A stretch of DNA of 64,000 nt from Paecilomyces variotii (taxonomy: Eukaryota), in assembly GCA_004022145.1 (NCBI GenBank), contig RCNU01000011.1; one strand, written 5' to 3'. Both the position numbers and the translations under genes were made by a program. The notes under the pieces were generated by a model that ran no database searches, was not told the origin of the DNA, and worked only from the letters and a program-made list of their open reading frames with translations. Below are positions 1 through 64,000 of the stretch, in pieces (the first letter of the stretch is position 1; each line of letters opens with the position of its first letter).

Positions 1-2135
1 GCCGAGCTTCCTCCAAGATATGCTCATCCATATCGCCATCGTAAGGATGGATCATTATCAAGTCGTCCATATCGTATAACTCATAAAAGTCCTCCGTGTT
101 CTCCAAATCGTCGACGATGATTTCCTCTTTCACAGTTTCTTCTGATCCCGTGGGCTGTAGCTGCTCCAACAAGCCTGATACTTGGTTAGGTTCTTCGGTA
201 TCTGCTTGCACAGTGCTGCTTGGAGGCCGTGCAAGGGTACTTGACGCAGTCCCTCCGCCTCGGACACGCCTTCTCTTGTTTGGAGGAGCTCGTGGATTCA
301 GTGGCGCACCGTTAGCAGATCTCGCAGCTGATGTGTCGTTGGGGTTAGATTTTGGGCCATATAGATTCGCATTGACGCGAGAAAAGTAGCGCTTCCAGTT
401 CAAATAGTCGCGTAATTTTCTTCGCAGCAACAGCTCCCCAGATGGTCTGGTCTCTTCCGCATCCTCGACAACAGCTTCAGGTTCTGTATCAACTTTGACA
501 TGCATCGTAGAGAGGTATTCTCGCAGTTGCGAACATGTTCTCTGGTCGCTGCACATTATGAGTACAGTTTGATTAGAGTCATCCCTGATACTTGGATTCA
601 AATATGCATCCCGCTCAATCTCCTCCAACACATCTGCGAGAACGGACCATTTAGGTTGCTCTTCGAGAACCGGCTGAAGACCAGCAGAAAATGATATAGA
701 TGAAGAAGCCAGCTCGCCACTACTCAGCTTTCCCGTATATGCTCTTGACTTTGCAGTCTGAAAAAGCACGTGGGCGGCATCGAGGAAGAGCCATGGTGAG
801 TAGTTATGCTTTGTTGATCCGGGAGGAGGGGAGTGTGCTGCCACGATGGTATCCAGGTACTTCACAAAGGATACGGCGTCATAAGTTAGCAGTGAACTAT
901 CTGCGAGTTAGCATGTGAAATGTATAGTCAGGGACACGAGTTCGGCATCATACTGTAAGATAGCCCTCAATACGGTCAGGTCACTGGCAATCTGCCTTGT
1001 CCTAAAGCTGACACGGTGCCATATCGGATCAAGTTGCCGTCTGATTGAAATATCAAAGTTCTTGTGTAAAGCACTGTCCAGCGTCCAATCTTCCACATCA
1101 AGACCCGAGTTGGCCTTCTTGAGCTCACTAATACTAATCTCGACGCATTCGAGGATAGCATTTTGGATCTCCCTCATTTTATCGGTCATTGGGACCTCCA
1201 ACTCGATCACTTCAGCCTTCTTACGTCCCTCCAGTGACTCTGCTACCGTGACATGGAATCGGGGCCACAGGGAAGGTTTGCGCAAAAACATGTTACGCAA
1301 CATATTCGACAAAGGCGCGAAGCCTGTGGTGAAAGGCTCCGGAGAGTCCGAAAATGCTTTGAGAAATCCTACTTTGTTGAACTGGCGATAGATCCGAATA
1401 ATGAAAGCTTCCAAGGCTGTTGCTTGAATCCTATAACAACGTTAGAACACTTCTTAAGCAAAGAATAGAAACAGGTATCTTACTTCTCCGCATGAAGCAC
1501 GATCATACCCGTGACCTTTTCAGGATCAAGCAGTTCTGAAATCCTGTAAGCATTTATGTCGCATACACGAATGCTTCCTTTACGTACTGGAGAGCAGGTC
1601 CACAACCAGGATCCTAGAAGTTACACTTAAGATGCCTCCCTCGGAGTACAGCTTCTCCCTTGGTCCAAGTTAGTACTAGGTCAGATAGACGACAGGTATT
1701 ACTCTGATCATATACCTCATTGGGACAGTAGCCCTATCAGTATTAATGACTTTTAACCCCCTAGCGAGGGGTGTCTTGCTGATCGCATAGTGCTCCGCCA
1801 ACGCTGCGCAATATGTCAGTTTCTCGCAGTGTTACGAAGGGTCTTATATTCGTCTACCTTCGCCAATCCATTCATTCTCTCTATCCTCCGCCCCCACAAC
1901 AAGGACCAAGTTGTTTCCAGCTGCATCATAAGAGTGCAGCAGATTCGTCACAAGCCGCAGCAGCCCAAGGCCGCGGGCCAGGATAACCAGTTCATCCTCC
2001 GCGCGGAGCTCCGTGAACAGGTCCTGCTGGTATTTCTGGCGGTTCAACGCATCAGCACCAGAATGGGACCTAAATATTGTACTGGTTTTGACTCACCAGA
2101 GGCAAAGAGAGCTTGACTGGCTGACTTGGCGGCAT
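1..2135 (-). CDS. RAD1: XPF/Rad1 (ERCC4-type) nucleotide excision repair endonuclease, multi-exon, 3' part runs off the window
   Basis: ATG at 2135 gives MPPSQPVKLSLPL, then an intron, then KYQQDLFTELRAEDELVILARGLGL. Later exons give EAFIIRIYRQFNKVGFLKAFSDSPEPF and LWPRFHVTVAESLE, typical of the XPF N-terminal helicase-like domain. Confidence 0.93.
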
Positions 2136-2476
2136 GGGAGCGTCTTATCCGTTCGAAACAAGCTCAGGCGTACAGCCATTCCAGAGCAATTGGACGTCAC
2201 GTGATTTGGCCTACGGATCCAGAACTATGACGATGGAGCATTACTTACTTAGATACCACTACGATCAGTCCTTTTCTACTGAGAGCAGGGAGTTCAACAA
2301 ACTTTCAAACTACGCGTTATTCCAGACTATATACTGCAACAATGGTGTTGCTTCATCCTCGTTAAGACTACTTAGTGACTGGATTTTCTTGAAGGCAGAT
2401 GCTCAACAAGCATCTAAGTACACCGGATAAGTACTTAGTTAATGTCCAGCAACTCTTGGCGGGCCCCCGAGTTCAT

Positions 2477-2833
2477 TTATCTAAGAATTTTTTTTAACTT
2501 CAAGGCGTCCTCTCCCTTTTCCTTCATAACCTTGATGATTTCATCCAGCTTTGTCGGAGAGGTGATTTCAGAGACGGCGAGATCAATGCAATACCAGAAG
2601 TAGAACTTTCCGCCGGCTTCAAACATGTAAGCAAGGCCGGTGCAATTAAACATGATCGGACGGCCTCTTCCAGGTTTCAATTCTGCACACAGGCATTGTC
2701 CCATACTATCCTCTGCTTGCCAGTCATCTTCGTCCTCGAGGTCCTGGGGTTTTGCGCCCCACCCGGAGGGCGGGTCATCCTAAGATCTGCATTAGCGTTT
2801 AGTACAAAGTTTTGACAGCGACAGGCTTACTAT
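2477..2833 (-). CDS. Small hypothetical protein (~100 aa); expected start codon reads ATA, so possibly a pseudogene
   Basis: ORF 2477-2704 extends in frame without stops to a splice acceptor at 2780 (DDPPSGWGAKPQDLEDEDDW...). Intron 2780-2830 has GTAAGC, GCTAAT and TAG. Confidence 0.55.
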
Positions 2834-3838
2834 GATGGTTATTATGTTGGATTTGATTATAGACTGGAACTTTGGATATGTGAAGTGAGTTGTGGTGAGT
2901 GAATAATAGGTCGGAAATGCGTTTAACGTTACATAGGGACGCGATTAGTCATCCCCGACCCTCCCAGGTTAACTATGGCCCTATGTGGACAATTCCTATG
3001 TGCTATAACTATTATTGCATTTTTGAGCAATTAACCGGCCTGGTTAATAGATCCTCATCACGCTATCTTGTACCTCAGTTCTGCCGGCGATATTTGATTT
3101 ATAATCCACCAGAATTCAACATTTTGGAAGGCCCTTTGTCCTCAGAAACGACCAACCTAGCGCTGGCATTGTTCGCGCTGTAGATTGCTGTTCAAACCAA
3201 CTGTCTGAGCACGCTAGGATAGTATGGCTAGTGACCATATAGGCGAATGAGATCGAGGATGAGGCCAAATGGAATCAATGTGGGATGAATAAGTTGATTG
3301 ATTGAAGAGAATAACTAAATGCTCCCAGGGTAGGTTGAAATACCCTATACTTAGTAGACTAGATGGCGCCGATACTCGAGTTGTCAAGGATACCAATTTA
3401 CTATTCAAAGGACAAACAAATATAGGCACTTCTGAAATTACCAAGTTGCTAACGGTAAGTCGCTACTCCATATATCGATATCAACAAATTCACCGAACAA
3501 GTCCGTATTAGTCTCGAGGTTAACCCATTACACAGGCTTGTTGGTTCCTCAAGCTGTTTATTTAGTTATTAGTTATTATTTACACAATTAATATAGCAAC
3601 GACACAACTGTCGCTACCAATATGGCATGGTAGCCGGTAGCATGATCACACAATCAATAGATTATAACTATCGTAAATGAGGATGCAGGTCGTATATTAA
3701 TTACACTCGTGAATCGCATGTCATCTATGACACCTTCGCATATCATAAAGGATTCGTTATAAATTCTCAACCAAAGTCGTTGTTTGCAGCTGAGTTATGT
3801 ACGGTCCGTTGTCGATTATGTATTAAAAGGGTCAATGG

Positions 3839-4125
3839 TTATTTGTTTAGCTCCTTCATGCGCGCCTCGATCTCCTCTCTCGGGACTTTAGGTGGCATGT
3901 CTACTCAAAAAGAAAAAGAGAAAAAAAAAGTAAGCACACGGACTAGACGGTATACGGTGAGTAGTAAAAGGACTCACGGTCTGGAACTTGGGGACCCTTA
4001 GACAAGTGGTCCATAGCGGTCGCCTTCCTTGGCTCCTTGGAAGATTCGCCAGGGCCCGGGTGTTGGGAGTTTTCCCCCTGGTTGTTTGGAACCAGGTCGT
4101 TAGGGTTTGACGGGATAACAGGCAT
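3839..4125 (-). CDS. Small conserved-type fungal hypothetical protein, two exons
   Basis: MPVIPSNPND...DHLSKGPQVPD, then a GTGAGT...TAG intron (~3901-3977), then MPPKVPREEIEARMKELNK*. A TATA-like ATATAAAAA lies upstream on the minus strand (~4226-4234). Confidence 0.75.
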
Positions 4126-5069
4126 ATTGGAAGCTAGAGACTAGGAAATGAACACGCTCTCAGAAGAGGTTTGATGCTTATTTAGCTAAGATCCGTTATG
4201 GTAGGTGCAAGACCGGATGCGAGGGCTTTTTATATCTATCGGATGTTGACCGCACGACGATGACGTCGCTCGCACCCCCGAGAAATGGATGGGATGAGGG
4301 GCAGAGTTTCGGTCCACAAACTCACCCCGCGGTTTATATATTGGTATACTTCGTGAGTAGAAGACAAAAATAAATGCCTTCTAAGGGGTTGCGGATCGGC
4401 CGTACTATTTATATTCGAGTCCTTGACAGGCCACTCCCATGTCTCATTATTAAGCAAGACTCTGGTCAAGAAGAGAACGGGAGGCTGCGGATATCACAAA
4501 GTCAAGTCACATTGCTATGGACATCGAGATAACTCATAAATTGCAATCTGCAAGATCTCTGTGTTCTAGAGTAGCTTTTCCTGGTAGTCCTTCACTGCTA
4601 CTCCGTATGTAGTGACTTTAATTAAGGATGGTACAGTAATAGGTGATAGCCAGGAGCTGGCTGCCCAAGGGTCGGCTCGTGGCTGTGGCTGATGACTGCG
4701 CATCCCCACCGCCCGCTCGCCGCAGACCATCATAGAGGGAGTTGACGAGCGCTGCTACTCTCCCTAAAACTATTACGAACGTCCAGCTCTGACTATAACC
4801 TACTCCACGCAGAACGCAGTCCTCCCCACTGAAGGCGACTCTCGACCCTCGATACACGCGCCCTCCCCTGTTCTTCGCGTTCCTGAACCTCTGGAAAGCT
4901 CCCCGCATCCCGGACCGTTGCCTCTCGCGGCCGTTGCCTGTTCCTTGGGATCGTGATCGCATTCGCATCTGCAATGCGTCCCCACAGTTGTTAACTAGTT
5001 CCCGGGTATCTATAATTCAGTTCCTCGCTCGCCCTTCTGCGAGCCTTCGTGATCTCTTAGGGGTACATC

Positions 5070-7031
5070 ATGCCGTCAATCCTCAGCGATGCGGACAAGG
5101 AAACTGTGAAGAGAACGGTTCCGAAGCCGGCCAACAAGATTCTTGCAGTGGCCGTGGCACGGCTTTACGTCGCTTACCCGGATCATCATCGATGGACGTA
5201 CACGGGTCTCCAGGGCGCTGCGGTCCTGGCAAATGACTTGGTTGGGCACACCTTCTGGATCAAGTTGGTAGACATTTCGGTATGTGGTTGTCCAAACGCT
5301 GAGCAGACGACAAGGGACAAGATAGCTGACTGTTCTACTGCAGCCTGCCGGAAGAGGTGTCATTTGGGACCAAGAGATTTACGATGGCTTTCCTTATAAC
5401 CAAGATCGCACGTTCTTCCACTCATTTGAACTCGAAGAATGTCCGGCCGGCTTATCGTTCGCCGATGAAAAGGAGGCCAAGACCTTCATGAAGAAGATGC
5501 ATGAACGGGAGAAGAATGCTAGCAAGGAAACGAAACAGACGCCGTTTGCCTCAACCCGGGGACAGGGACCTGCTCCTGTTGCCAATGGGAAGGGTCCTAG
5601 TCGGTCATTGTTCGGGACCCTGATTCATGGTCATCATGGCCATAAATCACCAACGACACCGACAGCACCGACCGCTCCGCCAGTTGCAGCCCCTGCGCCT
5701 ACTCCTAGCCCACCGCGCAAAGCCTCTCCTCTCGATACCGTAGACCCATCGTGGAAGGGTCTGCTTGATGAGCTGTTGGCAATGGGCATCACGGAAGATC
5801 AGATCGCGGAGAACTCTGACTTTATTAAGGCTTATATTGAACAGAAGCAAGGTGCAGAGGCCGCGAGCGTCACGGAGGACCAGCGGAAAGGCAGAGCTCC
5901 TCCTCCGCCACCACCATCGGCGCCTCCAACTCCTAAGGTGACTACCATCAGCCCTCAACATACCGGAAGCAGTGGCAGCCGCCGTGGTGCTCCTCCACCT
6001 CCTCCGCCCTCGCGGAGAGCACGCACAGAGGTACAGGAAGAGCCTGCTGCTACACCTCCAGAACCGTCTCCCCAGAGGCCGAAATTCCGAGCTCCTCCTC
6101 CGATTGCGGATGCAGGAAAGTTTGCTCATACTGCACCAGCTCCTCCTGCGCGCCAACGAGCTGCATCAGGATCGAACCTTGGTCCTCCGCCTCCTCCAAG
6201 ACCACCCAAAGCACCTGATGATGGCACTCCACCTAGATTCGGGGTTGCGCCCCCTTTCCAAGGAGAAAGGAAGGTATCCGCTCCACCAGCTCCCCCGAGT
6301 CGCAGCCCTGCACCAGCAGCTCCTCCTCCACCTCCGCCGCGCGCAGCAAGTCCAGCAGTACCGCCTCAACTTCCCCCCAAGGTTCCTCATGGAGGCGTCC
6401 CATCTGCCATGCCCCCTCCTCCACCGGCCAGGAGTCCGGTCTCACCACCTCCACCTCCGCCTCCTGCTTCCAGGCCTGTTCCTCCTCCTCCAGCGGCATC
6501 GAGTGCTCCGCCTCCGCCTCCACCTCCACCACCCCCAGCTCCGGCCAGTTCTGGCCCTCCTCCGCCGCCCCCGCCCCCTCCTCCTCCAGCAGCTGGACCT
6601 GCTGCACCCCCTCCACCACCTCCTCCGCCAGCCAGTTCTGGGCCCCCTCCGCCTCCGCCGCCACCACCTTCAGGCGCAGCACCAAGTGCTGCTCCGCCGC
6701 TGCCTAAGCCTACAGGCGGCAGAGATGAGCTGCTGGCTGCTATTAGAAACACTGGCGGCGCAGGAGCTGGAGGTCTGCGGAAAGTCAAAGATTCCGAGAA
6801 GAAGGATCGAAGTGGAGCTATGGTGCCAGGTGGTGCCAGCGAGAGTCCTGCAACGCCGTCTGGCGGTGGTGGCCCGTCAGGAGGACTGGCTGGTGCCTTG
6901 CAAGATGCGCTTGCAAAGAGGAAACAGAAAGTCAGCGGTAGCGGTATGTTTTTCTTTAATCCTTACGCCGACTCGAAAAGACGGCTAACAATAGTGCAGA
7001 TGACGAGAAGGAGGATGATGACGACTGGTAA
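5070..7031 (+). CDS. LAS17: WASP-family actin nucleation promoting factor (Las17/Wsp1)
   Basis: N-terminal WH1/EVH1 domain (AVARLYVAYP...WTYTGLQGA), long polyproline region, WH2 motif (GRDELLAAIR...LRKV), C helix (LAGALQDALAKRK) and a last exon DDEKEDDDDW*. Introns at ~5280-5344 and ~6944-6999. Confidence 0.95.
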
Positions 7032-7715
7032 GCAACCTGCAGAGGTCGCGCTGACCTCCCCCGGCAACAAAGACGGTGGGAGTATTTCCAAGACGGATGA
7101 TCTCAACAGAAGTTGTCACGGCAGGAACCCATTAGCTGTTGGTTGTACCTGGCTCTACGTCGTGATACAGCTGATTTACCCGGGGCTCTCTTGCAAAACA
7201 TTTCCACCAAGGCTCTTTAACTGGCACCTTACTATGCCTCTGTCAGCCAGCTACCCATGTCATCGGTCTCATTCTAAAAATGGCTGTATTGGTATGCATC
7301 GAGAGGGGGATTGCACATATGATGGTTCAAGTCTTAAGAGTCGACCACAGTGTTCCCACCGCGTGTATACCCTTTTAGAGCTATGTCGATTTTCAATAAA
7401 TTCAGTGAAAATATTCAAAGTAGACCGGTTTTGTATCTATATCCTTTCCGTGGCAGACGTAGGATATTCCACTCTTCTCTGAAATCGGTCATTACATTCC
7501 GATAAGACTATCCTAAGCCTGTTAAAACACGAATGTGCGATTGTAGATAGTATCGGGTTCACAGCGTTAGTTACACGTCGGGCGAAGTATATATTCGGAA
7601 CAAAAATAATCCGGCGTCTTTCTCCAAGCGCTGGACGCGGCGAAGGAACCTTGAATACCAGCGCTCTGACATGACTGCTCTGCTACTTTCATTCTGGGAC
7701 TGAAAGCAAGAAGAG

Positions 7716-9622
7716 ATGTTATCACCATCTCCTCTTAAGCCGGCTGCGCCGTCTGCGTCCCTGCTTCGGTTCCTTCGTTCTCAATCCGACGCGCTCTGCT
7801 TTTTTACAGCTAATCCCAACGCATGTACTCGCGCATCGAGAGAACCATGGCCTCAACACAAGGACTCCGGAAATGTCTCAATGGGGAGGATCTCAAGATG
7901 GACGAATATTGATCCCGTGCCGTGTCAAGCATCTTTGGAGGCATCTTTGCTTCCCATGCTGAATCCATTGTCGAAAACCGCGAAGACATCCCGATCTCCG
8001 CCTCACCCTGTTCAGAGGCCTACAGCTCTATCGCCTCTATCCTTCTCAGAATTCTCGCGGAAAATGTCTACGAAGAGCCGTCCCCTCCTTCGCAGGCTGC
8101 TGGATTTGAGGCGCGCAAAAGCAACTGACGGTCCGAAGCTGAACCGCTCTGGTATGCCGCAGGTCACAACTGCTCTCGACGATGGCGCTGAAGGGAACCT
8201 TTTCAACTTGGGGCGCACGCTCGCCGCCAAAGCGTCGAATGAGGTGCGTCTGCGATGCACTGAGTTTGATGGGAACGGGAATGTCACGCTGGTGAACGGT
8301 GAATTCAAGAAGAGCGAACTCATCGCGAAGGTTTGTTTTTCTAAACCTAATCTCAGATGAATAAATTGTACAGTTCTGATGCTAAAGGGATACATAACAG
8401 TATGGCCTTCTTCCGCGGGACCTGCGCAAGATTGACTCGTCCGTGCTGCCTCACATTCTCGTCCGCCCTGGTACGATCCTTATCAGTCTGCTGCATCTCC
8501 GAGTTCTCATAAAGGCCGATCGGGTTCTAGTTTTTGACGCATATGGATCAACCGATTCCTACGCGCAGTCTGTTTTTATGTACGATCTTGAGGGAAAGTT
8601 GCGACAGAAGCAAGCCCAAACGACCGGTGCACTGCCCTATGAATTCCGCGCACTCGAAGCCGTCTTGATTTCGGTGACTAGTGGTCTCGAAGGAGAATTC
8701 GAAGGTGTCAGGGAACCAGTGGTGCGCGTCTTGCGGGCTCTGGAGGAAGATATTGACCGGGACAAGCTGAGACACCTTCTGATCTACTCCAAAAAACTGG
8801 GTACATTCGAGCAAAAAGCGAGACTTGTGCGAGATGCCATCAACGACTTGTTGGATGCTGATGACGACCTGGCTGCTATGTACCTGACAGAGAGAGCCAG
8901 TGGTAGGGAGCGTGATGAGAATGATCACCAAGAGGTGGAAATGCTACTGGAGTCGTACCACAAAGTTTGTGACGAGATCGTCCAAGCCAGTGGGAACTTG
9001 GTCACTGGTATCCGTAACACGGAGGAAGTGTAAGTCCCGTACCATGTTTCTTACGGACAGACTTCTGACAATAAACAGAGTCAAAGCGATTCTGGACGCC
9101 AATCGGAACTCCCTGATGTTGCTGGATTTGAAATTCAGCATTGGCACTCTTGGCCTTGCCAGCGGAACTCTTATCTCCGCTTTGTATGGAATGAACCTGA
9201 AGAACTTCATCGAAGAGTCCGATCTGGGTTTCGGTGCGGTGTCGGTTACATGCGTGGTTTTCTCTGCCATTGTCTGCCTCTACGGCCTTGCGAAGCTGCG
9301 CAAGGTCCAGCGGGTTCGCATGTGGGGTGAGGCCGGTGTAGGAGGTACTGCTTCCATCCCACCTCTGATCGGGAACAGCGCCGCAATGGGCAACCGTGCA
9401 AATTGGCGAACCGATACGATCGAGCCCATGCTGGGTGGATTTCCAGGCGAAGGACGAGTTGAAAGGATGAAGCGTTTGAAGGAGGGCGCCGCTGCAGCTG
9501 CAGCAGCGAAGAGCGCATCTCAGCCATCATCCGATTCTCCTCTAGGCGGCTCTCAGTTCGTGAAGCAGGGTATTTCTCGCAAGGATACAGATGCTTCTGC
9601 ACAGCAGACCGCGAAAAGCTGA
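7716..9622 (+). CDS. MRS2: Mitochondrial CorA/MRS2-family Mg2+ transporter
   Basis: YGLLPRDLRKID, LPYEFRALE, LDANRNSLM and the YGMN signature next to two TM helices; presequence-like N-terminus; two introns (~8331-8400, ~9029-9078). Could be the LPE10-type paralog. Confidence 0.9.
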
Positions 9623-10213
9623 ATGCCCATCTCTCCCAGAGCTCTAACGCTCACAACCGTCCCCATTGGAAGGCATGATACCCGAAGCGGCATCCTGTCA
9701 TCTTCCTATCTATTCTTTGTATGTTCTATAAAACTCTCCATCTCTAGCGCTCTTTGGATCAGAGCAGAGAAGAGAGCCCTCACGTATGGCGTTCATAAAA
9801 GGATGTTTTGTTTTTCCTTAGCATGACATGGACTGGCTCCCCATTGATGCACTTTCCTTTTTCTTTTTCATGGCGGGTCTATCTTTTATTTCATGAAGTC
9901 TTATAAAACCTTTCAATGTCTTCCTCCATATTTTGGTCTGTTGAGGAACACTCTGATGTCGATAGATTAATCTTGTGTAGTGTGTATTATCTTTTTATCA
10001 ATTCCACTCAAATCGGTCTACGCTGTTGGATCATGATGCATTGTAGTGGGTCAATCAGACCAGTCAGAATGACTATATCCCCTTCAGTCTCACATGCCAC
10101 TACTAGTATTTATTAAGAAACCGACATGAAAGCCTTTGTCTATACTATAGTCACACTCCAGTGAATATAAACCCATAGCCAAGATCTTAATCTATAACTA
10201 TCTAACGACAATT

Positions 10214-11833
10214 CTAAAAAGCCTCTACATTCCAAGGATCGTTCGATCTCGGACCCGGAAGGGAACTCGGCCCTCGCTTCACAAAGTTCCCATACGTCTT
10301 TTCTCCAACCACTCCACCATTATCTCGATCATAAACGACCTTTCCTCGAAGAATGGTATACCGAGGCCACTGCGTCAGGGTATATCCCTCGTACGGGGTA
10401 TAATCGACATTATGATGAAGCATTTCGTTCTTTAGCTCGAAGGGCGTCATGGAAGGGTACCAGATGACCATATCAGCATCTGATACGCCGGGTAATAGGG
10501 CCCCCTTTTGCGGGTATAGACCGTATAGCCGAGCCGGGTTGGTTGATGTAACTTGGACGAAATTCTGGGGTGAGAGTTTTCCTGCATTCCACACTAATGG
10601 CATACGGGTCTCGATGCCTGGGATGCCGTTGGGGATGTATTTGAATCGACCGACGGGGTATTCTGCTGAGATGGCTGAGCGTTTGCCTGTCTCTTCGTCG
10701 TCGTAGCGGAAGGAACAGTGGTCGGAGGAGAGGATTGTGAAAGTACCGTTTCGTAAACCGTTCCAGATAGCGTCGTGGTCGGTTTTCTGTCTTGGGGGAG
10801 GAGAGCAGACGCATTTGGCACCCTCGAAGCCTGGGTGGTTGAGGTCTTCGCGTGTGAGAAATAGATATTGTGGACATGTCTCTGCGTAGACTGGTAATCC
10901 TCGCGTTTGGGCTTCTCGGATGGTTTTGGCAGCTGGTGGTGCAGAGACGTGCACGATCAGGATGGGAGCGTCGATGATTTCACTGAGTACGATGGCTCGA
11001 TTGGTGGCTTCGGACTCGATCAATTGCGGATGGGACGTGGCGTGGTACTTGGGAGCGAAGAGTTGGTTCGCTTCTAACTGGTTCGTCATCCAGGTGAGAA
11101 CATCACCGTTCTCTGCATGGACCATGGTGGTGATACCGTGGGTGCGCGCAGCCAGGAGGATGTCGAGGATCTCACTGTCCCGCAACTGCAATGCTTCATA
11201 GGTCATGTAGATCTTCAGGGATGAGATGCCTTCCTCGCGCAAGGCGGGGAATTCCGATAAGCCCTGTTGGCCATGTGTTGAGATAAGGAGGTGGAAACTG
11301 TAGTCTGCGTAGCATGCTTTTGATGCCCGTGCGTGTGTTTGCTTGAGGACATTCAGCAATGATGGTTCATGCTTTTCTTGAGGCGCAAATGCGACGATGG
11401 TGGTTGTTCCGCCTGCGATGGCTGATTTGGAGCCTGATCAACGGTTAGCTACAATAGGATATGCCATCTAGTAAAGACTGCTCTTACCTGACTCAAAAGT
11501 ATCGGCTGATGTTCCTTTTCCGCCAAAGAGAGCAGGTTCCTCCAGGTGGACATGAGCGTCGACACCGCCGGGCTAAGTATACACACCATGTCAGGATTGT
11601 ACATGTACATATGTACGGATGTAATAAGAACCAGGATTAAGTGGTTGACTACAACCTACCATCACATAACCACCCTGCGCATCGATTGTCTTTTTAGCGG
11701 TCAGTCCAGCCAGGGACCCTGTTGGAGCTAGCAAGGCAATCTTGCCGTCTTTCACGGCGATATCATAGCTCCCGACATCAGCAGCAGTAGCAACGATGCC
11801 ATTGACGACCAACAAGTCGTATATAGTATCCAT
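10214..11833 (-). CDS. Dihydropyrimidinase / D-hydantoinase (amidohydrolase superfamily)
   Basis: GGVDAHVHL metal-binding motif, GGTTTI, SLKIYMTY, HAENGD, VHVS, SSDHC and GIPGIETR; two introns near the 5' end. Confidence 0.92.
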
Positions 11834-11933
11834 GGTGAAGGAGATCTGCTAGGGGAAAACCGCCATCTGGAAAAAGATTCTCCTACAGACGGAGAAGAGT
11901 GGTCTAGATGTATTGTTCCTCCCCGCATCTTGC

Positions 11934-12003
11934 TATCAGGCTTATCTCGACAACAGCACAGCTTTATCAGGGCGTCTTATCGGCCCGCCGTTGACTAGAT
12001 ATC
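11934..12003. promoter_or_regulatory. Cluster of GATA elements (candidate AreA/NIT2 nitrogen-regulation sites)
   Basis: TATC/GATA cores at ~11934, 11943, 11965, 11978 and 11998, within 70 bp and 100-170 bp upstream of the dihydropyrimidinase ATG. Confidence 0.5.
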
Positions 12004-12853
12004 GCTGGAGACGGCCGTCTGGAATAGTTAGTCATGTCCGCCGAGGATTACTTACTTGACTGTGGCGTGAAAAATATAATAATATGGTACTGAAAGGGAC
12101 TATCAATGGAGCAATTAACTATCATTTTATAATGTAGAAACATAATATAATAAATAATCTTTCTGTTTCCCAATTACTACCTTCCCAATCGGGATGTTCC
12201 AGGGTTAGGGTTGCATTCCGAAGTAATTTATCACGTGACAGACATGCCGATTTCCGAGCGTCTCCAATGGCCTCTGGAGAACAAAAACGACTCTGATGAC
12301 CCCACCGGCATTCCAATGCGTCTTCAATAGCACTAGCGCCGCCGATTATGTGGCTCATGTAGGCTAACGAGGACGCTTTCTCTCCGCCTTGCGGTTATTC
12401 GTGTCACCTCAAGCCGGTTCCGGCATCTTCAATCCATAGTTAGTCTGAATCTCGACTGCTTTAGAGCTTTAGTAGCATCAAGGTGGCGGTGACAGGACTC
12501 CACCCTTTAGAAAAAAGAACGTTGAAATCTTCCAATGGAGCTGCATCCAGCTCGACTGACGGCTTGTACCGACTCCTCATCGGTTGTCGGGCCCTCCAGT
12601 TACCGTCGATCTCCACTGCGATGAGACGCTTTTGTGCAGAAAATGGCAAACTTCCGTCGGACTTAGAAGGATTTAGACCAAGTTTGACAGCATTAATTAG
12701 TTATTAGCTGCACGGCCTGTCCCGGAGCAGGAATTATGTATGTATAATAATAAAATAATAATGGACGGCGACAAGATACAAATACACTGCCGTGCCCCCG
12801 GTTTTGGCCTGGTAGAGAGGCAATAGAAGCTCCCTCACGAGTCATCAGCACTC

Positions 12854-14739
12854 ATGGATGACCTCTCTAGAACTGCGACAGTTCGTTCGACACGGGAGGA
12901 TACCGTCACTCGAGTCTACAGCGGCCAGCACCTCGATGACCAGACCGTATACCATGAAGACGAATACCATGCAGAGGACAGCTTCGACGACGACGAAAAG
13001 AGGCCCCTTCCGCAAGGCAGAAAAGGCAGCGAAGGCTCAGAGTCTCTCAGCAGCGATGAGGAGTCTCACGATGGCCCCGTTCTAGAAAATGATGCAGGCA
13101 TCATGACCGAACGCGATACTGATCTGGAAGCCGGCCCTCGAGAAAATTTGGAAAAGACAGGCACGCGCAAGTCGCAGAGATCCCAACGAGATCCCAAGCT
13201 GGTAAGCCAGGCAATTGCTTATTGCCGCCCCTCTGGAAATGCTTCGTCTTAGTTGACAGATTCTCGATCTAGGTTACCTGGGAAGGCCCCGATGATCCAG
13301 AGAACCCCAAGAACTGGCCCATGAAGAGGAAATGGGCAGCCACATTCGTTGTCTCATGCTTCACTTTCATCTCCCCCGTCTCGTCCTCTATGGTAGCTCC
13401 CGCCCTGACCACCATTGCCGCCGAGTTCCACGTCAAAAATGAAGTCGAATCGCAGCTGATGCTGTCTGTTTTCATCTTGGCCTATGCTGTCGGTCCCCTC
13501 TTCTTGGGGCCCATGTCGGAAATGTTTGGTCGCGTCAAAGTTCTGCAGCTGGCAAATCTGTTCTATTTGGCCTTCAATATCGGCTGCGGAGTGTGCACGT
13601 CCAAGAACCAGCTCATTGCTTTCCGTTTCTTGTCCGGCCTGGGAGGCAGTGTCCCACTGGCGGTATGTACATATATCCTTTCGAGGGGACTCAGTTGGAA
13701 AATGGGAAAACTAATGGAAGCATCATAGGTCGGTGGTGGTGTCTTGAGTGACTGCTTCAAACCGGAAGAAAGAGGGAAATCGGTCGCCATCTACAGTCTT
13801 GCGCCTCTTCTAGGTCCCGCAGTAGGACCCATTGCAGGTGGTTTCATTACGGAGAATACAACCTGGAGATGGGTCTTCTATGCTACGTCTATTGCCGATG
13901 CTGTGATTCAGGTCGTGGGTTATTTCTTGCTGCAAGAGACCTATGCTCCACAGATTCTGAAAATGAAGGCGAACAAGATCCGCAAGGATACCGGAGACCC
14001 GACCTGGCATACCGAATTCGAAACCCCGGACAAGACGGTCTTCAACGTCCTCCGTGTATCAATGGTGCGACCTTTCCGTCTATTGGGCACACAACCCATC
14101 GTTCAGGCCCTGGCTGTCTACATGGCTTACATGTATGGCTTGATGTACTTGATGCTGTCTACCTTCCCCACCCTGTGGACAAGCCCGGAGTATTACAATG
14201 AATCCATTGGTATCGGAGGTCTGAATTACATCTCCCTGGGTGTTGGGTTTTTCCTTGCCTCGCAGATCTGCGCCCCCTTGAACGACCGTATCTACCGCCT
14301 CTTGAAGGCTCGAAATAACGGCGTCGCGAAACCAGAGTTTCGCACACCACTGATTGTTCTCGCGGCGACTCTCATGCCCATCGGTCTCTTCATCTACGGC
14401 TGGACAGCCCAATACCACACGCATTGGATCGCACCGAATATTGGCGCTGCCATGTTCTCCGCGGGCGTAATCGTCGGGTTCCAGTGTATCCAGACGTATA
14501 TTGTAGACTCATACACCCGTTTCGCAGCCAGTGCTTTGGCAGCAGTAACGGTTCTCCGATCTCTAGCAGGCTTCGGGTTTCCTCTATTCGCGCCGTATCT
14601 GTACCAGGCGTTGCATTACGGATGGGGAAACAGTCTCCTGGCATTCGTCGCCATTGGCATTGGCGGACCCGCTCCATTCCTGCTATGGAAATATGGAGAG
14701 AAAATGCGCAAACTGAGTCCGTATGCAGCGGGCGCCTAA
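12854..14739 (+). CDS. MFS multidrug transporter, DHA1 family
   Basis: VTWEGPDDPENPKNWP, GPMSEMFGRVKV, LLGPAVGPIAGG, QETYAP, PEFR and VDSY...ASALAA motifs; about 12 hydrophobic segments; two introns. Confidence 0.93.
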
Positions 14740-15187
14740 AAGTGATGTTCTGTTTCTTATGCTCGATGTTCACGGTGTCATGGTACGGTACACGCATAGA
14801 CTGCATCGCGATGGCGTTGAGTGTGGTTCATGTACGAATTTCATATAGACAAATAGTACATAATATTATTTCTCCCTATCCCACCATATCATTCCTGTCA
14901 GATACATTCACACCATTTTCCCCGTAACCGGGTTAAATATATATAGTTATATTCTTACCTCTAAACATGCACCCATCCACCAATTCCAACAAAAGTCCAA
15001 ATAGAGCCCTTCTCACCAAAGACACAACGAAAAACAATAGTTAACCGGTCTAAATCCCCAATACCATAACCCTTTCCCCAACAACCATTATATCACCCAA
15101 TCGACGACCGGAAAATATAATTTGCGGCTAGATCCACTACTCCCGCAGCTATTATATCGCCACCAGTTAGCCTTCTACAACAACCAA

Positions 15188-15258
15188 GCATCATTGGTCT
15201 AGTGGTAGAATTCGTCGTTGCCATCGACGAGGCCCGTGTTCGATTCACGGATGATGCA
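15188..15258 (+). tRNA. tRNA-Gly (anticodon GCC), intronless
   Basis: GCATCAT/ATGATGC acceptor stem, TGGTCTAGTGG A box, CGTCG-TTGCCAT-CGACG anticodon arm, CCGTG-TTCGATT-CACGG T arm; T-runs downstream. Confidence 0.97.
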
Positions 15259-15818
15259 AAGCAACTTCAACTTCAAACCTGCCTTGGTGGGGATCTTCTT
15301 TTTGTTGTTCCTAAGTCTGATTGGTTTTTTTTGTATTGGAATTGTGGAGGGGTTAAATGTTATTGTTTTTTTGTAAATGGAACACTTAATCCGTATGACT
15401 CTCCAAGCCCTGCAGATTAACATCCAGTACTGTACCTAGCAGTTAGAATACGCGAACAGAACTATGTGCGGGAGAAACAGCATAATAACGACGCTGAGAG
15501 ATTTTGGAACCACGCCGAGCTGGCACCCCCATAACGACTATCTACCTGCTACTTCTAGTATGTTATAAAGATGGTACAAAATCGCATAGCGTTCTCGATA
15601 TTTCAAAAGGCAATCCCACAAAACTATATTTAAATGTGATAGCGCGAATACGAAGGTAAAGTAAGAAGCTGGGCACCAAGGCAACGACTAGCTATGTGCT
15701 AATAAGTACAATGATGTATGGTAAACGACCCTTCTCAGAGACATAAGACTAACTTGGACTATGACAATTGTATGTCCCCGTTTCCCATCAAGGGTTATCC
15801 ACATACGTAGGCAGTTTC

Positions 15819-15983
15819 TGTAACATATATTCTCAGGGGTTAGAACGGGAGATGTAAAGAAACTTGCATTCTCTAACTACCTAGGAAGAGAGGCTTGAAG
15901 CTCTATCTAAGAGTAACCTCGTCTACCACTGAAGCTAACTATATAATTAGGAAATCACTCAGTTCTTCTGATGTTCCATATCA
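15819..15983 (-). repeat. Putative 3' LTR (~165 bp)
   Basis: On the minus strand GGGGATGAGAACA (PPT-like) is followed by TGATATGG...TTATATAG...GAATATATGTTACA. The partner end at 17817 (GAATATGGTGTTACA) is only weakly similar. Confidence 0.5.
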
Positions 15984-17823
15984 TGTTCTCATCCCCGTTG
16001 ATGCTCAATTATTCCAACCTAATCAACGCTCCGAACTTGTCAAATTTGGTGCCTTCGAGGGCTTTGCTCGACCCCTCTGCGGAATTCACCTTGCCATCGA
16101 TCCTCCGCACTTCAACATATATTCCCCTTTGACGGGAGCATCGCCGCTTTACTCCCTCGCGTGACAGACGGTTACGGTGATCTGGGTGCGTGCGCCATTG
16201 ATAGAAAATGGAGATAGCGTCAAACACAGAGATGCAGGCTTTCCCATTGATCAACGCAAGTATATCATCTTGCAACGGAATGGGATACGCGTCCGGTTCA
16301 ACTATACGGTTGAGCCCGCGAATGTCGACAACCACTCGACCTTTCGAGAGGACTGAGACACAGAATCATAGATTGAAAGCAATAGTATTCGAAACGCCAG
16401 GTAAAGGGGGGAAGTTTTCCGCATGGGGCTTGAAGTACAGAATCACTTTCACATTGTCCATTTAGAGGTATCCAAGGTCTTTGCAGTTTCTTTATACGGC
16501 CGAAAACCCTGGCGGTCCCTTCGCTAAGCCCCATTCGAGCCACTATCTAGTTAGATATCACGCCGGACGTCTTTATTTTTAAAGAGGCGACTCACCTGGA
16601 AACCCATCACATAGCTGTTGTTATCAAAGCATTAGTCAGCGAATGTGAAGAGGACCTGACGAAGGAATAGCATACATTATTTTTTGGCTGCTTATCCCAA
16701 GGTAGATTCGAGCTCACAGCCTCGAAGTTGCAGGCATGGAATGGCATTGGTACTGCTTTGGTAGGCATTGCATCGGATGTAATCCCTATATCAACGCAAA
16801 ACACTTAGCCATAATAGTTGCCAGAGGAAAAGTTTGGTCCATGTAGACAAACAAATAGATAGACAGACAGGGAGAGATAGATAGAGCAATAGAGATTAGT
16901 AAGGGCTATACATACTCCCATGCAGCCTTGAATGACCGGCGGATCTTATCACGCTCGGCTATTTGCAAGATGGTTTTGCGACCGGTTTCATCGCTGACTT
17001 GGAGGGCGTATGCGGCTTGATGACAGGCGTCCCTAAGATTATTGAAATTCTCGGTCTGGTAGTACTGACCAATGACGAGGTTCCTAAGGGAAGAGGTAAT
17101 CTTGTCGTACATTTCATCTTTGTAGTCTCCTGGGTTAACACCTGCTTCACCTGCCAGTCTCATGAATTCCGCGAGGAAATCGTTGTATTTCTGGTACGTC
17201 TTCATACGCAAGTTCGCGAATTGGCGTCTCGCATTCTGTCTGCGGTTCGGATCGTGGAAGACAGCCTGGAGATGCTCAAAGATCTCATCGGGGCCTCTGC
17301 GGCCGAATTTCCTCTGGGAACCTCGCCCACGCCCACGCCCACGGCGCATCGGGCTGCCTCCTGGCGGCGTATCATTTCCTCATTCACCAGGTTAATGCAT
17401 GCAAATTTGTTGCAGCTCACATTGCGTTATATGGACTTCGTCAAAGACAACGGTGTCAAAAATTCCGGCCAGGTTTCCCGGCCAGTTCGGGTCGGGACTA
17501 GACAGCTGCCTGGCTCGAGGAAACCTTGCCGGACTTTATCAACCATGTCTTCATGGCCGGAGGGCCATTCCTTCACCCTTGCATTCTCCCATCGTGCCGT
17601 TGGCACAGTCGTAGTCGTATCGTTCGTTGTGTTCTAAGTCTCGATATTCAACAAACTGGGATCGGTCGTTGCACATGTTGCTGGACGATCCGCTGTCGGC
17701 GATCCATGTGGGAGGAACGAGGGAAGTTGCTTGTGCAGCGAATGCGTATCTACTGAATTACGTCAGGCCTCTTGACGTGGTCAGGGCGAGGCTCTGGCTC
17801 TTGGGTAGGTCAGCTTTGTAACA
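15819..17823 (-). mobile_element. Heavily deleted Ty3/gypsy LTR retrotransposon relic
   Basis: Gag-like frame 16906-17349 (HLQAVFHDPNRRQNARRQFANLRM...FLAEFMRLAGEAG) and RT N-terminal fragment VVDIRGLNRIVEPDAYPIPLQDDIL...ISVFDAISIFYQW (~16170-16335). A purine-rich tract precedes a TG...TGTTACA segment at 15819-15983, and a second TGTTACA lies at 17817-17823. Confidence 0.8.
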
Positions 17824-18011
17824 CCATATTCCTTCGCTGGGTCTAAAGGAAGGCAAGCTTCTCCTCTATTAGGTAAAAGCATTTGCTAGTATTATGACCT
17901 TCGCACGGCTGGGTGCACCGTCAAAAATCTCATTCTTGCGGTCTAATAATGGCACTTTGACAATACTATACCTGGAAGATTCACGCGCATCGCCGTAATA
18001 GCTCCGTACAT

Positions 18012-19150
18012 CTAGCTTGCTAGTGACTTTGTGGATCTCTTTAGATCAGGACGTAGGAATAGGAATCGCTTGCTGATGAATAGTGGTGCACCTTCTGAGT
18101 CCCTCATAACGGCGGGCGTGTGGGGGTTAGCGTATGAAGGTTCATTTGGGATAGGGTTCCCCAGGGGTAGTTCAGGAGGTATATTCTCGCCTGTCTGGGT
18201 GCCGGTTGATATCATGACTGCGGGCTGGTTGACTCGAGAAAGTCCAAGCCCATAAGGTCGAAAGAGCTGACTGAGTCCCGAGAGGGGATTCTCCAGGGGT
18301 GGATCGGATGGCTTGTCTTCGCTAGTCTGCGTGGCAGTAGATACCATAGCAGTAGATTGGCTAGTTGTAGGCTGGTCCGTACGCTCTGCCAGATCATTGG
18401 GGGGAACGATAATTAGTCGAAGCAACTTCCAAACACTATCCTCCAAAGGCAAAAGCTCGGCCTATAAAGAATTAGTAAGATGATGATAACAACAAGAGGA
18501 ATAAATAAATCAATAAATTATTAATTAAAAAAAGAACTTGCCTCTGATATTAGTTGTATCGGAAAGCCCATTATACATATACAATGAAGAAACGTAGCGC
18601 CAAGAGGATGAGTGGCCAGTATAAAAGCCAATAATGTAGCTATTTTGCTGTTATAACTGCAACGGTACCGACTCTTGTGAATTTCTTTGCCCCATTCTAA
18701 ACTGGTAATATGTTGGCTCGCAGTATTTGCTGAAATATCACTAAGAAAGAGATAAGCGGTCTTCTTTAGCATTCGACAAATCGGAAAATAGAGCTCATGG
18801 CCACAGCTTGCAAGTAGGAGATCAAGGACGTGTTCACGGCAGATCCAGACCGGCGAGTCAGCTTGGATATTCCTAGATATCTTGTAAAGCAGACATGCTG
18901 CTGCTGTGCCAATGGCACCTTGAACAAAGTATCCTGGTGCCATTGGGTGAAGATCGTCGCCGAAATTGTGGAGGCTGCAGACGCTCGTTGAATCCCACGG
19001 ACACTTGTCTCATGAGAAATGGGGTTTTGGTAAGCAAAATATGAACACACGTATAGATATATATATCTCTCTCGGAAATGACAAGGGTAAAGTTGATAAA
19101 GGAAAAAGGCGTTCGATCAGGCATGGCGATGGATAAAGTATATAGTAATA
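18012..19150 (-). pseudogene. Fragmented gene of unknown family
   Basis: Co-oriented overlapping ORFs in different frames (18766-19050, 18521-18943, 18012-18452); internal peptide repeat STAMVSTATQT / PAVMISTGTQT; AT-rich intron-like spacer near 18465-18540. Confidence 0.4.
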
Positions 19151-19921
19151 TTGCGAATTTGGGAGGCATCGTGGTCAGAGATGGCAAGCGACTGATGAAT
19201 AGAGAAAGGGGAAGCTTCAAGACATGTCAAAAGGAAGAAGGAAAGCAGAAACACCAAATGGGCTCTCGACTAGACAGGAGAGCAAAGAGGAGAAGGCTCA
19301 AATTCGAGGACTTAGGGTGAGGCTGATGTCACCTGCCTAGCTTGAGAAAGACAAGGCGATGGCTATGTAAAAGTGGATGTTTTGACAAAGCACCTTTTGT
19401 AGGATGTTGCAACAGGAGTCCAAATAAGTGGTATACCTATTTAGTATATTTTGCAGCCACCCAAAGACAGGAGTAGGTATTGCGCTAAACCCTACCTCAT
19501 AGCTAGCTCCGGCGAAAGTGTTTCTCGTTGACGCCCGTTCGCACGTCATTCTGTTGCGTCCGGCTCATTCTCAATCATGGATTGGCAGCTCTAGTCCAAA
19601 AATTGCCGCTGAGAGTTTCTCTATACTGTGCTTCCCTCCGCGCTTTCTCGCGTAGGGCTAGGCCGTAAACATTTTTATTATTCACATCAAGTCCGCTATA
19701 CATATGTTGCCTTAGCATAGCTTGCTGGCGCAAGGAGGTAGAGAATCACTTACCGCAAAACAATAGGGTATGTCTCTGCACAATTGCCGATAGGTTAAGT
19801 GTTTCGGGCCTCCTGTTGAAGGACCATCCAGAGTCCCGGACAGTGTGATAGGATCACCCCCACAAGCCACGATGAAGTAACTCGCCTGCCGTCACAACCT
19901 CTGGTATTTTTCGTGTTCTAT

Positions 19922-21700
19922 TTAGATAACAAGCATCTTCCGATATTCGTTATCAATAGCTGAGCTTTGTCGCGCGAGGTTTCTGTAGCGCTGGGGGATT
20001 CTGCTCAATTCATCGGGCGAATATCTCTCAATCCAATTATTCGATGGACTCAGGCTTGTACTTAGATCTTCGGGCGATCTGCTTGACAGAGGACTGCTCA
20101 TCAAAGTTGAGAATCAGCGCGACTCTGGTGTTTGTCTCTCGATATCGGATTCTGCCCAGGATATAAGATTGTATGATATTCCCAAAGATTGCTGGGCGCA
20201 ATGGAATTCAGCGAGAACATGTCGCGGAAAGGCAGAAATTAGTCATCTGAGAATACGTAGGACGCAAGGTTTTTATATAGACTAGAAGCATCCTCGTACC
20301 ACCAGTCAAAAACCTACGGCAGGTCGACAAGCCTCAACCCGCTAGCTGGGAGGATGTAGATATCCACCCATGCAGCGAACAGCGGTTTATTCTGGACAAC
20401 GGGCCACCCTTTGTCGGTGTTTCTTGTAACCCAAATCTATCTTAAGTTAGAAAATCAAATTACCGATCAAAATTAGATCCCCGAACATACCTGATCGAGC
20501 TTGGAGTTGATAATCATCTCGCCCAACGTATAGTTATAGTGAGACCGACCGTATGCTGTACGCCGATAACCAGACAGTCTTATGAGCCAAGCGTCGCTCC
20601 GAAGAGGAGCAATTGCCCGTGCTGCGTAATTGAGACTCATTCCTATGACTGGATGCGCCCAGTTCTTGAACTCCTCATGATTCTTCAGGAGATCTTGCGC
20701 TTCGCTACATGTTTTCGCTCCCATTCTTCACGAATATAGTGGTTGGGCTCGCCGAGAAAGGATTCAATATCAGTGGTGTCACGATTTCGCTCGCAACCAT
20801 AGAGATGAGTTATGAGGGCTTTTCGTACGACATTTGGCAATGGAAGAAGCCGCTCCATTTTGACGAGGTCCCCGCGTGTGCGGTACTCAAGCCGAAGCCA
20901 TTTTCGGAATGACTTCATCCCAGAATGTGTGAGTGTTGTTTTGGAGATGAACTCGTCAGGCTTGAGGACGTGGACCTAGCTGTGAATGGCGTGCTCATCC
21001 GGTTAGCGATCCGATCCGAAAAGCCTCGTCCGATGCAGACTTGCAATGAGATATATCTAACTCAAGTTAGATTAGTGATATGCATACCTTATTTTGAATA
21101 GTATCGTCATTCTGTGGATTGCTGGCGAGCCCTTTCCCCCATCCCAGCTTGAGAGTGCTTACCATACTCGTTTTTATGGAACGGTATGTCCACAATGCTC
21201 CTAAAAGATCCGCCTCTTTCTTAAGCTCCTTCCTGTAGTGTTTCAGGATTCGCATTTCCTAGATGTCATTGTTCTGTTGGAATTGAGCTCGCATTGTCAC
21301 GTTTCCGAAATCGGTGAAGGTTTGCATATGGTCGCTCTATATTGCATTAGTTTTAACTTGTCGGTCATGGAATTCGGCCGACGAAGACATGAACCCAGCA
21401 GTTTGCGTGGCCGGTCCAAGAACTTGCGGATGGCGTGGGGCGTATCTGGCAGGTTATGGCTGATCTCGGGCGAGATGCGGGGGGTCGAATCATCGGTGGA
21501 CGGCGATGGACTGGCAGATGAAGATGGTTCACTCGCCGCATCGTTGATAATGATAGGGTTCTTCATGGCACTTCCGAGTAGGATCGCCAAGCTCTGGACG
21601 TGGTCAGTTACGCTACTAGTTAAGATAAGGAAGTATATACCGGAGTCACTAGAGACGGAAGACGGGATAACGCTGCGACACGGGGTGGTTATGTTCGCTT
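19922..21700 (-). pseudogene. Large degenerate gene of unknown family
   Basis: Chain of protein-like minus-strand ORFs (21297-21590, 21067-21255, 20685-20918, 20473-20724, 19922-20104) joined by frameshifts, stops and intron-like gaps (e.g. GTATGC near 21087, GTATGT near 20490). Confidence 0.5.
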
Positions 21701-22649
21701 GAAGGTATCAGCTGCGTTACAACTTCGGTGGAAGGGAACTTACCAGGAAAGCAGACGACCGACATCGTCGCTTAGAATGGCAGCACAGAGACAGGAGTAG
21801 GGCAAGCGTGGCCACAGTGCTCACAGGCGATGTCCAGGAGGGCGGGAGAGAGAAAGCAGGAGAAAGTTAGGCAGGAGTCGAAGATGGGTTCAAATAGCCC
21901 CGCCCTCAAGGAAACAATTCCCTTAGATCACTCGGAGTTGACTGTCTGACCCCTAGGATTAAGACCAGATCGATATTAAGATGTGAATCGGTTACTAAAG
22001 CCGAATAGATCCTACCGTGAGGTTACCGCCAGAAAGGATCTCAACGGAAAGATAAGATTGATCTAATGTTATAGTCATGGCTGACAACTCACAATATAGA
22101 GTCGAATGGCATAACTATCCGGCGAGACTACGCCTTCGACAACAAGCGTCTCTCAAGATGAGATGCCGGGAATGATCGTGAGTTCCAGGCATCATCACCC
22201 CTGGACGCGTACTTGAGAGCAGCCGCCTCCTGGTCTTCTAAAGCGGACAGTAAGGCCAGGAGAATGGCGATTGCGCTGCTGCATGACGAAGAAATAGGAA
22301 GTGTCTGATAGCACCCTCACGATTGTCACCGTCCGCATTGCTACCGTGGGCATCAAGAGCCAGTAACTCTCCAAGCCGAGCCTATACAGTCAATTGCGTG
22401 TTAGTTATGAAAAACCATAACAATGAAGGAGAACTTGCCTGGCTGAGCACTTTCGATTTGCCGCCGGGCTGCGACTGTGTACTGTTATGATGGTCGCGGA
22501 GAATTTGATGTAAGGCCATAAACGACCATCTTGCCCCGAAGAGCGCGGCCTCCGTATGGAGATCATGTTTGAACTCCGAGAGAAAGTCATCCGGATCTAG
22601 AATCCAAATTCAGTATTAGTACCAGAAACTAGAACCCTCATAAACGGTC

Positions 22650-23510
22650 TGTTAATGAATAAAACTTACAACAACGGCAGCGTATATATGAAGTTGTCCT
22701 TGAAACGCGTCCGCCAAGCGAAGCACCAAGAAAGAATTTATCCGCCATATGCAGCAGTACATAGTCGGTTTATGTATAGTGTCGAGAAGCTGGTTACACC
22801 ATTTTGCATACATTGCTGTTAGTGGGAGGTAGAAGTTATGCTCCGTTGCTCCTTGCGGAGCAATGCCCAGTGTCACAATAAACAGGCCGAGCAAATCCGT
22901 CCGGCTCCAGTAGGGGATATGGTCATGTTTGTGTTTTCTAAGATTGAACTTAGGAATTCCCCGACGATGCTGGCTATCACATTGTTCACATTTCTCCACT
23001 TCAAGGGACGATACTGATTGTTGGAGTCAAAACCGCTGCTGAACATGGACACGAGATCTCGAGTAGACCCGTCTTTATAATTGCTGTACTCCGGCCTGCG
23101 CTCATTGTGCGAGAGATTGAAGTGTGCTTGATTTCCAAGGGAGGACAGAAAGGAGAAGAGAAAGGTCCGCAGATTATAGTGAGACGGATTTGCACTCAAC
23201 TCCCAAACGTAGCAGTGCAGGTTTATGACTCAAGTTTAGCCGCAAGTTCCAAAGCCAGACCTTCAAGCACGTGTGTCAAAATCGTAAGTTTATCAATCAT
23301 GATCCGTATCTGCCGAATCAGGTTGACCGCAGCTGGCGCAGGGGGGTCAGGGTCAGGAGGGGGTGGCGTGTCATCGCCAATTATAGCAATAAGTAATAAG
23401 TGCACTATATGATATGTTAGTTTTCTTGTCCCAATCAGATAAGCAGCAGAGAAGCGGAACGGACTAATTTGATATTTCATATGTACCTGAGTTCTCCGAG
23501 CTCCCGGCAT
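22650..23510 (-). pseudogene. Frameshifted gene of a fungal hypothetical-protein family
   Basis: Successive frames read ...LAAKLES*, SANPSHYNLRTF..., IPYWSRTDLLGLFIVTLGIAPQGATEHNFYLPLTAMYAKWC...PTMYCCIW, then after another shift FFLGASLGGR. The family is recalled from memory only. Confidence 0.55.
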
Positions 23511-24307
23511 ATATCTTCCAATTTAGCCCCGGCGAGTATGCTTATAAAAAGAAACCAAAAAATGGCAACGCAGAAAAAGGGTCATGGAAGAAGAGCTACC
23601 AGTGTCCCCATGCTATATATACTGAGAGCAAGAGCGAATACTAAATAGTATATTCCCGCAAATGACAGAAGTAGAAGTTGAGAAGGAGAGATGGAGAAGG
23701 AGAAGGGAGAATATAATCCACTGATATTATAGACCGTGAAGATATATATATAGTAAGATAGCGAGGAAAGGTAAGAAAGAGAAAGAACCCAGAAGGGGGG
23801 TAATGGGGGCTTTTATTCCCTTGATTCAGCCCCTCACTTGGGCATTGCGCCGTTGATGAATGTCTCCATCTTCTGGGGTGAATCGGTCCATGATGAATCT
23901 GTGAAAGAGACTTGCTCCGGAAAAGACCATCTAGAATCTCGGATATCGACATTTTCGCTCCACTACGCATCTAGGGCCAATGGTTGTGCAAACATGCATT
24001 AGATCTATGTACACTGTACATGGTTTGGAATTGTGGAGATGCTGTGGTTTCTTTCATGCAACGAAGGCGTTTGTATATACAGATCTGTCAAGGCATCGTT
24101 TTCGGAGTATACACGAAAAGCAGGAATCCACCGACGGATAGATGGGAAAACAGGGAATTGCGTAATTCATCTGCAATGGTCTAATCTGACGTCCTCAACC
24201 AAACGGGAATATGTATTCATCAACCAACACACTGTGCCGCTGTACAGTGAGGTATTATTTGTTCATCAAGGAATCGTATATATGTTGTATTATTTTGCGA
24301 AAGGCCC

Positions 24308-25243
24308 TCAAACACGGATTGCAACCAACTTGCCGACATTGGTGGTCACATATAGGGTAGTTGCATCGAGAGGGGTACGGCCCCATGCTGCTGCCGTGCT
24401 ACCCTGGATTGCATCCGCTGCAGAGTAGAGGCATTGGGCACCAGAAGGGGTGACCTTGGTTATCTTGTTCGAACCGGCAACGTATGCGTTTCCTTCTATG
24501 TCGAATATGAAATCGTCCGAGGCAACAGTCAAATTGGCCACTACGTGGACCGGTGCAGAGTATCCCTCAGCAGCGCGTTTGGAAACTTTGAGAAGAACCT
24601 TCTCACTCGTATTATCGAAGTAGATATCGCCACCAAACACATGCACGCCATTAATCCCCAGATTCAAGGTCGAGTTGGGGCCAGAGATCGGAACCGGGTC
24701 ATGTATGACTTTTTTATAGGACCCAGTCCGTGTATTTAGGGACCAGAGTACATTCAGTAGAGAGTCCGCGATGAGGACCGTTCCGCGCACTCGATCCAAT
24801 GCTCCGATTCCATTGAGAAGTTTCGCTTCCGGGATAGGCGTGATGAGGGAGACATGCGGGTGATCGCCGTGCATTTCGACTCGCCAGACCTCGTTGGAGC
24901 CAAAGGTCAAGGGGGACAGGGACAAGTCGCTAACTACGACAGCGAATACATCTGGCTCCAGCTCCGCAATCCCTGTCAAGGCAGTTTCGTTTGACCATTG
25001 ATGGACGATAACCGGGTCGGATATATGGAAAGGGTCGACTTGCCAGAGCTTTGCACCGTTCTCGAGAGTCGTCACCAGAATCTTGCCGTTGGATCTTACG
25101 GCAATATTCTCGGCCCAGGTATGGTTAGGAAACGTATGCACCGTTGTCGCGTTTGTAGGAAAACAAAGGGATTTGGTACTGGCGCTGCTGACGAGCGTTC
25201 CGAGACAGAGGATGCCTGCATAGAGGTAAGTCTTTAATGTCAT
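24308..25243 (-). CDS. Secreted six-bladed beta-propeller protein (SMP-30/gluconolactonase/LRE-like), intronless
   Basis: Signal-peptide-like N-terminus, WAENIAVRSNGKILVT, LLNGI, VLIADS, GINGVH, DDFIFD and STAAAWGRT...LYVTT blade motifs; TATA-like TATATAA ~110 bp upstream. Confidence 0.85.
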   Translation of the reverse strand: MTLKTYLYAGILCLGTLVSSASTKSLCFPTNATTVHTFPNHTWAENIAVRSNGKILVTTLENGAKLWQVDPFHISDPVIVHQWSNETALTGIAELEPDVFAVVVSDLSLSPLTFGSNEVWRVEMHGDHPHVSLITPIPEAKLLNGIGALDRVRGTVLIADSLLNVLWSLNTRTGSYKKVIHDPVPISGPNSTLNLGINGVHVFGGDIYFDNTSEKVLLKVSKRAAEGYSAPVHVVANLTVASDDFIFDIEGNAYVAGSNKITKVTPSGAQCLYSAADAIQGSTAAAWGRTPLDATTLYVTTNVGKLVAIRV

Positions 25244-25944
25244 CGTCGGACTGATAAATAATAATATACAAACAAACAGCTAAAGCGACTGTAATTAATA
25301 CGCCACAGAAAACTGACAGGGTTGATCATCTCCAACGACATCCTGCGACTTATATAGGGGCCCAGGATCTTACGCTCACGAAGCCTCACAGGGGGCCCTT
25401 ATTGGGGCTGAGTGGACATTCCTGAGGAATTAATTTAGATCGCGCACCCAAAAAGGGTCTCTAGAGTGGAGAATCGATTGTCGAAAACGCCGCTAAATAG
25501 AGATTATTGAAGTTATTCAGTAGTTATGATTTGAAATTATACAGAACATTGTCATGAACCTATGGAGAACCTAGCGGCATTAGCCAGGGATGTTCGGATG
25601 ATCGATCGTCTTAAGGCTCCATGTCAGTCTATGATCGGCCACGCTGTCGATCATCCATTCCGGTTTTCCGGGTCAGTGAGCAATTATTAGTTTCAGTAGT
25701 CTAGGTCCTAGTTAGCTTCTCGGTTGACGACCATTTTATTTCCAGCGCTCAGGCCCAAGTTGAGCTGCAGCGAAGCTTTACTGTACCACGTCAAAAGTTC
25801 TCGGCGCGCCGCTTCCCGCATCTATATGGTTTCAAGTTGAATATGTACTATTCAACACCTAGAGGTGCTAGGGCTGTAGGATTTTGATATGGCATGCTCA
25901 AATCCTGTTTCTTGAATTACATAGGGAGAAATAGCATCTATCAT

Positions 25945-26200
25945 CTAATAAGTATACCGTTCCTTTGCCAGCAAAACTGCATTTATCCTCAATTGTATCG
26001 ACTTAAGCAACCCATTGAAGTATTCTTGACCTATATCGTCCCACGGCTATTGAACAAGCTGTTTAAACCATTCTAAGCTCTTGAGTTCAAATCTACTGAA
26101 TATGACGGCTATGACATGACTGGAATCCCATCATCTCCAAACCATGCCTTAACTTTCCGAGCTAAATAAATTGGGGTAATATCCCACCTGAATTCCGAGC
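25945..26200 (-). mobile_element. C-terminal fragment of a Tc1/mariner-superfamily (Tc1-like DDE) transposase
   Basis: Hand translation gives WDITPIYLARKVKAWFGDDGIPVMS*PSYSVDLN...*PWDDIGQEYFNGLLKSIQLRINAVLLAKERYTY*, matching the Tc1 pattern QDNAPIH..WP.YSPDLNPIE...W..I......L..SM..R..AVI.AKG..T.Y. Confidence 0.75.
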
Positions 26201-26477
26201 CCGGTTCCTATATAGAATAAAGATATCTTCCCAGCTTTTTAGATAGGAGTCTGAAAAGTACCGTGTACGCTTAGACTTATGATCTTAGTCCATATATGTT
26301 ATATCTGAATACCTATCGCCCCAGATCGCTGCTCATGTCCAATTCCTATGCTTGTAGGCCTCATAACGCAATTTGGCATACTGTCCACTTGTGTGCTGAG
26401 CTTTAACATCACTGAATCAAGAAGACCGACGTCGAAAACATTTTCTTGCCTCGGCCAGCTGAAATAGAGCGTTTCTC

Positions 26478-26854
26478 ATGGCCTCCGCCCGAAGCCGACG
26501 CATCCTTGCCAGATGCGAAATCATCTGGGGCAAAGGCGACTATGACATCGACCTTGAAACCGACGACTGGTCAACGTCCTGGGCAGTTGTCAAGCAGGAC
26601 TTTGGCGATGAGTTTGGACCGCCTTTGACCATGACTGCGCCGCGTGGCTCCGAGAATGGGGCAATGAGAGAGTTGGCAACTTGGACCGGATGCTAGGCAT
26701 ATGGGCGCAGCAAGTACAGAGCGGACACCCAATGACAGATGCTCAGAGCCTGGAGATCTTTTGTGGACCTCGCAGAGACAACGAATGGACCTTGAAGCAG
26801 TTTATTGCTAAGCTGAACGAAAAAGAGAAGGACAATGAGGCGTCACAGGCCTGA
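26478..26854 (+). pseudogene. Small fungal hypothetical gene disrupted by an 8-bp insertion
   Basis: MASARSRRILARCEIIWGKGDYDIDLETDDW...GPPLTMT...MREL continues as DRMLGIWAQQVQSGHPMTDAQSLEIF...EASQA* once CAACTTGG (26677-26684) is removed. Confidence 0.7.
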
Positions 26855-27802
26855 GACAGAAGTTTCCCTCTTCCTCTCTGCCGCTCCTAAAGAGATAAGA
26901 AGTTGCAACGCGTTAGATTCGAACATGCAGACAAAGCATTCATTACTCCTCATTTTGCAAGGTGTCCATTCACGTCTCAAATCGAATGTCTAATAGAGCG
27001 ACGACATTATATCTCTTGCAATCCACGTCCCCATGGTGGATCGGTAGCATATCAAAGAGGATGTTCTGGATATTTTGTTATACTTCAGGCAGCGGCATAG
27101 TACAGGGTAACATCCCGAGAATACGTTCAATTCCCAATTTTGCTTTCGTGCATCATGATTCGAGATTTATCCTCGTGGAACAGCACTGCCGACACCTAGA
27201 GTGATATACCAGAGAAGAAGTAGCCAGAAACTACGTAGTTCATACAATGGGAACTGCAGTCTGGATCTTACTATACAATCTAATTTCCTTGCCCGGTTAT
27301 ATCTTTCCTGATAGCAGAGATATCCGCCAAGTACAGAAACGATAGCATTTGGTTATGGACAGCTGGATTTCCTTGCTATAGTGAATGATCACGAGATCCC
27401 AAAGTCCTCGGATCTCAAGTATCAATTTTTAATTTTATGACGGAAAACCCGTGTCTCGTAGGAATGGAGGTCGTCCGTACTGTTTAGGATTATTAAGTGG
27501 ACCCGGCCTGGCATCGTATATGGCTCCAGTCTGTTGTTGATATATCACTATGATCTGCATTTAACCGACTCTGTTTATCTAGTTCTTCTAGAATGGACCC
27601 TTTAGTTCCGGAAGCGACTTTTTAATCGTCAGGTCGCATGTAATGGAGAGTCCTAGACGTGATCCCGCAAGCTCTCGTGAGACCTCACAACTATACACAT
27701 AGCAAAGAGTCAACAAATAGACAACACCACCACCATCGCGATAGTAATAAACGAACTAAAAGGAAAGAGCAAAATAAAAATAAAAATAAAAATAAGTACC
27801 AC

Positions 27803-27995
27803 AAAAAAGCTCACACCCGCGAGCACTCATCCACAGGACGAGAGATGGAGGGTGTTACGAAAACCCCGCCTATGCTTTTGGCGGGCAGGGTTTTTCTTCG
27901 AAAATCCAAGGAGCCTCTCCAAGGTTCGAACAGGGAGCCTCCAGCTAGATGGGGTGGACTAGCTTTGTACCACTGCGCCATCTGGACTCCCTGAC
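27803..27995 (-). ncRNA. Candidate RNA polymerase III transcript (~185-190 nt) with a tRNA-type internal promoter, not a canonical tRNA
   Basis: A box TGGCGCAGTGG (27980-27970), B box GTTCGAACC (27931-27923), TATATA ~30 nt upstream (28019-28024), several hairpins, terminal GCTCGC-GGGT-GTGAGC stem-loop and TTTTTT (27808-27803). Confidence 0.65.
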
Positions 27996-28714
27996 TGATG
28001 AATGAGCCTTTGTTGTGGTATATATGTGGGGGTGGATGAATGGGATTCTTTGTTCTGACGTGGGTCTGGTTGGATACGGCTTTGTATGTAATATGGAATG
28101 ACCGGATTATTAGCTTTCGAGAGCCGGATTCACTTGTCTAGTATGATTATCCTCTAGTCCCTGATACCTATATATGTGGTGCTCCTAGGCACAGGACCGA
28201 GTAAGTAGCTTATAGAGTCGGACAACGTTTCTGGCATGTGAGGTCTGGTATATCCATCTGCTCACATAGAAGCTCTGCCCATGTATCAAATTCTGGCTTG
28301 GCAAGCTTGCATATATAGCTGATGAAAAAAGGAACTCGGCTTTGACTCACCCGTGAATCATCGGAGAGTGATAACTTACCATCAGGGCCGGATGCAACGT
28401 TAACTTATGCTCGATATCTACTATAGATATTAATATCCATTAGGCTTGACAAGAGGCTAATATGTTCGTTCTATGAAAATGGGACTGGTAGAAATGGAGG
28501 TCTCAGACTAGGGAAATCTTGCCCCAGAGATATCAGATGAGACGACACGAGTCCAAGAAAATCAAGGTCTAAAGGTAGAAGCAGGATAACGCTCTAACGA
28601 ACAGAATGGCCCATCGGGCAATTATGCTCCGAACCGCATTCGGGGAGAGATAAAAGAAAACTCATCACCTTCGTCACCTTGTCCTTCACGCCCTAGACTC
28701 AACAGTTCAAACCA

Positions 28715-30578
28715 TCACCCGGGCAATTTCTTTCCCAGCTTATCTTCGACAGCCCTTCTCAGATCTTCTCCTGTCGGCATTGTAACAACGCTTCCCCTCC
28801 TATTTCTGGCTTCTATTTCAGACCTGATTTCCTGCACAGCTTCGTCAATGTCACGAGCCGGATCATTTGGTAGTCCGAGGGTTGGCGCTCGAAGCGTCTC
28901 CTGGCTTGCAGTCCTCGGAATATGAGGCATGTTGCGCTTCTTCAATCGTTTCACCAGGATGGCTTTTGCTGGGCTTGCAAAGAAACCAATGATCGAGAAA
29001 ACGCCGATGATGCCGTAGAAATACACATGCGCCCAGACCCCAACAGATCCAGTGAAAGAGAGAATAATGAATGGGAGAACGACGAATGACATTGTGAGCT
29101 GCGTTGCAAACCAGGTCGCTGCATCGTAATAGCGCTTGTAAGGTGTCGGCTTGCTACCATCTGGAGTGAGGAAGAATGGCCGAACGTGACGACGGACATC
29201 TAGGGGACGGTGAGCAGGTCTACTTGACTAGTAAGAAGGTTTGCGAACTTACTCTTTGCCGCCATCTGCACAAACGAAGCGAGAATGAATGTCAGATAGT
29301 ATCCGGGATAGAAACCATGCCAGAAAGCGCTAGTCGCAAAGGTCGCTAAGCTGGCTCTGAAGCCGGGCTTCTTTCCTTTGGGAGTCACTCGTAGATAGAC
29401 GTAGTTTTTTAACCAGTGGTTTGTATTCTTGTTCCAGTTTCCGAGATAGGCGTATGTGTTTTGAGCCGTTTCAATGCCCCAGGGATTGACATTTTCTAGG
29501 CGATTCCAAAACACCTTTCCTGTCGTAGCGTCGAACCCATTATATCCCATACCAGATAGGATGCAGGCACCCTCCGTGAGTGACCAGACACCATAGTACT
29601 TCAGTCTCGTCGCGAAACCAAGCATATGCAGGATCCAAACACGTCGAGGGAAGGAGTACTTCATGTACTCTTCGCTTAGCACTGCATTTGGGAAGTAGAG
29701 TCTCCCGAGCTGCAAGAAGAGAAAGATCCACACAAGACCAATAAGTGCCTTCTTCGTTGCAGGAGTTCCACTTCGCGGTATCTTGCGCTTCTTTCGCGTA
29801 AGAGGTACCTTGGCAGGGTCTGTTCCCGGCGGTACATCAAACAAGGTTGTGGTGATCCACCGATGATAATCCACGTAGTCAAAAGCCGGGCCTGCGAAGA
29901 GGGAAGGGAAGAAGAGGATGTAACCGGCATAGTCGAGGAACCCTGGAAATTCTCTAATAGCAGCATATTTCTGTGCATCCGACAGGTCCTTCTGTGGCAA
30001 CCGGCCGTCATGAATATTCCAGCAGAACGCTGAAAGCTTCATAACCAGCACCATTTGTGCACCAGTAATATCGACAACAGAAGCATCATTTAGATTCTGG
30101 CGAGTTATATGGTTCAATGACATGTGGCCCATAAGAAAAATAAAGCCAATCCAAGGCATCAGAGAACCATCAATGTAATACGCGATGGCGTATGTTCCCA
30201 CCGCACTATATAGCAGCGTTCGTAGGCCATCCCACAGGTCGAACAACCCCACTAGGTAGAACAGAGAGACAGAAATAATGAAGACATTTTTCTTCCATGG
30301 TTGTGCATCTGGTAGTCTCTTGAGAATGCCGGCCAAAGGGTAGGATAGGAGGAACGATGCGATCAGTTTCACTACACAAAAAATCGGTCAGACTGGTTAT
30401 TTTCGTACGCGACACATAGTGGCTCCGACTTACATTCATCGACGGAGGCGCCTGTCAACTCCTCAAGGTAGTAGAAAGCTAAATTAGAGATAATTAGTAA
30501 TTGCTGGAGCTCGCATAATCGTCGTTCAAAAGCTGCTCAAGAGGGGTGAGACGCACGAGTATCGATGAAAGGCAACAT
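28715..30578 (-). CDS. ALE1: MBOAT-family lysophospholipid acyltransferase
   Basis: MLPFIDT start; DITGAQMVLVMKL, AGPAFDY, WNKNTNHWL and SAFWHGFYPGYYLTF (catalytic His); several introns. Confidence 0.93.
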
Positions 30579-30989
30579 GGTGGGACGGCAGCGCCAGTAA
30601 AAGCGTGCTTTGTCAGGATCGCAATTAAGAAAGGACAGGCATGCAGCAATGACACGATAAGAGAGGGGAGATTGATCTAGAGACAAGGACAATTGACTGT
30701 TGGGAAAAGCTGCGAGGACGATAAATAATAATATAGACGTCGATCAAGCGGCCGGCCAGCAGCAGGAAACGTCATGTGCCGCCGCCGCTCCACGCGATAC
30801 GGTGTCCGTTGAGCGATCGCTGTCCCGCCCATTCAACCCTACGAATCGGCCTCCACGAGATCATACTAGCCTCTGTTTCCCTCACGAAGCTGCAGAAGTG
30901 GTATTCGAAAGCTGCGCAGAGGTCTGGTCTGCGCGGTGACCGAGTCTCTGCCCTTCAGGGCCACCTGGCGCATCATCAGGCTACCCAAC

Positions 30990-32876
30990 ATGGACGTTGT
31001 CGCAGCCGTCGCCGGCTACATCTCCCGGATGGTGTCTGCTGGAGATGCAGCTGTGCCAGGGACGTCTTCTGCGAAAATGAAGATATTGCTTCTTGACAGT
31101 GAGACAGTGGGAAATGCGCTCTACTCGTGGTTGTGGTTCCAACTGACTTGCTCCAGCTTCCCGTCGTCTCTACCGCTATAACCCAGTCGGCCCTCCTTAA
31201 CCATGAAGTCTATCTCATTGATCGTCTCGATAATCAAACCCGCGAAAAGATGCGGCATTTACGATGTCTCTGCTTCGTGCGCCCGTCACCAGACTCCATC
31301 CAGTTCCTCATCGACGAGCTCAGGGAGCCGAAATACGGCGAGTACTATATTTATTTCAGCAACATCATCAAGAAATCGTCTCTTGAGAGATTGGCGGAGG
31401 CAGATGATCACGAGGTCGTGCGCGTGGTCCAGGAACACTTCGCCGACTTTCTCGTGATTAACCCGGACCTTTGCTCGCTAAATGTCGGTTTCCCGAAGCA
31501 GCGTATATGGAGCCATACTCCTGAACTGTGGAATACAGATGCGCTGCAGAGGACGACTGAAGGTGTCATTGCCATGCTTCTGGCGCTTAAGAAGAACCCA
31601 CTGATTCGATACGAAAAGAATAGTCTGTTGGCTAAAAAGCTGGCCACGGAAGTCCGGTACCAGCTAACCCAAGAGGAACAACTATTCAACTTCAGAAAGA
31701 TGGATACTCCCCCTATATTGTTGATTTTGGATCGCCGAGACGATCCTATCACCCCTCTGCTCACCCAGTGGACCTACCAAGCTATGGTTCATGAATTGAT
31801 TGGGATCCACAATGGAAGAGTCGACCTTAGCGGTGTACCCGACATTCGCCCGGAGCTCAAAGAGATAGTGCTATCGCAGGATCAGGATCCGTTCTTCAAG
31901 AAGAATATGTACCAGAATTTTGGTGACCTTGGTGGAAACATCAAGGAATACGTCGAACAGTATCAGTCTAAGACCAAGAGCAGCATGAGTATCGAGTCTA
32001 TCGCAGACATGAAACGCTTCGTGGAGGATTATCCTGAATTTCGAAAACTGTCCGGAAATGTCAGCAAGCATGTTACTCTCGTCAGTGAACTAAGTCGGAG
32101 AGTCGGTGAAGACAATCTGCTTGATGTCAGTGAGTTGGAGCAAAGCCTGGCATGTAATGAAAACCATGCAAGTGATCTCAAGGTAGGCAGTGTTCAGCCC
32201 GCACTATCATAAGGTATATATTACTTACATAGACTAGTCTCTACAAAGAATAATCCAGCTACCTACAGTACCGCCCGAGAATAAGGTTCGCTTGGTCGCT
32301 CTATACGCCATTCGCTACGAAAAGCAACCCTCTAATGCGCTACCTGTTCTCCTCGACCTGCTCACTGCCGCCGGGAATGTACCTCCTCACCAAATAAACA
32401 TCATTCCCAAGCTGCTGGCTTACCATCACTCGCTTCAGGCACCCCCTGTTGCTGGCGGGTTTTCAGATCTCTTTGAGTCTACATCGTTCTTCTCAGGTGC
32501 CCGGGACCGGTTCAAGGGTTTGAAGGGCGTTGAGAATGTTTACACCCAACATTCGCCGCGATTGGAGGCTACTTTGCAAAACCTCATCAAGGGGCGATTG
32601 AAAGAGCTGCAATACCCGTTCCTGGAAGGCGGTGGTCACACCAGGGACAAGCCGCAAGACATTATTATCTTCATGATTGGCGGCGCAACATACGAGGAGG
32701 CCAAGATGGTTGCTCAAGTAAATGCAAGCTCTCCTGGTGTTCGTGTGGTCTTAGGTGCCACTAGTATCCATAATAGCACAAGCTTTATGGACGAGGTCAA
32801 CGATGCAGTCAGTAGCTGGCCAGAGCCTCCTGCTTCCACAGCCGCTGGTAGGCTGCGGAGGGAGCTTGCGCGTTGA
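30990..32876 (+). CDS. VPS45: Sec1/Munc18-family vacuolar sorting protein Vps45
   Basis: MKILLLDSET, MRHLRCLCFVRP, LERLAEADDHEVV, DRRDDPITPLLTQWTYQAMVHEL, ENVYTQHSP and GGATYEE; two introns. Confidence 0.95.
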
Positions 32877-33203
32877 CCAGGGATACCTAGCTCTTTTGGC
32901 GCTGGCGTTCATGTATTAGCATAATATCCCCAATGTCGTTCCAAGGTAGAATACTCCATAAGAGACAAAATTAGTGAGAAATGCGACAAAAATAATGTAC
33001 GCCATATATCCATCCGGACTCAGTAGCTGCCAGCAGCATGTATTTTGATTCCGTATAGTATTACTGAAGGTTCTCGGCTTTTACGGGCACTACTTAAATG
33101 ACGGCAAACCCCAGATTCGGATGCGGAGAACTTTGGACAACCTCCGGACTTCGGACCGCTTCCCCTCGAGCTGTCCCTCACCAACAGCTCGGAGATCAAC
33201 ACA

Positions 33204-34373
33204 ATGGAGTCTCAGTATACTCCTCCCATAATAGGAAATGTTCTTTCACCTACGTCTGCAGCTCGAGAACCAAAGTTGCATCTACCTGCGACATCCGATC
33301 CCCCGGGCCCGCAGAATCCCCCGAAGCAGCTCGTATGGCTGGTATGGCGGCATCGAAGCAGATTTCTCCCTATACCCAAAAGCTTCTCTAACATGGAGGA
33401 TTGATTACAGATATTCGGTGCGACAGGCCACATGGGGCGCTCTCTCGTCAAATCCGCGCTCTTTCATAACGATCTCGTCGCAGCTGTGGGACGCACCTTC
33501 GAGAACACCCCTGCGTCCATGCAGAAGCTGCAAGCTGAGCACGAGAATTGCCTGGGACTTTTATGTGATGTTCGCGCGCGCGAGACGGTTAGGGATGCAA
33601 TAAATAGGACAATCGCCCACTTTGGCCGTATTGACATCATTGCCAACTGCGCCGGGTACGGTGTAATTGGGGCCTGTGAAGACCAAGACGAATACGATAT
33701 CCGCAATCAATTCGAGACGAACTTCATGGGTACACTGAATGTGATTCAGCTTTCACTACCATACTTTCGCGAGCGAGGTTCTGGACGGTATCTTATCTTC
33801 AGCTCGACGTCGGGGGCTCTTGGCGTACCTGGCTTGGGGCCTTATTGTGCGTCCAAGTACGCCGTAGAAGGGCTTATGGAAAGTATGTTATACGAAGTCG
33901 ACAGCTTCAATATAAAGGGCACACTTGTCGAGCCAGGTCATATGCGGCGTGATGATATTGGTCCAGTGCCACCCTCGACGGCACACATGAACGAACACAA
34001 CCTCTCAGCGCCTCTGCCACTGTATGGCCACTTCTTCATCAAGCCTGCCAGTGAGCCGTACAGCACCGCAAATGCTCCGGCAGGACATGCAAAGCGAATG
34101 ATTCAATGGTTTGGCGAAAAGCAGCCAACAAGCGCGGTCAAGGCTGCAGAATTGGTTTGGCAACTTGGGCATTGTTCATATCCGCCCCTACGCCTAATAT
34201 TGGGAGCCTATGCCGTGGAGAGTATTCGCGACCGGTTGAAATGTATCATCGAGGAAATCGAAGACTGGAAGCACCTCAGCTTTCCTCTGTCAGATGAGCA
34301 GTCCCAGTCTAACTCCAAGGATAAGGGTACGGCGAACAAGGGAGAGCTCGAAGAGACAACGTCTGGCGGTTGA
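33204..34373 (+). CDS. Short-chain dehydrogenase/reductase
   Basis: Spliced LVWL|IFGATGHMG (Rossmann motif), ANCAGYG and the YCASK catalytic motif; one intron ending at ~33410. Confidence 0.88.
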
Positions 34374-35685
34374 TGGGTACTCTTTATAGATAATGTCTTA
34401 TCAATCGACTGTCAAGTCCTATGTGCTCGATCAATTACTCGGGCCATGGATGATGCTGCTGTACCTCGAGGGGAACCTCCAGGTAACTTAGTCCAGTCGA
34501 TGGCATAACCGCCGCCAACGTCATCCTCAGATACCGGGCCGCTGTGGCTGCATTGTTGGTTACTCGAACGTCTGTAACCGAGCCCCTTTTATATCCAAGC
34601 TTTTCGGATAAGCTATGTCAATAGTGCTTCCTTCCATGGTATTTTACGTCACCTACCGTGGGATAGACGTGGGCCTTCCTGCCCTCTCGCAAGCAGAACA
34701 CGACACGCTAGGGCGTCTGCAGCCATAAGACGGAGACTCATGGATAACATGGAGTTACAGATTGTCTGGTAAATATGTGAATAGCAGTGTCCAACCACGG
34801 CAGGAATATGGGATAAACAGACGCCTGTTTTTCTCGGCGCTGCTGGTATACCTTGTGCGGTATCTCCTACCCACAGTGACTCGAAGGGAGTATACTGGTC
34901 AGCAGTTGTCAGACAGTGCAAGTGCAACATTTAATCCAGCCCCACCACCCAATGCGATTAAAGTTCTCATTTGACCTTCAGGATGGTGACTGTGTAGACT
35001 AGTTATGGTTACTTGCACATAGAGCTAGCATTATGGTCAATAGACGTCGTGAATGAGAATTTACGGAATTGGATATCACATTAGTACTGTTCTTCATTGA
35101 CAATATCTGGAGAAAATTCCTTGAACGACAAGTAGGATTAGGGATCAATAGAGTCCTGTCTTTAGTAGTTTTTGTAGTTCTGCATCTTGAAGTAGTAATA
35201 CTAGAAGCCATCCATGGATGTTATCTGCCTGATAAGCTAAACCAAAAGAAGCAAAATATACACGTGACAGCGCGATCCGGATGTTTCGCGTCTTGACCTT
35301 TTGATTGCCAATGAGAACGCTGTTTCTCTCATCGATAACTCTGGGATAATTCTGGCCCAGAGCAGTCCTATAAACCCTCCGGTATCTCTGGTTGTCGAAG
35401 AGTCGCGAGCATGGCTTAATTGTACCGATACAGCCTTGTTTCCCCGGCACAGGTGAGCTATTCCAATACGGGCTTCACTCCGTTCATAAGTGGGCGATCT
35501 ATATCCAATTAGACCATCACTTGAACGTCGTCTTTCCTGTGGTACGTTTCTGATGACGACTCTGTTATTCCACGTCGGCTCACGTCCGTTTTTCAGAAAC
35601 TGACGCTTAACATTAAAGATATTCCGTACATCAGCTCGCCGGATTTGGAATACATAACCGTGCTTACGGTCGTCACAACAAGAAG

Positions 35686-38179
35686 ATGGAGTCTGAGGAC
35701 CTCACCGATCCTGACCTTAGGGCAGCTATTGCTGCTTCATTGCGTGACTTGCGAAGCTCGCCTAGCAACCCTGCCTCATCTTCTCGGGGCCAGGGAGATG
35801 TTGTTGACCTTACGGCCGATTCGGATGATGATGATGATGAGCTGACTGCCGTTGCCCCGAAGTCGAAATCCACTGTTGGATCAGAGACTGACCATGAAGA
35901 GGACGAGGAACTCATGAGAGCAATTGCATTATCTATGCAAGAGAGCGGCGAAGCTGCTTCTTCATCCCTCAAACAAGACAAAAGTGAGAACCCGCAAAAT
36001 AAGGAAAATGACAATCCCTCAGCAGCTTCAGCAGTCGCAGATGAGGCCCGTCAGTCAGAACCGGGTCCTAAACCATCAGGAATTATGGGACTAGATCGTA
36101 AGCAAATGGAACAGGAACGACTTTCTCGACTTGCCAAAAGAAAAGCCGAAGGGAGCATCTCCCCACCTCAAACATCTAGACAAAACAAGGTGGCCAAGTC
36201 AGATACTAATCGATGGGCTCTTCAGTCGGCAGCAGCTAGAGAGAACGTTCCAGTCACTAGTCAAAGGCCGCAACACGCACAATCTGGCCAGATGAAGCAA
36301 ACAGATAACATAGTCACCCAGCCTTCGTCTGCACCATCAATACAATTTCCCAAGGGCGTTGCGAAGAAAACCTGGGCTTTTGGACACTCTAGAGATGGCA
36401 ACGATATCAAGATCGAAGAATTGTTTCAGAAATCAGACCTGGAGCTCGCCGTTCTCAGCTCTTTCATGTGGGATATGGAATGGCTATTTTCAAAGCTTGA
36501 TACGACGAACACACGATTCATCCTGGTTATGCAGGCCAAGGAAGAAGAGACGGTGAGTTCATCTACGTTAGAAGCTCGAGGACTGTTCTAGGGCCTCTCA
36601 GAACTGATCATCCATTGCCGTTCAGAGACGCCAGTATGAAGCTGAGATTTCATATATGAAGAACTTGAGATTATGCTTTCCACCAATGGAAGGACAGGTC
36701 AATTGTATGCATTCTAAGCTCATGCTACTATTCCACCCGGATTATTTAAGAATCGCTGTGCCAAGCGCCAACCTAGTGCCTTACGATTGGGGAGAAGGTG
36801 GAGGAGTCATGGAGAATGTAGGCCTAAACATACTAGTGTTGTCGGGTCATTGGCTTACTCAATATAGAGCGTATTCCTGATTGATCTTCCCAAAAAGACG
36901 GACCAGTCTTCAACACGAACCCAAGAGACTTCATTCTACCAGGATCTTGTGTATTTTCTATCGGCTACCACGCTTCATGCAAACGTTATCCGCAAACTAG
37001 AGGCCTTTGACTTTAGTGAGACGGCATCCTATGCATTTGTTCATACCATGTATGTACATCCCCCTCTATCGGAGTCTCAGGAGGTGAATGGGCTGACTGG
37101 TAAACAGCGGAGGTTCCCACGCAGGCGCAACATGGAGGCGAACAGGTCTCTGTGGACTAGGTAGAGCCGTTAGCTCCTTGGGTCTGCGGACTTCAAAGCC
37201 ACTCAACATCGATTTTGTGGTAGGTTCTATCCCCGGGCGTCGTCATACTGTGACTAAACATATCCGGAAAAGACATCATCCGTGGGCTCACTTACGGACC
37301 AATTTCTGAGGTCCATATATCTGGCATGTCAAGGTAAAGTTTGACTCGTGGCGATGATTAGGCAGTATTCTAACGACATAGCATAGGTGATGACGGTCTC
37401 ACAGAATTCACACTGCGAAACTCGAAGACGTTTCCCGCAAAGAACCGGGGTGATCTAAACACTCTGATCGAGAAGACTACTGGTCAGGAATGGAAAGACA
37501 GATTCAAGGTGTACTTTCCATCAGATACCACCGTTCGACAGTCAAAAGGCGGGCCAAGATGCGCAGGCACCATCTGCTTTCAGTCGAAGTGGTTTCAAGA
37601 TCCTAAGTTTCCTCGACATACCCTCCGAGATTGTGTCAGCCGCAGGAACGGACTATTGATGCATAATAAGGTACGCAGGTCCTGTAATTGCTCTTGAGTA
37701 ACCAAAAGACAAGCTGTTAACATAAATCTCCAATAGATGATCTTCGCTAGACCAGAAGAGCCAATCAGTCTAGCAGATGGTTCAACTTGTCAGGCTTGGG
37801 CATATTTGGGGAGTGCAAATCTCTCCGAAAGCGCCTGGTAAGATTTCTTTCATAAGAAAGTACACACTTGCACCACATACTAACGAGCAACACGACTAGG
37901 GGCCGTCTCATCCAAGACCGTACAACAAAAGAGCCGAAGCTCAACTGCCGAAACTGGGAGTGTGGCGTTGTGATTCCCATAATCCAACCAGGAATAAACA
38001 CCGAAGCATCTACAAGCCTTGGTGGAACTGTGTCTGACAATAAATCGTCGGAGCAGCCTAAAAATGAGACAGAATCAGACTTTGCTCCGCTCTTCGCGTC
38101 GAAAATCCCCGTGCCTATGAAACTTCCTGGTCGACCCTATGGACCTGGAATGAAGCCATGGTATTTCATGGAAAGTTAA
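35686..38179 (+). CDS. TDP1: Tyrosyl-DNA phosphodiesterase 1-like protein (PLD superfamily) with N-terminal UIM-like helices
   Basis: MHSKLMLL...SANL and MHNK...GSANLSESAWG...NWECGV motifs; DPDLRAAIAASL and DEELMRAIALSM repeats; many short introns. Confidence 0.85.
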
Positions 38180-39306
38180 TGACACTACGGCGTTTATTTG
38201 AAATCACATATTTCGCTCTGCTCGATCGACACATCGGGTCCGGTATCAATTAGTCCGTTAGTTAGCTAGACGACTCAAACCATAGTTACCCCTTGATACT
38301 TGACAGTGTCGTACCATATTCCACATAGCATCCAACATTGACCACTCTTCGTAGATCCCGTCTTGACCACCACGAACGAGACTAATAGCATATGACTATA
38401 AAACCAATATCCAGAGAACCAATCCGGATTAGAAAACAATCCCTCACATCATCCATGCACCGACTGCTCCTGATATAATTACATACTTATCCACCCCCTA
38501 AAGTTTTAGTATCTACCGAAAACCCAACAGACAAACAACATGACTCCGTAATCAACACATAACTCGAAACGTCTAGTCCCTCACTCTGCGCGGCAACTCG
38601 CTCAGAAATCCTGAAAATTAACTATATCGTAGAAAGAAACCTAGATAATCCGAGATCCAGATCGAGATCTAGTTCCTTGCCGTATGGTTAATAGATGGCG
38701 GGAAGTTTGAGCTGTGACGAACGGACGAGAAAGTTCAGACGATGTATAACATAGGTTTCCGGGTGGTTCTTGATGAAGGAGTTTCAGTTGATGTTGAAGC
38801 GGCTCTAGGGCTTACGGAGCGGATATTATTATTTCAGCGTTGAGGACTTTGAAAGCTGATTCAGGCAGGAGTCGGTTTGAGATATTTAAAAATTGATGAA
38901 CATTCCTGTGATATGTTCAATATCTGACCGAGTTTTTACAATCGGAAAAGGGTATTTTATTTGTTGCAAATTCTATCTTAATTGTCTATTCTAATTAAAA
39001 ACTAACACTACGATTAAGAAGGCGAAATCAAGACGCAACGGAAATAATCAAGGGCAAATAAAATAAGAAAGGCCATTGCCAATCCGTCGTTGAAGAAACG
39101 CCATATGAATGCAGAAATTGCGTGAATTCCATGCTTAATAAAAACGCCATATGTGCTAGAAGCATCTAATCATATCGCATTGCAGGCCGTGCAACGTGAT
39201 CATGCTGATGGAGATGGAAAATTCCAGCACAACGAGTAATATAGCTCGCCAAATGGAAAAGTAAAACCGTTAAGTAGAATGTTAAAGATCTTGGCGCATG
39301 TTCAGA

Positions 39307-42300
39307 TCAGACCTTCTCAGATCGATCTGACTTCCTGGTGGTAATTTTGGACACGGCTTTCTTGAGGCCATCGATCACCTTGCCAAGGAGGCCGAAGATG
39401 TAGCCAATACCGAACGACCAGCCGCGGACACGCACGGTATAAATGAAGAAGTACACCAGGATCCAGTTGATGATGCAGTAGCCGAGGACGATGCCGAAGC
39501 AGCGCCACTTGTCGCCGTCGTGGACATTCAGGGTGTGCATGTACTCGTCACCGTTGCGATAGGCACAGTAGCTGCAGTCAGAAGTGGCGTCCGGGTTGCT
39601 GAGATAGCCGGCACGGGCGATCTCAGATACGAAGCGACCGGCATATTGACTGCAGGTCTGGCCTGGAGGTGGGTTGAAGTGAGTGGCTTCCTGAGACGAG
39701 CAGACGACTGGGGTGCCTGGCAAAATACTGGACAGGACACCACGGAGCCACCACGTCATTGGATTGACGTAGTACATCCAGTACTTCCAGAATACTGGGT
39801 ACGCGCTGTAGGGACGGACAATACCGTTGAAGAGGTTGACCATGACGAAGAAGAAGGGGAGGACCTAGTGATATTGTTAGTATATTTCAGACGCGAAATT
39901 ACATGCAAGGATCACGGGATCGACTTACGTTAGAAATGACAGTAAAGGATGGTGCGAAGGCACAGATCCACTGTCCCCAACTTGCTTGGAACAGGAAGAA
40001 AAGCATCGTCATCAGGAAAACGTAACCGGCTGTGCTTGAGTCTGTTGGGAGACCGACTGGGTAGTACCACAGCAACCAGTACACTACACTTGTGACGATG
40101 GCGGCTGGAATTTCGCAGACAATGTTTGCAGTACAGAACGCGATCCATCCGTAGATACGGGACGGATATTCACGAGCCTCCCAGAGCGCACGGTTCATAT
40201 AGAACTTGGGGACGATACTGTTCATGGTAATCGGTGGGATCAGAATGACCAGGAAGGCCGAGAACATGCGATCCTGCATGCTGGAGATGCTGTTTCCGAG
40301 CATCCAGAAGGTAAATCCGTTGAAGATACCAACGATCACACTAACGAAGAGCTTTCCATAGTAATACGAGGGGTCTCTCCAGTACTGCAAGAAGAGTCTC
40401 TTGGTAAGCATGACAGTTTGCGTGGTGACAGGAGCAGCGTATTCGTATTGCTTGCCAGCCTCGGGCGCAGGAAGCTTGCTGCGCTCCTCTCGGATACGTT
40501 GGATCTCCGCCAGGACTTGACGGTTCTGCTCGGAGTTTCTCCATTCCTCGTTCCAGTCGACTGGTCGGCCATCTTTTCCCTTGCCTCCCTTTGCTGCAGT
40601 CTCAAGGATAAACTCGGCAACGTTCTTGGACGGCGGACAGACAAAGCCGCGTTCCGCAAAGTAGCTGATGACCGCTGAGCCATTCTTACCAACGGGGCCG
40701 AAGTAGAACGTGTTACCACCTGGGTTGAGAGCGAGGACCATGTCGAACTCTTGAATGAGCATCGAAGACGGCTGGTGGATGGTACACACGATAGCTTGGC
40801 CCGCTTGAGTCAACTTCTTCAAGAACCGCACGATCGAGAAAGCCGCTTGACTATCCAGACCACTAGTAGGCTCGTCGAGGAACAAGAGAAGATTTGGCTT
40901 AGCGGCCAGTTCAACTCCGATTGTGACTCTCTTTTTCTGTTCGACCCCGAGAGAGCTGATTAGGGCATCTTGGATGTCCCCAAGCTCCAAGAGCTCAATG
41001 ATCCTGTTCACGTAATCGATCTTCTCCTGGCGTGGGATATTTCTGTCTTGTCGCAGGATGGCAGAAAACTCCAGAGCTTCCCGGATCGTAGAAGTGCCAT
41101 CATGAAGATCCATCTGCTCACAGAAACCGGTTCCTCTCTGGAATTCCGGACCCAGGGGACGACCGTCAACGAGCATATCACCGGTTACCACTCCCACTTT
41201 CTGGCGTTGGGCAAGAGTGTTCAAGAGCGTTGTCTTTCCTGCTCCCGAGGCACCCATCAGAGCGATCATAATACCCGGCTTAGCGTAACCGTTAACGCCG
41301 TTCAGAATCTTCTTGGTTCCGTTTCCATACGGCACGGTGTACTCAACGTTGCTCCACGTGAAGATGCGATCACTAGAAGTAAGACTGTTGAGACCATTGT
41401 CGCCAGAAGAGGGTGAAGCATCGCGGGTGGAAGCTCCAACCTCTCCAGTTTTGACCTTCTCTTCATCACTGGTGCTTCCGTGCTTGGTCAACTGTTTGGC
41501 ACGCTTCGTCTTCTTGAACACCAATGCTCCACCGCCACCGCTCACAAACGAGAGTGTTTCCGTAGCGATGATAGTGACCAACAGGTACAGAACCGTCCAC
41601 GCAATCACCACGCCAAAGTTACGCCAGAGATGATGTCTCGTAAATTGGAACGAAGTCTCCAGGTAATTCCTTCCTGAGACGGTCGTGCTACCGAGCTGTG
41701 ACCCAGGCAGAGAGCAGCCTTGGTAGCGTGGATCGACACCAGGGCCCTGAGGCACGAGCATCGACGGAGAGCATGGCATCTCACGGTTCCAGAATTCATT
41801 TGTCAAGACTGCCTCGTAACTGTACGCAATTGGATTGATGTAGAACAGCCAGCCAAACCAGATCGAGTCTGCGATCAACGTTTGTTTCGGAATGACATAT
41901 CCGATGAAGATGACCAGGAGAGTCAGTGCAATTCCGCTGAAGCGAACCGCATCGTCGATGGTCGGGGACAGAGCTGCGAACATTCGGTACAATGACGTGA
42001 TACAGAAGGTGGTCGTGTACACGAATAGTGCGTAGATCCAGAATTTTGAGACATCAACATCTAGCCCTGCCATGAAGTACACAATGATCGTAAAGACTGC
42101 TACCATTGCGAAGATCATGGGAAAGTCGACCAGGACACGAGCCAATGAGACAGCCGAGGGGCGATAGAAGGCGTAGTCCTTATGTCTCTTGATAATAACT
42201 CGTCCTGATACCGCAGACATCAACTCGGTCAATTGCAACCAGCCAAGGAACAAGACCGAGAAGAAGAGTGTACCACCTCGGGAGAAGGCACCGCTGGTGT

Positions 42301-44056
42301 CGAGGGACTGGCCGTAGAAGAGAGAGCTGACAATCAGCCCGTTGGAAATGATGATGAAGAACTTGGTGTAAAGCGAGGTCTTGTCTCCCCAGATGAGCCA
42401 AAATTCTCGCTGTGTACATGCTAGTACTTGTCTGATGAACGAGACGGTGTAAGGCGACTTCTTTGAGACTGTCTTGCTCTTGGACTGGACAACAGTTTGC
42501 TCGAAACGTCGAGTATCAGCGCGGTTGGTATCCTGCAGACGTTTCTCATAGTCTGCGATATCTTCCAGGAGACGCGTATACGCAGCGCTCTCCCTGAAGA
42601 CTTTCTCTAGTTCTTCTGCAGTTTTCGGGGTGGAAGCCTCCCGGCCCGGTTGGAACTGGCGTGCGTTTGGATCGCACAGTGAGGTCAAAAAGTCAGCAGT
42701 AGTCCTAGAGATGGGTTAGTAGTCCGTCAATCCCTGTTTCCAGAGCGGGCGTACTCACCATTGGGGCGGGCAGTAGAATCCCAGGTTAACGAAATATTCC
42801 TTGGCTTCATTCGCAGGGCCTTGGTAGAGCATTCGTCCTTCATCGATGACCAAGACCTTGTCCATAAGCTCGTAGATACCCTCTCCTGCTTGGTACAAAG
42901 TCACGAATGTGGTCCGCTTACTGACATCAGTCATGATACGGAGGGACTTTCCATAGTCCAGTGCGGTGCTCGCATCCAGACCTCTGGTCGAGTTGTCCCA
43001 ACACACCACGCTGGATTTGGTCGCTAGAGTCTCTGCAATACTGACTCGCTTTCTCTCTCCACCGGAGACACCGCGGACATACTCGTTTCCGACCAAGGTG
43101 TTCTTCGTGTGGCTAATACCGAACATCTTCAACAACGCATCCACCACAATCGGGATGCTGGATCTATCATGTCTCTTCGTCTTGTTGATCAGGGAGAATT
43201 TCAGAGTTTGCCACACCGTCAGCGACGGAAAATGCTGGTCATCTTCCGGGTTGTAGTTGACTTCTCCACGGAAATGCTTGTGTTGCTCCTTGGCTGGGAT
43301 GCCACCGTATGTGACCTCTCCAGAGACACCGGCAAAGGCTGCGCGATCATTGGCAATGGCCTTGAGGAAGGTGGTACATCCTGAGCCCGGTCTTCCCAGA
43401 ACGAACATCATCTCTCCGTCCCTGACGACACCGCTGAAGTCGTGGATCAGCTCCCGCGTGGGCGGTTTCTTCCCGAAATGCAGGGAGGGGATGAACCGCT
43501 GCAATAAGTGGTACAGATCCGGGCCAAACGTTCCCACCACTGCGTCAGGTAGAGTCCTGACAAAAGATGCGCCCGATTGCACACCCTTGACGGTCAGGTT
43601 CTTGAAGACCACGCCGACCTTCTTCGCTGGATCTCCCACGGTGGTTCGACGCTCCAGCTGGCCGCCTTGCAAGAACTCGCTGAGATCGAATTCCTGGCGG
43701 GTCGACGTGGAAGATGCTTCATCGATGGTTCCCTCCTGCTCTTTCAGGTCGCCCTGAGTCTGCGTTCCTGAACGATATCGTCGGACACTTCTCGTTTGGG
43801 AACGAGATCGGTGGAGACTCAACCTCGTTAACTCTCTCCTCATCTCTTCAAACTCCTCCATCGCGCCATGGCGGGAGACAGGGTCGCCCTCCTGACGCTC
43901 CCCCCAATGTCCATCGAGACTGAGTTGCGATGGAGAAGCAATGGTCGATGCTGCAAGAGACTCCGGCTCTGCTATTGGCTCTGCTACTGCCCGGGGATCT
44001 TCTTCTCCAGGTGGCCTCCGGTGGAGTTCCTCTGGGACTCCTGGGAGGGCGGCCAT
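39307..44056 (-). CDS. atrF: Pleiotropic drug resistance (ABCG/PDR) ABC transporter, AtrF ortholog
   Basis: GRPGSGCTT, VSGGERKRVSIAE and CWDNSTRGLD in NBD1; GASGAGKTT, LGVEQKKRVTIGVEL and LDEPTSGLD in NBD2. Closely resembles Aspergillus AtrF as recalled. Introns at ~42705-42758 and ~39865-39928. Confidence 0.92.
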
Positions 44057-46683
44057 GTTGGTCGAATAATTTCTCCCCGTAGACTACAACAGTCGACGGC
44101 GGTCTATCTGGACTCGATGGGCGAGCAGATGATAATTAAGTAGTCCGAATCCAGAGCCGCCTTACCAGTAGTATTTCGGCCGACGTTAAGGCCGGCAGCA
44201 AGCTAGGTAAGGGCTCCACCAATGACCCCAGTGAATGGGGAAATCAACACGAAAGGGAAAAAAGAAAGAAAAAGAACAGGCGAATCAAGCGAATCGTAAT
44301 ATGAATCAAACGGACGGAACGAGTCAGGGATACGACTGGAAACACGTGCGAATCGCGTCTTCTTGTCAAGCAACAAACAGCCTGTGTTGGTTACAAAATG
44401 CCCGTTTTGTACTGCACCCAACTCGCTCCACGATCGAGGTCAACGATCGCTGAGATGAGGGAGGGGTATGGACGAGTATTACAAGAAGGAGGAAAAGTTA
44501 TTAATTAATCATTCTTTGTAGGAGGCGAAGGGACATGAATCGTTGACCGCAATTGCACACCCACCATGCCCCCGAGTCAGGCCGTGGAGTTGGTATTGGC
44601 AAGAACAAGGGAAACAACCGTTGACTACTGGTTGGTTTGTCAGCTTCAGGGCTGTGATGAGGCCATGGATACGTGCTCACGTCAAGATGCTTGCAAGACC
44701 CGCGCAGGTGGTCGAGGTTCCATTAGAGTAGAGTATGTACGCAAGCGGCTGACCTCGAGAAGAAGATGTGGATGGTGATTGGCAAGTTCCATGATGTGCG
44801 GATGAAAACTCGACCGGTTCTCGAGCTGTCTAGCTTTGCCCAAATCCGATGTTAACTTAGTGAGTTAATTGAGCTGCTAAACTAAACTGATAGACTTGGA
44901 GTCTTTGGAGTCTTTTTGGACCAGCGAAACTAGTCAGATGGGCGGATCCCGATGGAGCCTTCGGAGATAACGCCACGGACCTTAAACGCCGTCTTATCCG
45001 CGCTCGTTCATTTTTAATTAATTATTAAAGTACTTTTTATATTATTTCTTTCTCTCTTTTTCTCTGGTGGAAACGGACTTTACTCCGATTTCCATCCGTC
45101 GTATCTCTCTTCCAATCACGGAGATTAAAAAGCTAGAGTACAGAAACCAAAAAGGAGGGGCAAAGGAACAAAGGAAGGGAGAGATCTGGACCAGTGAATC
45201 ATTATTACCAATCTGCAGTCAACTGTGGAACAAGATCTTCTCTCGGCTAAATTCGTCCGGTTTTTAAGCCGAGAACTCTTCACATACTTTGTTATTATTA
45301 TATTATGATTATTGATATTTAATTTTCTCCACGTTGGCTCCTCCAACCCTCTTGGTCACTTTCCTTTGCTGCTTTAAGCCTGCTTGGTTATTAATTATCA
45401 GTTAATCCCTGCATCGTCCTTTCTAGCTACGAAAATCTTGATCAACCACTGAACTACACTACTTCCGCTCCTTCTCGAACGTTCTGCAAAGGGAACTAGC
45501 TAGCTGTATCTCTACTGCACGACACACCGCTCATTGGACCAGATGGTGAAACAGATCTGCACTCGTATCTAATCTCAAGGCTCACTAACTAGTAGGTAAC
45601 GATTATTATGATACCAAATCTATCAGATATATTAATAATTGGTGAGAAGCTGGTGAATACCAAGATATGATCTCTCGTGATCCAACGATGATGCCACTCC
45701 ATGCGTAATTCGAAGTCAAGTTATAGTTATCCGCTGGTGTTCATCTAATGGCCATCCAAGGATACCACCAGAGTCTCTACCCCTCAGGGCTGGAACATGC
45801 GGGGCGGCCCTGTCGGAGACTCGGAGTACGGATAGCAAGCCCTCAGTAGTACAAAATAGTTAGTAATTCCTAGAGTAGATAACTAGGTAGTTAGTTATTC
45901 TGGCGATGCGGGGCCTCCCAAACCGCAGCACTGGAGTAATTATTATTATTCTAGAGTGGGATACTTAGAGTCTTAGACTAGCATGCAACCAACGGTCATT
46001 CTGCGGCCCCTCGGAGGCTTGAATCATAATTAAGCCAGATTTTAAACCTGTCGCCGTTATCAGTTTCTCCGACTGGATACATTGACTGTTATTTAACTAG
46101 CTGATTTCTAATCTGTTAGCAGGCAGCAAGACCTTGGGCGTATTACAGATAGGGCCAATGTTGGTGCTAGTACTTTCTTCACCGCAGTTTCGTGTTCGCC
46201 GCAGTCAGCTGCGCCGGATGGCACTGTTGTCTGATAAGTATGGTAGACTGTACTCCGTACGTACCTGCGCTATGTCTCTCTCCCGTGTCGTGACAACCAA
46301 GAGGGTGAAATTCAATAACCTGAGAGAACGCGCTCAAGTAATGTCAACAGAACACTGAATCCCAGCAACAGTAATACTTCCTGCGAGTCAAAGCTAAACA
46401 GGCACCAGACGAGGTCCTAACTAACTAATTACAAGACCGGTTCGCCTTTTCCGTTACCCATCGATTGCTTTCCCAGAGGTGTATTCCAGAACAGGCATTT
46501 TATGAAGCCAAAATATCAACAACCACATGGAGCCGTGGATGCATGTTCTACGAAAACAACATTTTCCAGGAAGACATGGTTTGTAATTTGTATAGTCATA
46601 CATAAATATCCATTCATTTGTAACTATCTCCTCCTGTACATAAGTCCAGACAGACAGATCCCGCATTTATATCGCATCCTATC

Positions 46684-47620
46684 CTATAATAGCAACAGCT
46701 TTCCAACCTAAAGTTGTTAATAACCAGTTATCCAAACGTGAATGAAAAGAATAACATGCCCTTTGCAACAACCTACCTTTCCCTGATTTGAGATCATCCA
46801 AGCTTCTGGTCACCTGATAAATCCTTCGAGATCCTTTTCCACTGGGGATTTTCCGTCTTTATGCAATTGGACGAGATATGGAATTCTCCGGTTAGTGCAA
46901 AAAATCAATCATCACAATTAGAAAGTCTGAATGCCCACAAGTAAGTACATACATTTTCTTAGTTAGGATTCGCGTAAACCCTCGACACAACACATTTGCA
47001 GGATGTCGAGGATCCAAACGCGCAATAAAACTGACACGGGGAACGCCAATAGATGCGAGGGTACCATCACACCCTGAAGTGTTCAGAAAAATGTCTCCAA
47101 TAAATAAAATTTCGTTATCTAAAATTTGGTCAACGCCTCCAGGGAAGATCCAGTATTATGCACAGCAGCGCTGACTGGCTCGTGATCTCCGCCATAAGTA
47201 TCGACGGCAACAACCTTAGTGACACAACACCTGTCGGAGCATGTCGACAAGCAGACCTCCTTTCAGTCTTCTCCCACGCCTTTCTAGCTCCATCTACACA
47301 GATAAATAGGCTGAGATAGTTGCTAGACAATTCAAAGCTCAGCGAGCTTAACTTCGCTCCAGAGCACCTATTTCCTTGCAGGAAGCAGCACGAAAAGGCC
47401 AACGGCGCCCATCCCTAATGAATATAGCCAGAGTTGAAATTAGTTTCGGACGGAGAATATCGATTACAGTCCGGCAAGTTTGATAGCATAGGATGACTGC
47501 GTCTCCTGGCTTTAATTTAACTCCAGATCCGATTGGCGTACACTCCAGCTGCCTCATAACCTAGCACAGCAGGGTATGCACCGGGCATAACCTATGTTGC
47601 ACGACAATAACAATATCCCA
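46684..47620 (-). pseudogene. Zinc-dependent (aryl-)alcohol dehydrogenase pseudogene (MDR superfamily)
   Basis: Fragments in correct order across frameshifts: MPGAYPAVLGYEAAGV, IGSGVKLKPGDAVILCYQTCRT, VIDILRPKLISTLAIF/GMGAVGL, IFPGGVDQILD, GTLASIGVP, VEGYANP, intron, IPYLVQLHKDGKSPVEK, LDDLKSGK. Confidence 0.8.
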
Positions 47621-48099
47621 CATCGAATCTATCAAGCTCATGCTCTTATGATATAGCAAAGGAAGTCTTGGAAATAATGTATGACATATCTAGAGTACTG
47701 TATCTCTACAAGGACCGGTCTCATCTACTACACTTTATCGAGAACAACATCCTATAGTACTATACAACCGGACAATCCTTCTCCCCCACGAGGTATGCCT
47801 TACTAGACAGGTCCTTGTTTTCAGAAAGGCTATGCTTTCACTCATGTTGTTCGCTTCGTAGGCAGGAGACAGATGCAGCAACGCCCTCTCACAGTTTACG
47901 TAGGCAATCATCACTTAATAATGGGATTAGAGGGAGAATGGTAACCTATGTAATTATCCATTTCCCAGCACCTCCATGTGATGCCCACTTGCGGTTTACA
48001 GTTTACAGTTTAAGTACAGTTTGCAGATTTCAACCGCAGACATGAACACGAGATAGATATGAGATGCAAAAAGGCCTGAGCGATAATATAACATAACAG

Positions 48100-49400
48100 C
48101 GGTGAAAGTAACTAGTAATAAATTGATCACATAACGTTGGGCACTTCTTTCCTTAAAATCTATTCTATCGCAGAGACACCATTTGCTATACCACTAAACA
48201 TGTAGGAGCTCTAAAAAGCACCTAAAAAAACTAACATGGAGCGAGAATGCAAGTCCACAATTCCGAATAAATCCAAGTAGGATCGCTCGCTCCCAGATAA
48301 AACAGAGCAAGAAAGAGAAAAGAGAGATTCCTTCCAATAGGAGTTTATTCTAGTGTGATACTTACTCTTGTTGCTAGACGACTGACTACTTAGTATATCA
48401 AAAATAGGCTACACACAAAATACCACAGGGTATGTTGCAGCGAGTAACCCAAAAAAACTAAAAAACTAAAAGACCCCAAGAAAAAAAAAAAGCTGCGGAG
48501 TGATAAGTGTCTATGGTCATACTTAATACTAAAAAGGTATTTTCAACAGACCGTAAATACCATTAAAGCTCTATTATAATAATTTGAAAGTCGCGTCGCC
48601 CCTCGGATATCTAAACACTACGGTTATACTTACCTTTTTTTGTATTTAGCCAGATACCTACCTACCTAACCTACCTTATTACTTCTAAAAATCGCAATAA
48701 CTGCATCAACAACAGCAGTGCAGCCAGTTATAAACCTAAACCCCAACACAATATCTACACGCTTAAAGTAATGCATAGTAATATAATCCCTCAACGAAAG
48801 TCTAATAAACACCGCTCCGACTATCGTAGTAGCTATCTATTTACATACAGTATTAACCAAAACACGCGCATATATAATACATGCTTCTATACGTTCTGCT
48901 AGTATACGCTTCTCTATATCTGATTCGATAATAAGGGGTATAATAAATTCTTAGTTCTACTAGTTAGCTATATATAAGTTTATTTCTAAACGATAAATCT
49001 CATAAGTTATAATATAACAGTACGAAGACGTGCTTTACAATCTGGCTATTCCTACTATTATTAGCAATTATTCAAGGTAATTAAGCAATTAAATCTTGAC
49101 TGGAATCCTATTACTAACTAACTAACTAACTAATAGAAACTATATAGAGAAAAATCTCAATATAAGCATTCATTTAAAGCTCTAAACGCAATTCAATATA
49201 CCAAAGTTAAAACTTAAACTCGAACTAAGTCGTATACCTAGCTATATACTTACTACAAACTATGTATAGGTTAAGTTAGATCTTAACGCGCCTTTGAGCC
49301 TTTTTACTTTTAAGTTAAAGAATTAAAATTTTATAATTTAGTTTTGGATAATCTACATATACAAAAAGAGTTTTAAAGTAAAGCATATAACAGTTCTAAT
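48100..49400. other. AT-rich, TpA-rich segment resembling RIP-mutated DNA
   Basis: Visibly high AT content with abundant TA/TAG/TAA and (CTAA)n; contains a residual minus-strand reading frame at 48666-48950. Confidence 0.55.
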
Positions 49401-50599
49401 TCCCCAGTACTTACTTACCTATCTCCCGCCGGAAAAAAAATCTCAACCTCATTCTCATTATCATTTCCCCTTATCCTCGCCTTTTCTTTCCATTGTCTAG
49501 TAAACAAGTAATACTTCTTCAACCCACATAACAAGAAGAATTATACTCATATACATAATAGCCGATCGATTCTCAGATAAACTTTACGATCCATCCATTT
49601 TGCTTCCTTGCTTCCTTTAGCAACGCTCCCGCAGCCGGGAACAACCACCTGTATTCCAAGTTTCACGCTGCAAGAATGGGCCTATGCACCGTTTATTGCA
49701 TGCGCGAGGAATACACGAGGAAATAACTATCGAGGGCGAGGGAGCATGATAGCCGATATATCACTGGACTGGTTCGTCCACTGGGCTTCGCTATGTACTT
49801 CCCTTATTACTGCAGAGGTGGCCGCTTCCGGCCACTGCGGGAAGAGCTTCCCCGTCGGGCCGTCGGTACCGAAATCCTCCTCCTGTTAGAGAATGCAACC
49901 GCTTGATCTTCAGTGAAACCAGCACCGTCTGTATCATGCTGGCGGGTTGCTGTATCATACTGGTACTTGCTCCATCTACAGAATGAACCGCTATATTCGA
50001 CGCTGTGCACACGCGTAATCGCGATAACCTTTTGAGTTCTTAAGAACCCCATTGCAGAGTCATGAGTCACAGAGCAGTGTAGCTTAACTAGCATATCTTC
50101 TGCTCACTTCGGGGCAGAGAATAGAGAACAGAGGAGAAAACGAGAGCAAAGAACCTCTCCATCAACAGCCCACACGAGATGTTCATATTTATGCGACACA
50201 GCGGTTGCCCCTCGTCGAGGACCGCTCAACAACAATAGTAATGACGAACAACAAAAAGTTACAGACAGATAACCGCCCCATGACAGACCCATCCGACCAA
50301 GCCGTAGCTCATGAACACATTACAGAAACAAACAAAACAGTACAATGGCCCGCAGAGTTGAACCCAGATCGAGAGAAGAAAAAAAGCAAGACTCATACAC
50401 CACTCTTAATGCCCTTTTGTGAAGGAAAAAACCGGCAGCCCCGATTTTATGGCCTTTGAATTGCCGCAGCAGTGAACGAAAAAGACAACTGAAAGGCTGA
50501 TAGCCCGGCCCAAATGAACACTGATTCCTTTCCCTAAATTCCGATTCATCCGCGCAAAAAAAGAAAAAGAAGAAGAAAAAACCAGAGGGGTATCCTATA

Positions 50600-52045
50600 T
50601 TATATCTGCGGCTGCGCAGGAGCCGTAGTGCTCCATGTGGAGATTGGTTGTCCTCCAGGGTAGCTGGAGTGGCCAGCGGGAGGACCTCCCACGTAATACT
50701 GTGGTCGGTCACTGCCCGTATAATAAGAAGCGGGGATGGGATTCGACTCTCGTCGCGAGAGGTTCGGGTCAAAAGGCGAGGGAGCGACACCACGCTGATC
50801 CAGTGACTGCGATGCTGTCCCGTCCATGGGACCCGGTAGGCTGAAGCTACCTCTCGAATATGTAGCCGTGGTCGATGCATCAACCGGGGACGTGGGATCC
50901 GCAGCGACGCTCCTGGAGGATATGGAATGGTTTCGATAGACGGTCGGACTGGTATTTGTCTGGGAGCGGCTTCGATCCGTGATAGGACTGGGCACAACAG
51001 GGCTGATAGCAGGAGGGATAGATGACGAGATATGGTTCTGACTCATCGATTCGAAGCCGGTTCCATATTGAGGAGGACGGAATGGCGAGTAGTCTTCGGT
51101 CTTCGTTTGCAGCTGTCCAGGAGCGGCTGGCGCCGGTAGATAATGATTTGACGCTGGTTGGGCGGGGAGCGGTGCGCTGATCGGATAGCCAGAAATAGGT
51201 CCAGACGGTGGGGGATGTGTAGCGCCATAAGGGGCTCCATGTAGATAATAATCAGGATGCGGGTTAGGCATTGGGTATCCGGGAGGCGCAATGAGTGCCG
51301 GACGATATCCGTACATCGCCTGTGAAGGATCATTCGGGTTCTCCATGCCGGTCTCAAGATCATCAATCGGGGCCCGGAAGCTCTGCTTCTGCGTAAGTTC
51401 AGCTCGCGGTCGGATATACCGCAGAGATTCCACCATAGACGGAGGGTTCAACGCCCCCCGCATCACGTCTTCCACGCTGTAGTATGAAACCAGATGGTGC
51501 GTCACACCCGATACCGTCACGCTCATCGTCTTCTTCACCAGTCCCGAATCCTTGAAGCCGTATGAATCAACCAGCGAACCGACCAGGGCTCTTTCCATTT
51601 CCGACTGCGCCGGTCTGTCTCCAAATCCTCCCGATGACGACGTCGTAGGGGAGGAATAGCCTTGGCCATTGCTCTCCGGCCGTGGGTAGGGTTCTCCCGG
51701 TCTTGTTGCAGTCACTGGGCGTCTGTTTCCCTTCTTCATTGCGCGCTTCTTTTCTCCCGGAGGAAATGGCTTATCCAGCTCGCGATACACCAGGAAATTC
51801 CCCAGTATCCGACTGGGACTCCAAGTCACGCCGTCCGTCCATCGCTTGATCCCTGACGCGTTCTCTTCGTAGATAAAAACGCTGCCGCTACGGACCAGAT
51901 GGCTTCGTTCCCGGTCATGCGGTCGCCGGGGAACGTGGTGCAGGACGCCCGTCAGGCAGGCCTCGAACAGGATCAATGCATCGTGAGTCGTCGCAACGTA
52001 TCCCGTATACGTGGGCTCCAACACGGCCGCGGTGCCGTTGACCAT
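50600..52045 (-). CDS. RYP1: WOPR (Gti1/Pac2) transcription factor of the Ryp1/Wor1/Sge1 clade, single coding exon
   Basis: PTYTGYVATTHDALILFEAC, RRPHDRER, GIKRWTDG..WSPSR..GNFLVYREL, LVGSLVDSYGFK..GLVKKTMS and HHLVSYY; Pro/Ser-rich C-terminus. Confidence 0.92.
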   Translation of the reverse strand: MVNGTAAVLEPTYTGYVATTHDALILFEACLTGVLHHVPRRPHDRERSHLVRSGSVFIYEENASGIKRWTDGVTWSPSRILGNFLVYRELDKPFPPGEKKRAMKKGNRRPVTATRPGEPYPRPESNGQGYSSPTTSSSGGFGDRPAQSEMERALVGSLVDSYGFKDSGLVKKTMSVTVSGVTHHLVSYYSVEDVMRGALNPPSMVESLRYIRPRAELTQKQSFRAPIDDLETGMENPNDPSQAMYGYRPALIAPPGYPMPNPHPDYYLHGAPYGATHPPPSGPISGYPISAPLPAQPASNHYLPAPAAPGQLQTKTEDYSPFRPPQYGTGFESMSQNHISSSIPPAISPVVPSPITDRSRSQTNTSPTVYRNHSISSRSVAADPTSPVDASTTATYSRGSFSLPGPMDGTASQSLDQRGVAPSPFDPNLSRRESNPIPASYYTGSDRPQYYVGGPPAGHSSYPGGQPISTWSTTAPAQPQI

Positions 52046-52972
52046 TGTTTGGCGTTTGTTCAGTTGAAACCTGGGGGGAGATAGCTGGACAAGGATACAA
52101 TATAATCACAACAAAGTTGACCCGCCACAGGGCAAGGTTTCTTGCGACGCGGGTACGCTATAGACGGCTTCTGATTAATCACCTCAAGTCACCCCGAAGA
52201 ATGAAAGTTAAAAAGGAGGGGACAATAATAGGATGTCACTGGCGTAAGGAATCGTGTTGCCAGTTGACTTTTGGTCTCTTGATTTTCTTCCCCCCGTTAA
52301 CATGCGGACATAGATGGATTTTAAAAGTCGGGGTAGCACGATTGGGACGCGTGTGATGGGAGCTCGAGAGAAGGGCGGGGGGTCCTCGTCCACGGAGTTC
52401 AGAAGGATGCGCTCGCGACGACGTAAATGATTGTGTGGAGGATTGATGGTACCTCCGTGACAGACTACGAGGAACGCTGGCTAGAGGATGGGAGCCCGAG
52501 TTTGACGAGAAGCACGGATCTGGTCGTCGACGTTGTCCAGCCGTGGTCGATAGGGGTCCAGAGAGCGCTCAATCTGAAAGGACAGACTGAGAGGGATTGG
52601 TGTCGTTCAGTGTTGGTTCGACGTTGGGGGGGAGTTAGGGAGAGAGCTGGTCGTCCCACGGGATCCCGGCCGATAACGGTACAGCGTAAGTACGGGCGTG
52701 CAGATGAGTAGGCAGCGTTGCGGGCAATACAACGGTGGTTTGGAATCAGGACGAGAATGACGCTGGTGGCCGAGTGGATTGATTTGTATGTTGCTTGGTT
52801 CAAACTCAAGCTAATAATTCTCGTACCACGAACCCCCCGAGGTTAATGCTGAAGCTCTTTTCTTACCGGCGGGGTGCTTTGGATGGGGCCGGTGCTTTGG
52901 GGGGGAGAGGGGATCCGCTAACTAAGCGGGATTGCACGCTTCTCTCTTCTGGAGGGAGGGAACCAGGGGACG

Positions 52973-53110
52973 GAGAGAGGGAGAGAGAGAGAGAGAGAGA
53001 GAGAAGAGAGAGAAGAGAGAGACACAGAGAGTGAAAGAAAGAAGGAAGGAAGGAAAGGAAAGGAAAAAGAAGAAGAAGAAGAGGAAGAAAGAGAAGAAGG
53101 GGAAAGGGAA
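52973..53110 (+). repeat. (GA)n / (GAA)n purine-rich microsatellite
   Basis: Directly visible GAGAGA and AAGAAG runs. Confidence 0.9.
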
Positions 53111-53898
53111 TAATGTAAAGAAAAACAGATGAAGAGCAAAAGCAGCAGAGGAAGCTAGAGAGTCAGCCACGAATCCAGCAGATCGGGAGATAGGGTGACG
53201 GAGTAGGTACAGTAGTTAGTATGGTATGGCGAGGAATGGGTTTGTCTTTTTCAAGATCGGGGGGGGCAGGGCTATGAATGGGAGGCGCGAAGACGAGAGA
53301 AGAGAGAGGCGGGCAGGGAAGAACAGCCGGTGCGGGACCACGAAAAGGACGGGCGGGTGGAGAGGCCAGGCGCGACTAGTGGAGCCGGCTGGACGAAGGC
53401 CGAGATGGCATCGATTCAATTTCGGGCGTTCTGGGAGAGAGAGAGGGAGGGCCTCAAGTCTGGAACGGGTGGAAACCGGAGGAGGAGGAGCGGAGAGGAA
53501 AGGGAAGGGGAAGGGGAAGGATGTATGGTATGGTATGGTATAGGAAAGGAGGGGAGGGGAGGTACCTAGTAATAGGTAGGTAGGTAGGTAGGAGGAAGAA
53601 GAACAAGAAGAAGAACAAGAGTAAAACTAGGAAATCATGGATGACTGCATGGATGTGCAGCAATGATTCCCGAGAAAGAGAGAAGAATAATAAGAGATTG
53701 GACGGGAGAAATTCGAAGACTAACTACTACTGCTGGATGCAATCATAGTGCTCTAGACGCAATTAGTTAATAGCTGGGAGTTAATTCACTTGTAACTTGG
53801 TAACTGGGTTATCTAACTAATTTAATAGTTAATGAGCAGCAATAATACTCACTCATATAACTAGGTAGCTATCCACAATAATAACTAGTTCCCTAACA

Positions 53899-54034
53899 GT
53901 AGTAGTAGTAGTGGTGGTAGTGGTAGTGGTAGTAGTACTGTAAGATAACGACTGCTTAACCAGTGTATCACTAGACTAGGCAAACAGACAGACAGACAGA
54001 TAGACAGATAGACAGATAGACAGACAGACAGACA
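53899..54034 (+). repeat. (TAG/TGG)n and (AGAC/AGAT)n microsatellites
   Basis: Directly visible at ~53899-53936 and ~53985-54034. Confidence 0.9.
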
Positions 54035-54253
54035 GGACTCAGTATGGTAGTCTTTGGTCCTCGAGTAATATATCGGAGACGGACACGTTCAGATCTCTCG
54101 ACGGATACAGCAATTAACTAACTGTTGCAATCGTGAGGGGGAAGAATGCGCACGGGGACACTGGGGGGGTGGACAGAGAGCAGATCCCAGAGAGGCCCGC
54201 GAGCTGGTGGGCCGCAGTGGGCTGAGCAAGTCTTGGGCCAGTAGTAAAACGAT

Positions 54254-54588
54254 CTCTCTCTCTGTCTGTCTGTCTGTCTGTCTGCCCGCGCGGTTGGAGA
54301 GCTACTTAGGACCTATCTAGAGTAACTACGGAGTACTATCTACCGTATGGATATGACAGAAACGTCGAGCATACCATACTGTACTGATAATTTACTATTA
54401 GCTGAGAGCCAATTCCAACAACAGTCGTATAGCCATCTCCCTTCTTTTTTTGGGGGGGTTCTCTGGGGGTTCTCTTGGGGGGCGTTCCTTTTCTCCAACA
54501 GTCACCAATGACTCTAGTCGTTACTACTCTTAAGAAGGGGGGGGGCAGCTGAACTATCCCGCCGTTAGTCGAGGGGGGCCTTTTTCTG

Positions 54589-54620
<32 letters not shown>

Positions 54621-54632
54621 TCTGTCTGTCTG
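54254..54632 (+). repeat. (CT)n and (TCTG)n microsatellites
   Basis: Directly visible at ~54254-54284 and ~54589-54632. Confidence 0.9.
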
Positions 54633-57600
54633 TTTCTCCTCACGCGCTAATGAGCGCCTCCTGGCCCGTGAGCCTTGAGGGGTCGCAGTGGAGACTCGTC
54701 AGCGCCGACAGCCCAACCACGGGTCTGCCCTGATGAAGACAGGATGATGTGCACTTGGCCCAAGCTGCCTGCTCGTTCTGCTCGAGTCGCGCCGTTCGTC
54801 CGTGAGAAACCCCCCGCGCTCAGCTGGGAGTCTACCTGGTGAAAAAGGCAGAGACACGGATCGACGGGTAATGAAAAGAAAGAAAAGAAAAGAAAAAAAT
54901 ACTACAGCAGACAGCAGACAGGTAACAGAAAGAAAAAGACGTTCAAACAATACAAGACAAGACAGTACCCTGAAACAACCAGGGCCACCAGACAACCCCT
55001 GCGGCTGGAGAAGCTGCAGTGCATCAGCTTAGAGGCAACCAGAGCTGATCTCCCCAAGGTGGTCGCTGAGAGGAGGATCTGAAGATCCACGAGCGAGATG
55101 TCTCTTAGCTGGGGGCGTTAGGGCGGACGGGCTCTTTCTCGACGAACGGGGACACTCAAAGCGATCGCGATCATTGGCAAACATGGAAATCCGTTCGGGC
55201 TGCTGGGCACCACTCCGGGCGGTCCACCACCTCGACTCACGATGATCAGACGGCTTCGTCGGCATCAGAATGCGTCTCTGCGTCTCTCCAACAGCACGAA
55301 AACGAGGATCCGGACGGGGCTGGCCATTCTGCCCACGACTAGAACCAGGGACACCTGCGTTATGATGTGATTCGATTCCGATGGCCCTGATCAGTAGTCC
55401 GTTACTTACTTAGACTTATCGACAGCCCCCGACCAAAATCCCGCGCGCTTCCGCCGATGATGCGTGTTTCCAGGGAAATTGAGATTCCCCACCAACGCCG
55501 GCTTGATCCAGCGTCCCCAGAAGCCCATCGCACTGTCCTCTGCGAAACGCATGTCCGGGCTGGCAGACGATGGGGAACAAGCAGGTATGTATTGATTATG
55601 GGCGTTCCTGTTTGGTGTTTGTTTTGATCTCTATCTATCTTCAACGTTGCGCAAGGTTAGATTTGGCTTGCACGAGAGTTTTCGGTAGCTTCTCCAGTTC
55701 TCCAGGGGCCCCGGTTTCTTGAGCTTAGATTGAATTCGTTGCGAAACCTTCGCGGGAGATCCCCAGCAGATCCAGAACGCACGTTAATATAATGACGACT
55801 ATACCGGTCCAGCAATGGCGCGCCTGCAGCCGTTTCATTCTGCTTCTCATCTGATGGCCCGTAGACATCCGGAAAGAGAGGTCCAGACAAGGTCAGACAG
55901 GATCAGACAGCCCAGCGTAAATTGTCCGACAGCAGAGCATCGCGCGGTCATCCCGGTGCTGATTACTAGCAGGTGGCGCAGAGGACTTTTAGGTAGAGGC
56001 GTAGGTTTGGCGCGTGCTTGTTGGAACTCAATTGAAAGCACGGTCCCAATTGAAAAGGTTATCGGCAAAGGAACAACAGCAAGCGTGAACCTTGAAGCCA
56101 ACAAGCAGTGTTCTTATAGAAACCCTCCATGTCCATCAATGTTTCAGGGCAGATCGGAGTCAGTAGGACCTAGTCGGGAATCATCTTCTGCCATCCTTTC
56201 TGGGGGATGGACGGCCATCAGTAATACGATCAATTCCTCCTACAGCCTCGAATCCCGGCCTGAACCGTGGTTTCTGATTAATGAGACAGTGCTTTCGGCG
56301 TCGGGCGGTGCTGCGGTCAATAATGAGACTAGGCCTACTTCACATCCGACATCGAAGAATACGTCGGGCAACTTCCATCGGGTAGGTAGCAGGCAAGTGT
56401 TGCGAGCGACAGGTCGAAAGCACTCACAGGTAAATTCGTGTATGATCACGGATCCTATTTCTTACTGAATATCAAGGTCCAAATCGTCTCTATCGGCCGG
56501 CAGACAAGTCACGTTCGGAATCTCTGAGGGATGGAGAGGTCAGTGGCTGAAGAACGGTGCACTGTTCAGTTCTCAGGCGGCCAATTCGCACAGCTGCCAT
56601 CAACTTCATCTCTGGTAGACTACTTACTGGAGCTGCGCTCGGATAGCTTCGCGTCCTGACGGGCTGGGAGGAGAGAATGAGATCCGCTCCTCGTAACTAG
56701 AGCATCTCCTAAATCAAAGCTACGACTAGTGCAACCGCATCTGTGTGGCTGGAATCGCCCTGGACTCAAGAAGAGCTCTCCACTGGCCATCGTGCTTGGG
56801 AGAACGCCTCGTACCACAGGGCTGGGCTGAGAGATCCGGTCCGATCGGTGAGGCCATTAACATGCGCGAGAGCACGAGGGACATTGATACGAAGTAGGAG
56901 ATGCACCGTTTACCTAGTGGCGATATGATAGTCACAGGCATGCGAGCATTAGGTCGAGGCTCGCAAACACATGCAGATTACTGGTCAACCGCAGTTGCAT
57001 CAACACTGCCGGTAGTGATGATGATAATAATACCATAATGGTGCCTTTTTTTTTCTCGGTCCCCCCTCACTACTAATCATACTACTACTGTATTCAGCCG
57101 CCGATGTACGGAGTTGTAAACGCGAAAAAAATGTGTGGCAACATCATCAATCGAACTCGACTTTTTTTTTCCGGCTGAAATCTGCTGCCACAGACCACTC
57201 TCCAGTCGGCAAGTGGAGGCAAACTATCGAGCAGCAGGAATAGGATAATAATAATCCTGTAGAATCAAAAAAAAAAATGACAGGACGCATTTCTGACCCG
57301 GCCGTAGGGAAACAGAGACAACCTCGTACTCGGCTAGGCGAACGGCCAAGCCAAGCGATTACATTTGCGCCACGACGATATTATTTATCCCGCTGATCCT
57401 ATTACGGCCTTTTTTTTCCCCTCATACCTATCATGCACCAGCCGCGCAGGACGGTCGATTAATTAATTAATTGGGGTTGGAGCCGGAGCTTGCTCATACC
57501 TATCTACTACTACTTAGACACTAGTGCAGGCTTTTTTTCTCCGCTTCTGCTTCGGACGGCCACGGAGCAGGTAAAGTACACAGAACGCCGTTCATCCATC

Positions 57601-60600
57601 CCGTGCCTTTTTCTCTCTCTGAGTCGACTCTCGAGTATCTGCACGTCCAATATATCCAATCCACTTGGCCCGTTGTTCCCAGCATCTACACTCTTGGGAC
57701 CTGCACGTATCCACTCTATCTATCTAGGCCAAATAGTCCCATGCACCTTGGAACAAGCTTGTGCAGTGGCCTGTCTGGGCTTCTGCATAAAAATTAACTA
57801 GACTAAGTTAACTACTGCTGTATGTACGTACCTACCTACAGTACCACCGCTAACTACCAACCTCGTGCAAGGACCGCTTTCCTAGGACCCTATCCTATCC
57901 AGATCATCCACCTGGTGCCTAAGCGCCAAATCCCTCGTTTATCGCCACTCGACTGCACTGCTTCTTCGCAATAATAGATTAAAACAGAAACGGACTAGAC
58001 TAGACTACTTAGTCCCGCGTCTGCATTACAGGGGCAGCAAATAATTGAACTGACGCCCTCCCTCCCTTGATAGCCCAGCCCAGCCCCAATAATAATAATA
58101 ATGACGATGTAGCATCGACCAATGGGTGGATATTTTCCGCCGGAGAAGGATCTACGATATCATGGCATAGGCAAAAAGGATCTCTAGCAAGAGTCGTAGG
58201 AGTGTCGAACAAGGATATATTATTGCCAGAGTTGGTTTCAATCTGCGAGTCTTTGCTGACCTGGGTCCTGCAGGGCCCTTGCAGTGCTACTTAGATACGA
58301 ACGACAGGGGATATTTTTTTTTCTGTTTGTCTACGCTGCTAGTGTCGACATGGTACATGCCAACATCATGAAATTAATAACCATGAGGACATAAACTCCC
58401 TCTTTGTCTCTGTATAGTATAGTAATTGAACTGCAAGAGGACCTACCGTCTGTCGTTGGCGGGAGATCATCTCGTGGGGGTTGGAAATGAGAAATGGCGC
58501 TCGGAGAAATGTGCGTTTTAGATCAAAGACAGCATTACTTAAACTCCAGGGATTAGTTAGTTAACTAGTCGTTAGACTAAGAAGTCTAGTCTAGTTGTAC
58601 TGTTGTATGTATATATTACTGCACGAGTAGTAACTTAGTAGTAGTACCAAAGACCACAGCTACTCACAATAAAATCTCTTCCCGTACATAATTCAACGGT
58701 ATTCATTCGAGAACTCCAAGAGCAGATACATAGCTTCTGATTTAACTTGCTGGCCGGAATGCAAGCTAAGCATTCAGGCACCGACACACGAGTAGACCAG
58801 ATCAGTACCATATTCTTGCCACAAACATCCCATGATCGACATCAATCAAGCTGCCGGAGTCGTAAGGCAAAGGGAGGGTTATTTTCCTATCTAACTGGTT
58901 TGGTAAAAGAAGTAGGTCTCTCAGATCTACCAAGCAGAGTACTTAATAGATACATACACCGGGACCTAGGAAGCCAACCGTAAGTATTGGATGAAACTTC
59001 AACAACATGAGCGTTAGTTACTTATACCGCCTGCTGCTTTTTTTTTTTCTAATTTGGATATTGATTTATTCCTTCTTGTAGTGTATATACAAATTGTCGA
59101 TAGGACTTTACTACTATATACATGGATTCTATCAGCCAAGGTTCTAACCAATTAATCAAAGTTCAAGAAAATGGGCACTTTATCTCGCCTATTATATCTC
59201 TGTGAACCAGTTCAGAAAAGCCAGCCATCTAGGAATAGTACAACAGTAGTACTCTTATACCTCGTGCTAGAGTTATTTTATTTACGATCAAAAATAAGAA
59301 TCAAAGTCTCGACTTGCCATTGTGGAAAATCACCCTCGTTCACAGTTATCCATCATCCAACCGTGTGGCGCGCTGCCCCGTGTCACTTTTCACATGCACC
59401 CCAGTTTCTGTTTTGTTTTCGTCCGAGAAAACAGAAATAAAGGTCCAAATTCAGATCCAGAATCAGCGTCAGAAGTCAGAACTAAAGTGGAGAAGATAGA
59501 ATAAGTACTCAGAGATGAAGAAGAAAAAAAAAAAAAAACCGAGTAGTTACTCACTCCCACACACCTAAGTACCTATTTTCCAAGCGGGTAATAATAACAA
59601 TATACTCCGTACTGTAAATACGTACTCTGATTTCTTAGACTACGACCCAGATCATCGGTGCCTTTTTGCTTTTTCTGCCCTATCTTCTTACTTGCTGGTA
59701 GTGGGTGACTGCGCCGCCGCATTGGCCCTTCCCCTCCAATAAACCCGGCCAACAGAATCAGCGCCCGAAAATCATATTGATCATTGTGTTACCTACCACG
59801 CAGTAGTAAGTAATACCAAACGAATGCGGAAATCTTATCCGCGCGTCTCGTGTGGATTAGCATTATCTAGTATCAACATTCTTTGCTGATCGTCCATGAG
59901 GCGGTGGGTAGCAAGGAGAAGCTCTGGAGAAAGATCTAGACAAGAAAAAAGGAAGAGGTTCAACGCGGTTTGCTTTGCCATTTCTATCCTAGGAGAAGGA
60001 ATGTATGAATTAATGAATGCATAATATGCGAAGTAGATAAGGGTAGCTATACATGAGAACGTCGTTTGCTTTTCCTGAGGTTCGAGGTTCCATAGCCCGA
60101 CTTTTGTTCAGGATGTGCCCTTAAAAACACTCGATTTATAAAAGGAACTACTGAAGCTAGGTAACTAGGTGACTATGAGCTAGGTAGACTCAGTACTTTT
60201 CACTATTAGACTGTTTCTAGCATGCGACGAAACTGTGAAATCGACCCTGTCGTGATTCATCAACAAAAGTTACTTATTTGTTCTATACTATCGTCTATCC
60301 AGAACCCAAACAATATAAGCACTGGCACTACTGTCTTAGATAAGAAATCGTGCTAATAATGAGGTTTCACCAATCTAGAATACACCGCTTAAGTACATAC
60401 ATGCGCCACCAAGAAGATCTACCCAGGTCATGCTGTACTATACTCTGAACCAGATATCGACAGATCACGTCATATATCGCCATACCATATGATAAAACCC
60501 ACCGTTCCATCTTCTTCTATGCCCATTTCAGCTCCATATGGAGGTGTGCTACTATTCCACCGTTTGGAGCTACTGTACCTTGGAACCAATCCAAGCCACA

Positions 60601-61559
60601 TTAACGCCTCGTGGATATTGCGGCTGGCCGGCTTACGTACTTATCTATCATAGGATACTCATCATGTGGTTCTCGATTGAGGGCTTAAGTGGATGGTAAT
60701 AATAGAAGAGGTGTAAGACAATAAGCTGACCGTGGTTGGTATTACTAATGAAGTAGTCTGTATAGGGTTATTAGACTGGCGCGGAAGTAAGTGAGCGAGC
60801 GTTGGGGTGGGAGCCTGATTTCGAGTTCGTATATCTTCGAGGGTGGTTTTGAATATCGCTTGCAATATATTGTTCCTTTAGAGTAGGGTCTTGCTTGGCT
60901 TTTTTTTTAACTCTTTACGCTATTATTAGCACCCTGTAATCTCGTTAGTGTGTACATATTGGCTCTACTTGTCGGAGTCTTAATCCAGCAGCTCAGTATA
61001 TATATGCTCTAGCAAATCTCAAGGAAAATGCAATGCACTCCGTAGTTTGAGTACCTTTATACGATATAAAGAAAATCTGCCCTGTTACAGAGTCCAGGAA
61101 AGGATACAGGGAACAACTGAGCAAGAAATTGTATCATGTTGAACTGAATTATCAAATAAAAGTCGTGCATGCAAACATGGAAATATGTAGAGCAGACTAG
61201 TGATTTCTTTGGAAGAAAATCAAACTGATCCTTTCTTCACTTATGATGATTTACATAACGACAGTCCCGGCCGCGGCGTCGTCCGTCAACTATGTCGAGG
61301 CAATCGAATCAGTAGTTTCCCAATCTCTCTTCGTTGGAGCAACTGAATGAAGAATATCGATTGAAGCAACTACCTCGTTTCCCACTAATTGCTGCAATAC
61401 ATTTGTGCGACACTGGCGAGATACGGCAAGGGTCTGTGGTCTTTTTGTTATATAGAATTTCTAACTTTTCTATATCTATTGTTCAATTCAAGGAATATAA
61501 GGCATTGGCCTTAGAATCAACCATAGAATAGCACCAGGTGGATACAAAGTTCTTCGGCC

Positions 61560-62231
61560 AGAACTCTCCAACGAAATCCAGAGAGGCGAGAGAAATCGTT
61601 TATGAGACCTCCTATCGGAGGGAGAAGAGTACCCCCGCAAGTAACGAAAGTCATTTCAATGAAAGAGCCGGATTCGAAAACTGGAGTGAAAACGCTCAAC
61701 CATCTTGCAACCTACCCTGGTATCCTACGCGACTGGGTCGATGGCAACGGACGATATTTTCTTCAAGAACGCATACTTGGCCACACGCTCGAGCAAGCCG
61801 GGCCTTTATTATGAGCATCCAAGAAAATCATTATCGCAGATCAAGTTATTGATATTCGCAAGTAGTTATGACCCATCACATACTCGTCTGTCCAGAGTGT
61901 CGATCGAAGCCCTTATTACCCGGGGTTGCTTTTCGCTGACCGCCAGCCCCGTGGACCTTTCCACTCTGACTTTGAACTCTGGGACGCGATAAGCCTTGCT
62001 CTCCACAATCTACAACAAAGACCTTAGGCTCGTAGAGCCTTGGAGAATCTGAAGAAATGTCTACCTACATGTGGACCCTATGTACTCACTCATTGTGATC
62101 TTACCTCACGTGCAGCACATGACCGCTGGGAGCTCAGGGGCCTCCTGCAAAAATCCTTTGTTACAAAAAGACTAGACATCACCCACGAGCGAGCTGTCTT
62201 CGCTGATTTCATCAACTATGAACAACAATGA
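61560..62231 (+). pseudogene. Aminoglycoside-phosphotransferase-like (APH/choline kinase-like) kinase pseudogene
   Basis: VKTLNHLATYPGILRDWVDGNGRYFLQERILGHTLEQA and LKKCLPTCGPYVLTHCDL in different frames; the expected N...ILDWE segment after HCDL is missing. Confidence 0.7.
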
Positions 62232-63072
62232 TGGCCCTGAGCTGATCGGTCTTGGCCGAACTGGACGCGTGATGCGGTACGGAAATATTGCAGTGAAAAC
62301 TGCCAATATTTGGACGGCGCCCGAGGACGCGTCCGAGAGAACAAGAATTGGCTGGGAGCACATGATTGAGCTGAACATGGAGTCCCTGAAACATGAGGGA
62401 CTTGTATATTGCCATCTTGGGCATGTCCAAGGCGTAATAAAGCCCTGCAAGGTCTCCGACACTGAGATTCAGATGCCATATCTACGCCAAGGGTCACTCA
62501 GCGGCTATCTGCGTGCTCATAGTGATAGCGTGGACAGCATTCAACGATCACGATGGCTCCAGGAAGCTGCCCACACCATCCGTCGGGTACACGAGCGGCG
62601 GGTATTGGTTGCTGACATTGCGACACGAAATTTCCTGCTCGACGAGAATCTTTCTCTCCAAATGTGCGATTTCACCGAGTCTGTCATTGTTTCGAACGAC
62701 GAGGAAATGGCCAATTTCGTATCTGAAGACTTCGTTTCAGTCAAGTTCGACATTGCGCGCTTCGGCTCGATGATGTACGAGGTCACCTCCGGAAGCCGAT
62801 ACGAATTCTACGTAGTACCCGAAATCGATACCGATCTAGATGACGATCCAGAGTCCAAGACATTCAAGGCGTGGCCGACTGCTGAGAAACTTCCAAATAC
62901 GGATAATGTGTTCTTGGGGGGTATAATCAGGAGATGCTGGGTTAGGGACGGATTTCTCACGATGCAGGAAGTTTGTCACGCCTTGGATAATGCTGATCAA
63001 AAGCCAGCAGCCTTAAAGGCGTATGAGACGCCGAAAAGGCAAAGTCGAAGCAGGCGAAAGCATTCAATATGA
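62218..63072 (+). CDS. Intronless fungal protein kinase-like protein
   Basis: LIGLGRTGRV Gly-loop, IAVK, LKHE, GSLSGYL, VHERRVLVADIATRNFLLD, MCDFT and DIARFGSMMYEV (subdomain IX-like). Confidence 0.85.
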   Translation: MNNNDGPELIGLGRTGRVMRYGNIAVKTANIWTAPEDASERTRIGWEHMIELNMESLKHEGLVYCHLGHVQGVIKPCKVSDTEIQMPYLRQGSLSGYLRAHSDSVDSIQRSRWLQEAAHTIRRVHERRVLVADIATRNFLLDENLSLQMCDFTESVIVSNDEEMANFVSEDFVSVKFDIARFGSMMYEVTSGSRYEFYVVPEIDTDLDDDPESKTFKAWPTAEKLPNTDNVFLGGIIRRCWVRDGFLTMQEVCHALDNADQKPAALKAYETPKRQSRSRRKHSI

Positions 63073-63765
63073 TCGATGACGTCAGGCCCCCTTAACTACT
63101 GAGGGTACAAGCGCACTAATAGTGCAGTTGCAATAAGCAAGCGTAAGGGTAACTATTGTTGTATGTCCCGTCTCGTCCAGGAGTCCTGCGATAGAGTAAT
63201 ATAACACCACATAGGCTGTGAGCTAAATGAGCCTACCTGTCTTGTCCTCATCAGTATGTTTTCGGAAGCACCACTACGAGGCTTCCCTGTCGATGCATAA
63301 AAGTCTCACTATTCGGGTGATCACAGCCTTGTTCTTGTACCTTATCTACATCAAGTGCAATAAAATTCACTGACATATCCATAACAGTCACATCTCCTTT
63401 TTCGAGGGTCAATATATGGCTACCTATGGTCCTTAGTAGCTATCTGGATATTTGAGCGGTCACTACGGCTGATACGTCTTGCTTGCTACAGTATCCACGT
63501 CAGATTCTTACGGAACCCTATCGTTGCTACAAGTTCTGCAACTTACTGGAAAGACACGGATATTATCAAAGTCGAGCTCATCCCAGAGCGTGAGCTACCT
63601 AATCCAGGCCCCAGCCAGGGTATCATTACTTTCTGTATCATCCTCCGCGCTGGCGAGGATGTGAGAATCATCCATTGATACTAGGTACCTGGGCACCGGT
63701 CATTTACTCAAGCGTCTCTGAAAAGATGCGAAGTTTCATATATCTCTTGATCACTCTAGTCAAGT

Positions 63766-63884
63766 ACATACGACCATAGGGTGTGGAAAACAGGGCTTCC
63801 CGTCCGCTCAGCCGTACTTAAGCCACACGCCGGCAGGTTAGTAGTTGGGTGGGTGACCACCAGCGAATCCCTGCTGTTGTATGT
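63766..63884 (+). rRNA. Dispersed 5S rRNA gene
   Basis: 119 nt ACATACGACCATAGGGTGTGGAAAACAGGGCTTCCCGTCCGCTCAGCC...GCGAATCCCTGCTGTTGTATGT with complementary ends, T-run terminator and TATA-like element ~25 nt upstream. Confidence 0.97.
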
Positions 63885-64000
63885 TTTTGTCTTTTTTTTG
63901 GCCTGATATTTGAAGACGTTTATTGCTACGAATCGGGAATCGGTCCTAATAATATAGCTCAAATGGCAAACAGGAAGTAAACCTTGCTAGTCATGGTCCT

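Follow-up and report, generated by a model that had tools for sequence, protein, structure and literature searches.

A full type-2 Pol III gene layout is present on the minus strand at 27803-28025 of the 64-kb stretch of DNA that we analyzed, which we call the window. Judged from pattern and shuffle statistics, a layout of this kind is very unlikely to have come together by chance, and we infer from the sequence that Pol III would be the polymerase that transcribes it. Our best reading, which we hold tentatively and give somewhat less than an even chance, is that the element belongs to a low-copy, SINE-like Pol III family comparable to AfuSINE2, in which it is the best-kept copy: constrained, promoter-complete, and conserved in synteny. 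The parts of the layout are listed here; L001 is a metagenome contig that carries the orthologous locus.

28025-28019, minus strand: TATA-like element ATATATA, seen in the sequence, at -34 to -28 when the G at 27991 is taken as +1; kept in L001.
27991-27989, minus strand: G run seen in the sequence, predicted +1.
27980-27970, minus strand: A box TGGCGCAGTGG, an exact match to TRGCNNAGYGG.
27931-27923, minus strand: B-box core GTTCGAACC, 38 nt past the A box and identical in L001.
27803-27991, minus strand: extent of the predicted primary transcript (about 185-189 nt), which would begin at the G run and end in T6, based on sequence and fold.
27808-27803, minus strand: T6, the presumed Pol III terminator, seen in the sequence and kept in L001.
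27790-27767, minus strand: three T5 runs behind T6, seen in the sequence.

Most of this agrees with the initial annotation of the locus, which had described a TATA about 30 nt upstream, an exact TRGCNNAGYGG A box, and, about 115 nt after the B box, a 6-bp hairpin followed by TTTTTT. Indeed, the distance from the B box to the terminal stem and T6 is 114 nt, and a G+C-rich stem of 6 bp (27824-27809) lies directly before T6. The same annotation had called the B box perfect, which is generous; a B-box core does lie at the expected place after the A box, but the element's B box matches nine of the 11 positions of the consensus GGTTCGANNCC. The only internal T runs of the element are two runs of T4.

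We compared these motifs with the rest of the window. The A-box pattern TRGCNNAGYGG has five matches where 1.53 are expected, and the B-box pattern GTTCGANNC has 13 where 7.6 are expected. Same-strand pairs of an A and a B box spaced 25-55 nt apart occur twice, compared with 0.01 expected from shuffles over 128 kb of strand; the optimal A-to-B spacing of type-2 Pol III genes is 30-60 nt. The other pair, on the plus strand at 40895-40947, falls within the coding region of an ABC transporter, and it is without a TATA and has its two boxes separated by a T5 run; chance pairs therefore do occur. Upstream of the window's tRNA-Gly gene (15188-15258) and 5S rRNA gene (63766-63885), TATA-like elements lie at roughly -38 to -31 and -28 to -23, and T5 and T8 runs follow the two genes. 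Given that these TATA-like elements stand at similar distances, the candidate fits the local style of Pol III promoter.

If the element works as its layout predicts, TFIIIC would bind the two internal boxes, A at 27980-27970 and B at 27931-27923, and place TFIIIB on the TATA-like element (28025-28019). Pol III would then start near the G run at 27991 and stop in T6, behind the G+C-rich stem, with the T5 runs serving as a back-up. The product would be an RNA of about 185-189 nt that folds into four consecutive hairpins, not into a tRNA, and the family to which it belongs would have spread by retroposition.

The minimum free energy (MFE) of the 189-nt RNA is -73.9 kcal/mol (z = -2.55), and two of 200 shuffles fold as well; for the opposite (plus) strand the fold has -68.1 kcal/mol and z = -2.08. 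In the MFE fold, the RNA forms four hairpins in a row:

27932-27991, minus strand: hairpin 1, a long irregular stem that includes the A box; -22.9 kcal/mol, z = -1.63, 10 of 200 shuffles.
27895-27931, minus strand: hairpin 2, whose 5' strand contains the B box; -11.7 kcal/mol, z = -1.52, 19 of 200 shuffles.
27856-27894, minus strand: hairpin 3, G+C-rich; -17.7 kcal/mol, z = -3.14, 0 of 200 shuffles.
27809-27855, minus strand: hairpin 4, which includes the terminal 6-bp stem at 27824-27809; z = -2.57, 2 of 200 shuffles.

The predicted stabilities of hairpins 3 and 4 are clearly above those of shuffles, and those of hairpins 1 and 2 marginally so. The hairpins proposed in the initial annotation are recovered in this fold, and the stem at 27824-27809 together with its T run was scored as terminator-like.

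The predicted RNA does not correspond to the known RNA classes against which we compared it. ARAGORN finds only the tRNA-Gly at 15188-15258 in the window and none at the element, and a search of the whole window against Rfam 15 at gathering thresholds returns only the 5S RNA and the tRNA-Gly. When the region 27600-28250 was searched at E<=10, there was still no tRNA, SRP, RNase P/MRP, U6, snoRNA, or Afu_* match over the element; the matches that do overlap it at this threshold are noise, such as PVT1_7 with 14.6 bits against a gathering score of 80. The statements of the initial annotation that the element has no tRNA fold and is not recognizable as a U6, SRP, RNase P/MRP, or 5S RNA agree with these results. 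Because the tRNA model has no match at E<=10, descent from a tRNA is not demonstrable, and only the A and B boxes are tRNA-like.

Several other candidates were tried and rejected. An Afu_199-like C/D match on the plus strand (28094-28167) reaches 16.4 bits against a gathering score of 45, and we rejected it because L001 has a 10-nt insertion and seven substitutions there. For a box C/D snoRNA, no snoRNA model matches and C/D boxes were not found by eye. For an H/ACA snoRNA, hairpin 3 does lie between an ANANNA-like hexamer and an ACA triplet, yet its stem is a continuous 11 bp without a pocket. Two open reading frames that overlap the element have 0 matches in the protein collection, and so there is no sign of a coding element. 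In the literature, a 21-nt stretch of the element was not found, and work on SINEs, Pol III, Aspergillus, and Eurotiales was without a description of the element; the available text of Jochl 2008 and Gao 2021, supplements aside, mentions no comparable Pol III-type candidate.

The upstream neighbor on the same strand is an MBOAT gene (ALE1-like, Pfam 2e-50) with its stop codon at 28715. Contigs with loose T runs mark MBOAT poly(A) sites at 28567, 28538, and 28419, which places the element outside the MBOAT mRNA.

We searched metagenome contigs with a pattern made of the B box and the stems of hairpin 3 and obtained 10 loci, nine of which (L002-L010) are unrelated chance matches, mostly G+C-rich. 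An exact 23-mer of the element gave 0 loci in metagenome contigs, and scans of genome contigs and viral contigs gave 0 loci as well. The tenth locus, L001, is a metagenome contig of 1012 nt that aligns end to end with 28686-27676 of the window at 94% identity; by this alignment it is the orthologous locus, together with the 3' part of the MBOAT gene region. The differing columns are distributed as follows:

27995-27803, the element: 2 of 193 columns differ in L001.
Adjoining 104 nt on the upstream side: 2 of 104 columns differ.
28419-28100, intergenic: 33 of 320 columns differ.
Downstream of T6: 17 of 127 columns differ.
27797-28103, no strand assigned: conserved island between the window and L001, 4 events in 307 nt.

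In the flanks, about 6-10% of the columns differ. A Fisher test of the element versus the rest of the alignment gives a nominal p of 2e-4. We also used a position-corrected test in which each indel counts as one event and the choice of position is corrected for over the 1011-nt alignment. By this test, the least-diverged 193-nt segment is the element itself, with two events (position-corrected P = 0.08), and the least-diverged 307-nt segment is exactly the conserved island (position-corrected P = 0.005); neighboring intergenic DNA of the alignment has 29 events in 350 nt. The island stops 6 nt past T6 and reaches about 110 nt upstream of +1, which is more upstream DNA than type-2 promoters are known to require.

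The element itself differs from L001 by a G-to-A change at 27976, which is the sole A-box substitution and falls on a degenerate N position, and by an internal T4 run that is one T shorter. Neither change touches a paired column of the consensus fold, and we regard both as benign. Two checks proposed in the initial annotation bear on this comparison, and they came out differently. A syntenic copy adjoining ALE1 does exist, given that L001 lies next to the same MBOAT gene and is conserved there far above its flanks. Covariation, on the other hand, was not seen in L001; 0 of 63 predicted pairs vary, a result that indicates constraint and carries no covariation evidence. Such low divergence suggests constraint on this copy, which may be domesticated.

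The element is not unique. We searched public runs with 27795-28000 and obtained 11 rows with part of the stretch, four of which are recorded as RNA; these four are metatranscriptomes of food fermentations and come from two studies. We compared four runs (X1, X4, X5, and X6), taken from four studies, on 27300-28900, using contigs only. At least 16 contig records, among the 24 records listed, overlap the element, and eight of the 16 listed match only part of it, at about 87-96% identity, before passing into unrelated sequence (X1 records 4, 5, 7, and 8; X5 record 17; X6 records 20, 21, and 22). In addition, a diverged version of 27847-27981 is found in X1 record 2 and in the element part of X6 record 19. 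When records are grouped by shared variants and loose ends, there are at least five related sequences besides the locus, a copy number that is a lower bound; four of them are in run X6, which is labeled as a single organism. Metatranscriptomes may hold several species, and some of the X1 copies could come from relatives. The copies are of several types:

27958-28028: 5' module, in X5 and X6.
27925-28025: TATA-to-B-box stretch, first copy.
27925-27991: TATA-to-B-box stretch, second copy.
Fuller copy: loose ends homologous on both sides, with the B box kept (by eye).
27856/8-27894: hairpin 3 alone, in at least one context (X1 record 5, X6 record 21).

By eye, two diverged copies also have the B box, either where they align or in their loose ends. 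In diverged copy 'C' (X6 record 19), seven of seven substitutions are compatible with the fold; this has a chance of about 8% and was not used as evidence. Within the 64-kb window, neither blastn at word size 7 nor a repeat search found a second copy. These dispersed relatives weaken the case for a unique new RNA gene, and the independent ncRNA inferred in the initial annotation is not supported, since several partial or diverged copies lie elsewhere in the public-run contigs.

We compared the 5' limits of homology of three copies (27991, 28025, and 28028). In X1 record 8, a diverged copy, homology ends exactly at 27991, the predicted +1. This is expected of a retroposed copy and favors the SINE reading. 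In X1 record 7 and in X5 record 17/X6 record 22, the TATA region is shared up to 28025-28028, and in these copies similarity resumes further upstream after an indel of 16-19 nt (by eye). A TATA and upstream sequence common to copies argue against the SINE reading, because retroposition does not predict them. As far as contig ends can tell, then, the 5' limits of the copies are informative yet inconsistent.

The flanks of the unit carry an inverted repeat:

28008-28025, no strand assigned: 5' arm, 18 nt, pairing at 15 of 18 positions (83% complementary).
27792-27809, no strand assigned: 3' arm, which contains T6.

A repeat as good as 15/18 is reached by one of 500 composition-preserving shuffles of the flanks, and nothing similar was found in the flanks of the tRNA-Gly and 5S genes. 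TA dinucleotides adjoin its CCACAA...TTGTGG core. With T6 lying within the 3' arm and TA beside the core, a TA-inserting MITE becomes a real rival, and an inverted repeat around the unit fits a TIR element better than a SINE. We also looked for direct repeats and found no shared 6-mer or longer between 28070-27985 and 27815-27730, which speaks against the locus being a classical SINE insertion. Target-site duplications decay when they are old. Neither an A-rich nor a LINE-like tail was seen at the unit, and a (T5A)3 run follows T6. The SINE outcome that the initial annotation had allowed for is therefore borne out in one respect, the dispersed copies, but not in the other, as target-site duplications of at least 6 nt were not found.

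The public runs also bear on transcription, with the limits that their contigs show neither strand, ends, nor level and that RNA libraries can carry DNA. X1 has long exact contigs over the locus on both sides, and one of these spans several genes; this multi-gene contig looks like DNA-type cover. Two contigs bridge T6, X4 record 9 (27560-27895) and X6 record 19 (27407-27981), and if they are RNA, termination there is not clean. In X5, a contig of 155 nt (27805-27960) stops inside T6, and the flanks at 27300-27785 and 28056-28433 are uncovered; in X4, 27948-28379 is uncovered. We did not count the X5 and X4 cover in favor of a discrete RNA because it amounts to one study, and uncovered parts prove nothing.

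Several of these observations can be put together in another way, with the element as a member of a cellular, non-mobile family of Pol III ncRNAs that is new to fungi, whose copies arose by DNA duplication and for which this locus is a functional gene. We regard this as unlikely, though worth taking seriously. The conserved island that extends about 110 nt upstream of +1, the upstream TATA region common to copies, and the lack of a target-site duplication of 6 nt or more all fit such a gene, as do the lack of an Rfam family, the way in which the L001 changes spare all motifs and all predicted pairs, and a fold that is better on the minus strand (z = -2.55) than on the plus strand (-2.08). Against it, many copies are fragments, either the 5' module or hairpin 3, set in long unrelated contigs, as is typical of decaying repeats, and one copy begins exactly at +1. 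The fold has no covariation support, one relative only was found, at 94% identity, and in one stem of a diverged copy, inspected by eye, both sides have changed to give a non-pair. Under such a reading, the 5' promoter half may be a leader, as in yeast RPR1 and SNR52, or Pol III may be making a milRNA precursor here. Stated in full, the proposal would be an undescribed, lineage-restricted fungal Pol III RNA family of about 190 nt and four hairpins with a portable TATA plus A/B-box promoter-leader, whose MBOAT-side locus is under purifying selection for a cellular role; in this form, too, we doubt it, while granting it a real chance.

The inverted repeat raises the alternative of a TIR-bounded MITE of about 220-234 bp inserted at TA, in which the TATA would be the target site, T6 the complement of an A-rich terminal repeat, and the A and B boxes relics or coincidence. 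We consider this improbable. The 15/18 repeat is matched by one of 500 shuffles and is missing from the true Pol III genes of the window, TA lies beside the CCACAA...TTGTGG core, and two copies lose homology at 28025-28028, where the 5' arm has its outer edge; but a correctly spaced A and B pair within about 230 bp would be very unlikely by chance, one copy ends at 27991, away from the arm, and upstream homology runs past the arm (by eye). Moreover, a neutral MITE should diverge like its flanks, and the element does not. The T6-bridging contigs could instead point to a Pol II non-coding transcript, with the element as its promoter and 5' part, the TATA serving Pol II, and the A and B boxes irrelevant. 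These contigs (X4 record 9 and X6 record 19) do run 240-400 nt further, and conservation continues upstream of the TATA; however, conservation ends 6 nt past T6, there is no long open reading frame downstream, and the bridging contigs may be DNA carry-over. Since it also leaves the A box, B box, and T6 layout and the dispersed copies unexplained, we find this reading distinctly improbable. Finally, a reading of the element as a decayed tRNA pseudogene, or as motifs brought together by chance, strikes us as highly improbable. The two boxes do look like the D-loop and T-loop of a tRNA, and a chance pair does occur in a coding region of the same window, but no tRNA model matches at E<=10, ARAGORN is negative, the body exceeds a tRNA by 114 nt, and the element is conserved, with related copies that keep the B box.

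To our knowledge, the Pol III transcriptome of filamentous fungi has barely been charted past the tRNA, 5S, U6, SRP, and RNase P RNAs, and fungal SINE-like families are rare, low in copy number, and poorly defined. If it is transcribed as predicted, the element could be either a well-preserved source gene of a fungal SINE-like family or a new constrained small RNA. Were the new cellular family true, the very short list of fungal non-tRNA Pol III genes would grow; should the element be just a repeat in decay, there is nothing unusual about it. A possible use is as a Pol III promoter, since a compact and conserved TATA plus A/B-box cassette from a food-fermentation mold could drive the expression of guide RNAs.

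Known systems resemble the element in different parts. Fungal MITEs that insert at TA include mimp and Vader, and like these the element is short and bracketed by an inverted repeat with TA alongside. Unlike them, it has short arms with mismatches (15/18) and copies that differ in their 5' limits, along with a full Pol III promoter layout and constraint. In the yeast genes RPR1 and SNR52, the A and B boxes lie in a non-tRNA 5' leader that is followed by an unrelated structured RNA and oligo-T; in contrast to these, the element has a 3' half without a match to any RNase P, MRP, or snoRNA model. Neurospora crassa is reported to have milRNA loci that depend on Pol III (PMC3547838). Set beside these, the element is similar in that a hairpin transcript made by Pol III in a fungus could feed small-RNA production, and different in that its hairpin 1 is only marginally stabler than shuffles.

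Under our preferred reading, the closest relative in kind is AfuSINE2 of Aspergillus fumigatus, which is described as tRNA-related and SINE-like, with a length of 140-493 bp, degenerate A and B boxes, and heads that do not form a cloverleaf (PMC5063351). The same paper gives AfuSINE2 a tRNA-unrelated body that runs up to an oligo-T, a very low copy number, weak transcription of some copies, and a definition that includes target-site duplications of 4-14 bp (PMC5063351). Compared by description only, the element is like AfuSINE2 in its size, its internal A and B boxes, its non-cloverleaf 5' part, its oligo-T end, and its low copy number. It differs in that it has no target-site duplication of 6 nt or more, that its boxes are near-consensus and not degenerate, that some of its copies share the upstream TATA, and that an inverted repeat brackets the unit.

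A further comparison is offered by the rodent 4.5SH and 4.5SI RNAs, which are reported to come from small, lineage-restricted, multi-copy Pol III genes with a relationship to SINEs; besides internal A and B boxes, transcription of these genes also needs a TATA-like box near -30 (PMC10137851). Their function and RNA ends are established by experiment, whereas the element is known from its sequence, belongs to another kingdom, and has no sequence relation to them. The likeness is one of design: the element, too, is predicted to be a small Pol III unit that is present in multiple copies and that combines A and B boxes with a TATA-like element near -30.

A copy of the 5' module, the segment that carries the TATA region and the first ~33 nt of the element (27958-28028), is embedded in contigs 1357 and 1907 nt long that were assembled from the public sequencing runs X5 and X6. 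The depth of these contigs is 488 and 4725 in X5 and X6; contigs of the MBOAT (ALE1-like) gene, the upstream neighbor of the element, reach depths of 17.6 and 816 in the same runs, far below those of the module, but contig depth is not a valid measure for ranking genes, and the contrast is therefore merely a lead. An abundant transcript may contain a fragment of the element family.

Two features lie at or just upstream of the start of the element:

28062-27978, minus strand: partial direct duplication of ~40 nt, in which a CA(G/C)AACAAAG motif followed by CATTCATC is present twice
28094-28167, plus strand: weak similarity to Afu_199, a family of C/D snoRNAs (score 16.4 bits; gathering score 45)

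The duplication may explain the 16-19 nt that are present here and seemingly missing in two other copies. At the Afu_199 match, the ortholog L001, a metagenome contig with the same locus beside the same MBOAT gene, has seven substitutions and a 10-nt insertion; for this reason we rejected the candidate, which is probably not a snoRNA. Farther upstream, contigs from run X4 terminate with loose T runs at 28419, 28538, and 28567 on the minus strand, 150-300 nt past the MBOAT stop codon at 28715, which suggests that the MBOAT mRNA has three alternative poly(A) sites at these positions.

Elsewhere in the window, a CCN-rich unit ~53 nt long occurs 11 times in a proline-rich, coding-type repeat (6154-6668), and long GA/CT and GACA/TCTG microsatellites at 52964-54650 are arranged as inverted pairs. 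Three metagenome contigs that the search pattern matched by chance (L002, L003, and L006) are identical over at least 240 nt around the matching site; they are one sequence from three samples and have no relation to the element.

Pol III-type signals were also found elsewhere in the window:

40895-40947, plus strand: second A-box/B-box pair, with tRNA-like spacing, within the coding region of an ABC transporter
63766-63885, plus strand: dispersed 5S rRNA gene (84.6 bits)
15188-15258, plus strand: tRNA-Gly(GCC) gene

The second pair has a T5 run between its A box and B box and no TATA element. The pair resembles Pol III promoter boxes by coincidence and can be used as a negative control where Pol III genes are called from motifs alone. 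The 5S rRNA and tRNA-Gly(GCC) genes are preceded at ~25-38 nt by TATA-like elements and followed by T5 and T8 runs, and provide useful local yardsticks for Pol III signals.
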